Of a stretch of DNA of 64,000 nucleotides, positions 1-64,000 are shown piece by piece. Origin of the DNA: the human T2T-CHM13v2.0 reference genome, Homo sapiens; NCBI RefSeq assembly GCF_009914755.1, contig NC_060932.1. One strand, written 5' to 3'. Under the pieces are notes generated by a model. That model ran no database searches. It was not told where the DNA came from and saw only the letters and a list, made by a program, of their open reading frames with translations. The position numbers were made by a program, and so were the translations under genes. Every line of letters starts with the position of its first letter. Positions within the stretch are counted from its first letter, which is position 1.

Positions 1-1044
1 CTTGAGGGTGTTCAGGACCACGTTCAGGTACCTGTTCTTGTTGGGGCTGCAGTCGTAGGCCACCTTCTCCTCGTTCAGCGCCTTCTCCTCGGCCTCCTGC
101 TTGGAGGCGCAGAACTTGAGACACTCTTCGGTGAACAGTTGGAGATAGCCTCGGCGGAGGACGGTGGGGACTTGGCACCCAGAGCTTCGGAGGATAATGG
201 GTTTCTTCAAACTCAAACTCGGTAAGGATGCACGACGGACGATTCGCTTAGAGCTGGTGGTGGCGGTGGTCTTGCATGCCATCCCTGACCTGTTGCGCGT
301 CTTCCCTGGCTGTCTGCCGACCTTGGAGCCACGGGAGCGTTGGCTGCTGCTGGCCACCCGGGTTCTCTTGGCATCTGTGTAACCTGTGACCAAGCAAGGG
401 CTGGAAGAGTGGGCGATCGTCTTCCTCTTCCTGGGGGCTGAGATGCGGACTCCCGAGGGCCTCTCTGTCAGCCTTGGGGCGGCTGGCAAGCGGCAGGCCG
501 ATCCCCTCTGCGCAGGGAAGTAGCACGACTCCGTCACCATCTTGGGCCACGCTGGGGGCACCGCCGGACCCCTGTTCTGGGGCTCCGCCTGGATGTCCAC
601 AAATGCTGAGGCCTGCTTGTGCATCTGGGGCACCCAGAGCCCGAAGCTCTGGGCAGGCTGATGAGAGGGCAGTGGGAATTCTGGAGCCTCGAGGGCCGCC
701 TCCTCGGCCACCTTCTTAGCTTCTGGGTATCCAGGTGGGAACCAGCAGGGAGCTGTGGCTCGCAACATCTTGCTGCCTTCGGGAGCACCGGCCGGGCTCT
801 GCTCCGCTCCCAAATGGCGGCTTGCCTCCGGGGCCGCCTCCTTGGCCACCTTCTTAGCTTCTGGGTATCCAGGGCGGAACCAGCAGGGAGCTGTGGCTCG
901 CAACATCTTGCTGCCTTCGGGAGCACCGGCCTGGCTCTGCTCCCCTCCCAAATGGCGGCTTGCCTCCAGGGCCGCCTCCTCGGCCACCTTCTTAGCTTCT
1001 GGGTATCCAGGGGGGAACCAGCAGGGAGCTGTGGCTCGCAACAT
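1..1044 (-). CDS. REXO1L1: REXO1L/GOR exonuclease-like gene, 5' part (runs off the window start)
   Basis: ATG at 1044 ([10 protein letters not shown]...). Same sequence as the full copies. Confidence 0.85.
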   Translation of the reverse strand, partial: MLRATAPCWFPPGYPEAKKVAEEAALEASRHLGGEQSQAGAPEGSKMLRATAPCWFRPGYPEAKKVAKEAAPEASRHLGAEQSPAGAPEGSKMLRATAPCWFPPGYPEAKKVAEEAALEAPEFPLPSHQPAQSFGLWVPQMHKQASAFVDIQAEPQNRGPAVPPAWPKMVTESCYFPAQRGSACRLPAAPRLTERPSGVRISAPRKRKTIAHSSSPCLVTGYTDAKRTRVASSSQRSRGSKVGRQPGKTRNRSGMACKTTATTSSKRIVRRASLPSLSLKKPIILRSSGCQVPTVLRRGYLQLFTEECLKFCASKQEAEEKALNEEKVAYDCSPNKNRYLNVVLNTLK

Positions 1045-1099
1045 CTTGCTGCCTTCGGGAGCACCGGCCTGGCTCTGCTCCTCTCCCAACTGGCGGCTT
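686..1099 (-). repeat. 3 x 138-bp in-frame tandem repeat (46 aa) spanning the 5'UTR and N-terminus
   Basis: ATGs at 1044, 906 and 768, spaced 138 bp apart. Peptide [19 protein letters not shown] repeated three times. Confidence 0.95.
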
Positions 1100-1100
1100 C

Positions 1101-1261
1101 AATGAGTGCTGCGGCCGCCACTTGTCGCCTTTATATAGGCACAGGGCAGACTGGGTGGGACTTCTCCTTGATAGGTTGGTGCTTCAGTCCAATCACACTG
1201 AGCCTCATCTTCCACCAGACTCCAGCTTGGGAATGCCTCGGGGGGTGCGCTAATGGAATCA
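1101..1261 (-). promoter_or_regulatory. Predicted Pol II core promoter of the REXO1L copy
   Basis: Minus-strand TATATAAAG (1137-1129) and Inr-like CTCATT (1106-1101) about 30-34 bp downstream. GT box GGGTGGG at ~1153, CCAAT box at 1189-1193, TAATGGAATCA at 1251-1261. Confidence 0.7.
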
Positions 1262-1582
1262 ACTGGAACTCCCGGTTGCTAAACTTGGAGCTAGGTTGCT
1301 TTTCCTGAGTTAAGTAACTGTCCCTGCAGGGCAGTCCTATAATGGCTACTGGAATTGGGCTACCTAGGATTAAATTAAGGTTCAGGGAGGTTGGTCAACT
1401 TGCTTGGGCCCACACAGCACCCCTTGGAGCCAGGACTGGGCCAGCAGTCTGCTGCATGCTGGAGGGCGGGATCCCTCTGGGGCTGCCTTTCCCTGCTCTG
1501 TGCACTCCGCCGCTGCGGGCAAATTGAGGACAGGAAGCGGACCGCACCCACTTCTCTCCCAGGACTTGGGCAATGTTCAACA

Positions 1583-2471
1583 CAGGTGGTCTTCCAAAGG
1601 TTCATAGAAAATGCACATGGTGAAGAAACTATGCATGGATTTCCACTGGTGTGCACTAAAATAAACTTGTCCTAACTTCTGATAACCTTTCTGAACTAGA
1701 TCTAGTTTGAGGCACTAAGAAGGATGAGACATCCACTGAAAAGGACTCCCATCAGAGCAACATGAATTCCACGAAAACTGCAGCAAGAGGAAACATCAAA
1801 TTTATGGTGAAGCTTGGGTGGAAGATTGAAGAAATCATTGACGTTTTAAGAAAAGCTTGTAAGGACACTACCCCAAAGAAATGAACTCTTTACGAATGTA
1901 TAGCTTGTTTCAAGAAGAGGTGAGAAGATGTGGAAGATGAATCCTGCAGTGGCTGTGAAAACCACTGTGCCCAGATCAGCTGCAGTTACGACGAGAGCTA
2001 TCAGTGGAAATTTTAAACAGGAGGGATCACGATCCTGACTCATCCCTCTGACAAATTGTAAGCGGCAGTTGGAACATGGCTTCACCAATATGATCGCCAA
2101 GGCAAAGCATCATGAAAGCGATGGCTACCAAGAGGTGGCAGTGGTCCAGTCAAAGGAAAAGGAGGCCAGTCAGGAGCCCACATCATGGCATCAGTGTTTT
2201 GGGACACTCAAGGCATTTTGCTTGTTGACTTTCTGAAAGGCCAAACATCTGCTTATTAGGAGAGTGTTCTGAGAAGCTTAGATAAAGCTTTGGTAGAAAC
2301 ATGCTGGGAAAGTCTCACTAGATCCTTGTTCACCACATCAATGCTCTGCTCATTCCTCTCATCAAACAAGGGCAATTTTGTCAGTTTCAATGGGCAGTCC
2401 TTAGGAATTCACCTTACGGGCTGCTTTCATTCCTTCTAAATTCTTTTTGTTTCCTAATGATAAAAAGTCTC
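1583..2471 (+). mobile_element. Decayed Hsmar2 mariner DNA transposon (internal deletion, 3'-truncated)
   Basis: Left-TIR-like GGTCTTCCAAAGGTTCATAGAAAATG. ATG 1762 reads MNSTKTAARGNIKFMVKLGWK, followed by fragments WLPRGGSGPVK, VFWDTQGILLVDFL and FFLFPN. Contains stops and frameshifts. Confidence 0.88.
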
Positions 2472-2529
2472 CTTGCCTTGCTTGGAAAGATGAGAGAAAG
2501 TCTCCTTGCCTTGTTTGGACAGATGAGAG
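2464..2529. repeat. 2 x 33-bp direct duplication at the Hsmar2 truncation point (recurs in every unit)
   Basis: AAAGTCTCCTTGCCTTGYTTGGAMAGATGAGAG occurs twice. Confidence 0.85.
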
Positions 2530-4319
2530 ATGAGATCCTCCTCTTCTCTCCCAGGACAGAATGGTGAGACTTGAGTTTCCTTTCTCCTCATTCTTCTCCT
2601 CCTTGAGGGAGCTGCTGTGCCGGACAGACCTGCCCCCGTGTCTAGACACTGGTAGACTCGTTTAAGTTCCTCACAGGCAATCCTCCATGGGGTCAAAGTG
2701 GAAGGACTTATTTCTTCAGGGCTCAGTAGTCCACATCCTGGCGCGCACCTTCACCAGCCCAGGGCGGGGTAGAGGAGGGTGAAAGGGCGTGGCTCAGAGC
2801 CCGCTTCTTCCGCTCGGGCGTATCCTGGGAGGAACCCTTGTCCGGTGAGCATGTCTTCGTCTCTACCAAATTCCCTAGTGGGACATTTCTGGCAGCCCTA
2901 CTTGTTCAGCAGCTTACGGGGGTCAGGTGGACCTCTGCTAGTCACCAGCCTGAAGCCCTTTCTCCATTTCAGCTATTTTGGCAGTTGCCTAGGTGACTTT
3001 TGAACCTCATTATCCAGAACAGCAAACGGACGAGGGGTGAGAAGAGTGGCCGTCTGGGTTTGCAGCATAGTGCTGCCTTCTAGGAGTTGTGCAGTCTTCG
3101 ATTGTGTGAAACTTCACCTGGCTGATTTGTGGCAATGCCTCCACAAATTCGCTAAATTCAGTAGCTTTTGCCTTCCAAGATTCATTTACACAATGTTGAA
3201 TGCTTTAAAGGAATGAGCATGAAGAGTGCTGGGCTGGAAAGTGATGAGATGGGTGGTAGGGACTCCTCGGAGTAGAGGAGTAGAGTTTTACTATTATGAC
3301 TAGGAGGCAAATAAAAAGAAGCTGAACGTGATCCATAATAAAAGAAGCACACACTCACAGAGCTCCATACCAACTACATTAAAATGGAAATCATGATATT
3401 TGGAAATACAACTTAATTGGAAATCATTAAGTAATCTCATCAACCTTTTTACAGTGGGTGGCAGGGCTATGGAGGGAAAACAGCAATGGTTCTGGCACCT
3501 ACTTAACTTGATTCCATTAAATTCACCCAACAGGCCTCCAGAGAACATATTACTGCTTTGATATTACAAAGGGAAAAACAGCTATGGCGTCTCTGAAAAG
3601 CACAACGTGCTAGGACTGGAATGACTTTAAAACCACACATAAATTTCTGAGAGATTTTTGCCATAAGGTACCATCCACCTTACTGTAAACCACATCCTAA
3701 AATTGTCTGCAGTGCAAATGGATTATGTGCATCCAACAGGAAACAGCATAGGTTGAGAAGCTGTTACTTAATAGCTTCATTGTCACCACGAGTGTAAAAT
3801 GTGGGGTCTCATCACTTTTGCACCCACGTTTTGCCTGTTGGTTTCTCCACACTGTCAGGAGCATTTGACCAACTCACTGTGGCTCAGGGTCCCTTACGCA
3901 GCCTGTTGGGGAAACCAGTGGGTATTGAAGACCTGCCTCTGGTGTGCCAGGAGGTTGTGCCTGCCGGCCACTCTGACTTGCGATCTTCCGCCTCAGTGTA
4001 TGGCTTCCTACACCTGGATAATTAACATTGCCAGCATGATAAGGAGGTCCTTTCATCACTATTGCCACTAGTCCTTCCGACTCCTGTGCCCTGTTTCTCC
4101 TTTATTGGAACCCAAGAACGAGTAAACATAGCATTTTCAAACATCCCGCCCCCTTCCCTGGTAACACCAATATTCCACCATCCTAATTCCCTCACAAGCA
4201 TTCAGTCTCTCCACCCTGAGGTGGTGAAATCCCTGCAGGCATTTATAAGTATACCTGGACAGAAGAAATACAAGATACCGTTCTATTAACTCAATATAGT
4301 GTTGCTAAGTTCGTACTTT

Positions 4320-4865
4320 TGTTTGGTTTATTTTATTTTATAAATAGGTATCACTCGCATGGTTCCAAATGCGATAGGCACAGAGAGTATATATGATGGA
4401 ATTACATCCTCCTTCCCTGCACTCAGCAACCGAGATCTTCCCGCTACGGGCACTCAAAGGTTTCATTGTCTGAAATATCAGCCTAAACGTAGTTTATGTT
4501 TAGGAAGCAACAACCGTAAATAGGCCCACATCCAAACGGAGTGGATTTAGGTTTCACTTTTTCAAGGAAAAACCATCAAAGAATTTTTCCACATACTTGT
4601 AAACCATCCCACGTATAGAATCCATTTTTACTGACACAAATTTAGTACCAATAAACGACTCTTCTTCTCAATTTGTTTTATTTAACAATAAGTCTTGAAC
4701 GTCATTCCCAGTTAACATTTTGAAGAGTTTCCTCTCTTTCGTTCTGTTTTAGCTGCAAAGTATTCTTCCGTAAGGATGAACGTACTATAATTTATTAGCC
4801 AGCCACTTAGTGATGTACAATTAAGCAGTTTTAAATCTTTGACTCTTGGAAATATTGTTTCTCAC
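4320..4865 (-). mobile_element. Ancient L1M (L1ME-like) 3' fragment (recurs in every unit)
   Basis: GCTGCAAAGTATTCTTCCGTAAGGATGAACGTACTATAATTTATTAGCCAGCC resembles an antisense old-L1 3' end. Highly diverged, so boundaries are approximate. Confidence 0.5.
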
Positions 4866-4909
4866 ACATAAATATTTCTATAAAATAAATTAGTTGAATT
4901 AGAATTGTT

Positions 4910-5122
4910 GGAGTTCAAGACCAGCCTGGCCAACATGGTGAAACCCCATCTCTACTAGAAACACAAAATTAGCCGGACATGCCGGTACATGCCTCTAATC
5001 TCAGGTGAGGCAGGAGAATCACTTCAACCTGGGAGGCAGAGGTTGTAGTGACTCGAAATCACGCCACTGCACTCCAGCCTGGGCGACGCGAGCGAAACTC
5101 TGTCTCAAAAAACCAAAAAAAA
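4910..5122 (+). mobile_element. 5'-truncated Alu (AluS-like)
   Basis: GAGTTCAAGACCAGCCTGGCCAACATGGTGAAACCCC...CACTGCACTCCAGCCTGGGCGAC plus A tail. Small internal deletion. Confidence 0.92.
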
Positions 5123-5124
5123 TT

Positions 5125-5975
5125 AAACGTAAAAAGAAAAGCGGTACATATACCCAATAGAACACAATTCAGCCTTAAAAAAGAAAGAAATCATCTCATT
5201 GGCAACACGAATGAGCCTAGAGGATGGTACACTGAGTGAAAGAAAGCAAAGGCCAGGCACGGTGGCTCATGCCTGTAATCCCAGTACTTTGGGAGGCCAA
5301 GGCAGGTGGAAGCATTGAACCCAGGAGTTGGAGATGAACCTGGGCAACATGGTGAAACCCCATCTCTAAAAGAAACACAAAAATTAGCCAAGTGTGGCGT
5401 TGGACGCCTGTAGTCCTAGCTATTCAGGAGGCTGAAGCGGGAGGAACTCTCGACCCCGGGAGGTGGAGGCCGTGGTGAGTGAGCCGTGTTTGTGTCACTG
5501 TACTCCAGCCTGGGTGACAGACTGAGACCCTGTCTCAAAAAATAAATAATTACATAATAAAGATTTAAAAAGCAAGCACAAAAAGACAAATACTGCATGA
5601 TCTCACTTATATGTGCAATCTCCAACAATGCAACTCATAGCTGTAGAGAGCAGAACGGTGGTTACCCGAGGCAGGGGTCAGGGAGGGACTGGAGAGATGA
5701 TAGTCTCATGATACAAAATTTCAGAGAGGAATGGTTCTAGAGATCTATTGAACAGCCTGGCATCTACAGTGTATAAGTATGTATTGTATACTTGAAAATT
5801 GCTATAAGAGTAGATTTTAGACATGTCCTCATCACATTAAAATCAGTATGTGAGGAAACGAGTGTGTTAATTAGCTTGATTTTGTCATTCCACAATGTAT
5901 ACACGTATGAAACATCATGTTGTATGCCATAAATATATATAATTTTTATTTGTCAAGTTAAAATTAAAATTCATA
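5125..5975 (+). mobile_element. L1MA-type 3' end fragment interrupted by an Alu
   Basis: CAGCCTTAAAAAAGAAAGAAATC...AAAGACAAATACTGCATGATCTCACTTATATG...TTGAAAATTGCTATAAGAGTAGATTTT...TTAATTAGCTTGAT is typical of L1MA 3' ends. Confidence 0.8.
5251..5561 (+). mobile_element. Full-length old Alu (AluJ-like) nested in the L1MA fragment
   Basis: Starts GGCCAGGCACGGTGGCTCATGCCTGTAATCCCAG. Dimeric, with an A-rich tail. AAAGCAA on both flanks is a probable TSD. Confidence 0.93.
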
Positions 5976-6180
5976 TAAATTATAAAAATAAAATGAAATA
6001 ACATACACTACAAAAGACGTTTATTTATTAAATCCCCACAGAAGGGGTCTAAGTGATAAAGGAAAATAAAATTCCGGGAACGGTAAAATCAATCAGAAAT
6101 GCCCTACTTCAGTGCTTTCCGAAATTTGTCTGACAGAGTGGAAATCCAGTTTTTCACTAAGTCACTGTTCTGGAACAGTT

Positions 6181-6302
6181 TGTGTGTGTGTATGTATGTG
6201 TGTGAGGGCTCACATACACAAATTGAACTAATGGAAGTGTAAGCATTCAAATTATCAGTTTAATTTAGTTCTATACATATACACACACACACACTCACAC
6301 AC
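6181..6302. repeat. Short imperfect (TG)n and (CA)n tracts (recur in every unit)
   Basis: TGTGTGTGTGTATGTATGTGTGTG at 6181 and TACACACACACACACTCACACAC near 6280. Confidence 0.7.
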
Positions 6303-6514
6303 CGAAAACATTGATAAAATCAGCCATTCCAGCAAAACTAGCTACTTAGTGTCTATCTCTCCTTGAAGATTCAAACTAGAAATGAGGATTTAGAGAGGCA
6401 TGATGGTTCGTTCTCTCTTGGAGCCCAGTTCGAAGTTGACTGACTGATTCAGTCATTGTAATTGGTTGGTCTTGGGGAAGAATCCACTTTGACTCTTGGG
6501 AAGTCAGCTAGGTC

Positions 6515-6860
6515 AGCGGACAGAGCAGGGGCTCTGGAGCCAGACTGCCTGCACCCGACTTCTAGCTATGATACCTTGGATAAACTACTTATCACCTGGG
6601 CTTCAGGTTCCTCATCTGTAAAATGGGGATAAGAATGCTATCTCTCTCACAACTATTAGGAGGACTGACTGGGTTAATACGTGCAAAGTACCAAGTACAT
6701 AAGAAACCAACAGCCAGTGCTCATTACAATCATTATTATTTTGGGCAAGTTAAGCCGCATGGTTTCTTTAGGTATAAAATTAGGCTTTATTTACCTACCT
6801 GTTGGGTTGTTCCAAGGATTAATCACATAGTGTTCATGAATTCCCTTTATAAACTATTAT
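6515..6860 (+). mobile_element. MIR SINE fragments (recur in every unit)
   Basis: GGCTCTGGAGCCAGACTGCCTG...TTCCTCATCTGTAAAATGGGGATAAGAAT is the MIR core. A second fragment starts TTGGGCAAGTTA. Confidence 0.75.
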
Positions 6861-6875
6861 AGAAAAGAAATATAG

Positions 6876-6970
6876 TTAACATTAATTGAACACCTACTAT
6901 GTGCGATCGTTTTAAGGCTTGCCATGTGCTGCTTCATTCAGTCCGCACCATGACATTAGGATCACACTTT
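6876..6970 (-). mobile_element. MIR, first half (split by the L1PA insertion; recurs in every unit)
   Basis: ATTGAACACCTACTATGTGC...TCATTCAGTCC resembles the antisense MIR 3' part. Confidence 0.55.
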
Positions 6971-9900
6971 CGTTTTCCATTTTTTTTTAAATTATACTTT
7001 AATTACTAGGGTACATGTGCACAACGTGCAGGTTTATTACGTATGTAAGCACGTGCCATGTTGGTGTGCTGCACCCATTCACTAGTCATTTACATTAGGT
7101 ATATCTCTTAATGTTATCCCTCCCCCTCCCCCCGCCCATGACAGGCCCCGGTGTGTGATGTTCCCCTTTCTGCGTCCAAGTGTTCTCCTAGTTCAATTCC
7201 CACCTATGAGTGGGATCACGCGGTGTTTGGTTTTTTTGTCCTTGCGATAGTTTGCTAAGAATGATGGTTTCCAGCTTCATCCGTGTCCCTCCGAAGGGCA
7301 TGAACACATGCTTTTTTATGGCTGCATAGTATTCCACGGTGTATTTGTGCCACGTTTCCTTAATCCAGTCTATCATTGATGGACATCTGGGCTGGTTCCA
7401 AGTCTTTGCTACTGTGAACGGTGCCGCAATAAACATACGTCTGCGTGTGTCCTTTTAGCAGCATGATTTATAGTCCTATGGGTGTATACCCAGTAATGGG
7501 ACGGCTGGGTCAAATGGTATTTCTAATTCTAGATCCTTGAGGATTCGCCACACTATCTTCCACAACCGCTGAACTGGTTTACAGTCCCACCAGCAGTGTA
7601 AAAGTGTCCCTATTTCTCCACTACCTCTCCAGCACCTGTTGTTTCCTGACTTTTTTATTGATCGCTATTGTAACTGGTGTGAGACGATATCTCTTTGCGG
7701 ATTTGATTTGCATTTCTCTGATGACCAGTGTTGATGAGCATTTTTTCATGTGTCTGTTGGCTGCATAAATGTCTTCTTTTTAGAAGTGTCTCTTCATATC
7801 CTTCCCGCACTTGTTGATGGGGTTGTTTGGTTTTTCTTGTAACTCTGTTTGAGTTCTTAGTAGATTCTGGATATTAGCCCTTTGTCAGATGAGTAGATTG
7901 CAAAAATTTTCTCCCTTTCTGTAGCATGCCTGTTCACTCTGATGGGAGTTTCTTTAGCTGTGCAGAAACTCTTTAGTGTAATTAGATGCCGTTTGTCAAT
8001 ATTGGCTTTTGTTGCCTTTGCTTTTGGCGTTTTAGACATGAGGTCCTTGCCCATGCCTATGTCCTGAATGGTATTGCCTAGGTTTTCTCCTAGGGTTTGT
8101 ATGGCTTAAGATGTAACATTTAAGTCTTTCATCCGTCTTGAATAAACTTTTGTATAAGGTGTAAGGAAGGGATCCAATTTCACCTTCGGACATATGGCTA
8201 GCCAGTTTTCCCAGCACCATTTATTAAATAGGGAATCCTTTCCCCATTTCTTGTTTTTGTCAGGTTTGTCAAAGATCCGACGGTTGTAGATGTGTCGTAT
8301 TATTTCTGAGGGCTCTATTCTGTTCCATTGGTCTACAGTAACCAAAAAAAGGCAACCAACAGCATGCTGTTTGGTTACTGTAGGCTTGTAGTGTAGTTTG
8401 AAGTCGGGTAGCTTGATGCCTCCACCTTTGTTCTTTTGGCTTAGGATTATCTTGGCAGTGGGGGCCCTTTTGTGGTTCCATGTAAACTTTCAAGTAGTTT
8501 TTTCCAATTCTGTGAAGAAAGTCCTTGGTAGCTTGATGGGGATGGCATTGGATCTATAATATACCTTGGGCAGTATGGCCATTTTCACGATACTGATTCT
8601 TCCTAACCGTGAGCATGGAATATTCTTCCATTGGTTTGTGTCCTCTTTTATTTCGTGGAGCAGTGATTTGTAGTTCTCCTTGAAGAGGTCCTTCGCACAT
8701 CGCATCCCTTGTTAGTTGGATTCCTCAGAACTTTATTCTCTTTGAAGCAATTGTGAATGGGAGCTCAGTCATGATTTGGCTCTCTGTTTGCCTGTTATTG
8801 GTGTATGAGAATGCTTGTGTGTTTTGCACATCGATTTTGTATCCTGAGACTTTGCTGAAGTTGCTTATCAGCTTAAGGAGATTTTGGGCTGAGACGATGG
8901 GGTTTTCTAAATATTCAATCATGTCATCTACAAACAGGGACAATTTGACTTCCTCTTTTCCTAATTGATTACTCTTTATTTCTTTCTCCTGCCTGATTGC
9001 CCTGGCCAGAAGTTCCAACACTATGTTGAATAGGAGTGGTGAGAGAGGGCACCCCTGTCTTGTGGCAGTTTGCAAAGGGAATGCTTCCACTTTTTGCCCA
9101 TTCAGTATGATATTGGCTGTGGGTTTGCCCTAAATAGCCCTTATTATTTTGAGGTATGTCCCATCAGTACCTAATTTATTGAGAGTTTTTGGCATGAAAG
9201 GCTGTTGAATTTTGTCAAAGGCCTTTTCTGCATCTGTTGAGATAATCACGCGGTTTCTGTCTTTGGTTCCGATTATATGCTGGATTATGTTTATTGATTT
9301 GCATATGTTGGACCAGCCTTGCATGTCAGGGATGAAGCCCACTTGATCATAATGGATAAGCTCTTTGATGTGCTGCTGGATTCGGTTTGCCAGCATTTTA
9401 TGGAGGATTTTTCCATCGGTGTTCCTCAGGGATATGGGCCGAAAATTCTCTTTGTTGGTTGTGTCTCTCTCAGCCTTTGGGATCAGGATGATGCTGGCCT
9501 CATAAAATGAGATAGGGAGGATTCCCTCTTTTTCTGTTGATTGGAATAGTTTCCGAAGGAATGGTACCAGCTCCTCCTTGTACTTCTGGTAGAATTCGGC
9601 TGTGAATCCGTCTGGTCCTGGAGTTTTATTGCTTGATAGGCTATTAATTATTGCCTCAATTTCAGAGCCTGTTATTGGTCTATTCAGGCATTCAACTTCT
9701 TCCTGGTTTACTCTGGGGAGGTTGCATGTGTCCAGGAATTTATTCATTTCTTCTAGATTTCCGAGTTTGTTTGCCTAGAGGTGTTGACAGTATTCTCTCA
9801 TGGTAGTTTGTACTTCTGTGGGATCAGTGGTGATATCCCCTTTATCATTTTTTATTGCATCTGCTTGATTCTTCTTTCTTTCATTCTTTAATAGTCTTGC

Positions 9901-10644
9901 TAGTGGTCTATCAATTTTGTTGATGGTTTCAAAAAACCCGCTCCTGGATTCATTGATTTTTTGAAGGGTTTTTTGGGTCTCTATCTCCTTCAGTTCTGCT
10001 CGGATCTTAGTTATTTCTTGCCTTCTGCTAGCTTTTGAATGTGTTTGCTCTTGCTTCTCTCATCCTTTTAATGGTGATGTTAGGGTATGCATTTTTGATC
10101 TTTCCTGCTTTCCCTTGTGGGCATTTAGTGCTATAAATTTCCCTCTACACACTGCTTTAAATGTGTCCCAGAGATTCTGGTATGTTGTGTCTTTGTTCTC
10201 ATTGCTTTCAGAGAATATCTTTATTTCTGCCTTCATTTCGTTATGTACCCAGTACTCATTCAGGAGCAGCTTGTCCGGTTTCCATGCAGTTGAGCGGTTT
10301 TGAGTGAGTTTCTCAATCCTGAGGTCTAGTGTGATTGCAATGTGGTCTGAGAGACCGTTTGTAATAATTTCTGTTATTTTACTTTTACTGAGGAGTGCTT
10401 TACTTCCAACTATGTGGTCAATGTGGAAATAAGTGTGATGTGGTGCTGAGAAGAATGTATATTCTGTTGATTTGGGGTGGAGCGTTCTGTAGATGTCTCC
10501 TAGGTCCGCTTGGTGCAGAGCTGAGCTCAATTCCCGGATATCCTTTTTTAACTTTCTGTCTCGTTGGTGTGTCTAATGTTGACAGTGGGGTGTTAAGTTT
10601 GCCATTATTATTATTATTACTATGTGGGAGTCTAAGTCTCTTTT
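6971..10644 (-). mobile_element. 5'-truncated L1PA (roughly L1PA4-like), 3.67 kb, ORF2 disrupted
   Basis: ORF2 fragments from the endonuclease, RT ([21 protein letters not shown]) and C-terminal regions. Primate L1 3'UTR and a T-rich tail. 11-bp TSD GATCACACTTT at 6960-6970 and 10645-10655. Confidence 0.97.
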
Positions 10645-10775
10645 GATCACACTTTAAAGACCAAAAGGTAGAAGCGCAAAGACGTTATCTGTCCAATATT
10701 ACAAACCTAGTAAGTGGTGGAATTTGGCCTTGAACCCAGATCTGTAACTCCAGAGCCGAAGTGCTTCACCCACCT
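10645..10775 (-). mobile_element. MIR, second half (split by the L1PA insertion; recurs in every unit)
   Basis: CTAGTAAGTGGTGGAATTTGGCCTTGAACCCAGATCTGTAACTCCAGAGCC resembles antisense MIR. Confidence 0.65.
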
Positions 10776-10885
10776 CCCTGTGGTGCCTCTACAGAAAAAG
10801 AGGTAAGCAGGCATTCCGAAAGCTGGTGGGCCGGGGGGCTGGCCTTGTACTCAGAAGCCATGGAAGTCCCACGTGGGGTGGCTAG

Positions 10886-11081
10886 TGGTGTAAGGACAGA
10901 GGTCTCGGATGGGCAGAGGGATGTGGACAGGCGCGAGGGCGCGCGGCAGGGACTCGGGGGACTGGGAGTGGCGGCTCGGGGCTGCGGGAGGCGATTGGTG
11001 GAAGGACAGAGGTCTGGGAGGGGCAGAGGGATGTGGACAGGCCCGAGGGGCCGCGGCAGGGATTCCGGGGGACCGGGAGTG
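10886..11081. repeat. ~110-bp G-rich direct duplication downstream of the REXO1L stop (recurs in every unit)
   Basis: AAGGACAGAGGTCT..GGGCAGAGGGATGTGGACAGGC..GCGGCAGGGA..GGGAGTGG at 10892 and 11002. Confidence 0.85.
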
Positions 11082-11208
11082 GGGGGTTGGGGTTACTCTT
11101 GGCTTTTTGCCCTCTCCTGCCGCCGGCTGCTCCAGTTTCTTTCGCTTTGCGGCGAGGTGGGCAGGGTGAGCTCTCGGGACTGATGGCGGTTTTGGAAGAG
11201 GCCTGGGG

Positions 11209-13236
11209 CTAAGGACAGGCCAGGGCGGCGGGAGAGGCGGACCGGTGGCGTGGCTGGATCTGGGCGCGCTGTCGGACCTTCCACATCACCAGCTGCAGGC
11301 AGGCGTTTGCGTCCTCGCTGGAGTTGTGGCCGTCCTGGCTGTCCTGGATGATCTGTGCCAGGTAGTCGGCCGCGAGATTCCTGAGGGAGCGCTTGTAGGG
11401 GAAACCCAGGTAGTGCGGGAAGAGCACGGCCGTGTCCACCACGGTGCTGTGGATGAGCTTCAGGGCCAGCAGGTCGCTCTCCAGGCTGTGCCCGATGAGG
11501 ATGGTTTGGGCGCTGAAAAAGCTCAGCAGGATGGCTTGGACTTGGGGCAACGTGATGCTCGTCTTGGCGACGTCGGCCTCGGTGACTCCGGAAAACCTGG
11601 TGTTGTAGTCCACGATCTCGTTGTCGGGCTTGACGAAGGTGTCGTACACCACTCGCATGTCGGCGTCCACCACGGTGACGCGGGTCAGCTCTAGGCCATG
11701 CGTGGTGTAGCACATCTCACAGTCCAAGGCGTAGATTCCTGGATAAGCGTCTCTGGACAACTCTTTCTTGAAGGTCTCCACGAAGCCATCGAGGCTCTCC
11801 TTGCGGCCGTCCCGCACGTGCTGCTTTGCCACCTGGCAGCCCACAGAGCCAGGAGCAGCTGCACAGCAGGTGTACTGGCTAACCCGGCCTCCAGCCACCT
11901 GGCTCGAGCGGACCCGCCCCCAGTGATAATAACACAACTGGTCGCGTACACAGCGGCCCGAGGAGGACACCAGGTACTCGGTGCCACAACGGCAGCAGAC
12001 CCTGCAGGAGGAGTCGCCGGGCCCCTTCCCCTGGCCAGTGAAGAGGACGGCGCCTCCGGGCCGCTCGGGGTGCGGGAAGGGGTAGCCGTTCTCCTTGAGC
12101 TGGTCCTGGGTGAGCAGGAACTCCTGGAGGCGGCTGTACAGGGCGGCCCTGCTGAGGCCGGGCATGGAGCTGGGGGTCAGGCCCTTCAGTCTCTTGAGGG
12201 TGTTCAGGACCACGTTCAGGTACCTGTTCTTGTTGGGGCTGCAGTCGTAGGCCACCTTCTCCTCGTTCAGCGCCTTCTCCTCGGCCTCCTGCTTGGAGGC
12301 GCAGAACTTGAGACACTCTTCGGTGAACAGTTGGAGATAGCCTCGGCGGAGGACGGTGGGGACTTGGCACCCAGAGCTTCGGAGGATAATGGGTTTCTTC
12401 AAACTCAAACTCGGTAAGGATGCACGACGGACGATTCGCTTAGAGCTGGTGGTGGCGGTGGTCTTGCATGCCATCCCTGACCTGTTGCGCGTCTTCCCTG
12501 GCTGTCTGCCGACCTTGGAGCCACGGGAGCGTTGGCTGCTGCTGGCCACCCGGGTTCTCTTGGCATCTGTGTAACCTGTGACCAAGCAAGGGCTGGAAGA
12601 GTGGGCGATCGTCTTCCTCTTCCTGGGGGCTGAGATGCGGACTCCCGAGGGCCTCTCTGTCAGCCTTGGGGCGGCTGGCAAGCGGCAGGCCGATCCCCTC
12701 TGCGCAGGGAAGTAGCACGACTCCGTCACCATCTTGGGCCACGCTGGGGGCACCGCCGGACCCCTGTTCTGGGGCTCCGCCTGGATGTCCACAAATGCTG
12801 AGGCCTGCTTGTGCATCTGGGGCACCCAGAGCCCGAAGCTCTGGGCAGGCTGATGAGAGGGCAGTGGGAATTCTGGAGCCTCGAGGGCCGCCTCCTCGGC
12901 CACCTTCTTAGCTTCTGGGTATCCAGGTGGGAACCAGCAGGGAGCTGTGGCTCGCAACATCTTGCTGCCTTCGGGAGCACCGGCCGGGCTCTGCTCCGCT
13001 CCCAAATGGCGGCTTGCCTCCGGGGCCGCCTCCTTGGCCACCTTCTTAGCTTCTGGGTATCCAGGGCGGAACCAGCAGGGAGCTGTGGCTCGCAACATCT
13101 TGCTGCCTTCGGGAGCACCGGCCTGGCTCTGCTCCCCTCCCAAATGGCGGCTTGCCTCCAGGGCCGCCTCCTCGGCCACCTTCTTAGCTTCTGGGTATCC
13201 AGGGGGGAACCAGCAGGGAGCTGTGGCTCGCAACAT
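11209..13236 (-). CDS. REXO1L1: Intronless REXO1-like DEDDh 3'-5' exonuclease (GOR), 675 aa
   Basis: Uninterrupted ORF from the first ATG (13236) to TAG. ExoI ALDCEM, ExoII GHSLESD and ExoIII GHNSSED motifs, a Cys/His-rich region and a REXO1-like helical region. The exact paralog cannot be assigned, and several are catalogued as pseudogenes. Confidence 0.9.
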
Positions 13237-13291
13237 CTTGCTGCCTTCGGGAGCACCGGCCTGGCTCTGCTCCTCTCCCAACTGGCGGCTT
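12878..13291 (-). repeat. 3 x 138-bp coding repeat
   Basis: Copy of 686..1099. Confidence 0.95.
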
Positions 13292-13292
13292 C

Positions 13293-13453
13293 AATGAGTG
13301 CTGCGGCCGCCACTTGTCGCCTTTATATAGGCACAGGGCAGACTGGGTGGGACTTCTCCTTGATAGGTTGGTGCTTCAGTCCAATCACACTGAGCCTCAT
13401 CTTCCACCAGACTCCAGCTTGGGAATGCCTCAGGGGGTGCGCTAATGGAATCA
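13293..13453 (-). promoter_or_regulatory. Predicted core promoter (TATA/Inr/CCAAT/DUX-type site)
   Basis: Copy of 1101..1261. Confidence 0.7.
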
Positions 13454-13774
13454 ACTGGAACTCCCGGTTGCTAAACTTGGAGCTAGGTTGCTTTTCCTGA
13501 GTTAAGTAACTGTCCCTGCAGGGCAGTCCTATAATGGCTACTGGAATTGGGCTACCTAGGATTAAATTAAGGTTCAGGGAGGTTGGTCAACTTGCTTGGG
13601 CCCACACAGCACCCCTTGGAGCCAGGACTGGGCCAGCAGTCTGCTGCATGCTGGAGGGCGGGATCCCTCTGGGGCTGCCTTTCCCTGCTCTGTGCACTCC
13701 GCCGCTGCGGGCAAATTGAGGACAGGAAGCGGACCGCACCCACTTCTCTCCCAGGACTTGGGCAATGTTCAACA

Positions 13775-14663
13775 CAGGTGGTCTTCCAAAGGTTCATAGA
13801 AAATGCACATGGTGAAGAAACTATGCATGGATTTCCACTGGTTTGCACTAAAATAAACTTGTCCTAACTTCTGATAACCTTTCTGAACTAGATCTAGTTT
13901 GAGGCACTAAGAAGGATGAGACATCCACTGAAAAGGACTCCCGTCAGAGCAACATGAATTCCACGAAAATTGCAGCAAGAGGAAACATCAAATTTATGGT
14001 GAAGCTTGGGTGGAAGATTGAAGAAATCATTGACGTTTTAAGAAAAGCTTGTAAGGACACTACCCCAAAGAAATGAACTCTTTACGAATGTATAGCTTGT
14101 TTCAAGAAGAGGTGAGAAGATGTGGAAGATGAATCCTGCAGTGGCTGTGAAAACCACTGTGCCCAGATCAGCTGCAGTTACGACGAGAGCTATCAGTGGA
14201 AATTTTAAACAGGAGGGATCACGATCCTGACGCATCCCTCTGACAAATCGTAAGCGGCAGTTGGAACATGGCTTCACCAATATGATCTCGAAGGCAAAGC
14301 ATCATGAAAGCGATGGCTACCAAGAGGTGGCAGTGGTCCAGTCAAAGGAAAAGGAGGCCAGTCAGGAGCCCACATCATGGCATCAGTGTTTTGGGACACT
14401 CAAGGCATTTTGCTTGTTGACTTTCTGAAAGGCCAAACATCTGCTTATTAGGAGAGTGTTCTGAGAAGCTTAGATAAAGCTTTGGTAGAAACATGCTGGG
14501 AAAGTCTCACTAGATCCTTGTTCACCACATCAATGCTCTGCTCATTCCTCTCATCAAACAAGGGCAATTTTGTCAGTTTCAATGGGCAGTCCTTAGGAAT
14601 TCACCTTACGGGCTGCTTTCATTCCTTCTAAATTCTTTTTGTTTCCTAATGATAAAAAGTCTC
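13775..14663 (+). mobile_element. Decayed Hsmar2 mariner
   Basis: Copy of 1583..2471. Confidence 0.88.
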
Positions 14664-17101
14664 CTTGCCTTGCTTGGAAAGATGAGAGAAAGTCTCCTTG
14701 CCTTGTTTGGACAGATGAGAGATGAGATCCTCCTCTTCTCTCCCAGGACAGAATGGTGAGACTTGAGTTTCCTTTCTCCTCACTCTTCTCCTCCTTGAGG
14801 GAGCTGCTGTGCCGGACAGACCTGCCCCCGTGTCTAGACACTGGTAGACTCGTTTAAGTTCCTCACAGGCAATCCTCCATGGGGTCAAAGTGGAAGGACT
14901 TATTTCTTCAGGGCTCAGTAGTCCACATCCTGGCGCGCACCTTCACCAGCCCAGGGCGGGGTAGAGGAGGGTGAAAGGGCGTGGCTCAGAGCCCGCTTCT
15001 TCCGCTCGGGCGTATCCTGGGAGGAACCCTTGTCCGGTGAGCATGTCTTCGTCTCTACCAAATTCCCTAGTGGGACATTTCTGGCAGCCCTACTTGTTCA
15101 GCAGCTTACGGGGGTCAGGTGGACCTCTGCTAGTCACCAGCCTGAAGCCCTTTCTCCATTTCAGCTATTTTGGCAGTTGCCTAGGTGACTTTTGAACCTC
15201 ATTATCCAGAACAGCAAACGGACGAGGGGTGAGAAGAGTGGCCGTCTGGGTTTGCAGCATAGTGCTGCCTTCTAGGAGTTGTGCAGTCTTCGATTGTGTG
15301 AAACTTCACCTGGCTGATTTGTGGCAATGCCTCCACAAATTCGCTAAATTCAGTAGCTTTTGCCTTCCAAGATTCATTTACACAATGTTGAATGCTTTAA
15401 AGGAATGAGCATGAAGAGTGCTGGGCTGGAAAGTGATGAGATGGGTGGTAGGGACTCCTCGGAGTAGAGGAGTAGAGTTTTACTATTATGACTAGGAGGC
15501 AAATAAAAAGAAGCTGAACGTGATCCATAATAAAAGAAGCACACACTCACAGAGCTCCATACCAACTACATTAAAATGGAAATCATGATATTTGGAAATA
15601 CAACTTAATTGGAAATCATTAAGTAATCTCATCAACCTTTTTACAGTGGGTGGCAGGGCTATGGAGGGAAAACAGCAATGGTTCTGGCACCTACTTAACT
15701 TGATTCCATTAAATTCACCCAACAGGCCTCCAGAGAAGATATTACTGCTTTGATATTACAAAGGGAAAAACAGCTATGGCGTCTCTGAAAAGCGCAACGT
15801 GCTAGGACTGGAATGACTTTAAAACCACACATAAATTTCTGAGAGATTTTTGCCATAAGGTACCATCCACCTTACTGTAAACCACATCCTAAAATTGTCT
15901 GCAGTGCAAATGGATTATGTGCATCCAACAGGAAACAGCATAGGTTGAGAAGCTGTTACTTAATAGCTTCATTGTCACCACGAGTGTAAAGTGTGGGGTC
16001 TCATCACTTTTGCACCCACGTTTTGCCTGTTGGTTTCTCCACACTGTCAGGAGCATTTGACCAACTCACTGTGGCTCAGGGTCCCTTACGCAGCCTGTTG
16101 GGGAAACCAGTGGGTATTGAAGACCTGCCTCTGGTGTGCCAGGAGGTTGTGCCTGCCGGCCACTCTGACTTGCGATCTTCCGCCTCAGTGTATGGCTTCC
16201 TACACCTGGGTAATTAACATTGCCAGCATGATAAGGAGGTCCTTTCATCACTATTGCCACTAGTCCTTCCGACTCCTGTGCCCTGTTTCTCCTTTATTGG
16301 AACCCAAGAACGAGTAAACATAGCATTTTCAAACATCCCGCCCCCTTCCCTGGTAACACCAATATTCCACCATCCTAATTCCCTCACAAGCATTCAGTCT
16401 CTCCACCCTGAGGTGGTGAAATCCCTGCAGGCATTTATAAGTATACCTGGACAGAAGAAATACAAGATACCGTTCTATTAACTCAATGTAGTGTTGCTAA
16501 GTTCGTACTTTTGCTTGGTTTATTTTATTTTATAAATAGGTATCACTCGCATGGTTCCAAATGCGATAGGCACAGAGAGTATATATGATGGAATTACATC
16601 CTCCTTCCCTGCACTCAGCAACCGAGATCTTCCCGCTACGGGCACTCAAAGGTTTCATTGTCTGAAATATCAGCCTAAACGTAGTTTATGTTTAGGAAGC
16701 AACAACCGTAAATAGGCCCACATCCAAACGGAGTGGATTTAGGTTTCACTTTTTCAAGGAAAAACCATCAAAGAATTTTTCCACATACTTATAAACCATC
16801 CCACGTATAGAATCCATTTTTACTGACACAAATTTAGTACCAATAAACGACTCTTCTTCTCAATTTGTTTTATTTAACAATAAGTCTTGAACGTCATTCC
16901 CAGTTAACATTTTGAAGAGTTTCCTCTCTTTCGTTCTGTTTTAGCTGCAAAGTATTCTTCCGTAAGGATGAACGTACTATAATTTATTAGCCAGCCACTT
17001 AGTGATGTACAATTAAGCAGTTTTAAATCTTTGACTCTTGGAAATATTGTTTCTCACACATAAATATTTCTATAAAATAAATTAGTTGAATTAGAATTGT
17101 T

Positions 17102-17314
17102 GGAGTTCAAGACCAGCCTGGCCAACATGGTGAAACCCCATCTCTACTAGAAACACAAAATTAGCCGGACATGCCGGTACATGCCTCTAATCTCAGGTGA
17201 GGCAGGAGAATCACTTCAACCTGGGAGGCAGAGGTTGTAGTGACTCGAAATCAAGCCACTGCACTCCAGCCTGGGCGACGCGAGCGAAACTCTGTCTCAA
17301 AAAACCAAAAAAAA
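17102..17314 (+). mobile_element. 5'-truncated Alu (AluS-like)
   Basis: Copy of 4910..5122. Confidence 0.92.
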
Positions 17315-17316
17315 TT

Positions 17317-18167
17317 AAACATAAAAAGAAAAGCGGTACATATACCCAATAGAACACAATTCAGCCTTAAAAAAGAAAGAAATCATCTCATTGGCAACAC
17401 GAATGAGCCTAGAGGATGGTACACTGAGTGAAAGAAAGCAAAGGCCAGGCACGGTGGCTCATGCCTGTAATCCCAGTACTTTGGGAGGCCAAGGCAGGTG
17501 GAAGCGTTGAGCCCAGGAGTTGGAGATGAACCTGGGCAACATGGTGAAACCCCATCTCTAAAAGAAACACAAAAATTAGCCAAGTGTGGCGTTGGAAGCC
17601 TGTAGTCCTAGCTATTCAGGAGGCTGAAGCGGGAGGAACTCTCGACCCCGGGAGGTGGAGGCCGTGGTGAGTGAGCCGTGTTTGTGTCACTGTACTCCAG
17701 CCTGGGTGACAGACTGAGACCCTGTCTCAAAAAATAAATAATTACATAATAAAGATTTAAAAAGCAAGCACAAAAAGACAAATACTGCATGATCTCACTT
17801 ATATGTGCAATCTCAAACAATGCAACTCATAGCTGTAGAGAGCAGAACGGTGGTTACCCGAGGCAGGGGTCAGGGAGGGACTGGAGAGATGATAGTCTCA
17901 TGATACAAAATTTCAGAGAGGAATGGTTCTAGAGATCTATTGAACAGCCTGGCATCTACAGTGTATAAGTATGTATTGTATACTTGAAAATTGCTATAAG
18001 AGTAGATTTTAGACATGTCCTCATCACATTAAAATCAGTATGTGAGGAAACGAGTGTGTTAATTAGCTTGATTTTGTCATTCCACAATGTATACACATAT
18101 GAAACATCATGTTGTATGCCATAAATATATATAATTTTTATTTGTCAAGTTAAAATTAAAATTCATA
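17317..18167 (+). mobile_element. L1MA-type 3' fragment
   Basis: Copy of 5125..5975. Confidence 0.8.
17443..17753 (+). mobile_element. Alu (AluJ-like)
   Basis: Copy of 5251..5561. Confidence 0.93.
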
Positions 18168-19160
18168 TAAATTATAAAAATAAAATGAAACAACATACAC
18201 TACAAAAGACTTTTATTTATTAAATCCCCACAGAAGGGGTCAGAGTGATAAAGGAAAATAAAATTCCGGGAACGGTAAATCAATCAGAAATGCCCTACTT
18301 CAGTGCTTTCGAAATTTGTCTGACAGAGTGGAAATCCAGTTTTTCACTAAGTCACTGTTCTGGAACAGTTTGTGTGTGTGTATGTATGTGTGTGAGGGCT
18401 CACATACACAAATTGAACTAATGGAAGTGTAAGCATTCAAATTATCAGTTTAATTTAGTTCTATACATATACAAACACACACACTCACACACCGAAAACA
18501 TTGATAAAATCAGCCATTCCAGCAAAACTAGCTACTTAGTGTCTATCTCTCCTTGAAGATTCAAACTAGAAATGAGGATTTAGAGAGGCATGATGGTTCG
18601 TTCTCTCTTGGAGCCCAGTTCGAAGTTGACTGACTGATTCAGTCATTGTAATTGGTTGGTCTTGGGGAAGAATCCACTTTGACTCTTGGGAAGTCAGCTA
18701 GGTCAGCGGACAGAGCAGGGGCTCTGGAGCCAGACTGCCTGCACCCGACTTCTAGCTATGATACCTTGGAAAAACTACTTATCACCTGGGCTTCAGGTTC
18801 CTCATCTGTAAAATGGGGATAAGAATGCTATCTCTCTCACAACTGTTAGGAGGACTGACTGGGTTAATACGTGCAAAGTACCAAGTACATAAGAAACCAA
18901 CAGCCAGTGCTCATTACAATCATTATTATTTTGGGCAAGTTAAGCCGCATGGTTTCTTTAGGTATAAAATTAGGCTTTATTTACCTACCTGTTGGGTTGT
19001 TCCAAGGATTAATCACATAGTGTTCATGAATTCCCTTTATAAACTATTATAGAAAAGAAATATAGTTAACATTAATTGAACACCTACTATGTGCGATCGT
19101 TTTAAGGCTTGCCATGTGCTGCTTCATTCAGTCCGCACCATGACATTAGGATCACACTTT

Positions 19161-22832
<3,672 letters not shown>

Positions 22833-23396
22833 GATCACACTTTAAAGACCAAAAGGTAGAAGCGCAAAGACGTTATCTGTCCAATATTACAAACCTAGTA
22901 AGTGGTGGAATTTGGCCTTGAACCCAGATCTGTAACTCCAGAGCCGAAGTGCTTCACCCACCTCCCTGTGGTGCCTCTACAGAAAAAGAGGTAAGCAGGC
23001 ATTCCGAAAGCTGGTGGGCCGGGGGGCTGGCCTTGTACTCAGAAGCCATGGAAGTCCCACGTGGGGTGGCTAGTGGTGTAAGGACAGAGGTCTCGGATGG
23101 GCAGAGGGATGTGGACAGGCGCGAGGGCGCGCGGCAGGGACTCGGGGGACTGGGAGTGGCGGCTCGGGGCTGCGGGAGGCGATTGGTGGAAGGACAGAGG
23201 TCTGGGAGGGGCAGAGGGATGTGGACAGGCCCGAGGGGCCGCGGCAGGGATTCCGGGGGACCGGGAGTGGGGGGTTGGGGTTACTCTTGGCTTTTTGCCC
23301 TCTCCTGCCGCCGGCTGCTCCAGTTTCTTTCGCTTTGCGGCGAGGTGGGCAGGGTGAGCTCTCGGGACTGATGGCGGTTTTGGAAGAGGCCTGGGG

Positions 23397-25424
23397 CTAA
23401 GGACAGGCCAGGGCGGCGGGAGAGGCGGACCGGTGGCGTGGCTGGATCTGGGCGCGCTGTCGGACCTTCCACATCACCAGCTGCAGGCAGGCGTTTGCGT
23501 CCTCGCTGGAGTTGTGGCCGTCCTGGCTGTCCTGGATGATCTGTGCCAGGTAGTCGGCCGCGAGATTCCTGAGGGAGCGCTTGTAGGGGAAACCCAGGTA
23601 GTGCGGGAAGAGCACGGCCGTGTCCACCACGGTGCTGTGGATGAGCTTCAGGGCCAGCAGGTCGCTCTCCAGGCTGTGCCCGATGAGGATGGTTTGGGCG
23701 CTGAAAAAGCTCAGCAGGATGGCTTGGACTTGGGGCAACGTGATGCTCGTCTTGGCGACGTCGGCCTCGGTGACTCCGGAAAACCTGGTGTTGTAGTCCA
23801 CGATCTCGTTGTCGGGCTTGACGAAGGTGTCGTACACCACTCGCATGTCGGCGTCCACCACGGTGACGCGGGTCAGCTCTAGGCCATGCGTGGTGTAGCA
23901 CATCTCACAGTCCAAGGCGTAGATTCCTGGATAAGCGTCTCTGGACAACTCTTTCTTGAAGGTCTCCACGAAGCCATCGAGGCTCTCCTTGCGGCCGTCC
24001 CGCACGTGCTGCTTTGCCACCTGGCAGCCCACAGAGCCAGGAGCAGCTGCACAGCAGGTGTACTGGCTAACCCGGCCTCCAGCCACCTGGCTCGAGCGGA
24101 CCCGCCCCCAGTGATAATAACACAACTGGTCGCGTACACAGCGGCCCGAGGAGGACACCAGGTACTCGGTGCCACAACGGCAGCAGACCCTGCAGGAGGA
24201 GTCGCCGGGCCCCTTCCCCTGGCCAGTGAAGAGGACGGCGCCTCCGGGCCGCTCGGGGTGCGGGAAGGGGTAGCCGTTCTCCTTGAGCTGGTCCTGGGTG
24301 AGCAGGAACTCCTGGAGGCGGCTGTACAGGGCGGCCCTGCTGAGGCCGGGCATGGAGCTGGGGGTCAGGCCCTTCAGTCTCTTGAGGGTGTTCAGGACCA
24401 CGTTCAGGTACCTGTTCTTGTTGGGGCTGCAGTCGTAGGCCACCTTCTCCTCGTTCAGCGCCTTCTCCTCGGCCTCCTGCTTGGAGGCGCAGAACTTGAG
24501 ACACTCTTCGGTGAACAGTTGGAGATAGCCTCGGCGGACGACGGTGGGGACTTGGCACCCAGAGCTTCGGAGGATAATGGGTTTCTTCAAACTCAAACTC
24601 GGTAAGGATGCACGACGGACGATTCGCTTAGAGCTGGTGGTGGCGGTGGTCTTGCATGCCATCCCTGACCTGTTGCGCGTCTTCCCTGGCTGTCTGCCGA
24701 CCTTGGAGCCACGGGAGCGTTGGCTGCTGCTGGCCACCCGGGTTCTCTTGGCATCTGTGTAACCTGTGACCAAGCAAGGGCTGGAAGAGTGGGCGATCGT
24801 CTTCCTCTTCCTGGGGGCTGAGATGCGGACTCCCGAGGGCCTCTCTGTCAGCCTTGGGGCGGCTGGCAAGCGGCAGGCCGATCCCCTCTGCGCAGGGAAG
24901 TAGCACGACTCCGTCACCATCTTGGGCCACGCTGGGGGCACCGCCGGACCCCTGTTCTGGGGCTCCGCCTGGATGTCCACAAATGCTGAGGCCTGCTTGT
25001 GCATCTGGGGCACCCAGAGCCCGAAGCTCTGGGCAGGCTGATGAGAGGGCAGTGGGAATTCTGGAGCCTCGAGGGCCGCCTCCTCGGCCACCTTCTTAGC
25101 TTCTGGGTATCCAGGTGGGAACCAGCAGGGAGCTGTGGCTCGCAACATCTTGCTGCCTTCGGGAGCACCGGCCGGGCTCTGCTCCGCTCCCAAATGGCGG
25201 CTTGCCTCCGGGGCCGCCTCCTTGGCCACCTTCTTAGCTTCTGGGTATCCAGGGCGGAACCAGCAGGGAGCTGTGGCTCGCAACATCTTGCTGCCTTCGG
25301 GAGCACCGGCCTGGCTCTGCTCCCCTCCCAAATGGCGGCTTGCCTCCAGGGCCGCCTCCTCGGCCACCTTCTTAGCTTCTGGGTATCCAGGGGGGAACCA
25401 GCAGGGAGCTGTGGCTCGCAACAT
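23397..25424 (-). CDS. REXO1L1: REXO1L/GOR exonuclease copy (L296V variant)
   Basis: Intact 675-aa ORF. SNV at 24539 gives PTVVRR. Confidence 0.9.
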
Positions 25425-25479
25425 CTTGCTGCCTTCGGGAGCACCGGCCTGGCTCTGCTCCTCTCCCAACTGGCGGCTT
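25066..25479 (-). repeat. 3 x 138-bp coding repeat
   Basis: Copy of 686..1099. Confidence 0.95.
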
Positions 25480-25480
25480 C

Positions 25481-25641
25481 AATGAGTGCTGCGGCCGCCA
25501 CTTGTCGCCTTTATATAGGCACAGGGCAGACTGGGTGGGACTTCTCCTTGATAGGTTGGTGCTTCAGTCCAATCACACTGAGCCTCATCTTCCACCAGAC
25601 TCCAGCTTGGGAATGCCTCAGGGGGTGCGCTAATGGAATCA
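25481..25641 (-). promoter_or_regulatory. Predicted core promoter
   Basis: Copy of 1101..1261. Confidence 0.7.
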
Positions 25642-25962
25642 ACTGGAACTCCCGGTTGCTAAACTTGGAGCTAGGTTGCTTTTCCTGAGTTAAGTAACTG
25701 TCCCTGCAGGGCAGTCCTATAATGGCTACTGGAATTGGGCTACCTAGGATTAAATTAAGGTTCAGGGAGGTTGGTCAACTTGCTTGGGCCCACACAGCAC
25801 CCCTTGGAGCCAGGACTGGGCCAGCAGTCTGCTGCATGCTGGAGGGCGGGATCCCTCTGGGGCTGCCTTTCCCTGCTCTGTGCACTCCGCCGCTGCGGGC
25901 AAATTGAGGACAGGAAGCGGACCGCACCCACTTCTCTCCCAGGACTTGGGCAATGTTCAACA

Positions 25963-26851
25963 CAGGTGGTCTTCCAAAGGTTCATAGAAAATGCACATGG
26001 TGAAGAAACTATGCATGGATTTCCACTGGTTTGCACTAAAATAAACTTGTCCTAACTTCTGATAACCTTTCTGAACTAGATCTAGTTTGAGGCACTAAGA
26101 AGGATGAGACATCCACTGAAAAGGACTCCCATCAGAGCAACATGAATTCCACGAAAATTGCAGCAAGAGGAAACATCAAATTTGTGGTGAAGCTTGGGTG
26201 GAAGATTGAAGAAATCATTGACGTTTTAAGAAAAGCTTGTAAGGACACTACCCCGAAGAAATGAACTCTTTACGAATGTATAGCTTGTTTCAAGAAGAGT
26301 TGAGAAGATGTGGAAGATGAATCCTGCAGTGGCTGTGAAAACCACTGTGCCCAGATGAGCTGCAGTTACGACGAGAGCTATCAGTGGAAATTTTAAACAG
26401 GAGGGATCACGATCCTGACGCATCCCTCTGACAAATTGTAAGCGGAAGTTGGAACATGGCTTCACCAATATGATCTCGAAGGCAAAGCATCATGAAAACG
26501 ATGGCTACCAAGAGGTGGCAGTGGTCCAGTCAAAGGAAAAGGAGGCCAGTCAGGAGCCCACATCATTGCATCAGTGTTTTGGGACACTCAAGGCATTTTG
26601 CTTGTTGACTTTCTGAAAGGCCAAACATCTGCTTATTAGGAGAGTGTTCTGAGAAGCTTAGATAAAGCTTTGGTAGAAACATGCTGGGAAAGTCTCACTA
26701 GATCCTTGTTCACCACATCAATGCTCTGCTCATTCCTCTCATCAAACAAGGGCAATTTTGTCAGTTTCAATGGGCAGTCCTTAGGAATTCACCTTACGGG
26801 CTGCTTTCATTCCTTCTAAATTCTTTTTGTTTCCTAATGATAAAAAGTCTC
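25963..26851 (+). mobile_element. Decayed Hsmar2 mariner
   Basis: Copy of 1583..2471. Confidence 0.88.
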
Positions 26852-29289
26852 CTTGCCTTGCTTGGAAAGATGAGAGAAAGTCTCCTTGCCTTGTTTGGAC
26901 AGATGAGAGATGAGATCCTCCTCTTCTCTCCCAGGACAGAATGGTGAGACTTGAGTTTCCTTTCTCCTCACTCTTCTCCTCCTTGAGGGAGCTGCTGTGC
27001 CGGACAGACCTGCCCCCGTGTCTAGACACTGGTAGACTCGTTTAAGTTCCTCACAGGCAATCCTCCATGGGGTCAAAGTGGAAGGACTTATTTCTTCAGG
27101 GCTCAGTAGTCCACATCCTGGCGCGCACCTTCACCAGCCCAGGGCGGGGTAGAGGAGGGTGAAAGGGCGTGGCTCAGAGCCCGCTTCTTCCGCTCGGGCG
27201 TATCCTGGGAGGAACCCTTGTCCGGTGAGCATGTCTTCGTCTCTACCAAATTCCCTAGTGGGACATTTCTGGCAGCCCTACTTGTTCAGCAGCTTACGGG
27301 GGTCAGGTGGACCTCTGCTAGTCACCAGCCTGAAGCCCTTTCTCCATTTCAGCTATTTTGGCAGTTGCCTAGGTGACTTTTGAACCTCATTATCCAGAAC
27401 AGCAAACGGACGAGGGGTGAGAAGAGTGGCCGTCTGGGTTTGCAGCATAGTGCTGCCTTCTAGGAGTTGTGCAGTCTTCGATTGTGTGAAACTTCACCTG
27501 GCTGATTTGTGGCAATGCCTCCACAAAATCGCTAAATTCAGTAGCTTTGGCCTTCCAAGATTCATTTACACAATGTTGAATGCTTTAAATGAATGAGCAT
27601 GAAGAGTGCTGGGCTGGAAAGTGATGAGATGGGTGGTAGGGACTCCTCGGAGTAGAGGAGTAGAGTTTTACTATTATGACTAGGAGGCAAATAAAAAGAA
27701 GCTGAACGTGATCCATAATAAAAGAAGCACACACTCACAGAGCTCCATACCAACTACATTAAAATGGAAATCATGATATTTGGAAATACAACTTAATTGG
27801 AAATCATTAAGTAATCTCATCAACCTTTTTACAGTGGGTGGCAGGGCTATGGAGGGAAAACAGCAATGGTTCTGGCACCTACTTAACTTGATTCCATTAA
27901 ATTCACCCAACAGGCCTCCAGAGAACATATTACTGCTTTGATATTACAAAGGGAAAAACAGCTATGGCGTCTCTGAAAAGCACAACGTGCTAGGACTGGA
28001 ATGACTTTAAAACCACACATAAATTTCTGAGAGATTTTTGCCATAAGGTACCATCCACCTTACTGTAAACCACATCCTAAAATTGTCTGCAGTGCAAATG
28101 GATTATGTGCATCCAACAGGAAACAGCATAGGTTGAGAAGCTGTTACTTAATAGCTTCATTGTCACCACGAGTGTAAAGTGTGGGGTCTCATCACTTTTG
28201 CACCCACGTTTTGCCTGTTGGTTTCTCCACACTGTCAGGAGCATTTGACCAACTCACTGTGGCTCAGGGTCCCTTACGCAGCCTGTTGGGGAAACCAGTG
28301 GGTATTGAAGACCTGCCTCTGGTGTGCCAGGAGGTTGTGCCTGCCGGCCACTCTGACTTGCGATCTTCCGCCTCAGTGTATGGCTTCCTACACCTGGGTA
28401 ATTAACATAGCCAGCATGATAAGGAGGTCCTTTCATCACTATTGCCACTAGTCCTTCCGACTCCTGTGCCCTGTTTCTCCTTTATTGGAACCCAAGAACG
28501 AGTAAACATAGCATTTTCAAACATCCCGCCCCCTTCCCTGGTAACACCAATATTCCACCATCCTAATTCCCTCACAAGCATTGAGTCTCTCCACCCTGAG
28601 GTGGTGAAATCCCTGCAGGCATTTATAAGTATACCTGGACAGAAGAAATACAAGATACCGTTCTATTAACTCAATATAGTGTTGCTAAGTTCGTACTTTT
28701 GCTTGGTTTATTTTATTTTATAAATAGGTATCACTCGCATGGTTCCAAATGCGATAGGCACAGAGAGTATATATGATGGAATTACATCCTCCTTCCCTGC
28801 ACTCAGCAACCGAGATCTTCCCGCTACGGGCACTCAAAGGTTTCATTGTCTGAAATATCAGCCTAAACGTAGTTTATGTTTAGGAAGCAACAACCGTAAA
28901 TAGGCCCACATCCAAACGGAGTGGATTTAGGTTTCACTTTTTCAAGGAAAAACCATCAAAGAATTTTTCCACATACTTATAAACCATCCCACGTATAGAA
29001 TCCATTTTTACTGACACAAATTTAGTACCAATAAACGACTCTTCTTCTCAATTTGTTTTATTTAACAATAAGTCTTGAACGTCATTCCCAGTTAACATTT
29101 TGAAGAGTTTCCTCTCTTTCGTTCTGTTTTAGCTGCAAAGTATTCTTCCGTAAGGATGAACGTACTATAATTTATTAGCCAGCCACTTAGTGATGTACAA
29201 TTAAGCAGTTTTAAATCTTTGACTCTTGAAAATATTGTTTCTCACACATAAATATTTCTATAAAATAAATTAGTTGAATTAGAATTGTT

Positions 29290-29502
29290 GGAGTTCAAGA
29301 CCAGCCTGGCCAACATGGTGAAACCCCATCTCTACTAGAAACACAAAATTAGCCGGACATGCCGGTACATGCCTCTAATCTCAGGTGAGGCAGGAGAATC
29401 ACTTCAACCTGGGAGGCAGAGGTTGTAGTGACTCGAAATCACGCCACTGCACTCCAGCCTGGGCGACGCGAGCGAAACTCTGTCTCAAAAAACCAAAAAA
29501 AA
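29290..29502 (+). mobile_element. 5'-truncated Alu (AluS-like)
   Basis: Copy of 4910..5122. Confidence 0.92.
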
Positions 29503-29504
29503 TT

Positions 29505-30355
29505 AAACATAAAAAGAAAAGCGGTACATATACCCAATAGAACACAATTCAGCCTTAAAAAAGAAAGAAATCATCTCATTGGCAACACGAATGAGCCTAG
29601 AGGATGGTACACTGAGTGAAAGAAAGCAAAGGCCAGGCACGGTGGCTCATGCCTGTAATCCCAGTACTTTGGGAGGCCAAGGCAGGTGGAAGCGTTGAGC
29701 CCAGGAGTTGGAGATGAACCTGGGCAACATGGTGAAACCCCATCTCTAAAAGAAACACAAAAATTAGCCAAGTGTGGCGTTGGAAGCCTGTAGTCCTAGC
29801 TATTCAGGAGGCTGAAGCGGGAGGAACTCTCGACCCCGGGAGGTGGAGGCCGTGGTGAGTGAGCCGTGTTTGTGTCACTGTACTCCAGCCTGGGTGACAG
29901 ACTGAGACCCTGTCTCAAAAAATAAATAATTACATAATAAAGATTTAAAAAGCAAGCACAAAAAGACAAATACTGCATGATCTCACTTATATGTGCAATC
30001 TCAAACAATGCAACTCATAGCTGTAGAGAGCAGAACGGTGGTTACCCGAGGCAGGGGTCAGGGAGGGACTGGAGAGATGATAGTCTCATGATAAAAAATT
30101 TCAGAGAGGAATGGTTCTAGAGATCTATTGAACAGCCTGGCATCTACAGTGTATAAGTATGTATTGTATACTTGAAAATTGCTATAAGAGTAGATTTTAG
30201 ACATGTCCTCATCACATTAAAATCAGTATGTGAGGAAACGAGTGTGTTAATTAGCTTGATTTTGTCATTCCACAATGTATACACATATGAAACATCATGT
30301 TGTATGCCATAAATATATATAATTTTTATTTGTCAAGTTAAAATTAAAATTCATA
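29505..30355 (+). mobile_element. L1MA-type 3' fragment
   Basis: Copy of 5125..5975. Confidence 0.8.
29631..29941 (+). mobile_element. Alu (AluJ-like)
   Basis: Copy of 5251..5561. Confidence 0.93.
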
Positions 30356-31350
30356 TAAATTATAAAAATAAAATGAAACAACATACACTACAAAAGACTT
30401 TTATTTATTAAATCCCCACAGAAGGGGTCAGAGTGATAAAGGAAAATAAAATTCCGGGAACGGTAAAATCAATCAGAAATGCCCTACTTCAGTGCTTTCC
30501 GAAATTTGTCTGACAGAGTGGAAATCCAGTTTTTCACTAAGTCACTGTTCTGGAACAGTTTGTGTGTGTGTATGTATGTGTGTGAGGGCTCACATACACA
30601 AATTGAACTAATGGAAGTGTAAGCATTCAAATTATCAGTTTAATTTAGTTCTATACATATACACACACACACACTCACACACCGAAAACATTGATAAAAT
30701 CAGCCATTCCAGCAAAACTAGCTACTTAGTGTCTATCTCTCCTTGAAGATTCAAACTAGAAATGAGGATTTAGAGAGGCATGATGGTTCGTTCTCTCTTG
30801 GAGCCCAGTTCGAAGTTGACTGACTGATTCAGTCATTGTAATTGGTTGGTCTTGGGGAAGAATCCACTTTGACTCTTGGGAAGTCAGCTAGGTCAGCGGA
30901 CAGAGCAGGGGCTCTGGAGCCAGACTGCCTGCACCCGACTTCTAGCTATGATACCTTGGAAAAACTACTTATCACCTGGACTTCAGGTTCCTCATCTGTA
31001 AAATGGGGATAAGAATGCTATCTCTCTCACAACTGTTAGGAGGACTGACTGGGTTAATACGTGCAAAGTACCAAGTACATAAGAAACCAACAGCCAGTGC
31101 TCATTACAATCATTATTATTTTGGGCAAGTTAAGCCGCATGGTTTCTTTAGGTATAAAATTAGGCTTTATTTACCTACCTGTTGGGTTGTTCCAAGGATT
31201 AATCACATAGTGTTCATGAATTCCCTTTATAAACTATTATAGAAAAGAAATATAGTTAACATTAATTGAACACCTACTATGTGCGATCGTTTTAAGGCTT
31301 GCCATGTGCTGCTTCATTCAGTCCGCACCATGACATTAGGATCACACTTT

Positions 31351-34300
31351 CGTTTTCCATTTTTTTTTAAATTATACTTTAATTACTAGGGCACATGTGC
31401 ACAACGTGCAGGTTTATTACGTATGTAAGCACGTGCCATGTTGGTGTGCTGCACCCATTCACTAGTCATTTACATTAGGTATATCTCTTAATGTTATCCC
31501 TCCCCCTCCCCCCGCCCATGACAGGCCCCGGTGTGTGATGTTCCCCTTTCTGCGTCCAAGTGTTCTCCTAGTTCAATTCCCACCTATGAGTGGGATCACG
31601 CGGTGTTTGGTTTTTTTGTCTTTGCGATAGTTTGCTAAGAATGATGGTTTCCAGCTTCATCCGTGTCCCTCCGAAGGGCATGAACACATGCTTTTTTATG
31701 GCTGCATAGTATTCCACGGTGTATTTGTGCCACGTTTCCTTAATCCAGTCTATCATTGATGGACATCTGGGCTGGTTCCAAGTCTTTGCTACTGTGAACG
31801 GTGCCGCAATAAACATGCGTCTGCGTGTGTCCTTTTAGCAGCATGATTTATAGTCCTATGGGTGTATACCCAGTAATGGGACGGCTGGGTCAAATGGTAT
31901 TTCTAATTCTAGATCCTTGAGGATTCGCCACACTGTCTTCCACAACCGCTGAACTGGTTTACAGTCCCACCAGCAGTGTAAAAGTGTTCCTATTTCTCCA
32001 CTACCTCTCCAGCACCTGTTGTTTCCTGACTTTTTTATTGATCGCTATTCTAACTGGTGTGAGACGATATCTCTTTGCGGATTTGATTTGCATTTCTCTG
32101 ATGACCAGTGTTGATGGGCATTTTTTCATGTGTCTGTTGGCTGCATAAATGTCTTCTTTTTAGAAGTGTCTCTTCATATCCTTCCCGCACTTGTTGATGG
32201 GGTTGTTTGGTTTTTCTTGTAACTCTGTTTGAGTTCTTAGTAGATTCTGGATATTAGCCCTTTGTCAGATGAGTAGATTGCAAAAATTTTCTCCCTTTCT
32301 GTAGCATGCCTGTTCACTCTGATGGGAGTTTCTTTAGCTGTGCAGAAACTCTTTAGTGTAATTAGATGCCGTTTGTCAATATTGGCTTTTGTTGCCTTTG
32401 CTTTTGGCGTTTTAGACATGAGGTCCTTGCCCATGCCTGTGTCCTGAATGGTATTGCCTAGGTTTTCTCCTAGGGTTTGTATGGCTTAAGATGTAACATT
32501 TAAGTCTTTCATCCGTCTTGAATAAACTTTTGCATAAGGTGTAAGGAAGGGATCCAATTTCACCTTCGGACATATGGCTAGCCAGTTTTCCCAGCACCAT
32601 TTATTAAATAGGGAATCCTTTCCCCATTTCTTGTTTTTGTCAGGTTTGTCAAAGATCCGACGGTTGTAGATGTGTCATATTATTTCTGAGGGCTCTATTC
32701 TGTTCCATTGGTCTACAGTAACCAAAAAGGCAACCAACAGCATGCTGTTTGGTTACTGTAGGCTTGTAGTGTAGTTTGAAGTCGGGTAGCTTGATGCCTC
32801 CACCTTTGTTCTTTTGGCTTAGGATTATCTTGGCAGTGGGGGCCCTTTTGTGGTTCCATGTAAACTTTCAAGTAGTTTTTTCCAATTCTGTGAAGAAAGT
32901 CCTTGGTAGCTTGATGGGGATGGCATTGGATCTATAATATACCTTGGGCAGTATGGCCATTTTCACGATACTGATTCTTCCTAACCGTGAGCATGGAATA
33001 TTCTTCCATTGGTTTGTGTCCTCTTTTATTTCGTGGAGCAGTGGTTTGTAGTTCTCCTTGAAGAGGTCCTTCGCACATCGCATCCCTTGTTAGTTGGATT
33101 CCTCAGTATTTTATTCTCTTTGAAGCAATTGTGAATGGGAGCTCAGTCATGATTTGGCTCTCTGTTTGCCTGTTATTGGTGTATGAGAATGCTTGTGTTT
33201 TTTGCACATCGATTTTGTATCCTGAGACTTTGCTGAAGTTGCTTATCAGCTTAAGGAGATTTTGGGCTGAGACGCTGGGGTTTTCTAAATATTCAATCAT
33301 GTCATCTACAAACAGGGACAATTTGACTTCCTCTTTTCCTAATTGATTACTCTTTATTTCTTTCTCCTGCCTGATTGCCCTGGCCAGAAGTTCCAACACC
33401 ATGTTGAATAGGAGTGGTGAGAGAGGGCACCCCTGTCTTGTGGCAGTTTGCAAAGGGAATGCTTCCACTTTTTGCCCATTCAGTATAATATTGGCTGTGG
33501 GTTTGCCCTAAATAGCCCTTATTATTTTGAGGTATGTCCCATCAGTACCTAATTTATTGAGAGTTTTTGGCATGAAAGGCTGTTGAATTTTGTCAAAGGC
33601 CTTTTCTGCATCTGTTGAGATAATCACGCGGTTTCTGTCTTTGGTTCCGATTATATGCTGGATTATGTTTATTGATTTGCATATGTTGGACCAGCCTTGC
33701 ATGTCAGGGATGAAGCCCACTTGATCATAATGGATAAGCTCTTTGATGTGCTGCTGGATTCGGTTTGCCAGCATTTTATGGAGGATTTTTCCATCGGTGT
33801 TCCTCAGGGATATGGGCCGAAAATTCTCTTTGTTGGTTGTGTCTCTCTCAGCCTTTGGGATCAGGATGATGCTGGCCTCATAAAATGAGATAGGGAGGAT
33901 TCCCTCTTTTTCTGTTGATTGGAATAGTTTCCGAAGGAATGGTACCAGCTCCTCCTTGTACTTCTGGTAGAATTCGGCTGTGAATCCGTCTGGTCCTGGA
34001 GTTTTATTGCTTGATAGGCTATTAATTATTGCCTCAATTTCAGAGCCTGTTATTGGTCTATTCAGGCATTCAACTTCTTCCTGGTTTACTCTGGGGAGGT
34101 TGCATGTGTCCAGGAATTTATTCATTTCTTCTAGATTTCCGAGTTTGTTTGCCTAGAGGTGTTGACAGTATTCTCTCATGGTAGTTTGTACTTCTGTGGG
34201 ATCAGTGGTGATATCCCCTTTATCATTTTTTATTGCATCTGCTTGATTCTTCTTCCTTTCATTCTTTAATAGTCTTGCTAGTGGTCTATCAATTTTGTTG

Positions 34301-35022
34301 ATGGTTTCAAAAAACCCGCTCCTGGATTCATTGATTTTTTGAAGGGTTTTTTGGGTCTCTATCTCCTTCAGTTCTGCTCGGATCTTAGTTATTTCTTGCC
34401 TTCTGCTAGCTTTTGAATGTGTTTGCTCTTGCTTCTCTCATCCTTTTAATGGTGATGTTAGGGTATGCATTTTTGATCTTTCCTGCTTTCCCTTGTGGGC
34501 ATTTAGTGCTATAAATTTCCCTCTACACACTGCTTTAAATGTGTCCCAGAGATTCTGGTATGTTGTGTCTTTGTTCTCATTGCTTTCAGAGAATATCTTT
34601 ATTTCTGCCTTCATTTCGTTATGTACCCAGTACTCATTCAGGAGCAGCTTGTCCGGTTTCCATGCAGTTGTGCGGTTTTGAGTGAGTTTCTCAATCCTGA
34701 GGTCTAGTGTGATTGCAATGTGGTCTGAGAGACCGTTTGTAATAATTTCTGTAATTTTACTTTTACTGAGGAGTGCTTTACTTCCAACTATGTGGTCAAT
34801 GTGGAAATAAGTGTGATGTGGTGCTGAGAAGAATGTATATTCTGTTGATTTGGGGTGGAGCGTTCTGTACATGTCTCCTAGGTCCGCTTGGTGCAGAGCT
34901 GAGCTCAATTCCCGGATATCCTTTTTTAACTTTCTGTCTCGTTGGTGTGTCTAATGTTGACAGTGGGGTGTTAAGTTTGCCATTATTATTATTATTACTA
35001 TGTGGGAGTCTAAGTCTCTTTT
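31351..35022 (-). mobile_element. 5'-truncated L1PA
   Basis: Copy of 6971..10644 with the same TSD. Confidence 0.97.
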
Positions 35023-35586
35023 GATCACACTTTAAAGACCAAAAGGTAGAAGCGCAAAGACGTTATCTGTCCAATATTACAAACCTAGTAAGTGGTGGAA
35101 TTTGGCCTTGAACCCAGATCTGTAACTCCAGAGCCGAAGTGCTTCACCCACCTCCCTGTGGTGCCTCTACAGAAAAAGAGGTAAGCAGGCATTCCGAAAG
35201 CTGGTGGGCCGGGGGGCTGGCCTTGTACTCAGAAGCCATGGAAGTCCCACGTGGGGTGGCTAGTGGTGTAAGGACAGAGGTCTCGGATGGGCAGAGGGAT
35301 GTGGACAGGCGCGAGGGCGCGCGGCAGGGACTCGGGGGACTGGGAGTGGCGGCTCGGGGCTGCGGGAGGCGATTGGTGGAAGGACAGAGGTCTGGGAGGG
35401 GCAGAGGGATGTGGACAGGCCCGAGGGGCCGCGGCAGGGATTCCGGGGGACCGGGAGTGGGGGGTTGGGGTTACTCTTGGCTTTTTGCCCTCTCCTGCCG
35501 CCGGCTGCTCCAGTTTCTTTCGCTTTGCGGCGAGGTGGGCAGGGTGAGCTCTCGGGACTGATGGCGGTTTTGGAAGAGGCCTGGGG

Positions 35587-37614
35587 CTAAGGACAGGCCA
35601 GGGCGGCGGGAGAGGCGGACCGGTGGCGTGGCTGGATCTGGGCGCGCTGTCGGACCTTCCACATCACCAGCTGCAGGCAGGCGTTTGCGTCCTCGCTGGA
35701 GTTGTGGCCGTCCTGGCTGTCCTGGATGATCTGTGCCAGGTAGTCGGCTGCGAGATTCCTGAGGGAGCGCTTGTAGGGGAAACCCAGGTAGTGCGGGAAG
35801 AGCACGGCCGTGTCCACCACGGTGCTGTGGATGAGCTTCAGGGCCAGCAGGTCGCTCTCCAGGCTGTGCCCGATGAGGATGGTTTGGGCGCTGAAAAAGC
35901 TCAGCAGGATGGCTTGGACTTGGGGCAACGTGATGCTCGTCTTGGCGACGTCGGCCTCGGTGACTCCGGAAAACCTGGTGTTGTAGTCCACGATCTCGTT
36001 GTCGGGCTTGACGAAGGTGTCGTACACCACTCGCATGTCGGCGTCCACCACGGTGACGCGGGTCAGCTCTAGGCCATGCGTGGTGTAGCACATCTCACAG
36101 TCCAAGGCGTAGATTCCTGGATAAGCGTCTCTGGACAACTCTTTCTTGAAGGTCTCCACGAAGCCATCGAGGCTCTCCTTGCGGCCGTCCCGCACGTGCT
36201 GCTTTGCCACCTGGCAGCCCACAGAGCCAGGAGCAGCTGCACAGCAGGTGTACTGGCTAACCCGGCCTCCAGCCACCTGGCTCGAGCGGACCCGCCCCCA
36301 GTGATAATAACACAACTGGTCGCGTACACAGCGGCCCGAGGAGGACACCAGGTACTCGGTGCCACAACGGCAGCAGACCCTGCAGGAGGAGTCGCCGGGC
36401 CCCTTCCCCTGGCCAGTGAAGAGGACGGCGCCTCCGGGCCGCTCGGGGTGCGGGAAGGGGTAGCCGTTCTCCTTGAGCTGGTCCTGGGTGAGCAGGAACT
36501 CCTGGAGGCGGCTGTACAGGGCGGCCCTGCTGAGGCAGGGCATGGAGCTGGGGGTCAGGCCCTTCAGTCTCTTGAGGGTGTTCAGGACCACGTTCAGGTA
36601 CCTGTTCTTGTTGGGGCTGCAGTCGTAGGCCACCTTCTCCTCGTTCAGCGCCTTCTCCTCGGCCTCCTGCTTGGAGGCGCAGAACTTGAGACACTCTTCG
36701 GTGAACAGTTGGAGATAGCCTCGGCGGAGGACGGTGGGGACTTGGCACCCAGAGCTTCGGAGGATAATGGGTTTCTTCAAACTCAAACTCGGTAAGGATG
36801 CACGACGGACGATTCGCTTAGAGCTGGTGGTGGCGGTGGTCTTGCATGCCATCCCTGACCTGTTGCGCGTCTTCCCTGGCTGTCTGCCGACCTTGGAGCC
36901 ACGGGAGCGTTGGCTGCTGCTGGCCACCCGGGTTCTCTTGGCATCTGTGTAACCTGTGACCAAGCAAGGGCTGGAAGAGTGGGCGATCGTCTTCCTCTTC
37001 CTGGGGGCTGAGATGCGGACTCCCGAGGGCCTCTCTGTCAGCCTTGGGGCGGCTGGCAAGCGGCAGGCCGATCCCCTCTGCGCAGGGAAGTAGCACGACT
37101 CCGTCACCATCTTGGGCCACGCTGGGGGCACCGCCGGACCCCTGTTCTGGGGCTCCGCCTGGATGTCCACAAATGCTGAGGCCTGCTTGTGCATCTGGGG
37201 CACCCAGAGCCCGAAGCTCTGGGCAGGCTGATGAGAGGGCAGTGGGAATTCTGGAGCCTCGAGGGCCGCCTCCTCGGCCACCTTCTTAGCTTCTGGGTAT
37301 CCAGGTGGGAACCAGCAGGGAGCTGTGGCTCGCAACATCTTGCTGCCTTCGGGAGCACCGGCCGGGCTCTGCTCCGCTCCCAAATGGCGGCTTGCCTCCG
37401 GGGCCGCCTCCTTGGCCACCTTCTTAGCTTCTGGGTATCCAGGGCGGAACCAGCAGGGAGCTGTGGCTCGCAACATCTTGCTGCCTTCGGGAGCACCGGC
37501 CTGGCTCTGCTCCCCTCCCAAATGGCGGCTTGCCTCCAGGGCCGCCTCCTCGGCCACCTTCTTAGCTTCTGGGTATCCAGGGGGGAACCAGCAGGGAGCT
37601 GTGGCTCGCAACAT
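35587..37614 (-). CDS. REXO1L1: REXO1L/GOR exonuclease copy (G360C variant)
   Basis: Intact 675-aa ORF. SNV at 36537 gives MPCLS, plus a synonymous SNV at 35749. Confidence 0.9.
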
Positions 37615-37669
37615 CTTGCTGCCTTCGGGAGCACCGGCCTGGCTCTGCTCCTCTCCCAACTGGCGGCTT
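37256..37669 (-). repeat. 3 x 138-bp coding repeat
   Basis: Copy of 686..1099. Confidence 0.95.
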
Positions 37670-37670
37670 C

Positions 37671-37831
37671 AATGAGTGCTGCGGCCGCCACTTGTCGCCT
37701 TTATATAGGCACAGGGCAGACTGGGTGGGACTTCTCCTTGATAGGTTGGTGCTTCAGTCCAATCACACTGAGCCTCATCTTCCACCAGACTCCAGCTTGG
37801 GAATGCCTCAGGGGGTGCGCTAATGGAATCA
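37671..37831 (-). promoter_or_regulatory. Predicted core promoter
   Basis: Copy of 1101..1261. Confidence 0.7.
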
Positions 37832-38152
37832 ACTGGAACTCCCGGTTGCTAAACTTGGAGCTAGGTTGCTTTTCCTGAGTTAAGTAACTGTCCCTGCAGG
37901 GCAGTCCTATAATGGCTACTGGAATTGGGCTACCTAGGATTAAATTAAGGTTCAGGGAGGTTGGTCAACTTGCTTGGGCCCACACAGCACCCCTTGGAGC
38001 CAGGACTGGGCCAGCAGTCTGCTGCATGCTGGAGGGCGGGATCCCTCTGGGGCTGCCTTTCCCTGCTCTGTGCACTCCGCCGCTGCGGGCAAATTGAGGA
38101 CAGGAAGCGGACCGCACCCACTTCTCTCCCAGGACTTGGGCAATGTTCAACA

Positions 38153-39041
38153 CAGGTGGTCTTCCAAAGGTTCATAGAAAATGCACATGGTGAAGAAACT
38201 ATGCATGGATTTCCACTGGTTTGCACTAAAATAAACTTGTCCTAACTTCTGATAACCTTTCTGAACTAGATCTAGTTTGAGGCACTAAGAAGGATGAGAC
38301 ATCCACTGAAAAGGACTCCCATCAGAGCAACATGAATTCCACGAAAATTGCAGCAAGAGGAAACATCAAATTTGTGGTGAAGCTTGGGTGGAAGATTGAA
38401 GAAATCATTGACGTTTTAAGAAAAGCTTGTAAGGACACTACCCCGAAGAAATGAACTCTTTACGAATGTATAGCTTGTTTCAAGAAGAGTTGAGAAGATG
38501 TGGAAGATGAATCCTGCAGTGGCTGTGAAAACCACTGTGCCCAGATGAGCTGCAGTTACGACGAGAGCTATCAGTGGAAATTTTAAACAGGAGGGATCAC
38601 GATCCTGACGCATCCCTCTGACAAATTGTAAGCGGAAGTTGGAACATGGCTTCACCAATATGATCTCGAAGGCAAAGCATCATGAAAACGATGGCTACCA
38701 AGAGGTGGCAGTGGTCCAGTCAAAGGAAAAGGAGGCCAGTCAGGAGCCCACATCATGGCATCAGTGTTTTGGGACACTCAAGGCATTTTGCTTGTTGACT
38801 TTCTGAAAGGCCAAACATCTGCTTATTAGGAGAGTGTTCTGAGAAGCTTAGATAAAGCTTTGGTAGAAACATGCTGGGAAAGTCTCACTAGATCCTTGTT
38901 CACCACATCAATGCTCTGCTCATTCCTCTCATCAAACAAGGGCAATTTTGTCAGTTTCAATGGGCAGTCCTTAGGAATTCACCTTACGGGCTGCTTTCAT
39001 TCCTTCTAAATTCTTTTTGTTTCCTAATGATAAAAAGTCTC
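38153..39041 (+). mobile_element. Decayed Hsmar2 mariner
   Basis: Copy of 1583..2471. Confidence 0.88.
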
Positions 39042-41479
39042 CTTGCCTTGCTTGGAAAGATGAGAGAAAGTCTCCTTGCCTTGTTTGGACAGATGAGAGA
39101 TGAGATCCTCCTCTTCTCTCCCAGGACAGAATGGTGAGACTTGAGTTTCCTTTCTCCTCACTCTTCTCCTCCTTGAGGGAGCTGCTGTGCCGGACAGACC
39201 TGCCCCCGTGTCTAGACACTGGTAGACTCGTTTAAGTTCCTCACAGGCAATCCTCCATGGGGTCAAAGTGGAAGGACTTATTTCTTCAGGGCTCAGTAGT
39301 CCACATCCTGGCGCGCACCTTCACCAGCCCAGGGCGGGGTAGAGGAGGGTGAAAGGGCGTGGCTCAGAGCCCGCTTCTTCCGCTCGGGCGTATCCTGGGA
39401 GGAACCCTTGTCCGGTGAGCATGTCTTCGTCTCTACCAAATTCCCTAGTGGGACATTTCTGGCAGCCCTACTTGTTCAGCAGCTTACGGGGGTCAGGTGG
39501 ACCTCTGCTAGTCACCAGCCTGAAGCCCTTTCTCCATTTCAGCTATTTTGGCAGTTGCCTAGGTGACTTTTGAACCTCATTATCCAGAACAGCAAACGGA
39601 CGAGGGGTGAGAAGAGTGGCCGTCTGGGTTTGCAGCATAGTGCTGCCTTCTAGGAGTTGTGCAGTCTTCGATTGTGTGAAACTTCACCTGGCTGATTTGT
39701 GGCAATGCCTCCACAAAATCGCTAAATTCAGTAGCTTTGGCCTTCCAAGATTCATTTACACAATGTTGAATGCTTTAAATGAATGAGCATGAAGAGTGCT
39801 GGGCTGGAAAGTGATGAGATGGGTGGTAGGGACTCCTCGGAGTAGAGGAGTAGAGTTTTACTATTATGACTAGGAGGCAAATAAAAAGAAGCTGAACGTG
39901 ATCCATAATAAAAGAAGCACACACTCACAGAGCTCCATACCAACTACATTAAAATGGAAATCATGATATTTGGAAATACAACTTAATTGGAAATCATTAA
40001 GTAATCTCATCAACCTTTTTACAGTGGGTGGCAGGGCTATGGAGGGAAAACAGCAATGGTTCTGGCACCTACTTAACTTGATTCCATTAAATTCACCCAA
40101 CAGGCCTCCAGAGAACATATTACTGCTTTGATATTACAAAGGGAAAAACAGCTATGGCGTCTCTGAAAAGCACAACGTGCTAGGACTGGAATGACTTTAA
40201 AACCACACATAAATTTCTGAGAGATTTTTGCCATAAGGTACCATCCACCTTACTGTAAACCACATCCTAAAATTGTCTGCAGTGCAAATGGATTATGTGC
40301 ATCCAACAGGAAACAGCATAGGTTGAGAAGCTGTTACTTAATAGCTTCATTGTCACCACGAGTGTAAAGTGTGGGGTCTCATCACTTTTGCACCCACGTT
40401 TTGCCTGTTGGTTTCTCCACACTGTCAGGAGCATTTGACCAACTCACTGTGGCTCAGGGTCCCTTACGCAGCCTGTTGGGGAAACCAGTGGGTATTGAAG
40501 ACCTGCCTCTGGTGTGCCAGGAGGTTGTGCCTGCCGGCCACTCTGACTTGCGATCTTCCGCCTCAGTGTATGGCTTCCTACACCTGGGTAATTAACATAG
40601 CCAGCATGATAAGGAGGTCCTTTCATCACTATTGCCACTAGTCCTTCCGACTCCTGTGCCCTGTTTCTCCTTTATTGGAACCCAAGAACGAGTAAACATA
40701 GCATTTTCAAACATCCCGCCCCCTTCCCTGGTAACACCAATATTCCACCATCCTAATTCCCTCACAAGCATTCAGTCTCTCCACCCTGAGGTGGTGAAAT
40801 CCCTGCAGGCATTTATAAGTATACCTGGACAGAAGAAATACAAGATACCGTTCTATTAACTCAATATAGTGTTGCTAAGTTCGTACTTTTGCTTGGTTTA
40901 TTTTATTTTATAAATAGGTATCACTCGCATGGTTCCAAATGCGATAGGCACAGAGAGTATATATGATGGAATTACATCCTCCTTCCCTGCACTCAGCAAC
41001 CGAGATCTTCCCGCTACGGGCACTCAAAGGTTTCATTGTCTGAAATATCAGCCTAAACGTAGTTTATGTTTAGGAAGCAACAACCGTAAATAGGCCCACA
41101 TCCAAACGGAGTGGATTTAGGTTTCACTTTTTCAAGGAAAAACCATCAAAGAATTTTTCCACATACTTATAAACCATCCCACGTATAGAATCCATTTTTA
41201 CTGACACAAATTTAGTACCAATAAACGACTCTTCTTCTCAATTTGTTTTATTTAACAATAAGTCTTGAACGTCATTCCCAGTTAACATTTTGAAGAGTTT
41301 CCTCTCTTTCGTTCTGTTTTAGCTGCAAAGTATTCTTCCGTAAGGATGAACGTACTATAATTTATTAGCCAGCCACTTAGTGATGTACAATTAAGCAGTT
41401 TTAAATCTTTGACTCTTGAAAATATTGTTTCTCACACATAAATATTTCTATAAAATAAATTAGTTGAATTAGAATTGTT

Positions 41480-41692
41480 GGAGTTCAAGACCAGCCTGGC
41501 CAACATGGTGAAACCCCATCTCTACTAGAAACACAAAATTAGCCGGACATGCCGGTACATGCCTCTAATCTCAGGTGAGGCAGGAGAATCACTTCAACCT
41601 GGGAGGCAGAGGTTGTAGTGACTCGAAATCACGCCACTGCACTCCAGCCTGGGCGACGCGAGCGAAACTCTGTCTCAAAAAACCAAAAAAAA
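41480..41692 (+). mobile_element. 5'-truncated Alu (AluS-like)
   Basis: Copy of 4910..5122. Confidence 0.92.
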
Positions 41693-41694
41693 TT

Positions 41695-42545
41695 AAACAT
41701 AAAAAGAAAAGCGGTACATATACCCAATAGAACACAATTCAGCCTTAAAAAAGAAAGAAATCATCTCATTGGCAACACGAATGAGCCTAGAGGATGGTAC
41801 ACTGAGTGAAAGAAAGCAAAGGCCAGGCACGGTGGCTCATGCCTGTAATCCCAGTACTTTGGGAGGCCAAGGCAGGTGGAAGCGTTGAGCCCAGGAGTTG
41901 GAGATGAACCTGGGCAACATGGTGAAACCCCATCTCTAAAAGAAACACAAAAATTAGCCAAGTGTGGCGTTGGAAGCCTGTAGTCCTAGCTATTCAGGAG
42001 GCTGAAGCGGGAGGAACTCTCGACCCCGGGAGGTGGAGGCCGTGGTGAGTGAGCCGTGTTTGTGTCACTGTACTCCAGCCTGGGTGACAGACTGAGACCC
42101 TGTCTCAAAAAATAAATAATTACATAATAAAGATTTAAAAAGCAAGCACAAAAAGACAAATACTGCATGATCTCACTTATATGTGCAATCTCAAACAATG
42201 CAACTCATAGCTGTAGAGAGCAGAACGGTGGTTACCCGAGGCAGGGGTCAGGGAGGGACTGGAGAGATGATAGTCTCATGATACAAAATTTCAGAGAGGA
42301 ATGGTTCTAGAGATCTATTGAACAGCCTGGCATCTACAGTGTATAAGTATGTATTGTATACTTGAAAATTGCTATAAGAGTAGATTTTAGACATGTCCTC
42401 ATCACATTAAAATCAGTATGTGAGGAAACGAGTGTGTTAATTAGCTTGATTTTGTCATTCCACAATGTATACACGTATGAAACATCATGTTGTATGCCAT
42501 AAATATATATAATTTTTATTTGTCAAGTTAAAATTAAAATTCATA
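41695..42545 (+). mobile_element. L1MA-type 3' fragment
   Basis: Copy of 5125..5975. Confidence 0.8.
41821..42131 (+). mobile_element. Alu (AluJ-like)
   Basis: Copy of 5251..5561. Confidence 0.93.
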
Positions 42546-43539
42546 TAAATTATAAAAATAAAATGAAACAACATACACTACAAAAGACTTTTATTTATTA
42601 AATCCCCACAGAAGGGGTCAGAGTGATAAAGGAAAATAAAATTCCGGGAACGGTAAAATCAATCAGAAATGCCCTACTTCAGTGCTTTCGAAATTTGTCT
42701 GACAGAGTGGAAATCCAGTTTTTCACTAAGTCACTGTTCTGGAACAGTTTGTGTGTGTGTATGTATGTGTGTGAGGGCTCACATACACAAATTGAACTAA
42801 TGGAAGTGTAAGCATTCAAATTATCAGTTTAATTTAGTTCTATACATATACACACACACACACTCACACACCGAAAACATTGATAAAATCAGCCATTCCA
42901 GCAAAACTAGCTACTTAGTGTCTATCTCTCCTTGAAGATTCAAACTAGAAATGAGGATTTAGAGAGGCATGATGGTTCGTTCTCTCTTGGAGCCCAGTTC
43001 GAAGTTGACTGACTGATTCAGTCATTGTAATTGGTTGGTCTTGGGGAAGAATCCACTTTGACTCTTGGGAAGTCAGCTAGGTCAGCGGACAGAGCAGGGG
43101 CTCTGGAGCCAGACTGCCTGCACCCGACTTCTAGCTATGATACCTTGGAAAAACTACTTATCACCTGGACTTCAGGTTCCTCATCTGTAAAATGGGGATA
43201 AGAATGCTATCTCTCTCACAACTGTTAGGAGGACTGACTGGGTTAATACGTGCAAAGTACCAAGTACATAAGAAACCAACAGCCAGTGCTCATTACAATC
43301 ATTATTATTTTGGGCAAGTTAAGCCGCATGGTTTCTTTAGGTATAAAATTAGGCTTTATTTACCTACCTGTTGGGTTGTTCCAAGGATTAATCACATAGT
43401 GTTCATGAATTCCCTTTATAAACTATTATAGAAAAGAAATATAGTTAACATTAATTGAACACCTACTATGTGCGATCGTTTTAAGGCTTGCCATGTGCTG
43501 CTTCATTCAGTCCGCACCATGACATTAGGATCACACTTT

Positions 43540-46500
43540 CGTTTTCCATTTTTTTTTAAATTATACTTTAATTACTAGGGCACATGTGCACAACGTGCAG
43601 GTTTATTACGTATGTAAGCACGTGCCATGTTGGTGTGCTGCACCCATTCACTAGTCATTTACATTAGGTATATCTCTTAATGTTATCCCTCCCCCTCCCC
43701 CCGCCCATGACAGGCCCCGGTGTGTGATGTTCCCCTTTCTGCGTCCAAGTGTTCTCCTAGTTCAATTCCCACCTATGAGTGGGATCACGCGGTGTTTGGT
43801 TTTTTTGTCTTTGCGATAGTTTGCTAAGAATGATGGTTTCCAGCTTCATCCGTGTCCCTCCGAAGGGCATGAACACATGCTTTTTTATGGCTGCATAGTA
43901 TTCCACGGTGTATTTGTGCCACGTTTCCTTAATCCAGTCTATCATTGATGGACATCTGGGCTGGTTCCAAGTCTTTGCTACTGTGAACGGTGCCGCAATA
44001 AACATGCGTCTGCGTGTGTCCTTTTAGCAGCATGATTTATAGTCCTATGGGTGTATACCCAGTAATGGGACGGCTGGGTCAAATGGTATTTCTAATTCTA
44101 GATCCTTGAGGATTCGCCACACTATCTTCCACAACCGCTGAACTGGTTTACAGTCCCACCAGCAGTGTAAAAGTGTTCCTATTTCTCCACTACCTCTCCA
44201 GCACCTGTTGTTTCCTGACTTTTTTATTGATCGCTATTCTAACTGGTGTGAGACGATATCTCTTTGCGGATTTGATTTGCATTTCTCTGATGACCAGTGT
44301 TGATGGGCATTTTTTCATGTGTCTGTTGGCTGCATAAATGTCTTCTTTTTAGAAGTGTCTCTTCATATCCTTCCCGCACTTGTTGATGGGGTTGTTTGGT
44401 TTTTCTTGTAACTCTGTTTGAGTTCTTAGTAGATTCTGGATATTAGCCCTTTGTCAGATGAGTAGATTGCAAAAATTTTCTCCCTTTCTGTAGCATGCCT
44501 GTTCACTCTGATGGGAGTTTCTTTAGCTGTGCAGAAACTCTTTAGTGTAATTAGATGCCGTTTGTCAATATTGGCTTTTGTTGCCTTTGCTTTTGGCGTT
44601 TTAGACATGAGGTCCTTGCCCATGCCTGTGTCCTGAATGGTATTGCCTAGGTTTTCTCCTAGGGTTTGTATGGCTTAAGATGTAACATTTAAGTCTGTCA
44701 TCCGTCTTGAATAAACTTTTGCATAAGGTGTAAGGAAGGGATCCAATTTCACCTTCGGACATATGGCTAGCCAGTTTTCCCAGCACCATTTATTAAATAG
44801 GGAATCCTTTCCCCATTTCTTGTTTTTGTCAGGTTTGTCAAAGATCCGACGGTTGTAGATGTGTCGTATTATTTCTGAGGGCTCTATTCTGTTCCATTGG
44901 TCTACAGTAACCAAAAAGGCAACCAACAGCATGCTGTTTGGTTACTGTAGGCTTGTAGTGTAGTTTGAAGTCGGGTAGCTTGATGCCTCCACCTTTGTTC
45001 TTTTGGCTTAGGATTATCTTGGCAGTGGGGGCCCTTTTGTGGTTCCATGTAAACTTTCAAGTAGTTTTTTCCAATTCTGTGAAGAAAGTCCTTGGTAGCT
45101 TGATGGGGATGGCATTGGATCTATAATATACCTTGGGCAGTATGGCCATTTTCACGATACTGATTCTTCCTAACCGTGAGCATGGAATATTCTTCCATTG
45201 GTTTGTGTCCTCTTTTATTTCGTGGAGCAGTGGTTTGTAGTTCTCCTTGAAGAGGTCCTTCGCACATCGCATCCCTTGTTAGTTGGATTCCTCAGTATTT
45301 TATTCTCTTTGAAGCAATTGTGAATGGGAGCTCAGTCATGATTTGGCTCTCTGTTTGCCTGTTATTGGTGTATGAGAATGCTTGTGTTTTTTGCACATCG
45401 ATTTTGTATCCTGAGACTTTGCTGAAGTTGCTTATCAGCTTAAGGAGATTTTGGGCTGAGACGCTGGGGTTTTCTAAATATTCAATCATGTCATCTACAA
45501 ACAGGGACAATTTGACTTCCTCTTTTCCTAATTGATTACTCTTTATTTCTTTCTCCTGCCTGATTGCCCTGGCCAGAAGTTCCAACACCATGTTGAATAG
45601 GAGTGGTGAGAGAGGGCACCCCTGTCTTGTGGCAGTTTGCAAAGGGAATGCTTCCACTTTTTGCCCATTCAGTATAATATTGGCTGTGGGTTTGCCCTAA
45701 ATAGCCCTTATTATTTTGAGGTATGTCCCATCAGTACCTAATTTATTGAGAGTTTTTGGCATGAAAGGCTGCTGAATTTTGTCAAAGGCCTTTTCTGCAT
45801 CTGTTGAGATAATCACGCGGTTTCTGTCTTTGGTTCCGATTATATGCTGGATTATGTTTATTGATTTGCATATGTTGGACCAGCCTTGCATGTCAGGGAT
45901 GAAGCCCACTTGATCATAATGGATAAGCTCTTTGATGTGCTGCTGGATTCGGTTTGCCAGCATTTTATGGAGGATTTTTCCATCGGTGTTCCTCAGGGAT
46001 ATGGGCCGAAAATTCTCTTTGTTGGTTGTGTCTCTCTCAGCCTTTGGGATCAGGATGATGCTGGCCTCATAAAATGAGATAGGGAGGATTCCCTCTTTTT
46101 CTGTTGATTGGAATAGTTTCCGAAGGAATGGTACCAGCTCCTCCTTGTACTTCTGGTAGAATTCGGCTGTGAATCCGTCTGGTCCTGGAGTTTTATTGCT
46201 TGATAGGCTATTAATTATTGCCTCAATTTCAGAGCCTGTTATTGGTCTATTCAGGCATTCAACTTCTTCCTGGTTTACTCTGGGGAGGTTGCATGTGTCC
46301 AGGAATTTATTCATTTCTTCTAGATTTCCGAGTTTGTTTGCCTAGAGGTGTTGACAGTATTCTCTCATGGTAGTTTGTACTTCTGTGGGATCAGTGGTGA
46401 TATCCCCTTTATCATTTTTTATTGCATCTGCTTGATTCTTCTTCCTTTCATTCTTTAATAGTCTTGCTAGTGGTCTATCAATTTTGTTGATGGTTTCAAA

Positions 46501-47211
46501 AAACCCGCTCCTGGATTCATTGATTTTTTGAAGGGTTTTTTGGGTCTCTATCTCCTTCAGTTCTGCTCGGATCTTAGTTATTTCTTGCCTTCTGCTAGCT
46601 TTTGAATGTGTTTGCTCTTGCTTCTCTCATCCTTTTAATGGTGATGTTAGGGTATGCATTTTTGATCTTTCCTGCTTTCCCTTGTGGGCATTTAGTGCTA
46701 TAAATTTCCCTCTACACACTGCTTTAAATGTGTCCCAGAGATTCTGGTATGTTGTGTCTTTGTTCTCATTGCTTTCAGAGAATATCTTTATTTCTGCCTT
46801 CATTTCGTTATGTACCCAGTACTCATTCAGGAGCAGCTTGTCCGGTTTCCATGCAGTTGTGCGGTTTTGAGTGAGTTTCTCAATCCTGAGGTCTAGTGTG
46901 ATTGCAATGTGGTCTGAGAGACCGTTTGTAATAATTTCTGTAATTTTACTTTTACTGAGGAGTGCTTTACTTCCAACTATGTGGTCAATGTGGAAATAAG
47001 TGTGATGTGGTGCTGAGAAGAATGTATATTCTGTTGATTTGGGGTGGAGCGTTCTGTAGATGTCTCCTAGGTCCGCTTGGTGCAGAGCTGAGCTCAATTC
47101 CCGGATATCCTTTTCTAACTTTCTGTCTCGTTGGTGTGTCTAATGTTGACAGTGGGGTGTTAAGTTTGCCATTATTATTATTATTACTATGTGGGAGTCT
47201 AAGTCTCTTTT
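43540..47211 (-). mobile_element. 5'-truncated L1PA
   Basis: Copy of 6971..10644 with the same TSD. Confidence 0.97.
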
Positions 47212-47775
47212 GATCACACTTTAAAGACCAAAAGGTAGAAGCGCAAAGACGTTATCTGTCCAATATTACAAACCTAGTAAGTGGTGGAATTTGGCCTTGA
47301 ACCCAGATCTGTAACTCCAGAGCCGAAGTGCTTCACCCACCTCCCTGTGGTGCCTCTACAGAAAAAGAGGTAAGCAGGCATTCCGAAAGCTGGTGGGCCG
47401 GGGGGCTGGCCTTGTACTCAGAAGCCATGGAAGTCCCACGTGGGGTGGCTAGTGGTGTAAGGACAGAGGTCTCGGATGGGCAGAGGGATGTGGACAGGCG
47501 CGAGGGCGCGCGGCAGGGACTCGGGGGACTGGGAGTGGCGGCTCGGGGCTGCGGGAGGCGATTGGTGGAAGGACAGAGGTCTGGGAGGGGCAGAGGGATG
47601 TGGACAGGCCCGAGGGGCCGCGGCAGGGATTCCGGGGGACCGGGAGTGGGGGGTTGGGGTTACTCTTGGCTTTTTGCCCTCTCCTGCCGCCGGCTGCTCC
47701 AGTTTCTTTCGCTTTGCGGCGAGGTGGGCAGGGTGAGCTCTCGGGACTGATGGCGGTTTTGGAAGAGGCCTGGGG

Positions 47776-49803
47776 CTAAGGACAGGCCAGGGCGGCGGGA
47801 GAGGCGGACCGGTGGCGTGGCTGGATCTGGGCGCGCTGTCGGACCTTCCACATCACCAGCTGCAGGCAGGCGTTTGCGTCCTCGCTGGAGTTGTGGCCGT
47901 CCTGGCTGTCCTGGATGATCTGTGCCAGGTAGTCGGCCGCGAGATTCCTGAGGGAGCGCTTGTAGGGGAAACCCAGGTAGTGCGGGAAGAGCACGGCCGT
48001 GTCCACCACGGTGCTGTGGATGAGCTTCAGGGCCAGCAGGTCGCTCTCCAGGCTGTGCCCGATGAGGATGGTTTGGGCGCTGAAAAAGCTCAGCAGGATG
48101 GCTTGGACTTGGGGCAACGTGATGCTCGTCTTGGCGACGTCGGCCTCGGTGACTCCGGAAAACCTGGTGTTGTAGTCCACGATCTCGTTGTCGGGCTTGA
48201 CGAAGGTGTCGTACACCACTCGCATGTCGGCGTCCACCACGGTGACGCGGGTCAGCTCTAGGCCATGCGTGGTGTAGCACATCTCACAGTCCAAGGCGTA
48301 GATTCCTGGATAAGCGTCTCTGGACAACTCTTTCTTGAAGGTCTCCACGAAGCCATCGAGGCTCTCCTTGCGGCCGTCCCGCACGTGCTGCTTTGCCACC
48401 TGGCAGCCCACAGAGCCAGGAGCAGCTGCACAGCAGGTGTACTGGCTAACCCGGCCTCCAGCCACCTGGCTCGAGCGGACCCGCCCCCAGTGATAATAAC
48501 ACAACTGGTCGCGTACACAGCGGCCCGAGGAGGACACCAGGTACTCGGTGCCACAACGGCAGCAGACCCTGCAGGAGGAGTCGCCGGGCCCCTTCCCCTG
48601 GCCAGTGAAGAGGACGGCGCCTCCGGGCCGCTCGGGGTGCGGGAAGGGGTAGCCGTTCTCCTTGAGCTGGTCCTGGGTGAGCAGGAACTCCTGGAGGCGG
48701 CTGTACAGGGCGGCCCTGCTGAGGCCGGGCATGGAGCTGGGGGTCAGGCCCTTCAGTCTCTTGAGGGTGTTCAGGACCACGTTCAGGTACCTGTTCTTGT
48801 TGGGGCTGCAGTCGTAGGCCACCTTCTCCTCGTTCAGCGCCTTCTCCTCGGCCTCCTGCTTGGAGGCGCAGAACTTGAGACACTCTTCGGTGAACAGTTG
48901 GAGATAGCCTCGGCGGAGGACGGTGGGGACTTGGCACCCAGAGCTTCGGAGGATAATGGGTTTCTTCAAACTCAAACTCGGTAAGGATGCACGACGGACG
49001 ATTCGCTTAGAGCTGGTGGTGGCGGTGGTCTTGCATGCCATCCCTGACCTGTTGCGCGTCTTCCCTGGCTGTCTGCCGACCTTGGAGCCACGGGAGCGTT
49101 GGCTGCTGCTGGCCACCCGGGTTCTCTTGGCATCTGTGTAACCTGTGACCAAGCAAGGGCTGGAAGAGTGGGCGATCGTCTTCCTCTTCCTGGGGGCTGA
49201 GATGCGGACTCCCGAGGGCCTCTCTGTCAGCCTTGGGGCGGCTGGCAAGCGGCAGGCCGATCCCCTCTGCGCAGGGAAGTAGCACGACTCCGTCACCATC
49301 TTGGGCCACGCTGGGGGCACCGCCGGACCCCTGTTCTGGGGCTCCGCCTGGATGTCCACAAATGCTGAGGCCTGCTTGTGCATCTGGGGCACCCAGAGCC
49401 CGAAGCTCTGGGCAGGCTGATGAGAGGGCAGTGGGAATTCTGGAGCCTCGAGGGCCGCCTCCTCGGCCACCTTCTTAGCTTCTGGGTATCCAGGTGGGAA
49501 CCAGCAGGGAGCTGTGGCTCGCAACATCTTGCTGCCTTCGGGAGCACCGGCCGGGCTCTGCTCCGCTCCCAAATGGCGGCTTGCCTCCGGGGCCGCCTCC
49601 TTGGCCACCTTCTTAGCTTCTGGGTATCCAGGGCGGAACCAGCAGGGAGCTGTGGCTCGCAACATCTTGCTGCCTTCGGGAGCACCGGCCTGGCTCTGCT
49701 CCCCTCCCAAATGGCGGCTTGCCTCCAGGGCCGCCTCCTCGGCCACCTTCTTAGCTTCTGGGTATCCAGGGGGGAACCAGCAGGGAGCTGTGGCTCGCAA
49801 CAT
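47776..49803 (-). CDS. REXO1L1: REXO1L/GOR exonuclease copy
   Basis: Intact 675-aa ORF, same protein as 11209..13236. Confidence 0.9.
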
Positions 49804-49858
49804 CTTGCTGCCTTCGGGAGCACCGGCCTGGCTCTGCTCCTCTCCCAACTGGCGGCTT
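49445..49858 (-). repeat. 3 x 138-bp coding repeat
   Basis: Copy of 686..1099. Confidence 0.95.
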
Positions 49859-49859
49859 C

Positions 49860-50020
49860 AATGAGTGCTGCGGCCGCCACTTGTCGCCTTTATATAGGCA
49901 CAGGGCAGACTGGGTGGGACTTCTCCTTGATAGGTTGGTGCTTCAGTCCAATCACACTGAGCCTCATCTTCCACCAGACTCCAGCTTGGGAATGCCTCAG
50001 GGGGTGCGCTAATGGAATCA
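49860..50020 (-). promoter_or_regulatory. Predicted core promoter
   Basis: Copy of 1101..1261. Confidence 0.7.
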
Positions 50021-50341
50021 ACTGGAACTCCCGGTTGCTAAACTTGGAGCTAGGTTGCTTTTCCTGAGTTAAGTAACTGTCCCTGCAGGGCAGTCCTATA
50101 ATGGCTACTGGAATTGGGCTACCTAGGATTAAATTAAGGTTCAGGGAGGTTGGTCAACTTGCTTGGGCCCACACAGCACCCCTTGGAGCCAGGACTGGGC
50201 CAGCAGTCTGCTGCATGCTGGAGGGCGGGATCCCTCTGGGGCTGCCTTTCCCTGCTCTGTGCACTCCGCCGCTGCGGGCAAATTGAGGACAGGAAGCGGA
50301 CCGCACCCACTTCTCTCCCAGGACTTGGGCAATGTTCAACA

Positions 50342-51230
50342 CAGGTGGTCTTCCAAAGGTTCATAGAAAATGCACATGGTGAAGAAACTATGCATGGATT
50401 TCCACTGGTGTGCACTAAAATAAACTTGTCCTAACTTCTGATAACCTTTCTGAACTAGATCTAGTTTGAGGCACTAAGAAGGATGAGACATCCACTGAAA
50501 AGGACTCCCATCAGAGCAACATGAATTCCACGAAAATTGCAGCAAGAGGAAACATCAAATTTATGGTGAAGCTTGGGTGGAAGATTGAAGAAATCATTGA
50601 CGTTTTAAGAAAAGCTTGTAAGGACACTACCCCGAAGAAATGAACTCTTTACGAATGTATAGCTTGTTTCAAGAAGAGGTGAGAAGATGTGGAAGATGAA
50701 TCCTGCAGTGGCTGTGAAAACCACTGTGCCCAGATCAGCTGCAGTTACGACGAGAGCTGTCAGTGGAAATTTTAAACAGGAGGGATCACAATCCTGACGC
50801 ATCCCTCTGACAAATTGTAAGCGGAAGTTGGAACATGGCTTCACCAATATGATCTCCAAGGCAAAGCATCATGAAAGCGATGGCTACCAAGAGGTGGCAG
50901 TGGTCCAGTCAAAGGAAAAGGAGGCCAGTCAGGAGCCCACATCATGACATCAGTGTTTTGGGACACTCAAGGCATTTTGCTTGTTGACTTTCTGAAAGGC
51001 CAAACATCTGCTTATTAGGAGAGTGTTCTGAGAAGCTTAGATAAAGCTTTGGTAGAAACATGCTGGGAAAGTCTCACTAGATCCTTGTTCACCACATCAA
51101 TGCTCTGCTCATTCCTCTCATCAAACAAGGGCAATTTTGTCAGTTTCAATGGGCAGTCCTTAGGAATTCACCTTACGGGCTGCTTTCATTCCTTCTAAAT
51201 TCTTTTTGTTTCCTAATGATAAAAAGTCTC
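50342..51230 (+). mobile_element. Decayed Hsmar2 mariner
   Basis: Copy of 1583..2471. Confidence 0.88.
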
Positions 51231-53668
51231 CTTGCCTTGCTTGGAAAGATGAGAGAAAGTCTCCTTGCCTTGTTTGGACAGATGAGAGATGAGATCCTCC
51301 TCTTCTCTCCCAGGACAGAATGGTGAGACTTGAGTTTCCTTTCTCCTCACTCTTCTCCTCCTTGAGGGAGCTGCTGTGCCGGACAGACCTGCCCCCGTGT
51401 CTAGACACTGGTAGACTCGTTTAAGTTCCTCACAGGCAATCCTCCATGGGGTCAAAGTGGAAGGACTTATTTCTTCAGGGCTCAGTAGTCCACATCCTGG
51501 CGCGCACCTTCACCAGCCCAGGGCGGGGTAGAGGAGGGTGAAAGGGCGTGGCTCAGAGCCCGCTTCTTCCGCTCGGGCGTATCCTGGGAGGAACCCTTGT
51601 CCGGTGAGCATGTCTTCGTCTCTACCAAATTCCCTAGTGGGACATTTCTGGCAGCCCTACTTGTTCAGCAGCTTACGGGGGTCAGGTGGACCTCTGCTAG
51701 TCACCAGCCTGAAGCCCTTTCTCCATTTCAGCTATTTTGGCAGTTGCCTAGGTGACTTTTGAACCTCATTATCCAGAACAGCAAACGGACGAGGGGTGAG
51801 AAGAGTGGCCGCCTGGGTTTGCAGCATAGTGCTGCCTTCTAGGAGTTGTGCAGTCTTCGATTGTGTGAAACTTCACCTGGCTGATTTGTGGCAATGCCTC
51901 CACAAATTCGCTAAATTCAGTAGCTTTTGCCTTCCAAGATTCATTTACACAATGTTGAGTGCTTTAAATGAATGAGCATGAAGAGTGCTGGGCTGGAAAG
52001 TGATGAGATGGGTGGTAGGGACTCCTCGGAGTAGAGGAGTAGAGTTTTACTATTATGACTAGGAGGCAAATAAAAAGAAGCTGAACGTGATCCATAATAA
52101 AAGAAGCACACACTCACAGAGCTCCATACCAACTACATTAAAATGGAAATCATGATATTTGGAAATACAACTTAATTGGAAATCATTAAGTAATCTCATC
52201 AACCTTTTTACAGTGGGTGGCAGGGCTATGGAGGGAAAACAGCAATGGTTCTGGCACCTACTTAACTTGATTCCATTAAATTCACCCAACAGGCCTCCAG
52301 AGAACATATTACTGCTTTGATATTACAAAGGGAAAAACAGCTATGGCGTCTCTGAAAAGCACAACGTGCTAGGACTGGAATGACTTTAAAACCACACATA
52401 AATTTCTGAGAGATTTTTGCCATAAGGTACCATCCACCTTACTGTAAACCACATCCTAAAATTGTCTGCAGTGCAAATGGATTATGTGCATCCAACAGGA
52501 AACAGCATAGGTTGAGAAGCTGTTACTTAATAGCTTCATTGTCACCACGAGTGTAAAGTGTGGGGTCTCATCACTTTTGCACCCACGTTTTGCCTGTTGG
52601 TTTCTCCACACTGTCAGGAGCATTTGACCAACTCACTGTGGCTCAGGGTCCCTTACGCAGCCTGTTGGGGAAACCAGTGGGTATTGAAGACCTGCCTCTG
52701 GTGTGCCAGGAGGTTGTGCCTGCCGGCCACTCTGACTTGTGATCTTCCGCCTCAGTGTATGGCTTCCTACACCTGGGTAATTAACATTGCCAGCATGATA
52801 AGGAGGTCCTTTCATCACTATTGCCACTAGTCCTTCCGACTCCTGTGCCCTGTTTCTCCTTTATTGGAACCCAAGAACGAGTAAACATAGCATTTTCAAA
52901 CATCCCGCCCCCTTCCCTGGTAACACCAATATTCCACCATCCCAATTCCCTCACAAGCATTCAGTCTCTCCACCCTGAGGTGGTGAAATCCCTGCAGGCA
53001 TTTATAAGTATACCTGGACAGAAGAAATACAAGATACCGTTCTATTAACTCAATATAGTGTTGCTAAGTTCGTACTTGTGCTTGGTTTATTTTATTTTAT
53101 AAATACGTATCACTCGCATGGTTCCAAATGCGGTAGGCACAGAGAGTATATATGATGGAATTACATCCTCCTTCCCTGCACTCACCAACCGAGATCATCC
53201 CGCTACGGGCACTCAAAGGTTTCATTGTCTGAAATATCAGCCTAAACGTAGTTTATGTTTAGGAAGCAACAACCGTAAATAGGCCCACATCCAAATGGAG
53301 TGGATTTAGGTTTCACTTTTTCAAGGAAAAACCATCAAAGAATTTTTCCACATACTTATAAACCATCCCACGTATAGAATCCATTTTTACTGACACAAAT
53401 TTAGTACCAATAAACGACTCTTCTTCTCAATTTGTTTTATTTAACAATAAGTCTTGAACGTCATTCCCAGTTAACATTTTGAAGAGTTTCCTCTCTTTCG
53501 TTCTGTTTTAGCTGCAAAGTATTCTTCCGTAAGGATGAACGTACTATAATTTATTAGCCAGCCACTTAGTGATGTACAATTAAGCAGTTTTAAATCTTTG
53601 ACTCTTGAAAATATTGTTTCTCACACATAAATATTTCTATAAAATAAATTAGTTGAATTAGAATTGTT

Positions 53669-53881
53669 GGAGTTCAAGACCAGCCTGGCCAACATGGTGA
53701 AACCCCATCTCTACTAGAAACACAAAATTAGCCGGACATGCCGGTGCATGCCTCTAATCTCAGGTGAGGCAGGAGAATCACTTCAACCTGGGAGGCAGAG
53801 GTTGTAGTGACTCGAAATCACGCCACTGCACTCCAGCCTGGGCGACGCGAGCGAAACTCTGTCTCAAAAAACCAAAAAAAA
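53669..53881 (+). mobile_element. 5'-truncated Alu (AluS-like)
   Basis: Copy of 4910..5122. Confidence 0.92.
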
Positions 53882-53883
53882 TT

Positions 53884-54734
53884 AAACATAAAAAGAAAAG
53901 CGGTACATATACCCAATAGAACACAATTCAGCCTTAAAAAAGAAAGAAATCATCTCATTGGCAACACGAATGAGCCTAGAGGATGGTACACTGAGTGAAA
54001 GAAAGCAAAGGCCAGGCACGGTGGCTCATGCCTGTAATCCCAGTACTTTGGGAGGCCAAGGCAGGTGGAAGCGTTGAGCCCAGGAGTTGGAGATGAACCT
54101 GGGCAACATGGTGAAACCCCATCTCTAAAAGAAACACAAAAATTAGCCAAGTGTGGCGTTGGAAGCCTGTAGTCCTAGCTATTCAGGAGGCTGAAGCGGG
54201 AGGAACTCTCGACCCCGGGAGGTGGAGGCCGTGGTGAGTGAGCCGTGTTTGTGTCACTGTACTCCAGCCTGGGTGACAGACTGAGACCCTGTCTCAAAAA
54301 ATAAATAATTACATAATAAAGATTTAAAAAGCAAGCACAAAAAGACAAATACTGCATGATCTCACTTATATGTGCAATCTCAAACAATGCAACTCATAGC
54401 TGTAGAGAGCAGAACGGTGGTTACCCGAGGCAGGGGTCAGGGAGGGACTGGAGAGATGATAGTCTCATGATACAAAATTTCAGAGAGGAATGGTTCTAGA
54501 GATCTATTGAACAGCCTGGCATCTACAGTGTATAAGTATGTATTGTATACTTGAAAATTGCTATAAGAGTAGATTTTAGACATGTCCTCATCACATTAAA
54601 ATCAGTATGTGAGGAAACGAGTGTGTTAATTAGCTTGATTTTGTCATTCCACAATGTATACACGTATGAAACATCATGTTGTATGCCATAAATATATATA
54701 ATTTTTATTTGTCAAGTTAAAATTAAAATTCATA
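53884..54734 (+). mobile_element. L1MA-type 3' fragment
   Basis: Copy of 5125..5975. Confidence 0.8.
54010..54320 (+). mobile_element. Alu (AluJ-like)
   Basis: Copy of 5251..5561. Confidence 0.93.
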
Positions 54735-55728
54735 TAAATTATAAAAATAAAATGAAACAACATACACTACAAAAGACTTTTATTTATTAAATCCCCACAG
54801 AAGGGGTCAGAGTGATAAAGGAAAATAAAATTCCGGGAACGGTAAAATCAATCAGAAATGCCCTACTTCAGTGCTTTCGAAATTTGTCTGACAGAGTGGA
54901 AATCCAGTTTTTCACTAAGTCACTGTTCTGGAACAGTTTGTGTGTGTGTATGTATGTGTGTGAGGGCTCACATACACAAATTGAACTAATGGAAGTGTAA
55001 GCATTCAAATTATCAGTTTAATTTAGTTCTATACATATACACACACACACACTCACACACCGAAAACATTGATAAAATCAGCCATTCCAGCAAAACTAGC
55101 TACTTAGTGTCTATCTCTCCTTGAAGATTCAAACTAGAAATGAGGATTTAGAGAGGCATGATGGTTCGTTCTCTCTTGGAGCCCAGTTCGAAGTTGACTG
55201 ACTGATTCAGTCATTGTAATTGGTTGGTCTTGGGGAAGAATCCACTTTGACTCTTGGGAAGTCAGCTAGGTCAGCGGACAGAGCAGGGGCTCTGGAGCCA
55301 GACTGCCTGCACCCGACTTCTAGCTATGATACCTTGGAAAAACTACTTATCACCTGGACTTCAGGTTCCTCATCTGTAAAATGGGGATAAGAATGCTATC
55401 TCTCTCACAACTGTTAGGAGGACTGACTGGGTTAATACGTGCAAAGTACCAAGTACATAAGAAACCAACAGCCAGTGCTCATTACAATCATTATTATTTT
55501 GGGCAAGTTAAGCCGCATGGTTTCTTTAGGTATAAAATTAGGCTTTATTTACCTACCTGTTGGGTTGTTCCAAGGATTAATCACATAGTGTTCATGAATT
55601 CCCTTTATAAACTATTATAGAAAAGAAATATAGTTAACATTAATTGAACACCTACTATGTGCGATCGTTTTAAGGCTTGCCATGTGCTGCTTCATTCAGT
55701 CCGCACCATGACATTAGGATCACACTTT

Positions 55729-58700
55729 CGTTTTCCATTTTTTTTTAAATTATACTTTAATTACTAGGGCACATGTGCACAACGTGCAGGTTTATTACGT
55801 ATGTAAGCACGTGCCATGTTGGTGTGCTGCACCCATTCACTAGTCATTTACATTAGGTATATCTCTTAATGTTATCCCTCCCCCTCCCCCCGCCCATGAC
55901 AGGCCCCGGTGTGTGATGTTCCCCTTTCTGCGTCCAAGTGTTCTCCTAGTTCAATTCCCACCTATGAGTGGGATCACGCGGTGTTTGGTTTTTTTGTCTT
56001 TGCGATAGTTTGCTAAGAATGATGGTTTCCAGCTTCATCCGTGTCCCTCCGAAGGGCATGAACACATGCTTTTTTATGGCTGCATAGTATTCCACGGTGT
56101 ATTTGTGCCACGTTTCCTTAATCCAGTCTATCATTGATGGACATCTGGGCTGGTTCCAAGTCTTTGCTACTGTGAACGGTGCCGCAATAAACATGCGTCT
56201 GCGTGTGTCCTTTTAGCAGCATGATTTATAGTCCTATGGGTGTATACCCAGTAATGGGACGGCTGGGTCAAATGGTATTTCTAATTCTAGATCCTTGAGG
56301 ATTCGCCACACTATCTTCCACAACCGCTGAACTGGTTTACAGTCCCACCAGCAGTGTAAAAGTGTTCCTATTTCTCCACTACCTCTCCAGCACCTGTTGT
56401 TTCCTGACTTTTTTATTGATCGCTATTCTAACTGGTGTGAGACGATATCTCTTTGCGGATTTGATTTGCATTTCTCTGATGACCAGTGTTGATGGGCATT
56501 TTTTCATGTGTCTGTTGGCTGCATAAATGTCTTCTTTTTAGAAGTGTCTCTTCATATCCTTCCCGCACTTGTTGATGGGGTTGTTTGGTTTTTCTTGTAA
56601 CTCTGTTTGAGTTCTTAGTAGATTCTGGATATTAGCCCTTTGTCAGATGAGTAGATTGCAAAAATTTTCTCCCTTTCTGTAGCATGCCTGTTCACTCTGA
56701 TGGGAGTTTCTTTAGCTGTGCAGAAACTCTTTAGTGTAATTAGATGCCGTTTGTCAATATTGGCTTTTGTTGCCTTTGCTTTTGGCGTTTTAGACATGAG
56801 GTCCTTGCCCATGCCTGTGTCCTGAATGGTATTGCCTAGGTTTTCTCCTAGGGTTTGTATGGCTTAAGATGTAACATTTAAGTCTGTCATCCGTCTTGAA
56901 TAAACTTTTGCATAAGGTGTAAGGAAGGGATCCAATTTCACCTTCGGACATATGGCTAGCCAGTTTTCCCAGCACCATTTATTAAATAGGGAATCCTTTC
57001 CCCATTTCTTGTTTTTGTCAGGTTTGTCAAAGATCCGACGGTTGTAGATGTGTCGTATTATTTCTGAGGGCTCTATTCTGTTCCATTGGTCTACAGTAAC
57101 CAAAAAGGCAACCAACAGCATGCTGTTTGGTTACTGTAGGCTTGTAGTGTAGTTTGAAGTCGGGTAGCTTGATGCCTCCACCTTTGTTCTTTTGGCTTAG
57201 GATTATCTTGGCAGTGGGGGCCCTTTTGTGGTTCCATGTAAACTTTCAAGTAGTTTTTTCCAATTCTGTGAAGAAAGTCCTTGGTAGCTTGATGGGGATG
57301 GCATTGGATCTATAATATACCTTGGGCAGTATGGCCATTTTCACGATACTGATTCTTCCTAACCGTGAGCATGGAATATTCTTCCATTGGTTTGTGTCCT
57401 CTTTTATTTCGTGGAGCAGTGGTTTGTAGTTCTCCTTGAAGAGGTCCTTCGCACATCGCATCCCTTGTTAGTTGGATTCCTCAGTATTTTATTCTCTTTG
57501 AAGCAATTGTGAATGGGAGCTCAGTCATGATTTGGCTCTCTGTTTGCCTGTTATTGGTGTATGAGAATGCTTGTGTTTTTTGCACATCGATTTTGTATCC
57601 TGAGACTTTGCTGAAGTTGCTTATCAGCTTAAGGAGATTTTGGGCTGAGACGCTGGGGTTTTCTAAATATTCAATCATGTCATCTACAAACAGGGACAAT
57701 TTGACTTCCTCTTTTCCTAATTGATTACTCTTTATTTCTTTCTCCTGCCTGATTGCCCTGGCCAGAAGTTCCAACACCATGTTGAATAGGAGTGGTGAGA
57801 GAGGGCACCCCTGTCTTGTGGCAGTTTGCAAAGGGAATGCTTCCACTTTTTGCCCATTCAGTATGATATTGGCTGTGGGTTTGCCCTAAATAGCCCTTAT
57901 TATTTTGAGGTATGTCCCATCAGTACCTAATTTATTGAGAGTTTTTGGCATGAAAGGCTGCTGAATTTTGTCAAAGGCCTTTTCTGCATCTGTTGAGATA
58001 ATCACGCGGTTTCTGTCTTTGGTTCCGATTATATGCTGGATTATGTTTATTGATTTGCATATGTTGGACCAGCCTTGCATGTCAGGGATGAAGCCCACTT
58101 GATCATAATGGATAAGCTCTTTGATGTGCTGCTGGATTCGGTTTGCCAGCATTTTATGGAGGATTTTTCCATCGGTGTTCCTCAGGGATATGGGCCGAAA
58201 ATTCTCTTTGTTGGTTGTGTCTCTCTCAGCCTTTGGGATCAGGATGATGCTGGCCTCATAAAATGAGATAGGGAGGATTCCCTCTTTTTCTGTTGATTGG
58301 AATAGTTTCCGAAGGAATGGTACCAGCTCCTCCTTGTACTTCTGGTAGAATTCGGCTGTGAATCCGTCTGGTCCCGGAGTTTTATTGCTTGATAGGCTAT
58401 TAATTATTGCCTCAATTTCAGAGCCTGTTATTGGTCTATTCAGGCATTCAACTTCTTCCTGGTTTACTCTGGGGAGGTTGCATGTGTCCAGGAATTTATT
58501 CATTTCTTCTAGATTTCCGAGTTTGTTTGCCTAGAGGTGTTGACAGTATTCTCTCATGGTAGTTTGTACTTCTGTGGGATCAGTGGTGATATCCCCTTTA
58601 TCATTTTTTATTGCATCTGCTTGATTCTTCTTCCTTTCATTCTTTAATAGTCTTGCTAGTGGTCTATCAATTTTGTTGATGGTTTCAAAAAACCCGCTCC

Positions 58701-59400
58701 TGGATTCATTGATTTTTTGAAGGGTTTTTTGGGTCTCTATCTCCTTCAGTTCTGCTCGGATCTTAGTTATTTCTTGCCTTCTGCTAGCTTTTGAATGTGT
58801 TTGCTCTTGCTTCTCTCATCCTTTTAATGGTGATGTTAGGGTATGCATTTTTGATCTTTCCTGCTTTCCCTTGTGGGCATTTAGTGCTATAAATTTCCCT
58901 CTACACACTGCTTTAAATGTGTCCCAGAGATTCTGGTATGTTGTGTCTTTGTTCTCATTGCTTTCAGAGAATATCTTTATTTCTGCCTTCATTTCGTTAT
59001 GTACCCAGTACTCATTCAGGAGCAGCTTGTCCGGTTTCCATGCAGTTGTGCGGTTTTGAGTGAGTTTCTCAATCCTGAGGTCTAGTGTGATTGCAATGTG
59101 GTCTGAGAGACCGTTTGTAATAATTTCTGTAATTTTACTTTTACTGAGGAGTGCTTTACTTCCAACTATGTGGTCAATGTGGAAATAAGTGTGATGTGGT
59201 GCTGAGAAGAATGTATATTCTGTTGATTTGGGGTGGAGCGTTCTGTACATGTCTCCTAGGTCCGCTTGGTGCAGAGCTGAGCTCAATTCCCGGATATCCT
59301 TTTTTAACTTTCTGTCTCGTTGGTGTGTCTAATGTTGACAGTGGGGTGTTAAGTTTGCCATTATTATTATTATTACTATGTGGGAGTCTAAGTCTCTTTT
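55729..59400 (-). mobile_element. 5'-truncated L1PA
   Basis: Copy of 6971..10644 with the same TSD. Confidence 0.97.
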
Positions 59401-59964
59401 GATCACACTTTAAAGACCAAAAGGTAGAAGCGCAAAGACGTTATCTGTCCAATATTACAAACCTAGTAAGTGGTGGAATTTGGCCTTGAACCCAGATCTG
59501 TAACTCCAGAGCCGAAGTGCTTCACCCACCTCCCTGTGGTGCCTCTACAGAAAAAGAGGTAAGCAGGCATTCCGAAAGCTGGTGGGCCGGGGGGCTGGCC
59601 TTGTACTCAGAAGCCATGGAAGTCCCACGTGGGGTGGCTAGTGGTGTAAGGACAGAGGTCTCGGATGGGCAGAGGGATGTGGACAGGCGCGAGGGCGCGC
59701 GGCAGGGACTCGGGGGACTGGGAGTGGCGGCTCGGGGCTGCGGGAGGCGATTGGTGGAAGGACAGAGGTCTGGGAGGGGCAGAGGGATGTGGACAGGCCC
59801 GAGGGGCCGCGGCAGGGATTCCGGGGGACCGGGAGTGGGGGGTTGGGGTTACTCTTGGCTTTTTGCCCTCTCCTGCCGCCGGCTGCTCCAGTTTCTTTCG
59901 CTTTGCGGCGAGGTGGGCAGGGTGAGCTCTCGGGACTGATGGCGGTTTTGGAAGAGGCCTGGGG

Positions 59965-61992
59965 CTAAGGACAGGCCAGGGCGGCGGGAGAGGCGGACCG
60001 GTGGCGTGGCTGGATCTGGGCGCGCTGTCGGACCTTCCACATCACCAGCTGCAGGCAGGCGTTTGCGTCCTCGCTGGAGTTGTGGCCGTCCTGGCTGTCC
60101 TGGATGATCTGTGCCAGGTAGTCGGCCGCGAGATTCCTGAGGGAGCGCTTGTAGGGGAAACCCAGGTAGTGCGGGAAGAGCACGGCCGTGTCCACCACGG
60201 TGCTGTGGATGAGCTTCAGGGCCAGCAGGTCGCTCTCCAGGCTGTGCCCGATGAGGATGGTTTGGGCGCTGAAAAAGCTCAGCAGGATGGCTTGGACTTG
60301 GGGCAACGTGATGCTCGTCTTGGCGACGTCGGCCTCGGTGACTCCGGAAAACCTGGTGTTGTAGTCCACGATCTCGTTGTCGGGCTTGACGAAGGTGTCG
60401 TACACCACTCGCATGTCGGCGTCCACCACGGTGACGCGGGTCAGCTCTAGGCCATGCGTGGTGTAGCACATCTCACAGTCCAAGGCGTAGATTCCTGGAT
60501 AAGCGTCTCTGGACAACTCTTTCTTGAAGGTCTCCACGAAGCCATCGAGGCTCTCCTTGCGGCCGTCCCGCACGTGCTGCTTTGCCACCTGGCAGCCCAC
60601 AGAGCCAGGAGCAGCTGCACAGCAGGTGTACTGGCTAACCCGGCCTCCAGCCACCTGGCTCGAGCGGACCCGCCCCCAGTGATAATAACACAACTGGTCG
60701 CGTACACAGCGGCCCGAGGAGGACACCAGGTACTCGGTGCCACAACGGCAGCAGACCCTGCAGGAGGAGTCGCCGGGCCCCTTCCCCTGGCCAGTGAAGA
60801 GGACGGCGCCTCCGGGCCGCTCGGGGTGCGGGAAGGGGTAGCCGTTCTCCTTGAGCTGGTCCTGGGTGAGCAGGAACTCCTGGAGGCGGCTGTACAGGGC
60901 GGCCCTGCTGAGGCCGGGCATGGAGCTGGGGGTCAGGCCCTTCAGTCTCTTGAGGGTGTTCAGGACCACGTTCAGGTACCTGTTCTTGTTGGGGCTGCAG
61001 TCGTAGGCCACCTTCTCCTCGTTCAGCGCCTTCTCCTCGGCCTCCTGCTTGGAGGCGCAGAACTTGAGACACTCTTCGGTGAACAGTTGGAGATAGCCTC
61101 GGCGGAGGACGGTGGGGACTTGGCACCCAGAGCTTCGGAGGATAATGGGTTTCTTCAAACTCAAACTCGGTAAGGATGCACGACGGACGATTCGCTTAGA
61201 GCTGGTGGTGGCGGTGGTCTTGCATGCCATCCCTGACCTGTTGCGCGTCTTCCCTGGCTGTCTGCCGACCTTGGAGCCACGGGAGCGTTGGCTGCTGCTG
61301 GCCACCCGGGTTCTCTTGGCATCTGTGTAACCTGTGACCAAGCAAGGGCTGGAAGAGTGGGCGATCGTCTTCCTCTTCCTGGGGGCTGAGATGCGGACTC
61401 CCGAGGGCCTCTCTGTCAGCCTTGGGGCGGCTGGCAAGCGGCAGGCCGATCCCCTCTGCGCAGGGAAGTAGCACGACTCCGTCACCATCTTGGGCCACGC
61501 TGGGGGCACCGCCGGACCCCTGTTCTGGGGCTCCGCCTGGATGTCCACAAATGCTGAGGCCTGCTTGTGCATCTGGGGCACCCAGAGCCCGAAGCTCTGG
61601 GCAGGCTGATGAGAGGGCAGTGGGAATTCTGGAGCCTCGAGGGCCGCCTCCTCGGCCACCTTCTTAGCTTCTGGGTATCCAGGTGGGAACCAGCAGGGAG
61701 CTGTGGCTCGCAACATCTTGCTGCCTTCGGGAGCACCGGCCGGGCTCTGCTCCGCTCCCAAATGGCGGCTTGCCTCCGGGGCCGCCTCCTTGGCCACCTT
61801 CTTAGCTTCTGGGTATCCAGGGCGGAACCAGCAGGGAGCTGTGGCTCGCAACATCTTGCTGCCTTCGGGAGCACCGGCCTGGCTCTGCTCCCCTCCCAAA
61901 TGGCGGCTTGCCTCCAGGGCCGCCTCCTCGGCCACCTTCTTAGCTTCTGGGTATCCAGGGGGGAACCAGCAGGGAGCTGTGGCTCGCAACAT
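59965..61992 (-). CDS. REXO1L1: REXO1L/GOR exonuclease copy
   Basis: Intact 675-aa ORF, same protein as 11209..13236. Confidence 0.9.
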
Positions 61993-62047
61993 CTTGCTGC
62001 CTTCGGGAGCACCGGCCTGGCTCTGCTCCTCTCCCAACTGGCGGCTT
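61634..62047 (-). repeat. 3 x 138-bp coding repeat
   Basis: Copy of 686..1099. Confidence 0.95.
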
Positions 62048-62048
62048 C

Positions 62049-62209
62049 AATGAGTGCTGCGGCCGCCACTTGTCGCCTTTATATAGGCACAGGGCAGACT
62101 GGGTGGGACTTCTCCTTGATAGGTTGGTGCTTCAGTCCAATCACACTGAGCCTCATCTTCCACCAGACTCCAGCTTGGGAATGCCTCGGGGGGTGCGCTA
62201 ATGGAATCA
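62049..62209 (-). promoter_or_regulatory. Predicted core promoter
   Basis: Copy of 1101..1261. Confidence 0.7.
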
Positions 62210-62530
62210 ACTGGAACTCCCGGTTGCTAAACTTGGAGCTAGGTTGCTTTTCCTGAGTTAAGTAACTGTCCCTGCAGGGCAGTCCTATAATGGCTACTGG
62301 AATTGGGCTACCTAGGATTAAATTAAGGTTCAGGGAGGTTGGTCAACTTGCTTGGGCCCACACAGCACCCCTTGGAGCCAGGACTGGGCCAGCAGTCTGC
62401 TGCATGCTGGAGGGCGGGATCCCTCTGGGGCTGCCTTTCCCTGCTCTGTGCACTCCGCCGCTGCGGGCAAATTGAGGACAGGAAGCGGACCGCACCCACT
62501 TCTCTCCCAGGACTTGGGCAATGTTCAACA

Positions 62531-63419
62531 CAGGTGGTCTTCCAAAGGTTCATAGAAAATGCACATGGTGAAGAAACTATGCATGGATTTCCACTGGTGT
62601 GCACTAAAATAAACTTGTCCTAACTTCTGATAACCTTTCTGAACTAGATCTAGTTTGAGGCACTAAGAAGGATGAGACATCCACTGAAAAGGACTCCCAT
62701 CAGAGCAACATGAATTCCACGAAAACTGCAGCAAGAGGAAACATCAAATTTATGGTGAAGCTTGGGTGGAAGATTGAAGAAATCATTGACGTTTTAAGAA
62801 AAGCTTGTAAGGACACTACCCCAAAGAAATGAACTCTTTACGAATGTATAGCTTGTTTCAAGAAGAGGTGAGAAGATGTGGAAGATGAATCCTGCAGTGG
62901 CTGTGAAAACCACTGTGCCCAGATCAGCTGCAGTTACGACGAGAGCTATCAGTGGAAATTTTAAACAGGAGGGATCACGATCCTGACTCATCCCTCTGAC
63001 AAATTGTAAGCGGCAGTTGGAACATGGCTTCACCAATATGATCGCCAAGGCAAAGCATCATGAAAGCGATGGCTACCAAGAGGTGGCAGTGGTCCAGTCA
63101 AAGGAAAAGGAGGCCAGTCAGGAGCCCACATCATGGCATCAGTGTTTTGGGACACTCAAGGCATTTTGCTTGTTGACTTTCTGAAAGGCCAAACATCTGC
63201 TTATTAGGAGAGTGTTCTGAGAAGCTTAGATAAAGCTTTGGTAGAAACATGCTGGGAAAGTCTCACTAGATCCTTGTTCACCACATCAATGCTCTGCTCA
63301 TTCCTCTCATCAAACAAGGGCAATTTTGTCAGTTTCAATGGGCAGTCCTTAGGAATTCACCTTACGGGCTGCTTTCATTCCTTCTAAATTCTTTTTGTTT
63401 CCTAATGATAAAAAGTCTC
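62531..63419 (+). mobile_element. Decayed Hsmar2 mariner
   Basis: Copy of 1583..2471. Confidence 0.88.
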
Positions 63420-64000
63420 CTTGCCTTGCTTGGAAAGATGAGAGAAAGTCTCCTTGCCTTGTTTGGACAGATGAGAGATGAGATCCTCCTCTTCTCTCCC
63501 AGGACAGAATGGTGAGACTTGAGTTTCCTTTCTCCTCATTCTTCTCCTCCTTGAGGGAGCTGCTGTGCCGGACAGACCTGCCCCCGTGTCTAGACACTGG
63601 TAGACTCGTTTAAGTTCCTCACAGGCAATCCTCCATGGGGTCAAAGTGGAAGGACTTATTTCTTCAGGGCTCAGTAGTCCACATCCTGGCGCGCACCTTC
63701 ACCAGCCCAGGGCGGGGTAGAGGAGGGTGAAAGGGCGTGGCTCAGAGCCCGCTTCTTCCGCTCGGGCGTATCCTGGGAGGAACCCTTGTCCGGTGAGCAT
63801 GTCTTCGTCTCTACCAAATTCCCTAGTGGGACATTTCTGGCAGCCCTACTTGTTCAGCAGCTTACGGGGGTCAGGTGGACCTCTGCTAGTCACCAGCCTG
63901 AAGCCCTTTCTCCATTTCAGCTATTTTGGCAGTTGCCTAGGTGACTTTTGAACCTCATTATCCAGAACAGCAAACGGACGAGGGGTGAGAAGAGTGGCCG

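What the first reader, a model, noticed from the sequence alone, without database searches (positions are those of the whole stretch)
1101..1377. DUX4-type double-homeodomain site in a TATA promoter: candidate embryonic-genome-activation exonuclease array
Seen: TAATGGAATCA at 1251-1261, about 150 bp upstream of the predicted start, is an exact match to the DUX4 consensus TAAYBBAATCA. A second paired-type site, TAATTTAATCC (minus strand, 1367-1377), contains the K50 homeodomain core TAATCC. A well-spaced TATA/Inr/CCAAT set follows, and these motifs are the same in all six units. Known: DUX4 activates multicopy cleavage-stage genes such as ZSCAN4, PRAMEF and TRIM43, and DUX4 and USP17L are themselves intronless genes inside macrosatellites. 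Inference: the array could give a copy-number-dependent burst of RNA exonuclease at genome activation, for example for maternal or repeat RNA turnover. Short-read pipelines would miss it because reads multimap.
Basis: partly seen in the sequence, partly recalled or inferred. Interest (0 to 1): 0.8.

Follow-up and report, generated by a model that had tools for sequence, protein, structure and literature searches.

The report
DUX4-like motif in GOR repeat promoter
Each unit of the known human 8q21.2 GOR/REXO1L1 tandem repeat really carries an exact DUX4-type DNA motif just upstream of a TATA-box promoter, but nothing available here shows that DUX4 uses it, so it remains an untested candidate.

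Summary
TAATGGAATCA sits at 1251-1261 in 6 of 6 unit copies. That is 148-158 bp upstream of an Inr-like A (1103), behind a TATATAAA box and a CCAAT box. TAATTTAATCC is at 1367-1377 in 6 of 6. I also found a second exact copy at 3509-3519 and a one-mismatch site at 3432-3442. Local-composition simulations put 0.015 exact sites in the 2.5 kb upstream, against 2 observed. The clustering therefore exceeds chance for this one motif.

The interpretation could not be tested.
- No ChIP or RNA data can be remapped with these tools.
- Ten text searches found no printed link between REXO1L and DUX4 or early embryos.
- Two DUX4-related supplement sets list ZSCAN4 but no REXO1L row.
- Both exact sites carry a GG spacer, which I recall as non-preferred.
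- The 3-kb gene part is methylated in CHM13 (PMC8099727).

The array, the gene and its copy-number variation are already known. All five complete copies in the window keep an intact 675-aa ORF with aligned DEDDh residues. My estimate is about 0.2 that this is a true DUX4-driven cleavage-stage array. About 0.5 is an ordinary recruited TATA/CCAAT promoter with unused motif matches.

The parts
1251..1261 (+). Exact match to the DUX4 consensus TAAYBBAATCA (TAATGGAATCA), at -148..-158 from the Inr-like A1103. Repeated at 13443, 25631, 37821, 50010 and 62199.
   Evidence: 6 of 6 units; mean 0.0023 expected in the proximal 300 bp
1367..1377 (-). One-mismatch DUX-type site TAATTTAATCC, containing TAATCC, at -264..-274. 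Present in 6 of 6 units.
1189..1193 (+). CCAAT box at -86..-90 (inverted relative to the gene)
1130..1137 (-). TATA box TATATAAA. The first T of TATAAA (1135) lies 32 bp upstream of A1103.
1099..1105 (-). Inr-like TCATTGA with A at 1103. This is a putative, unmeasured transcription start and fits YYANWYY at 5 of 7 positions.
   Evidence: sequence only
1..1044 (-). 5' part of a GOR/REXO1L1 ORF, with ATG at 1044, open to the window edge. 347 of 348 residues are identical to the full copy at 23397-25424.
686..1099 (.). Three 138-bp (46-codon) tandem repeats forming the 5' end of the ORF. Each carries its own in-frame ATG (M1, M47, M93).
3432..3442 (+). One-mismatch DUX-type site TAATCTCATCA in the distal AT-rich cluster, about -2.33 kb
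3509..3519 (-). Second exact TAATGGAATCA, about -2.41 kb, in 5 of 5 units that reach this far. It is not a duplicate of the proximal site: only 12 nt are shared.
2116..2256 (+). Decayed mariner-type transposase remnant (Pfam PF01359 Transposase_1, E 4.8e-07, 30 bits against a cut-off of 24). It lies between the proximal and distal motif clusters.
23397..25424 (-). Complete intronless 675-aa GOR ORF (P0001). It has an EloA-BP1 domain at 281-357 and a DEDDh exonuclease domain at 499-659. Equal-length intact ORFs lie at 11209-13236, 35587-37614, 47776-49803 and 59965-61992.
10220..10225 (-). First AATAAA on the gene strand after the stop codon at 11209, about 990 bp downstream. This implies a transcript of roughly 3.1 kb if it is used.

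Best explanation
The stretch is the proximal promoter of one unit of the known 12.19-kb 8q21.2 GOR/REXO1L1 macrosatellite. An intronless REXO1-derived ORF on the minus strand sits behind a core promoter that its position upstream of an intronless ORF suggests was recruited from flanking DNA. That promoter has TATATAAA at about -32, an Inr-like start and a CCAAT box at about -88, and would be read by TBP/TFIID and NF-Y.

The DUX4-type 11-mer at -148..-158 is a real exact consensus match. So is the second exact copy 2.4 kb upstream. On present evidence they are most likely latent sites that do not drive the array. They carry a non-preferred GG spacer. The gene-plus-promoter block is DNA-methylated in the one cell type with data. 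The gene is absent from the DUX4-related tables I could inspect.

Shown: the motifs, their spacing, the tandem structure, the intact ORFs and the conserved catalytic residues.
Inferred: the start site, the factors that read the core promoter, and the lack of use by DUX4.
For: - Motif and core-promoter layout.
- Tandem units of 12,188-12,192 bp, differing at 95 of 12,192 aligned columns.
- Zero matches in the window to TAAYYBAATCA or TAAYBYAATCA, so both exact sites use G,G at the two B positions.
- PMC8099727 (passages): the 3-kb region corresponding to REXO1L1 is the methylated part of each unit in CHM13.
- The supplements of PMC8990217 (4 files) and PMC7224571 (4 files) hold ZSCAN4 but no word starting REXO1L.
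- 6 papers hold both 'REXO1L1' and 'DUX4'. The one I read (PMC4063668, passages) names them only as two separate high-copy arrays.
- 19 papers hold 'REXO1L' and 'embryo', and none is about early embryos by title.
- 16 papers hold 'DUX4' and '8q21', and none is about DUX4 targets by title.
- A single exact match of an 11-mer with this information content is expected somewhere in a 300-bp promoter for one or two of several hundred transcription-factor consensus motifs. This follows from 0.0023 per motif; the motif count is my estimate.
Against: The sites cluster more than chance allows for this motif. There are 2 exact sites against 0.015 expected, and 4 sites with up to one mismatch against 0.54 expected, in the 2.5 kb upstream. 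Per unit there are 8 sites with up to one mismatch against about 2.8 expected.

The two exact sites are independent occurrences, not a duplication.

From recalled knowledge (Young et al. 2013, not seen), a DUX4 site within 200 bp upstream of a TATA box is the layout from which DUX4 fires retroelement-derived promoters.

The negative literature evidence is weak.
- Supplements are not covered by the text search.
- One searched file was cut when stored.
- Pipelines that drop multi-mapping reads would hide a 26-to-70-copy gene.
- Paper reading closed, so no further tables could be checked.

Methylation in a mole-derived cell line says little about the 4-8-cell embryo.
Confidence: 0.5

Rival explanations
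1. DUX4 binds the exact sites at -150 and -2.4 kb, possibly helped by the one-mismatch partners. It recruits p300/CBP and fires the TATA promoter of every unit during cleavage-stage genome activation. The result is a copy-number-dependent burst of a DEDDh RNA exonuclease. The array is methylated and silent elsewhere.
For: - Exact consensus in 6 of 6 units at -148..-158, with a second exact site and two near sites.
- Enrichment over local composition.
- A strong TATA box with canonical spacing.
- 5 of 5 complete copies keep an intact 675-aa ORF. D505, E507, D588, H637 and D642 align with the DEDDh positions of SDN1 5z9x.
- Variable columns are 7.6-fold rarer in the gene-plus-promoter block (4 in 3,042 bp against 91 in 9,150 bp, binomial P 6e-8). 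That would fit constraint.
- DUX4's role in the early cleavage-stage wave of transcription is stated in the abstract starts listed (e.g. PMC6886682).
Against: - There are no occupancy or expression data.
- REXO1L is absent from the two supplement sets searched and from every DUX4 or embryo paper text searched.
- The GG spacer fits neither narrower consensus form.
- The gene block is methylated in CHM13.
- The low-variation block coincides with the GC-rich block. It could equally reflect biased homogenisation, and its boundaries were chosen after seeing the data.
Confidence: 0.2
2. The sites are used, but by other paired-like homeodomain proteins rather than DUX4. Candidates are DUXA, or K50-type factors reading TAATCC (OTX2, CRX, PITX, LEUTX and the TPRX class). 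They would activate or repress the units in embryo, germline or another tissue.
For: - TAATTTAATCC at 1367-1377 holds the TAATCC core and misses the DUX4 consensus only at its last base.
- The clustering statistic applies to any factor that reads this family of sites.
- The abstract start of PMC10514451 says the three human DUX genes were compared and that family members antagonise each other.
Against: - TAATCC is a 6-mer found 7 times in the first 13.4 kb of the window, about one unit, so it carries no weight alone.
- There is no P3 palindrome TAATNNNATTA in the unit.
- There are no binding or expression data.
- The specificities named are recalled, not tested here.
Confidence: 0.1
3. The stretch is not the working promoter at all. 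Either the units are silent pseudogene copies, or transcription starts elsewhere in the unit. It could start from the open, hypomethylated 9-kb part that binds PU.1 and the lincRNA PIRAT in monocytes. In that case the TATA/CCAAT/homeodomain layout is coincidental.
For: - The locus is officially named a pseudogene (REXO1L1P). RefSeq models in the hub table give coding parts only, with no 5' UTR and no measured start.
- PMC9457492 (passages) reports alternating PU.1 and PIRAT sites along the open chromatin of the repeat in CD14+ monocytes.
- A canonical AAAGAGGAAGT lies at 8948-8958 (-), far from this promoter.
- The gene block is methylated in CHM13.
- There is no AATAAA within about 990 bp after the stop.
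Against: - The ORF is intact in 5 of 5 complete copies.
- TATA at -32, CCAAT at -88 and a 59-nt leader to the first ATG make a textbook layout.
- Chance retention of five 675-aa ORFs is unremarkable among near-identical copies, so this argues only weakly either way.
Confidence: 0.1

Closest known systems
8q21.2 REXO1L1/GOR 12.192-kb VNTR (macrosatellite; recurrent neocentromere site)
   Same: It is this locus. The unit length of 12,188-12,192 bp matches the 12.192 kb in PMC8099727 (passages). Copy-number range and primate expansion are given in PMC4063668 (passages).
   Different: Neither paper, in the passages I saw, mentions homeodomain or DUX4 motifs, a promoter layout, or embryonic expression.
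DUX4 direct-target multicopy gene families
   Same: A primate-expanded multicopy gene with an exact DUX4 consensus close to the start.
   Different: Those families have shown DUX4 occupancy and induction, whereas GOR has neither in anything I could search. Its sites also use a GG spacer. I could not fetch the promoters of the known targets to compare them.
D4Z4/DUX4 and RS447/USP17L macrosatellites (recalled; D4Z4 also in PMC4063668)
   Same: A tandem array of multi-kb units, each with an intronless ORF, with very high and variable copy number and methylation-linked silencing.
   Different: The unit is 12.19 kb with a 2-kb ORF and about 9 kb of hypomethylated spacer that can seat CENP-A. No disease-linked derepression is known.
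REXO1 / SDN1 / ISG20 DEDDh 3'-5' exonucleases
   Same: The domain at 499-659 matches SDN1 5z9x_A (E 1.6e-27), ISG20 1wlj_A (E 1.6e-15) and ISG20L2 7yw5_A (E 7.7e-12). The D, E, D, H and D positions are kept. The Pfam EloA-BP1 domain is present, as in REXO1.
   Different: The N-terminus is made of three 46-residue repeats not seen in those chains. Pfam RNase_T did not reach E 0.01. Activity has never been tested here.
REXO1LP repeat as a PU.1 'cache' guided by the lincRNA PIRAT (PMC9457492)
   Same: Same array. The idea is the same: many identical transcription-factor sites in one array could matter through copy number.
   Different: That work concerns PU.1 in monocytes and sites elsewhere in the unit, and nothing there concerns DUX4. 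Two exact DUX4-type sites per unit, times the 108-266 diploid copies in PMC4063668, gives a few hundred sites. By my extrapolation, about 0.57 chance sites per 64 kb scales to tens of thousands genome-wide, so these would be a small share.

Membership tests
DUX4 direct-target promoter | One or more DUX4 consensus sites (TAAYBBAATCA) close to the transcription start | tested here: met
   Exact site at -148..-158 in 6 of 6 units, with a second exact site at -2.4 kb. Both have a GG spacer and fit neither TAAYYBAATCA nor TAAYBYAATCA.
DUX4 direct-target promoter | DUX4 occupancy in ChIP-seq or CUT&Tag | not testable with these tools
   No read data can be mapped here, and no paper found reports it.
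DUX4 direct-target promoter | Induction on DUX4 expression, and expression in 4-8-cell embryos or 8C-like cells | tested here: inconclusive
   The supplements of PMC8990217 and PMC7224571 hold ZSCAN4 but no REXO1L row. One file was cut when stored, and multi-mapping or annotation filters could explain the absence. Paper reading closed, before other tables could be searched.
Macrosatellite-borne intronless gene array | Head-to-tail units of several kb with near-identical sequence | tested here: met
   Periods are 12,192, 12,188, 12,190, 12,189 and 12,189 bp. Pairwise differences are 12-60 mismatches per unit.
Macrosatellite-borne intronless gene array | An uninterrupted ORF in each unit | tested here: met
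   5 of 5 complete copies have a 675-aa ORF with no internal stop. The sixth copy, cut by the window edge, is open over its 348 visible codons.
DEDDh (RNase T / REXO1) exonuclease | Exo I D-x-E, Exo II D and Exo III H-x4-D residues | tested here: met
   ALDCEM (D505, E507), GHSLESDL (D588) and GHNSSEDA (H637, D642) align with AVDCEM, GHSLNRDL and the H-x4-D of SDN1 5z9x. That these are the catalytic positions is family knowledge, not tested here.
DEDDh (RNase T / REXO1) exonuclease | Exonuclease activity on RNA | not testable with these tools
   Needs an enzyme assay.
TATA-box core promoter | A TATA box about 30 bp upstream of a measured transcription start | tested here: inconclusive
   TATAAA lies 32 bp before an Inr-like A, but no measured start is available. 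RefSeq models give coding parts only.

The most novel reading that the evidence does not exclude
The GOR array is a silent-by-methylation, DUX-family-driven cleavage-stage gene battery. At genome activation, DUX4 would fire some 50-130 TATA promoters per haplotype at once. That would give a copy-number-dependent pulse of an exonuclease that still carries REXO1's Elongin-A-binding domain. Such an enzyme could act on nascent, maternal or repeat RNA. Its dose would differ several-fold between people, and more so between apes.
Probability: 0.15. Interest if true: 0.65.

Novelty: new member of a known kind. Interest (0 to 1): 0.3.

Why it matters
If DUX4 really drives this array, one of the largest and most copy-variable gene arrays in the human genome would gain a developmental role. 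PMC4063668 reports 108-266 diploid copies in humans and up to about 860 in a gorilla. The human genome-activation programme would gain an RNA-degrading enzyme whose dose varies between individuals.

It would also add a candidate to the genes misexpressed when DUX4 is derepressed in muscle disease and cancer.

If the reading is wrong, the case is a useful caution. An exact consensus match, and even a statistically enriched cluster, is only a lead. The test is cheap: existing ChIP-seq and RNA-seq data can be remapped to a single unit.

Tried and rejected
1. Inverted duplication. The two exact 11-mers lie in opposite orientation 2,258 bp apart, so I asked whether they are arms of an inverted duplication or transposon ends. 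I rejected this. The repeat finder found no such arms. Local alignment of the two neighbourhoods gives only the shared 12 nt, with a score of 24 against a null mean of 17.7, reached by 4 of 200 shuffles.

2. Narrower consensus forms. TAAYYBAATCA and TAAYBYAATCA give 0 matches each in the window.

3. Paired-type P3 palindrome. There is none in the unit.

4. Conservation across all units or the whole genome. No whole genome is held for this window, so only 5.2 units could be compared. They are too alike to inform on an 11-bp site.

5. Earlier findings of this scan.

6. Further supplement searches. I planned the embryo 5'-end dataset and more DUX4 RNA-seq tables. One search failed on a term format and one search reported paper reading closed, so I made no further attempt. 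As a result Warburton 2008 (PMC2588610), the REXO1L1 deletion report (PMC4422118) and the proteomics paper naming 'exonuclease GOR' (PMC7320927) were seen only as search listings.

7. Literal search for the 11-mer and its reverse complement. 33 papers hold one of them. None of the 25 listed is a DUX4 paper, and two concern human satellites 2 and 3.

8. Retroelement LTR origin of the promoter. This could not be tested because no repeat library is on hand. The only repeat I could name is a mariner transposase remnant at 2116-2256.

Full report
**What the window is.** By the hub's table the window is T2T-CHM13 chr8:86,242,001-86,306,000. It holds 5.2 head-to-tail units of a repeat with periods of 12,192, 12,188, 12,190, 12,189 and 12,189 bp. 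The five complete units differ from each other by 12-60 mismatches and vary at 95 of 12,192 aligned columns. This is the known 12.192-kb 8q21.2 VNTR that carries REXO1L1/GOR. [quoted passage not shown] PMC4063668 (passages) reports 108-266 diploid copies in 165 HapMap people, about 450-550 in bonobo and chimpanzee, 400-860 in gorilla and about 22 in macaque.

**The observation.**
- TAATGGAATCA is at 1251-1261 on the plus strand and fits TAAYBBAATCA exactly. It recurs at the same unit position in all six copies present.
- TAATTTAATCC is on the minus strand at 1367-1377, also in 6 of 6 copies.
- The gene runs on the minus strand. On that strand the sequence reads CCTATATAAAGG...GCACTCATTGAAGCC...GCAAGATGTTG.
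- TATATAAA occupies 1137->1130. An Inr-like TCATTGA has its A at 1103, 32 bp after the first T of TATAAA.
- A CCAAT box is at 1189-1193 (-86..-90). The first ATG is at 1044, giving a 59-nt leader.
- The DUX4-type site is thus at -148..-158 and the second site at -264..-274.
- The Inr fits YYANWYY at only 5 of 7 positions, and no measured start is available. RefSeq models give coding parts only.
- The six copies of the 500 bp from 1101 differ at one position (1240 G/A). With units this alike, that carries no information about constraint.

**More than chance?** The window has 11 exact matches against a mean of 0.57 in 100 dinucleotide-preserving shuffles. The matches are copies of two sites per unit, so the fair comparison is 2 against about 0.11 per unit.

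It is the same 11-mer on the minus strand at 3509-3519, present in 5 of 5 units that extend that far. Allowing one mismatch gives 43 matches against 14.93 expected, or 8 against about 2.8 per unit. Four of the eight lie in the 2.5 kb upstream of the gene, as two pairs: 1251 with 1367, and 3432 (TAATCTCATCA) with 3509.

Simulations from a first-order Markov model of the local sequence gave:

| Region | Measure | Simulated mean | Observed | Simulations reaching observed |
|---|---|---|---|---|
| Proximal 300 bp | exact sites | 0.0023 | 1 | fraction 0.0023 of 3,000 |
| 2.5 kb upstream | exact sites | 0.015 | 2 | 0 of 600 |
| 2.5 kb upstream | sites with up to one mismatch | 0.54 | 4 | fraction 0.005 of 600 |

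The two exact sites are not a duplication. No inverted repeat joins them, and local alignment of their neighbourhoods finds only 12 shared bases. So for this one motif the clustering is real.

There are caveats. The motif was chosen after reading the sequence. Several hundred factor motifs of similar information exist, so one or two exact hits of some factor are expected in any 300 bp. The windows were also set after the fact.

**Quality of the sites.** Both exact sites have G,G at the two degenerate B positions. Neither TAAYYBAATCA nor TAAYBYAATCA occurs anywhere in the window. I recall these narrower forms, and a pyrimidine-rich spacer in the best in-vitro site, from Geng et al. 2012 and Lee et al. 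2018. A literal search for the 11-mer and its complement found 33 papers. None of the 25 listed is a DUX4 paper, and two are on human satellites 2 and 3.

**The gene behind the promoter.**
- All five complete units carry an uninterrupted 675-aa ORF: 11209-13236, 23397-25424, 35587-37614, 47776-49803 and 59965-61992. The copy cut by the window start is open over 348 codons, 347 of them identical.
- Among the five ORFs only three nucleotide positions vary: L/V at codon 296, G/C at codon 360, and one silent change.
- The protein (P0001) has Pfam EloA-BP1 at 281-357 (E 2.9e-39).
- Its C-terminal domain at 499-659 matches SDN1 5z9x (E 1.6e-27), ISG20 1wlj and ISG20L2 7yw5.
- D505, E507, D588, H637 and D642 align with the DEDDh motif positions.
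- The 5' end of the ORF is three 138-bp repeats, each with its own in-frame ATG.
- 'Exonuclease array' is therefore a fair description of the coding potential, although the locus is officially called a pseudogene.

**Evidence on the DUX4 reading.** I could not remap any ChIP or RNA data.

Text searches:

| Search terms | Papers found | Outcome |
|---|---|---|
| REXO1L1 and DUX4 | 6 | The one I read (PMC4063668) names them as separate arrays |
| REXO1L | 61 | 40 listed, none on embryos by title |
| REXO1L and embryo | 19 | 18 listed, none about preimplantation development by title |
| DUX4 and 8q21 | 16 | None on DUX4 targets by title |
| T2T-CHM13, genome activation, 8-cell and tandem | 1 | About the D20S16 satellite (PMC12287470, abstract start only) |

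One search was a poorly framed search and gave nothing on REXO1L.

Supplement searches of PMC8990217 (DUX4 in hESC and embryo, 4 files, one cut when stored) and PMC7224571 (FSHD2 myotube nuclei, 4 files) found ZSCAN4 but no REXO1L.

[quoted passage not shown] Several blood-cell expression papers name REXO1L genes (listings only). PMC9457492 shows PU.1 and the lincRNA PIRAT on the array's open chromatin in monocytes (passages). The array is therefore not wholly invisible to standard pipelines.

**Weighing.**

*For a DUX-family role:* an exact site at the right distance from a strong TATA box, a second exact site, two near sites, enrichment over local composition, intact ORFs, and membership of the class of primate-expanded multicopy genes that DUX4 is known to favour.

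*Against:* the non-preferred spacer (recalled), no trace in any text or table I could search, and methylation of the block in the one cell type with data. Consensus sites are also far more numerous in the genome than genes that respond. Extrapolating one search's 0.57 chance sites per 64 kb gives tens of thousands genome-wide.

*My estimates:*
- about 0.2 that DUX4 truly drives the units at genome activation;
- about 0.1 that another paired-like factor uses the sites;
- about 0.1 that this is not the working promoter;
- about 0.5 that it is an ordinary recruited TATA/CCAAT promoter whose homeodomain-type matches are unused.

**Novelty.** The array, its gene, its copy-number variation, its methylation pattern, its neocentromere role and its PU.1 binding are all in print. 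The DUX4-site observation is not in any text I could search. If true, it would add a new member to a known kind, namely DUX4-target multicopy genes.

Noticed in passing
window 11209-13236, 23397-25424, 35587-37614, 47776-49803, 59965-61992 (minus strand): All five complete units have the same intact 2,028-bp (675-aa) ORF. The RefSeq table gives a 957-bp coding part for three of them and the full 2,028 bp for one. It gives no gene at all for the copy at 35587-37614. The annotation is therefore uneven rather than the DNA.
   Followed up: yes
window 10549-13442 plus 1251-1650 (one unit, circularly): Inter-unit variable columns are 7.6-fold rarer in the GC-rich gene-plus-promoter block: 4 in 3,042 bp against 91 in 9,150 bp, binomial P 6e-8. 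This is the same roughly 3-kb block that PMC8099727 reports as the methylated part of each unit. A methylated CpG-rich block (CpG o/e 0.4-1.0) would be expected to vary more, not less. The boundaries were chosen after seeing the data, and only five units were compared.
   Followed up: partly
window 23397-25424 (-), residues 281-357 of P0001: GOR keeps the Elongin-A-binding domain (Pfam EloA-BP1, E 2.9e-39). PMC4063668 singles out REXO1L1 and TCEB3C (an Elongin A paralogue array) as the two most extreme copy-number cases, both highest in gorilla and chimpanzee. They might be a co-amplified binding pair. One search gave listings only, and no ELOA3 sequence was available to test binding.
   Followed up: no
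window 686-1099 (and each unit): There are three in-frame 138-bp repeats at the 5' end of the ORF, each with its own ATG (M1, M47, M93). Two of the three also carry CAAATGGCGGC (811-821, 949-959), which resembles the YY1 core as I recall it. The third reads CAACTGGCGGC.
   Followed up: partly
window 8948-8958 (-): AAAGAGGAAGT, a canonical PU.1-type ETS site as I recall the consensus, occurs once per unit in the hypomethylated spacer. It may underlie the repeated PU.1 peaks reported in monocytes (PMC9457492).
   Followed up: no
window 2116-2256 (+), with fragments from about 1711 to 2570: A decayed mariner-type transposase remnant (Pfam Transposase_1, E 4.8e-07, 30 bits against a cut-off of 24) lies between the proximal promoter and the distal motif cluster, on the strand opposite to GOR.
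   Followed up: partly
window 3380-3520: This is an AT-rich patch (GC 0.40 for 3201-3600). It holds several related words around the distal exact site: AAATGGAAATCATGA, AATTGGAAATCATTA and TAATCTCATCA, plus the exact TAATGGAATCA on the other strand. It could be a homeodomain-site cluster or a decayed simple repeat.
   Followed up: no
window 10220-11208 (-): There is no AATAAA or ATTAAA on the gene strand for about 990 bp after the stop codon. The first is at 10220-10225. Directly after the stop lies a 400-bp block with GC 0.66 and strong G-over-C skew on the plus strand (10801-11200).
   Followed up: no
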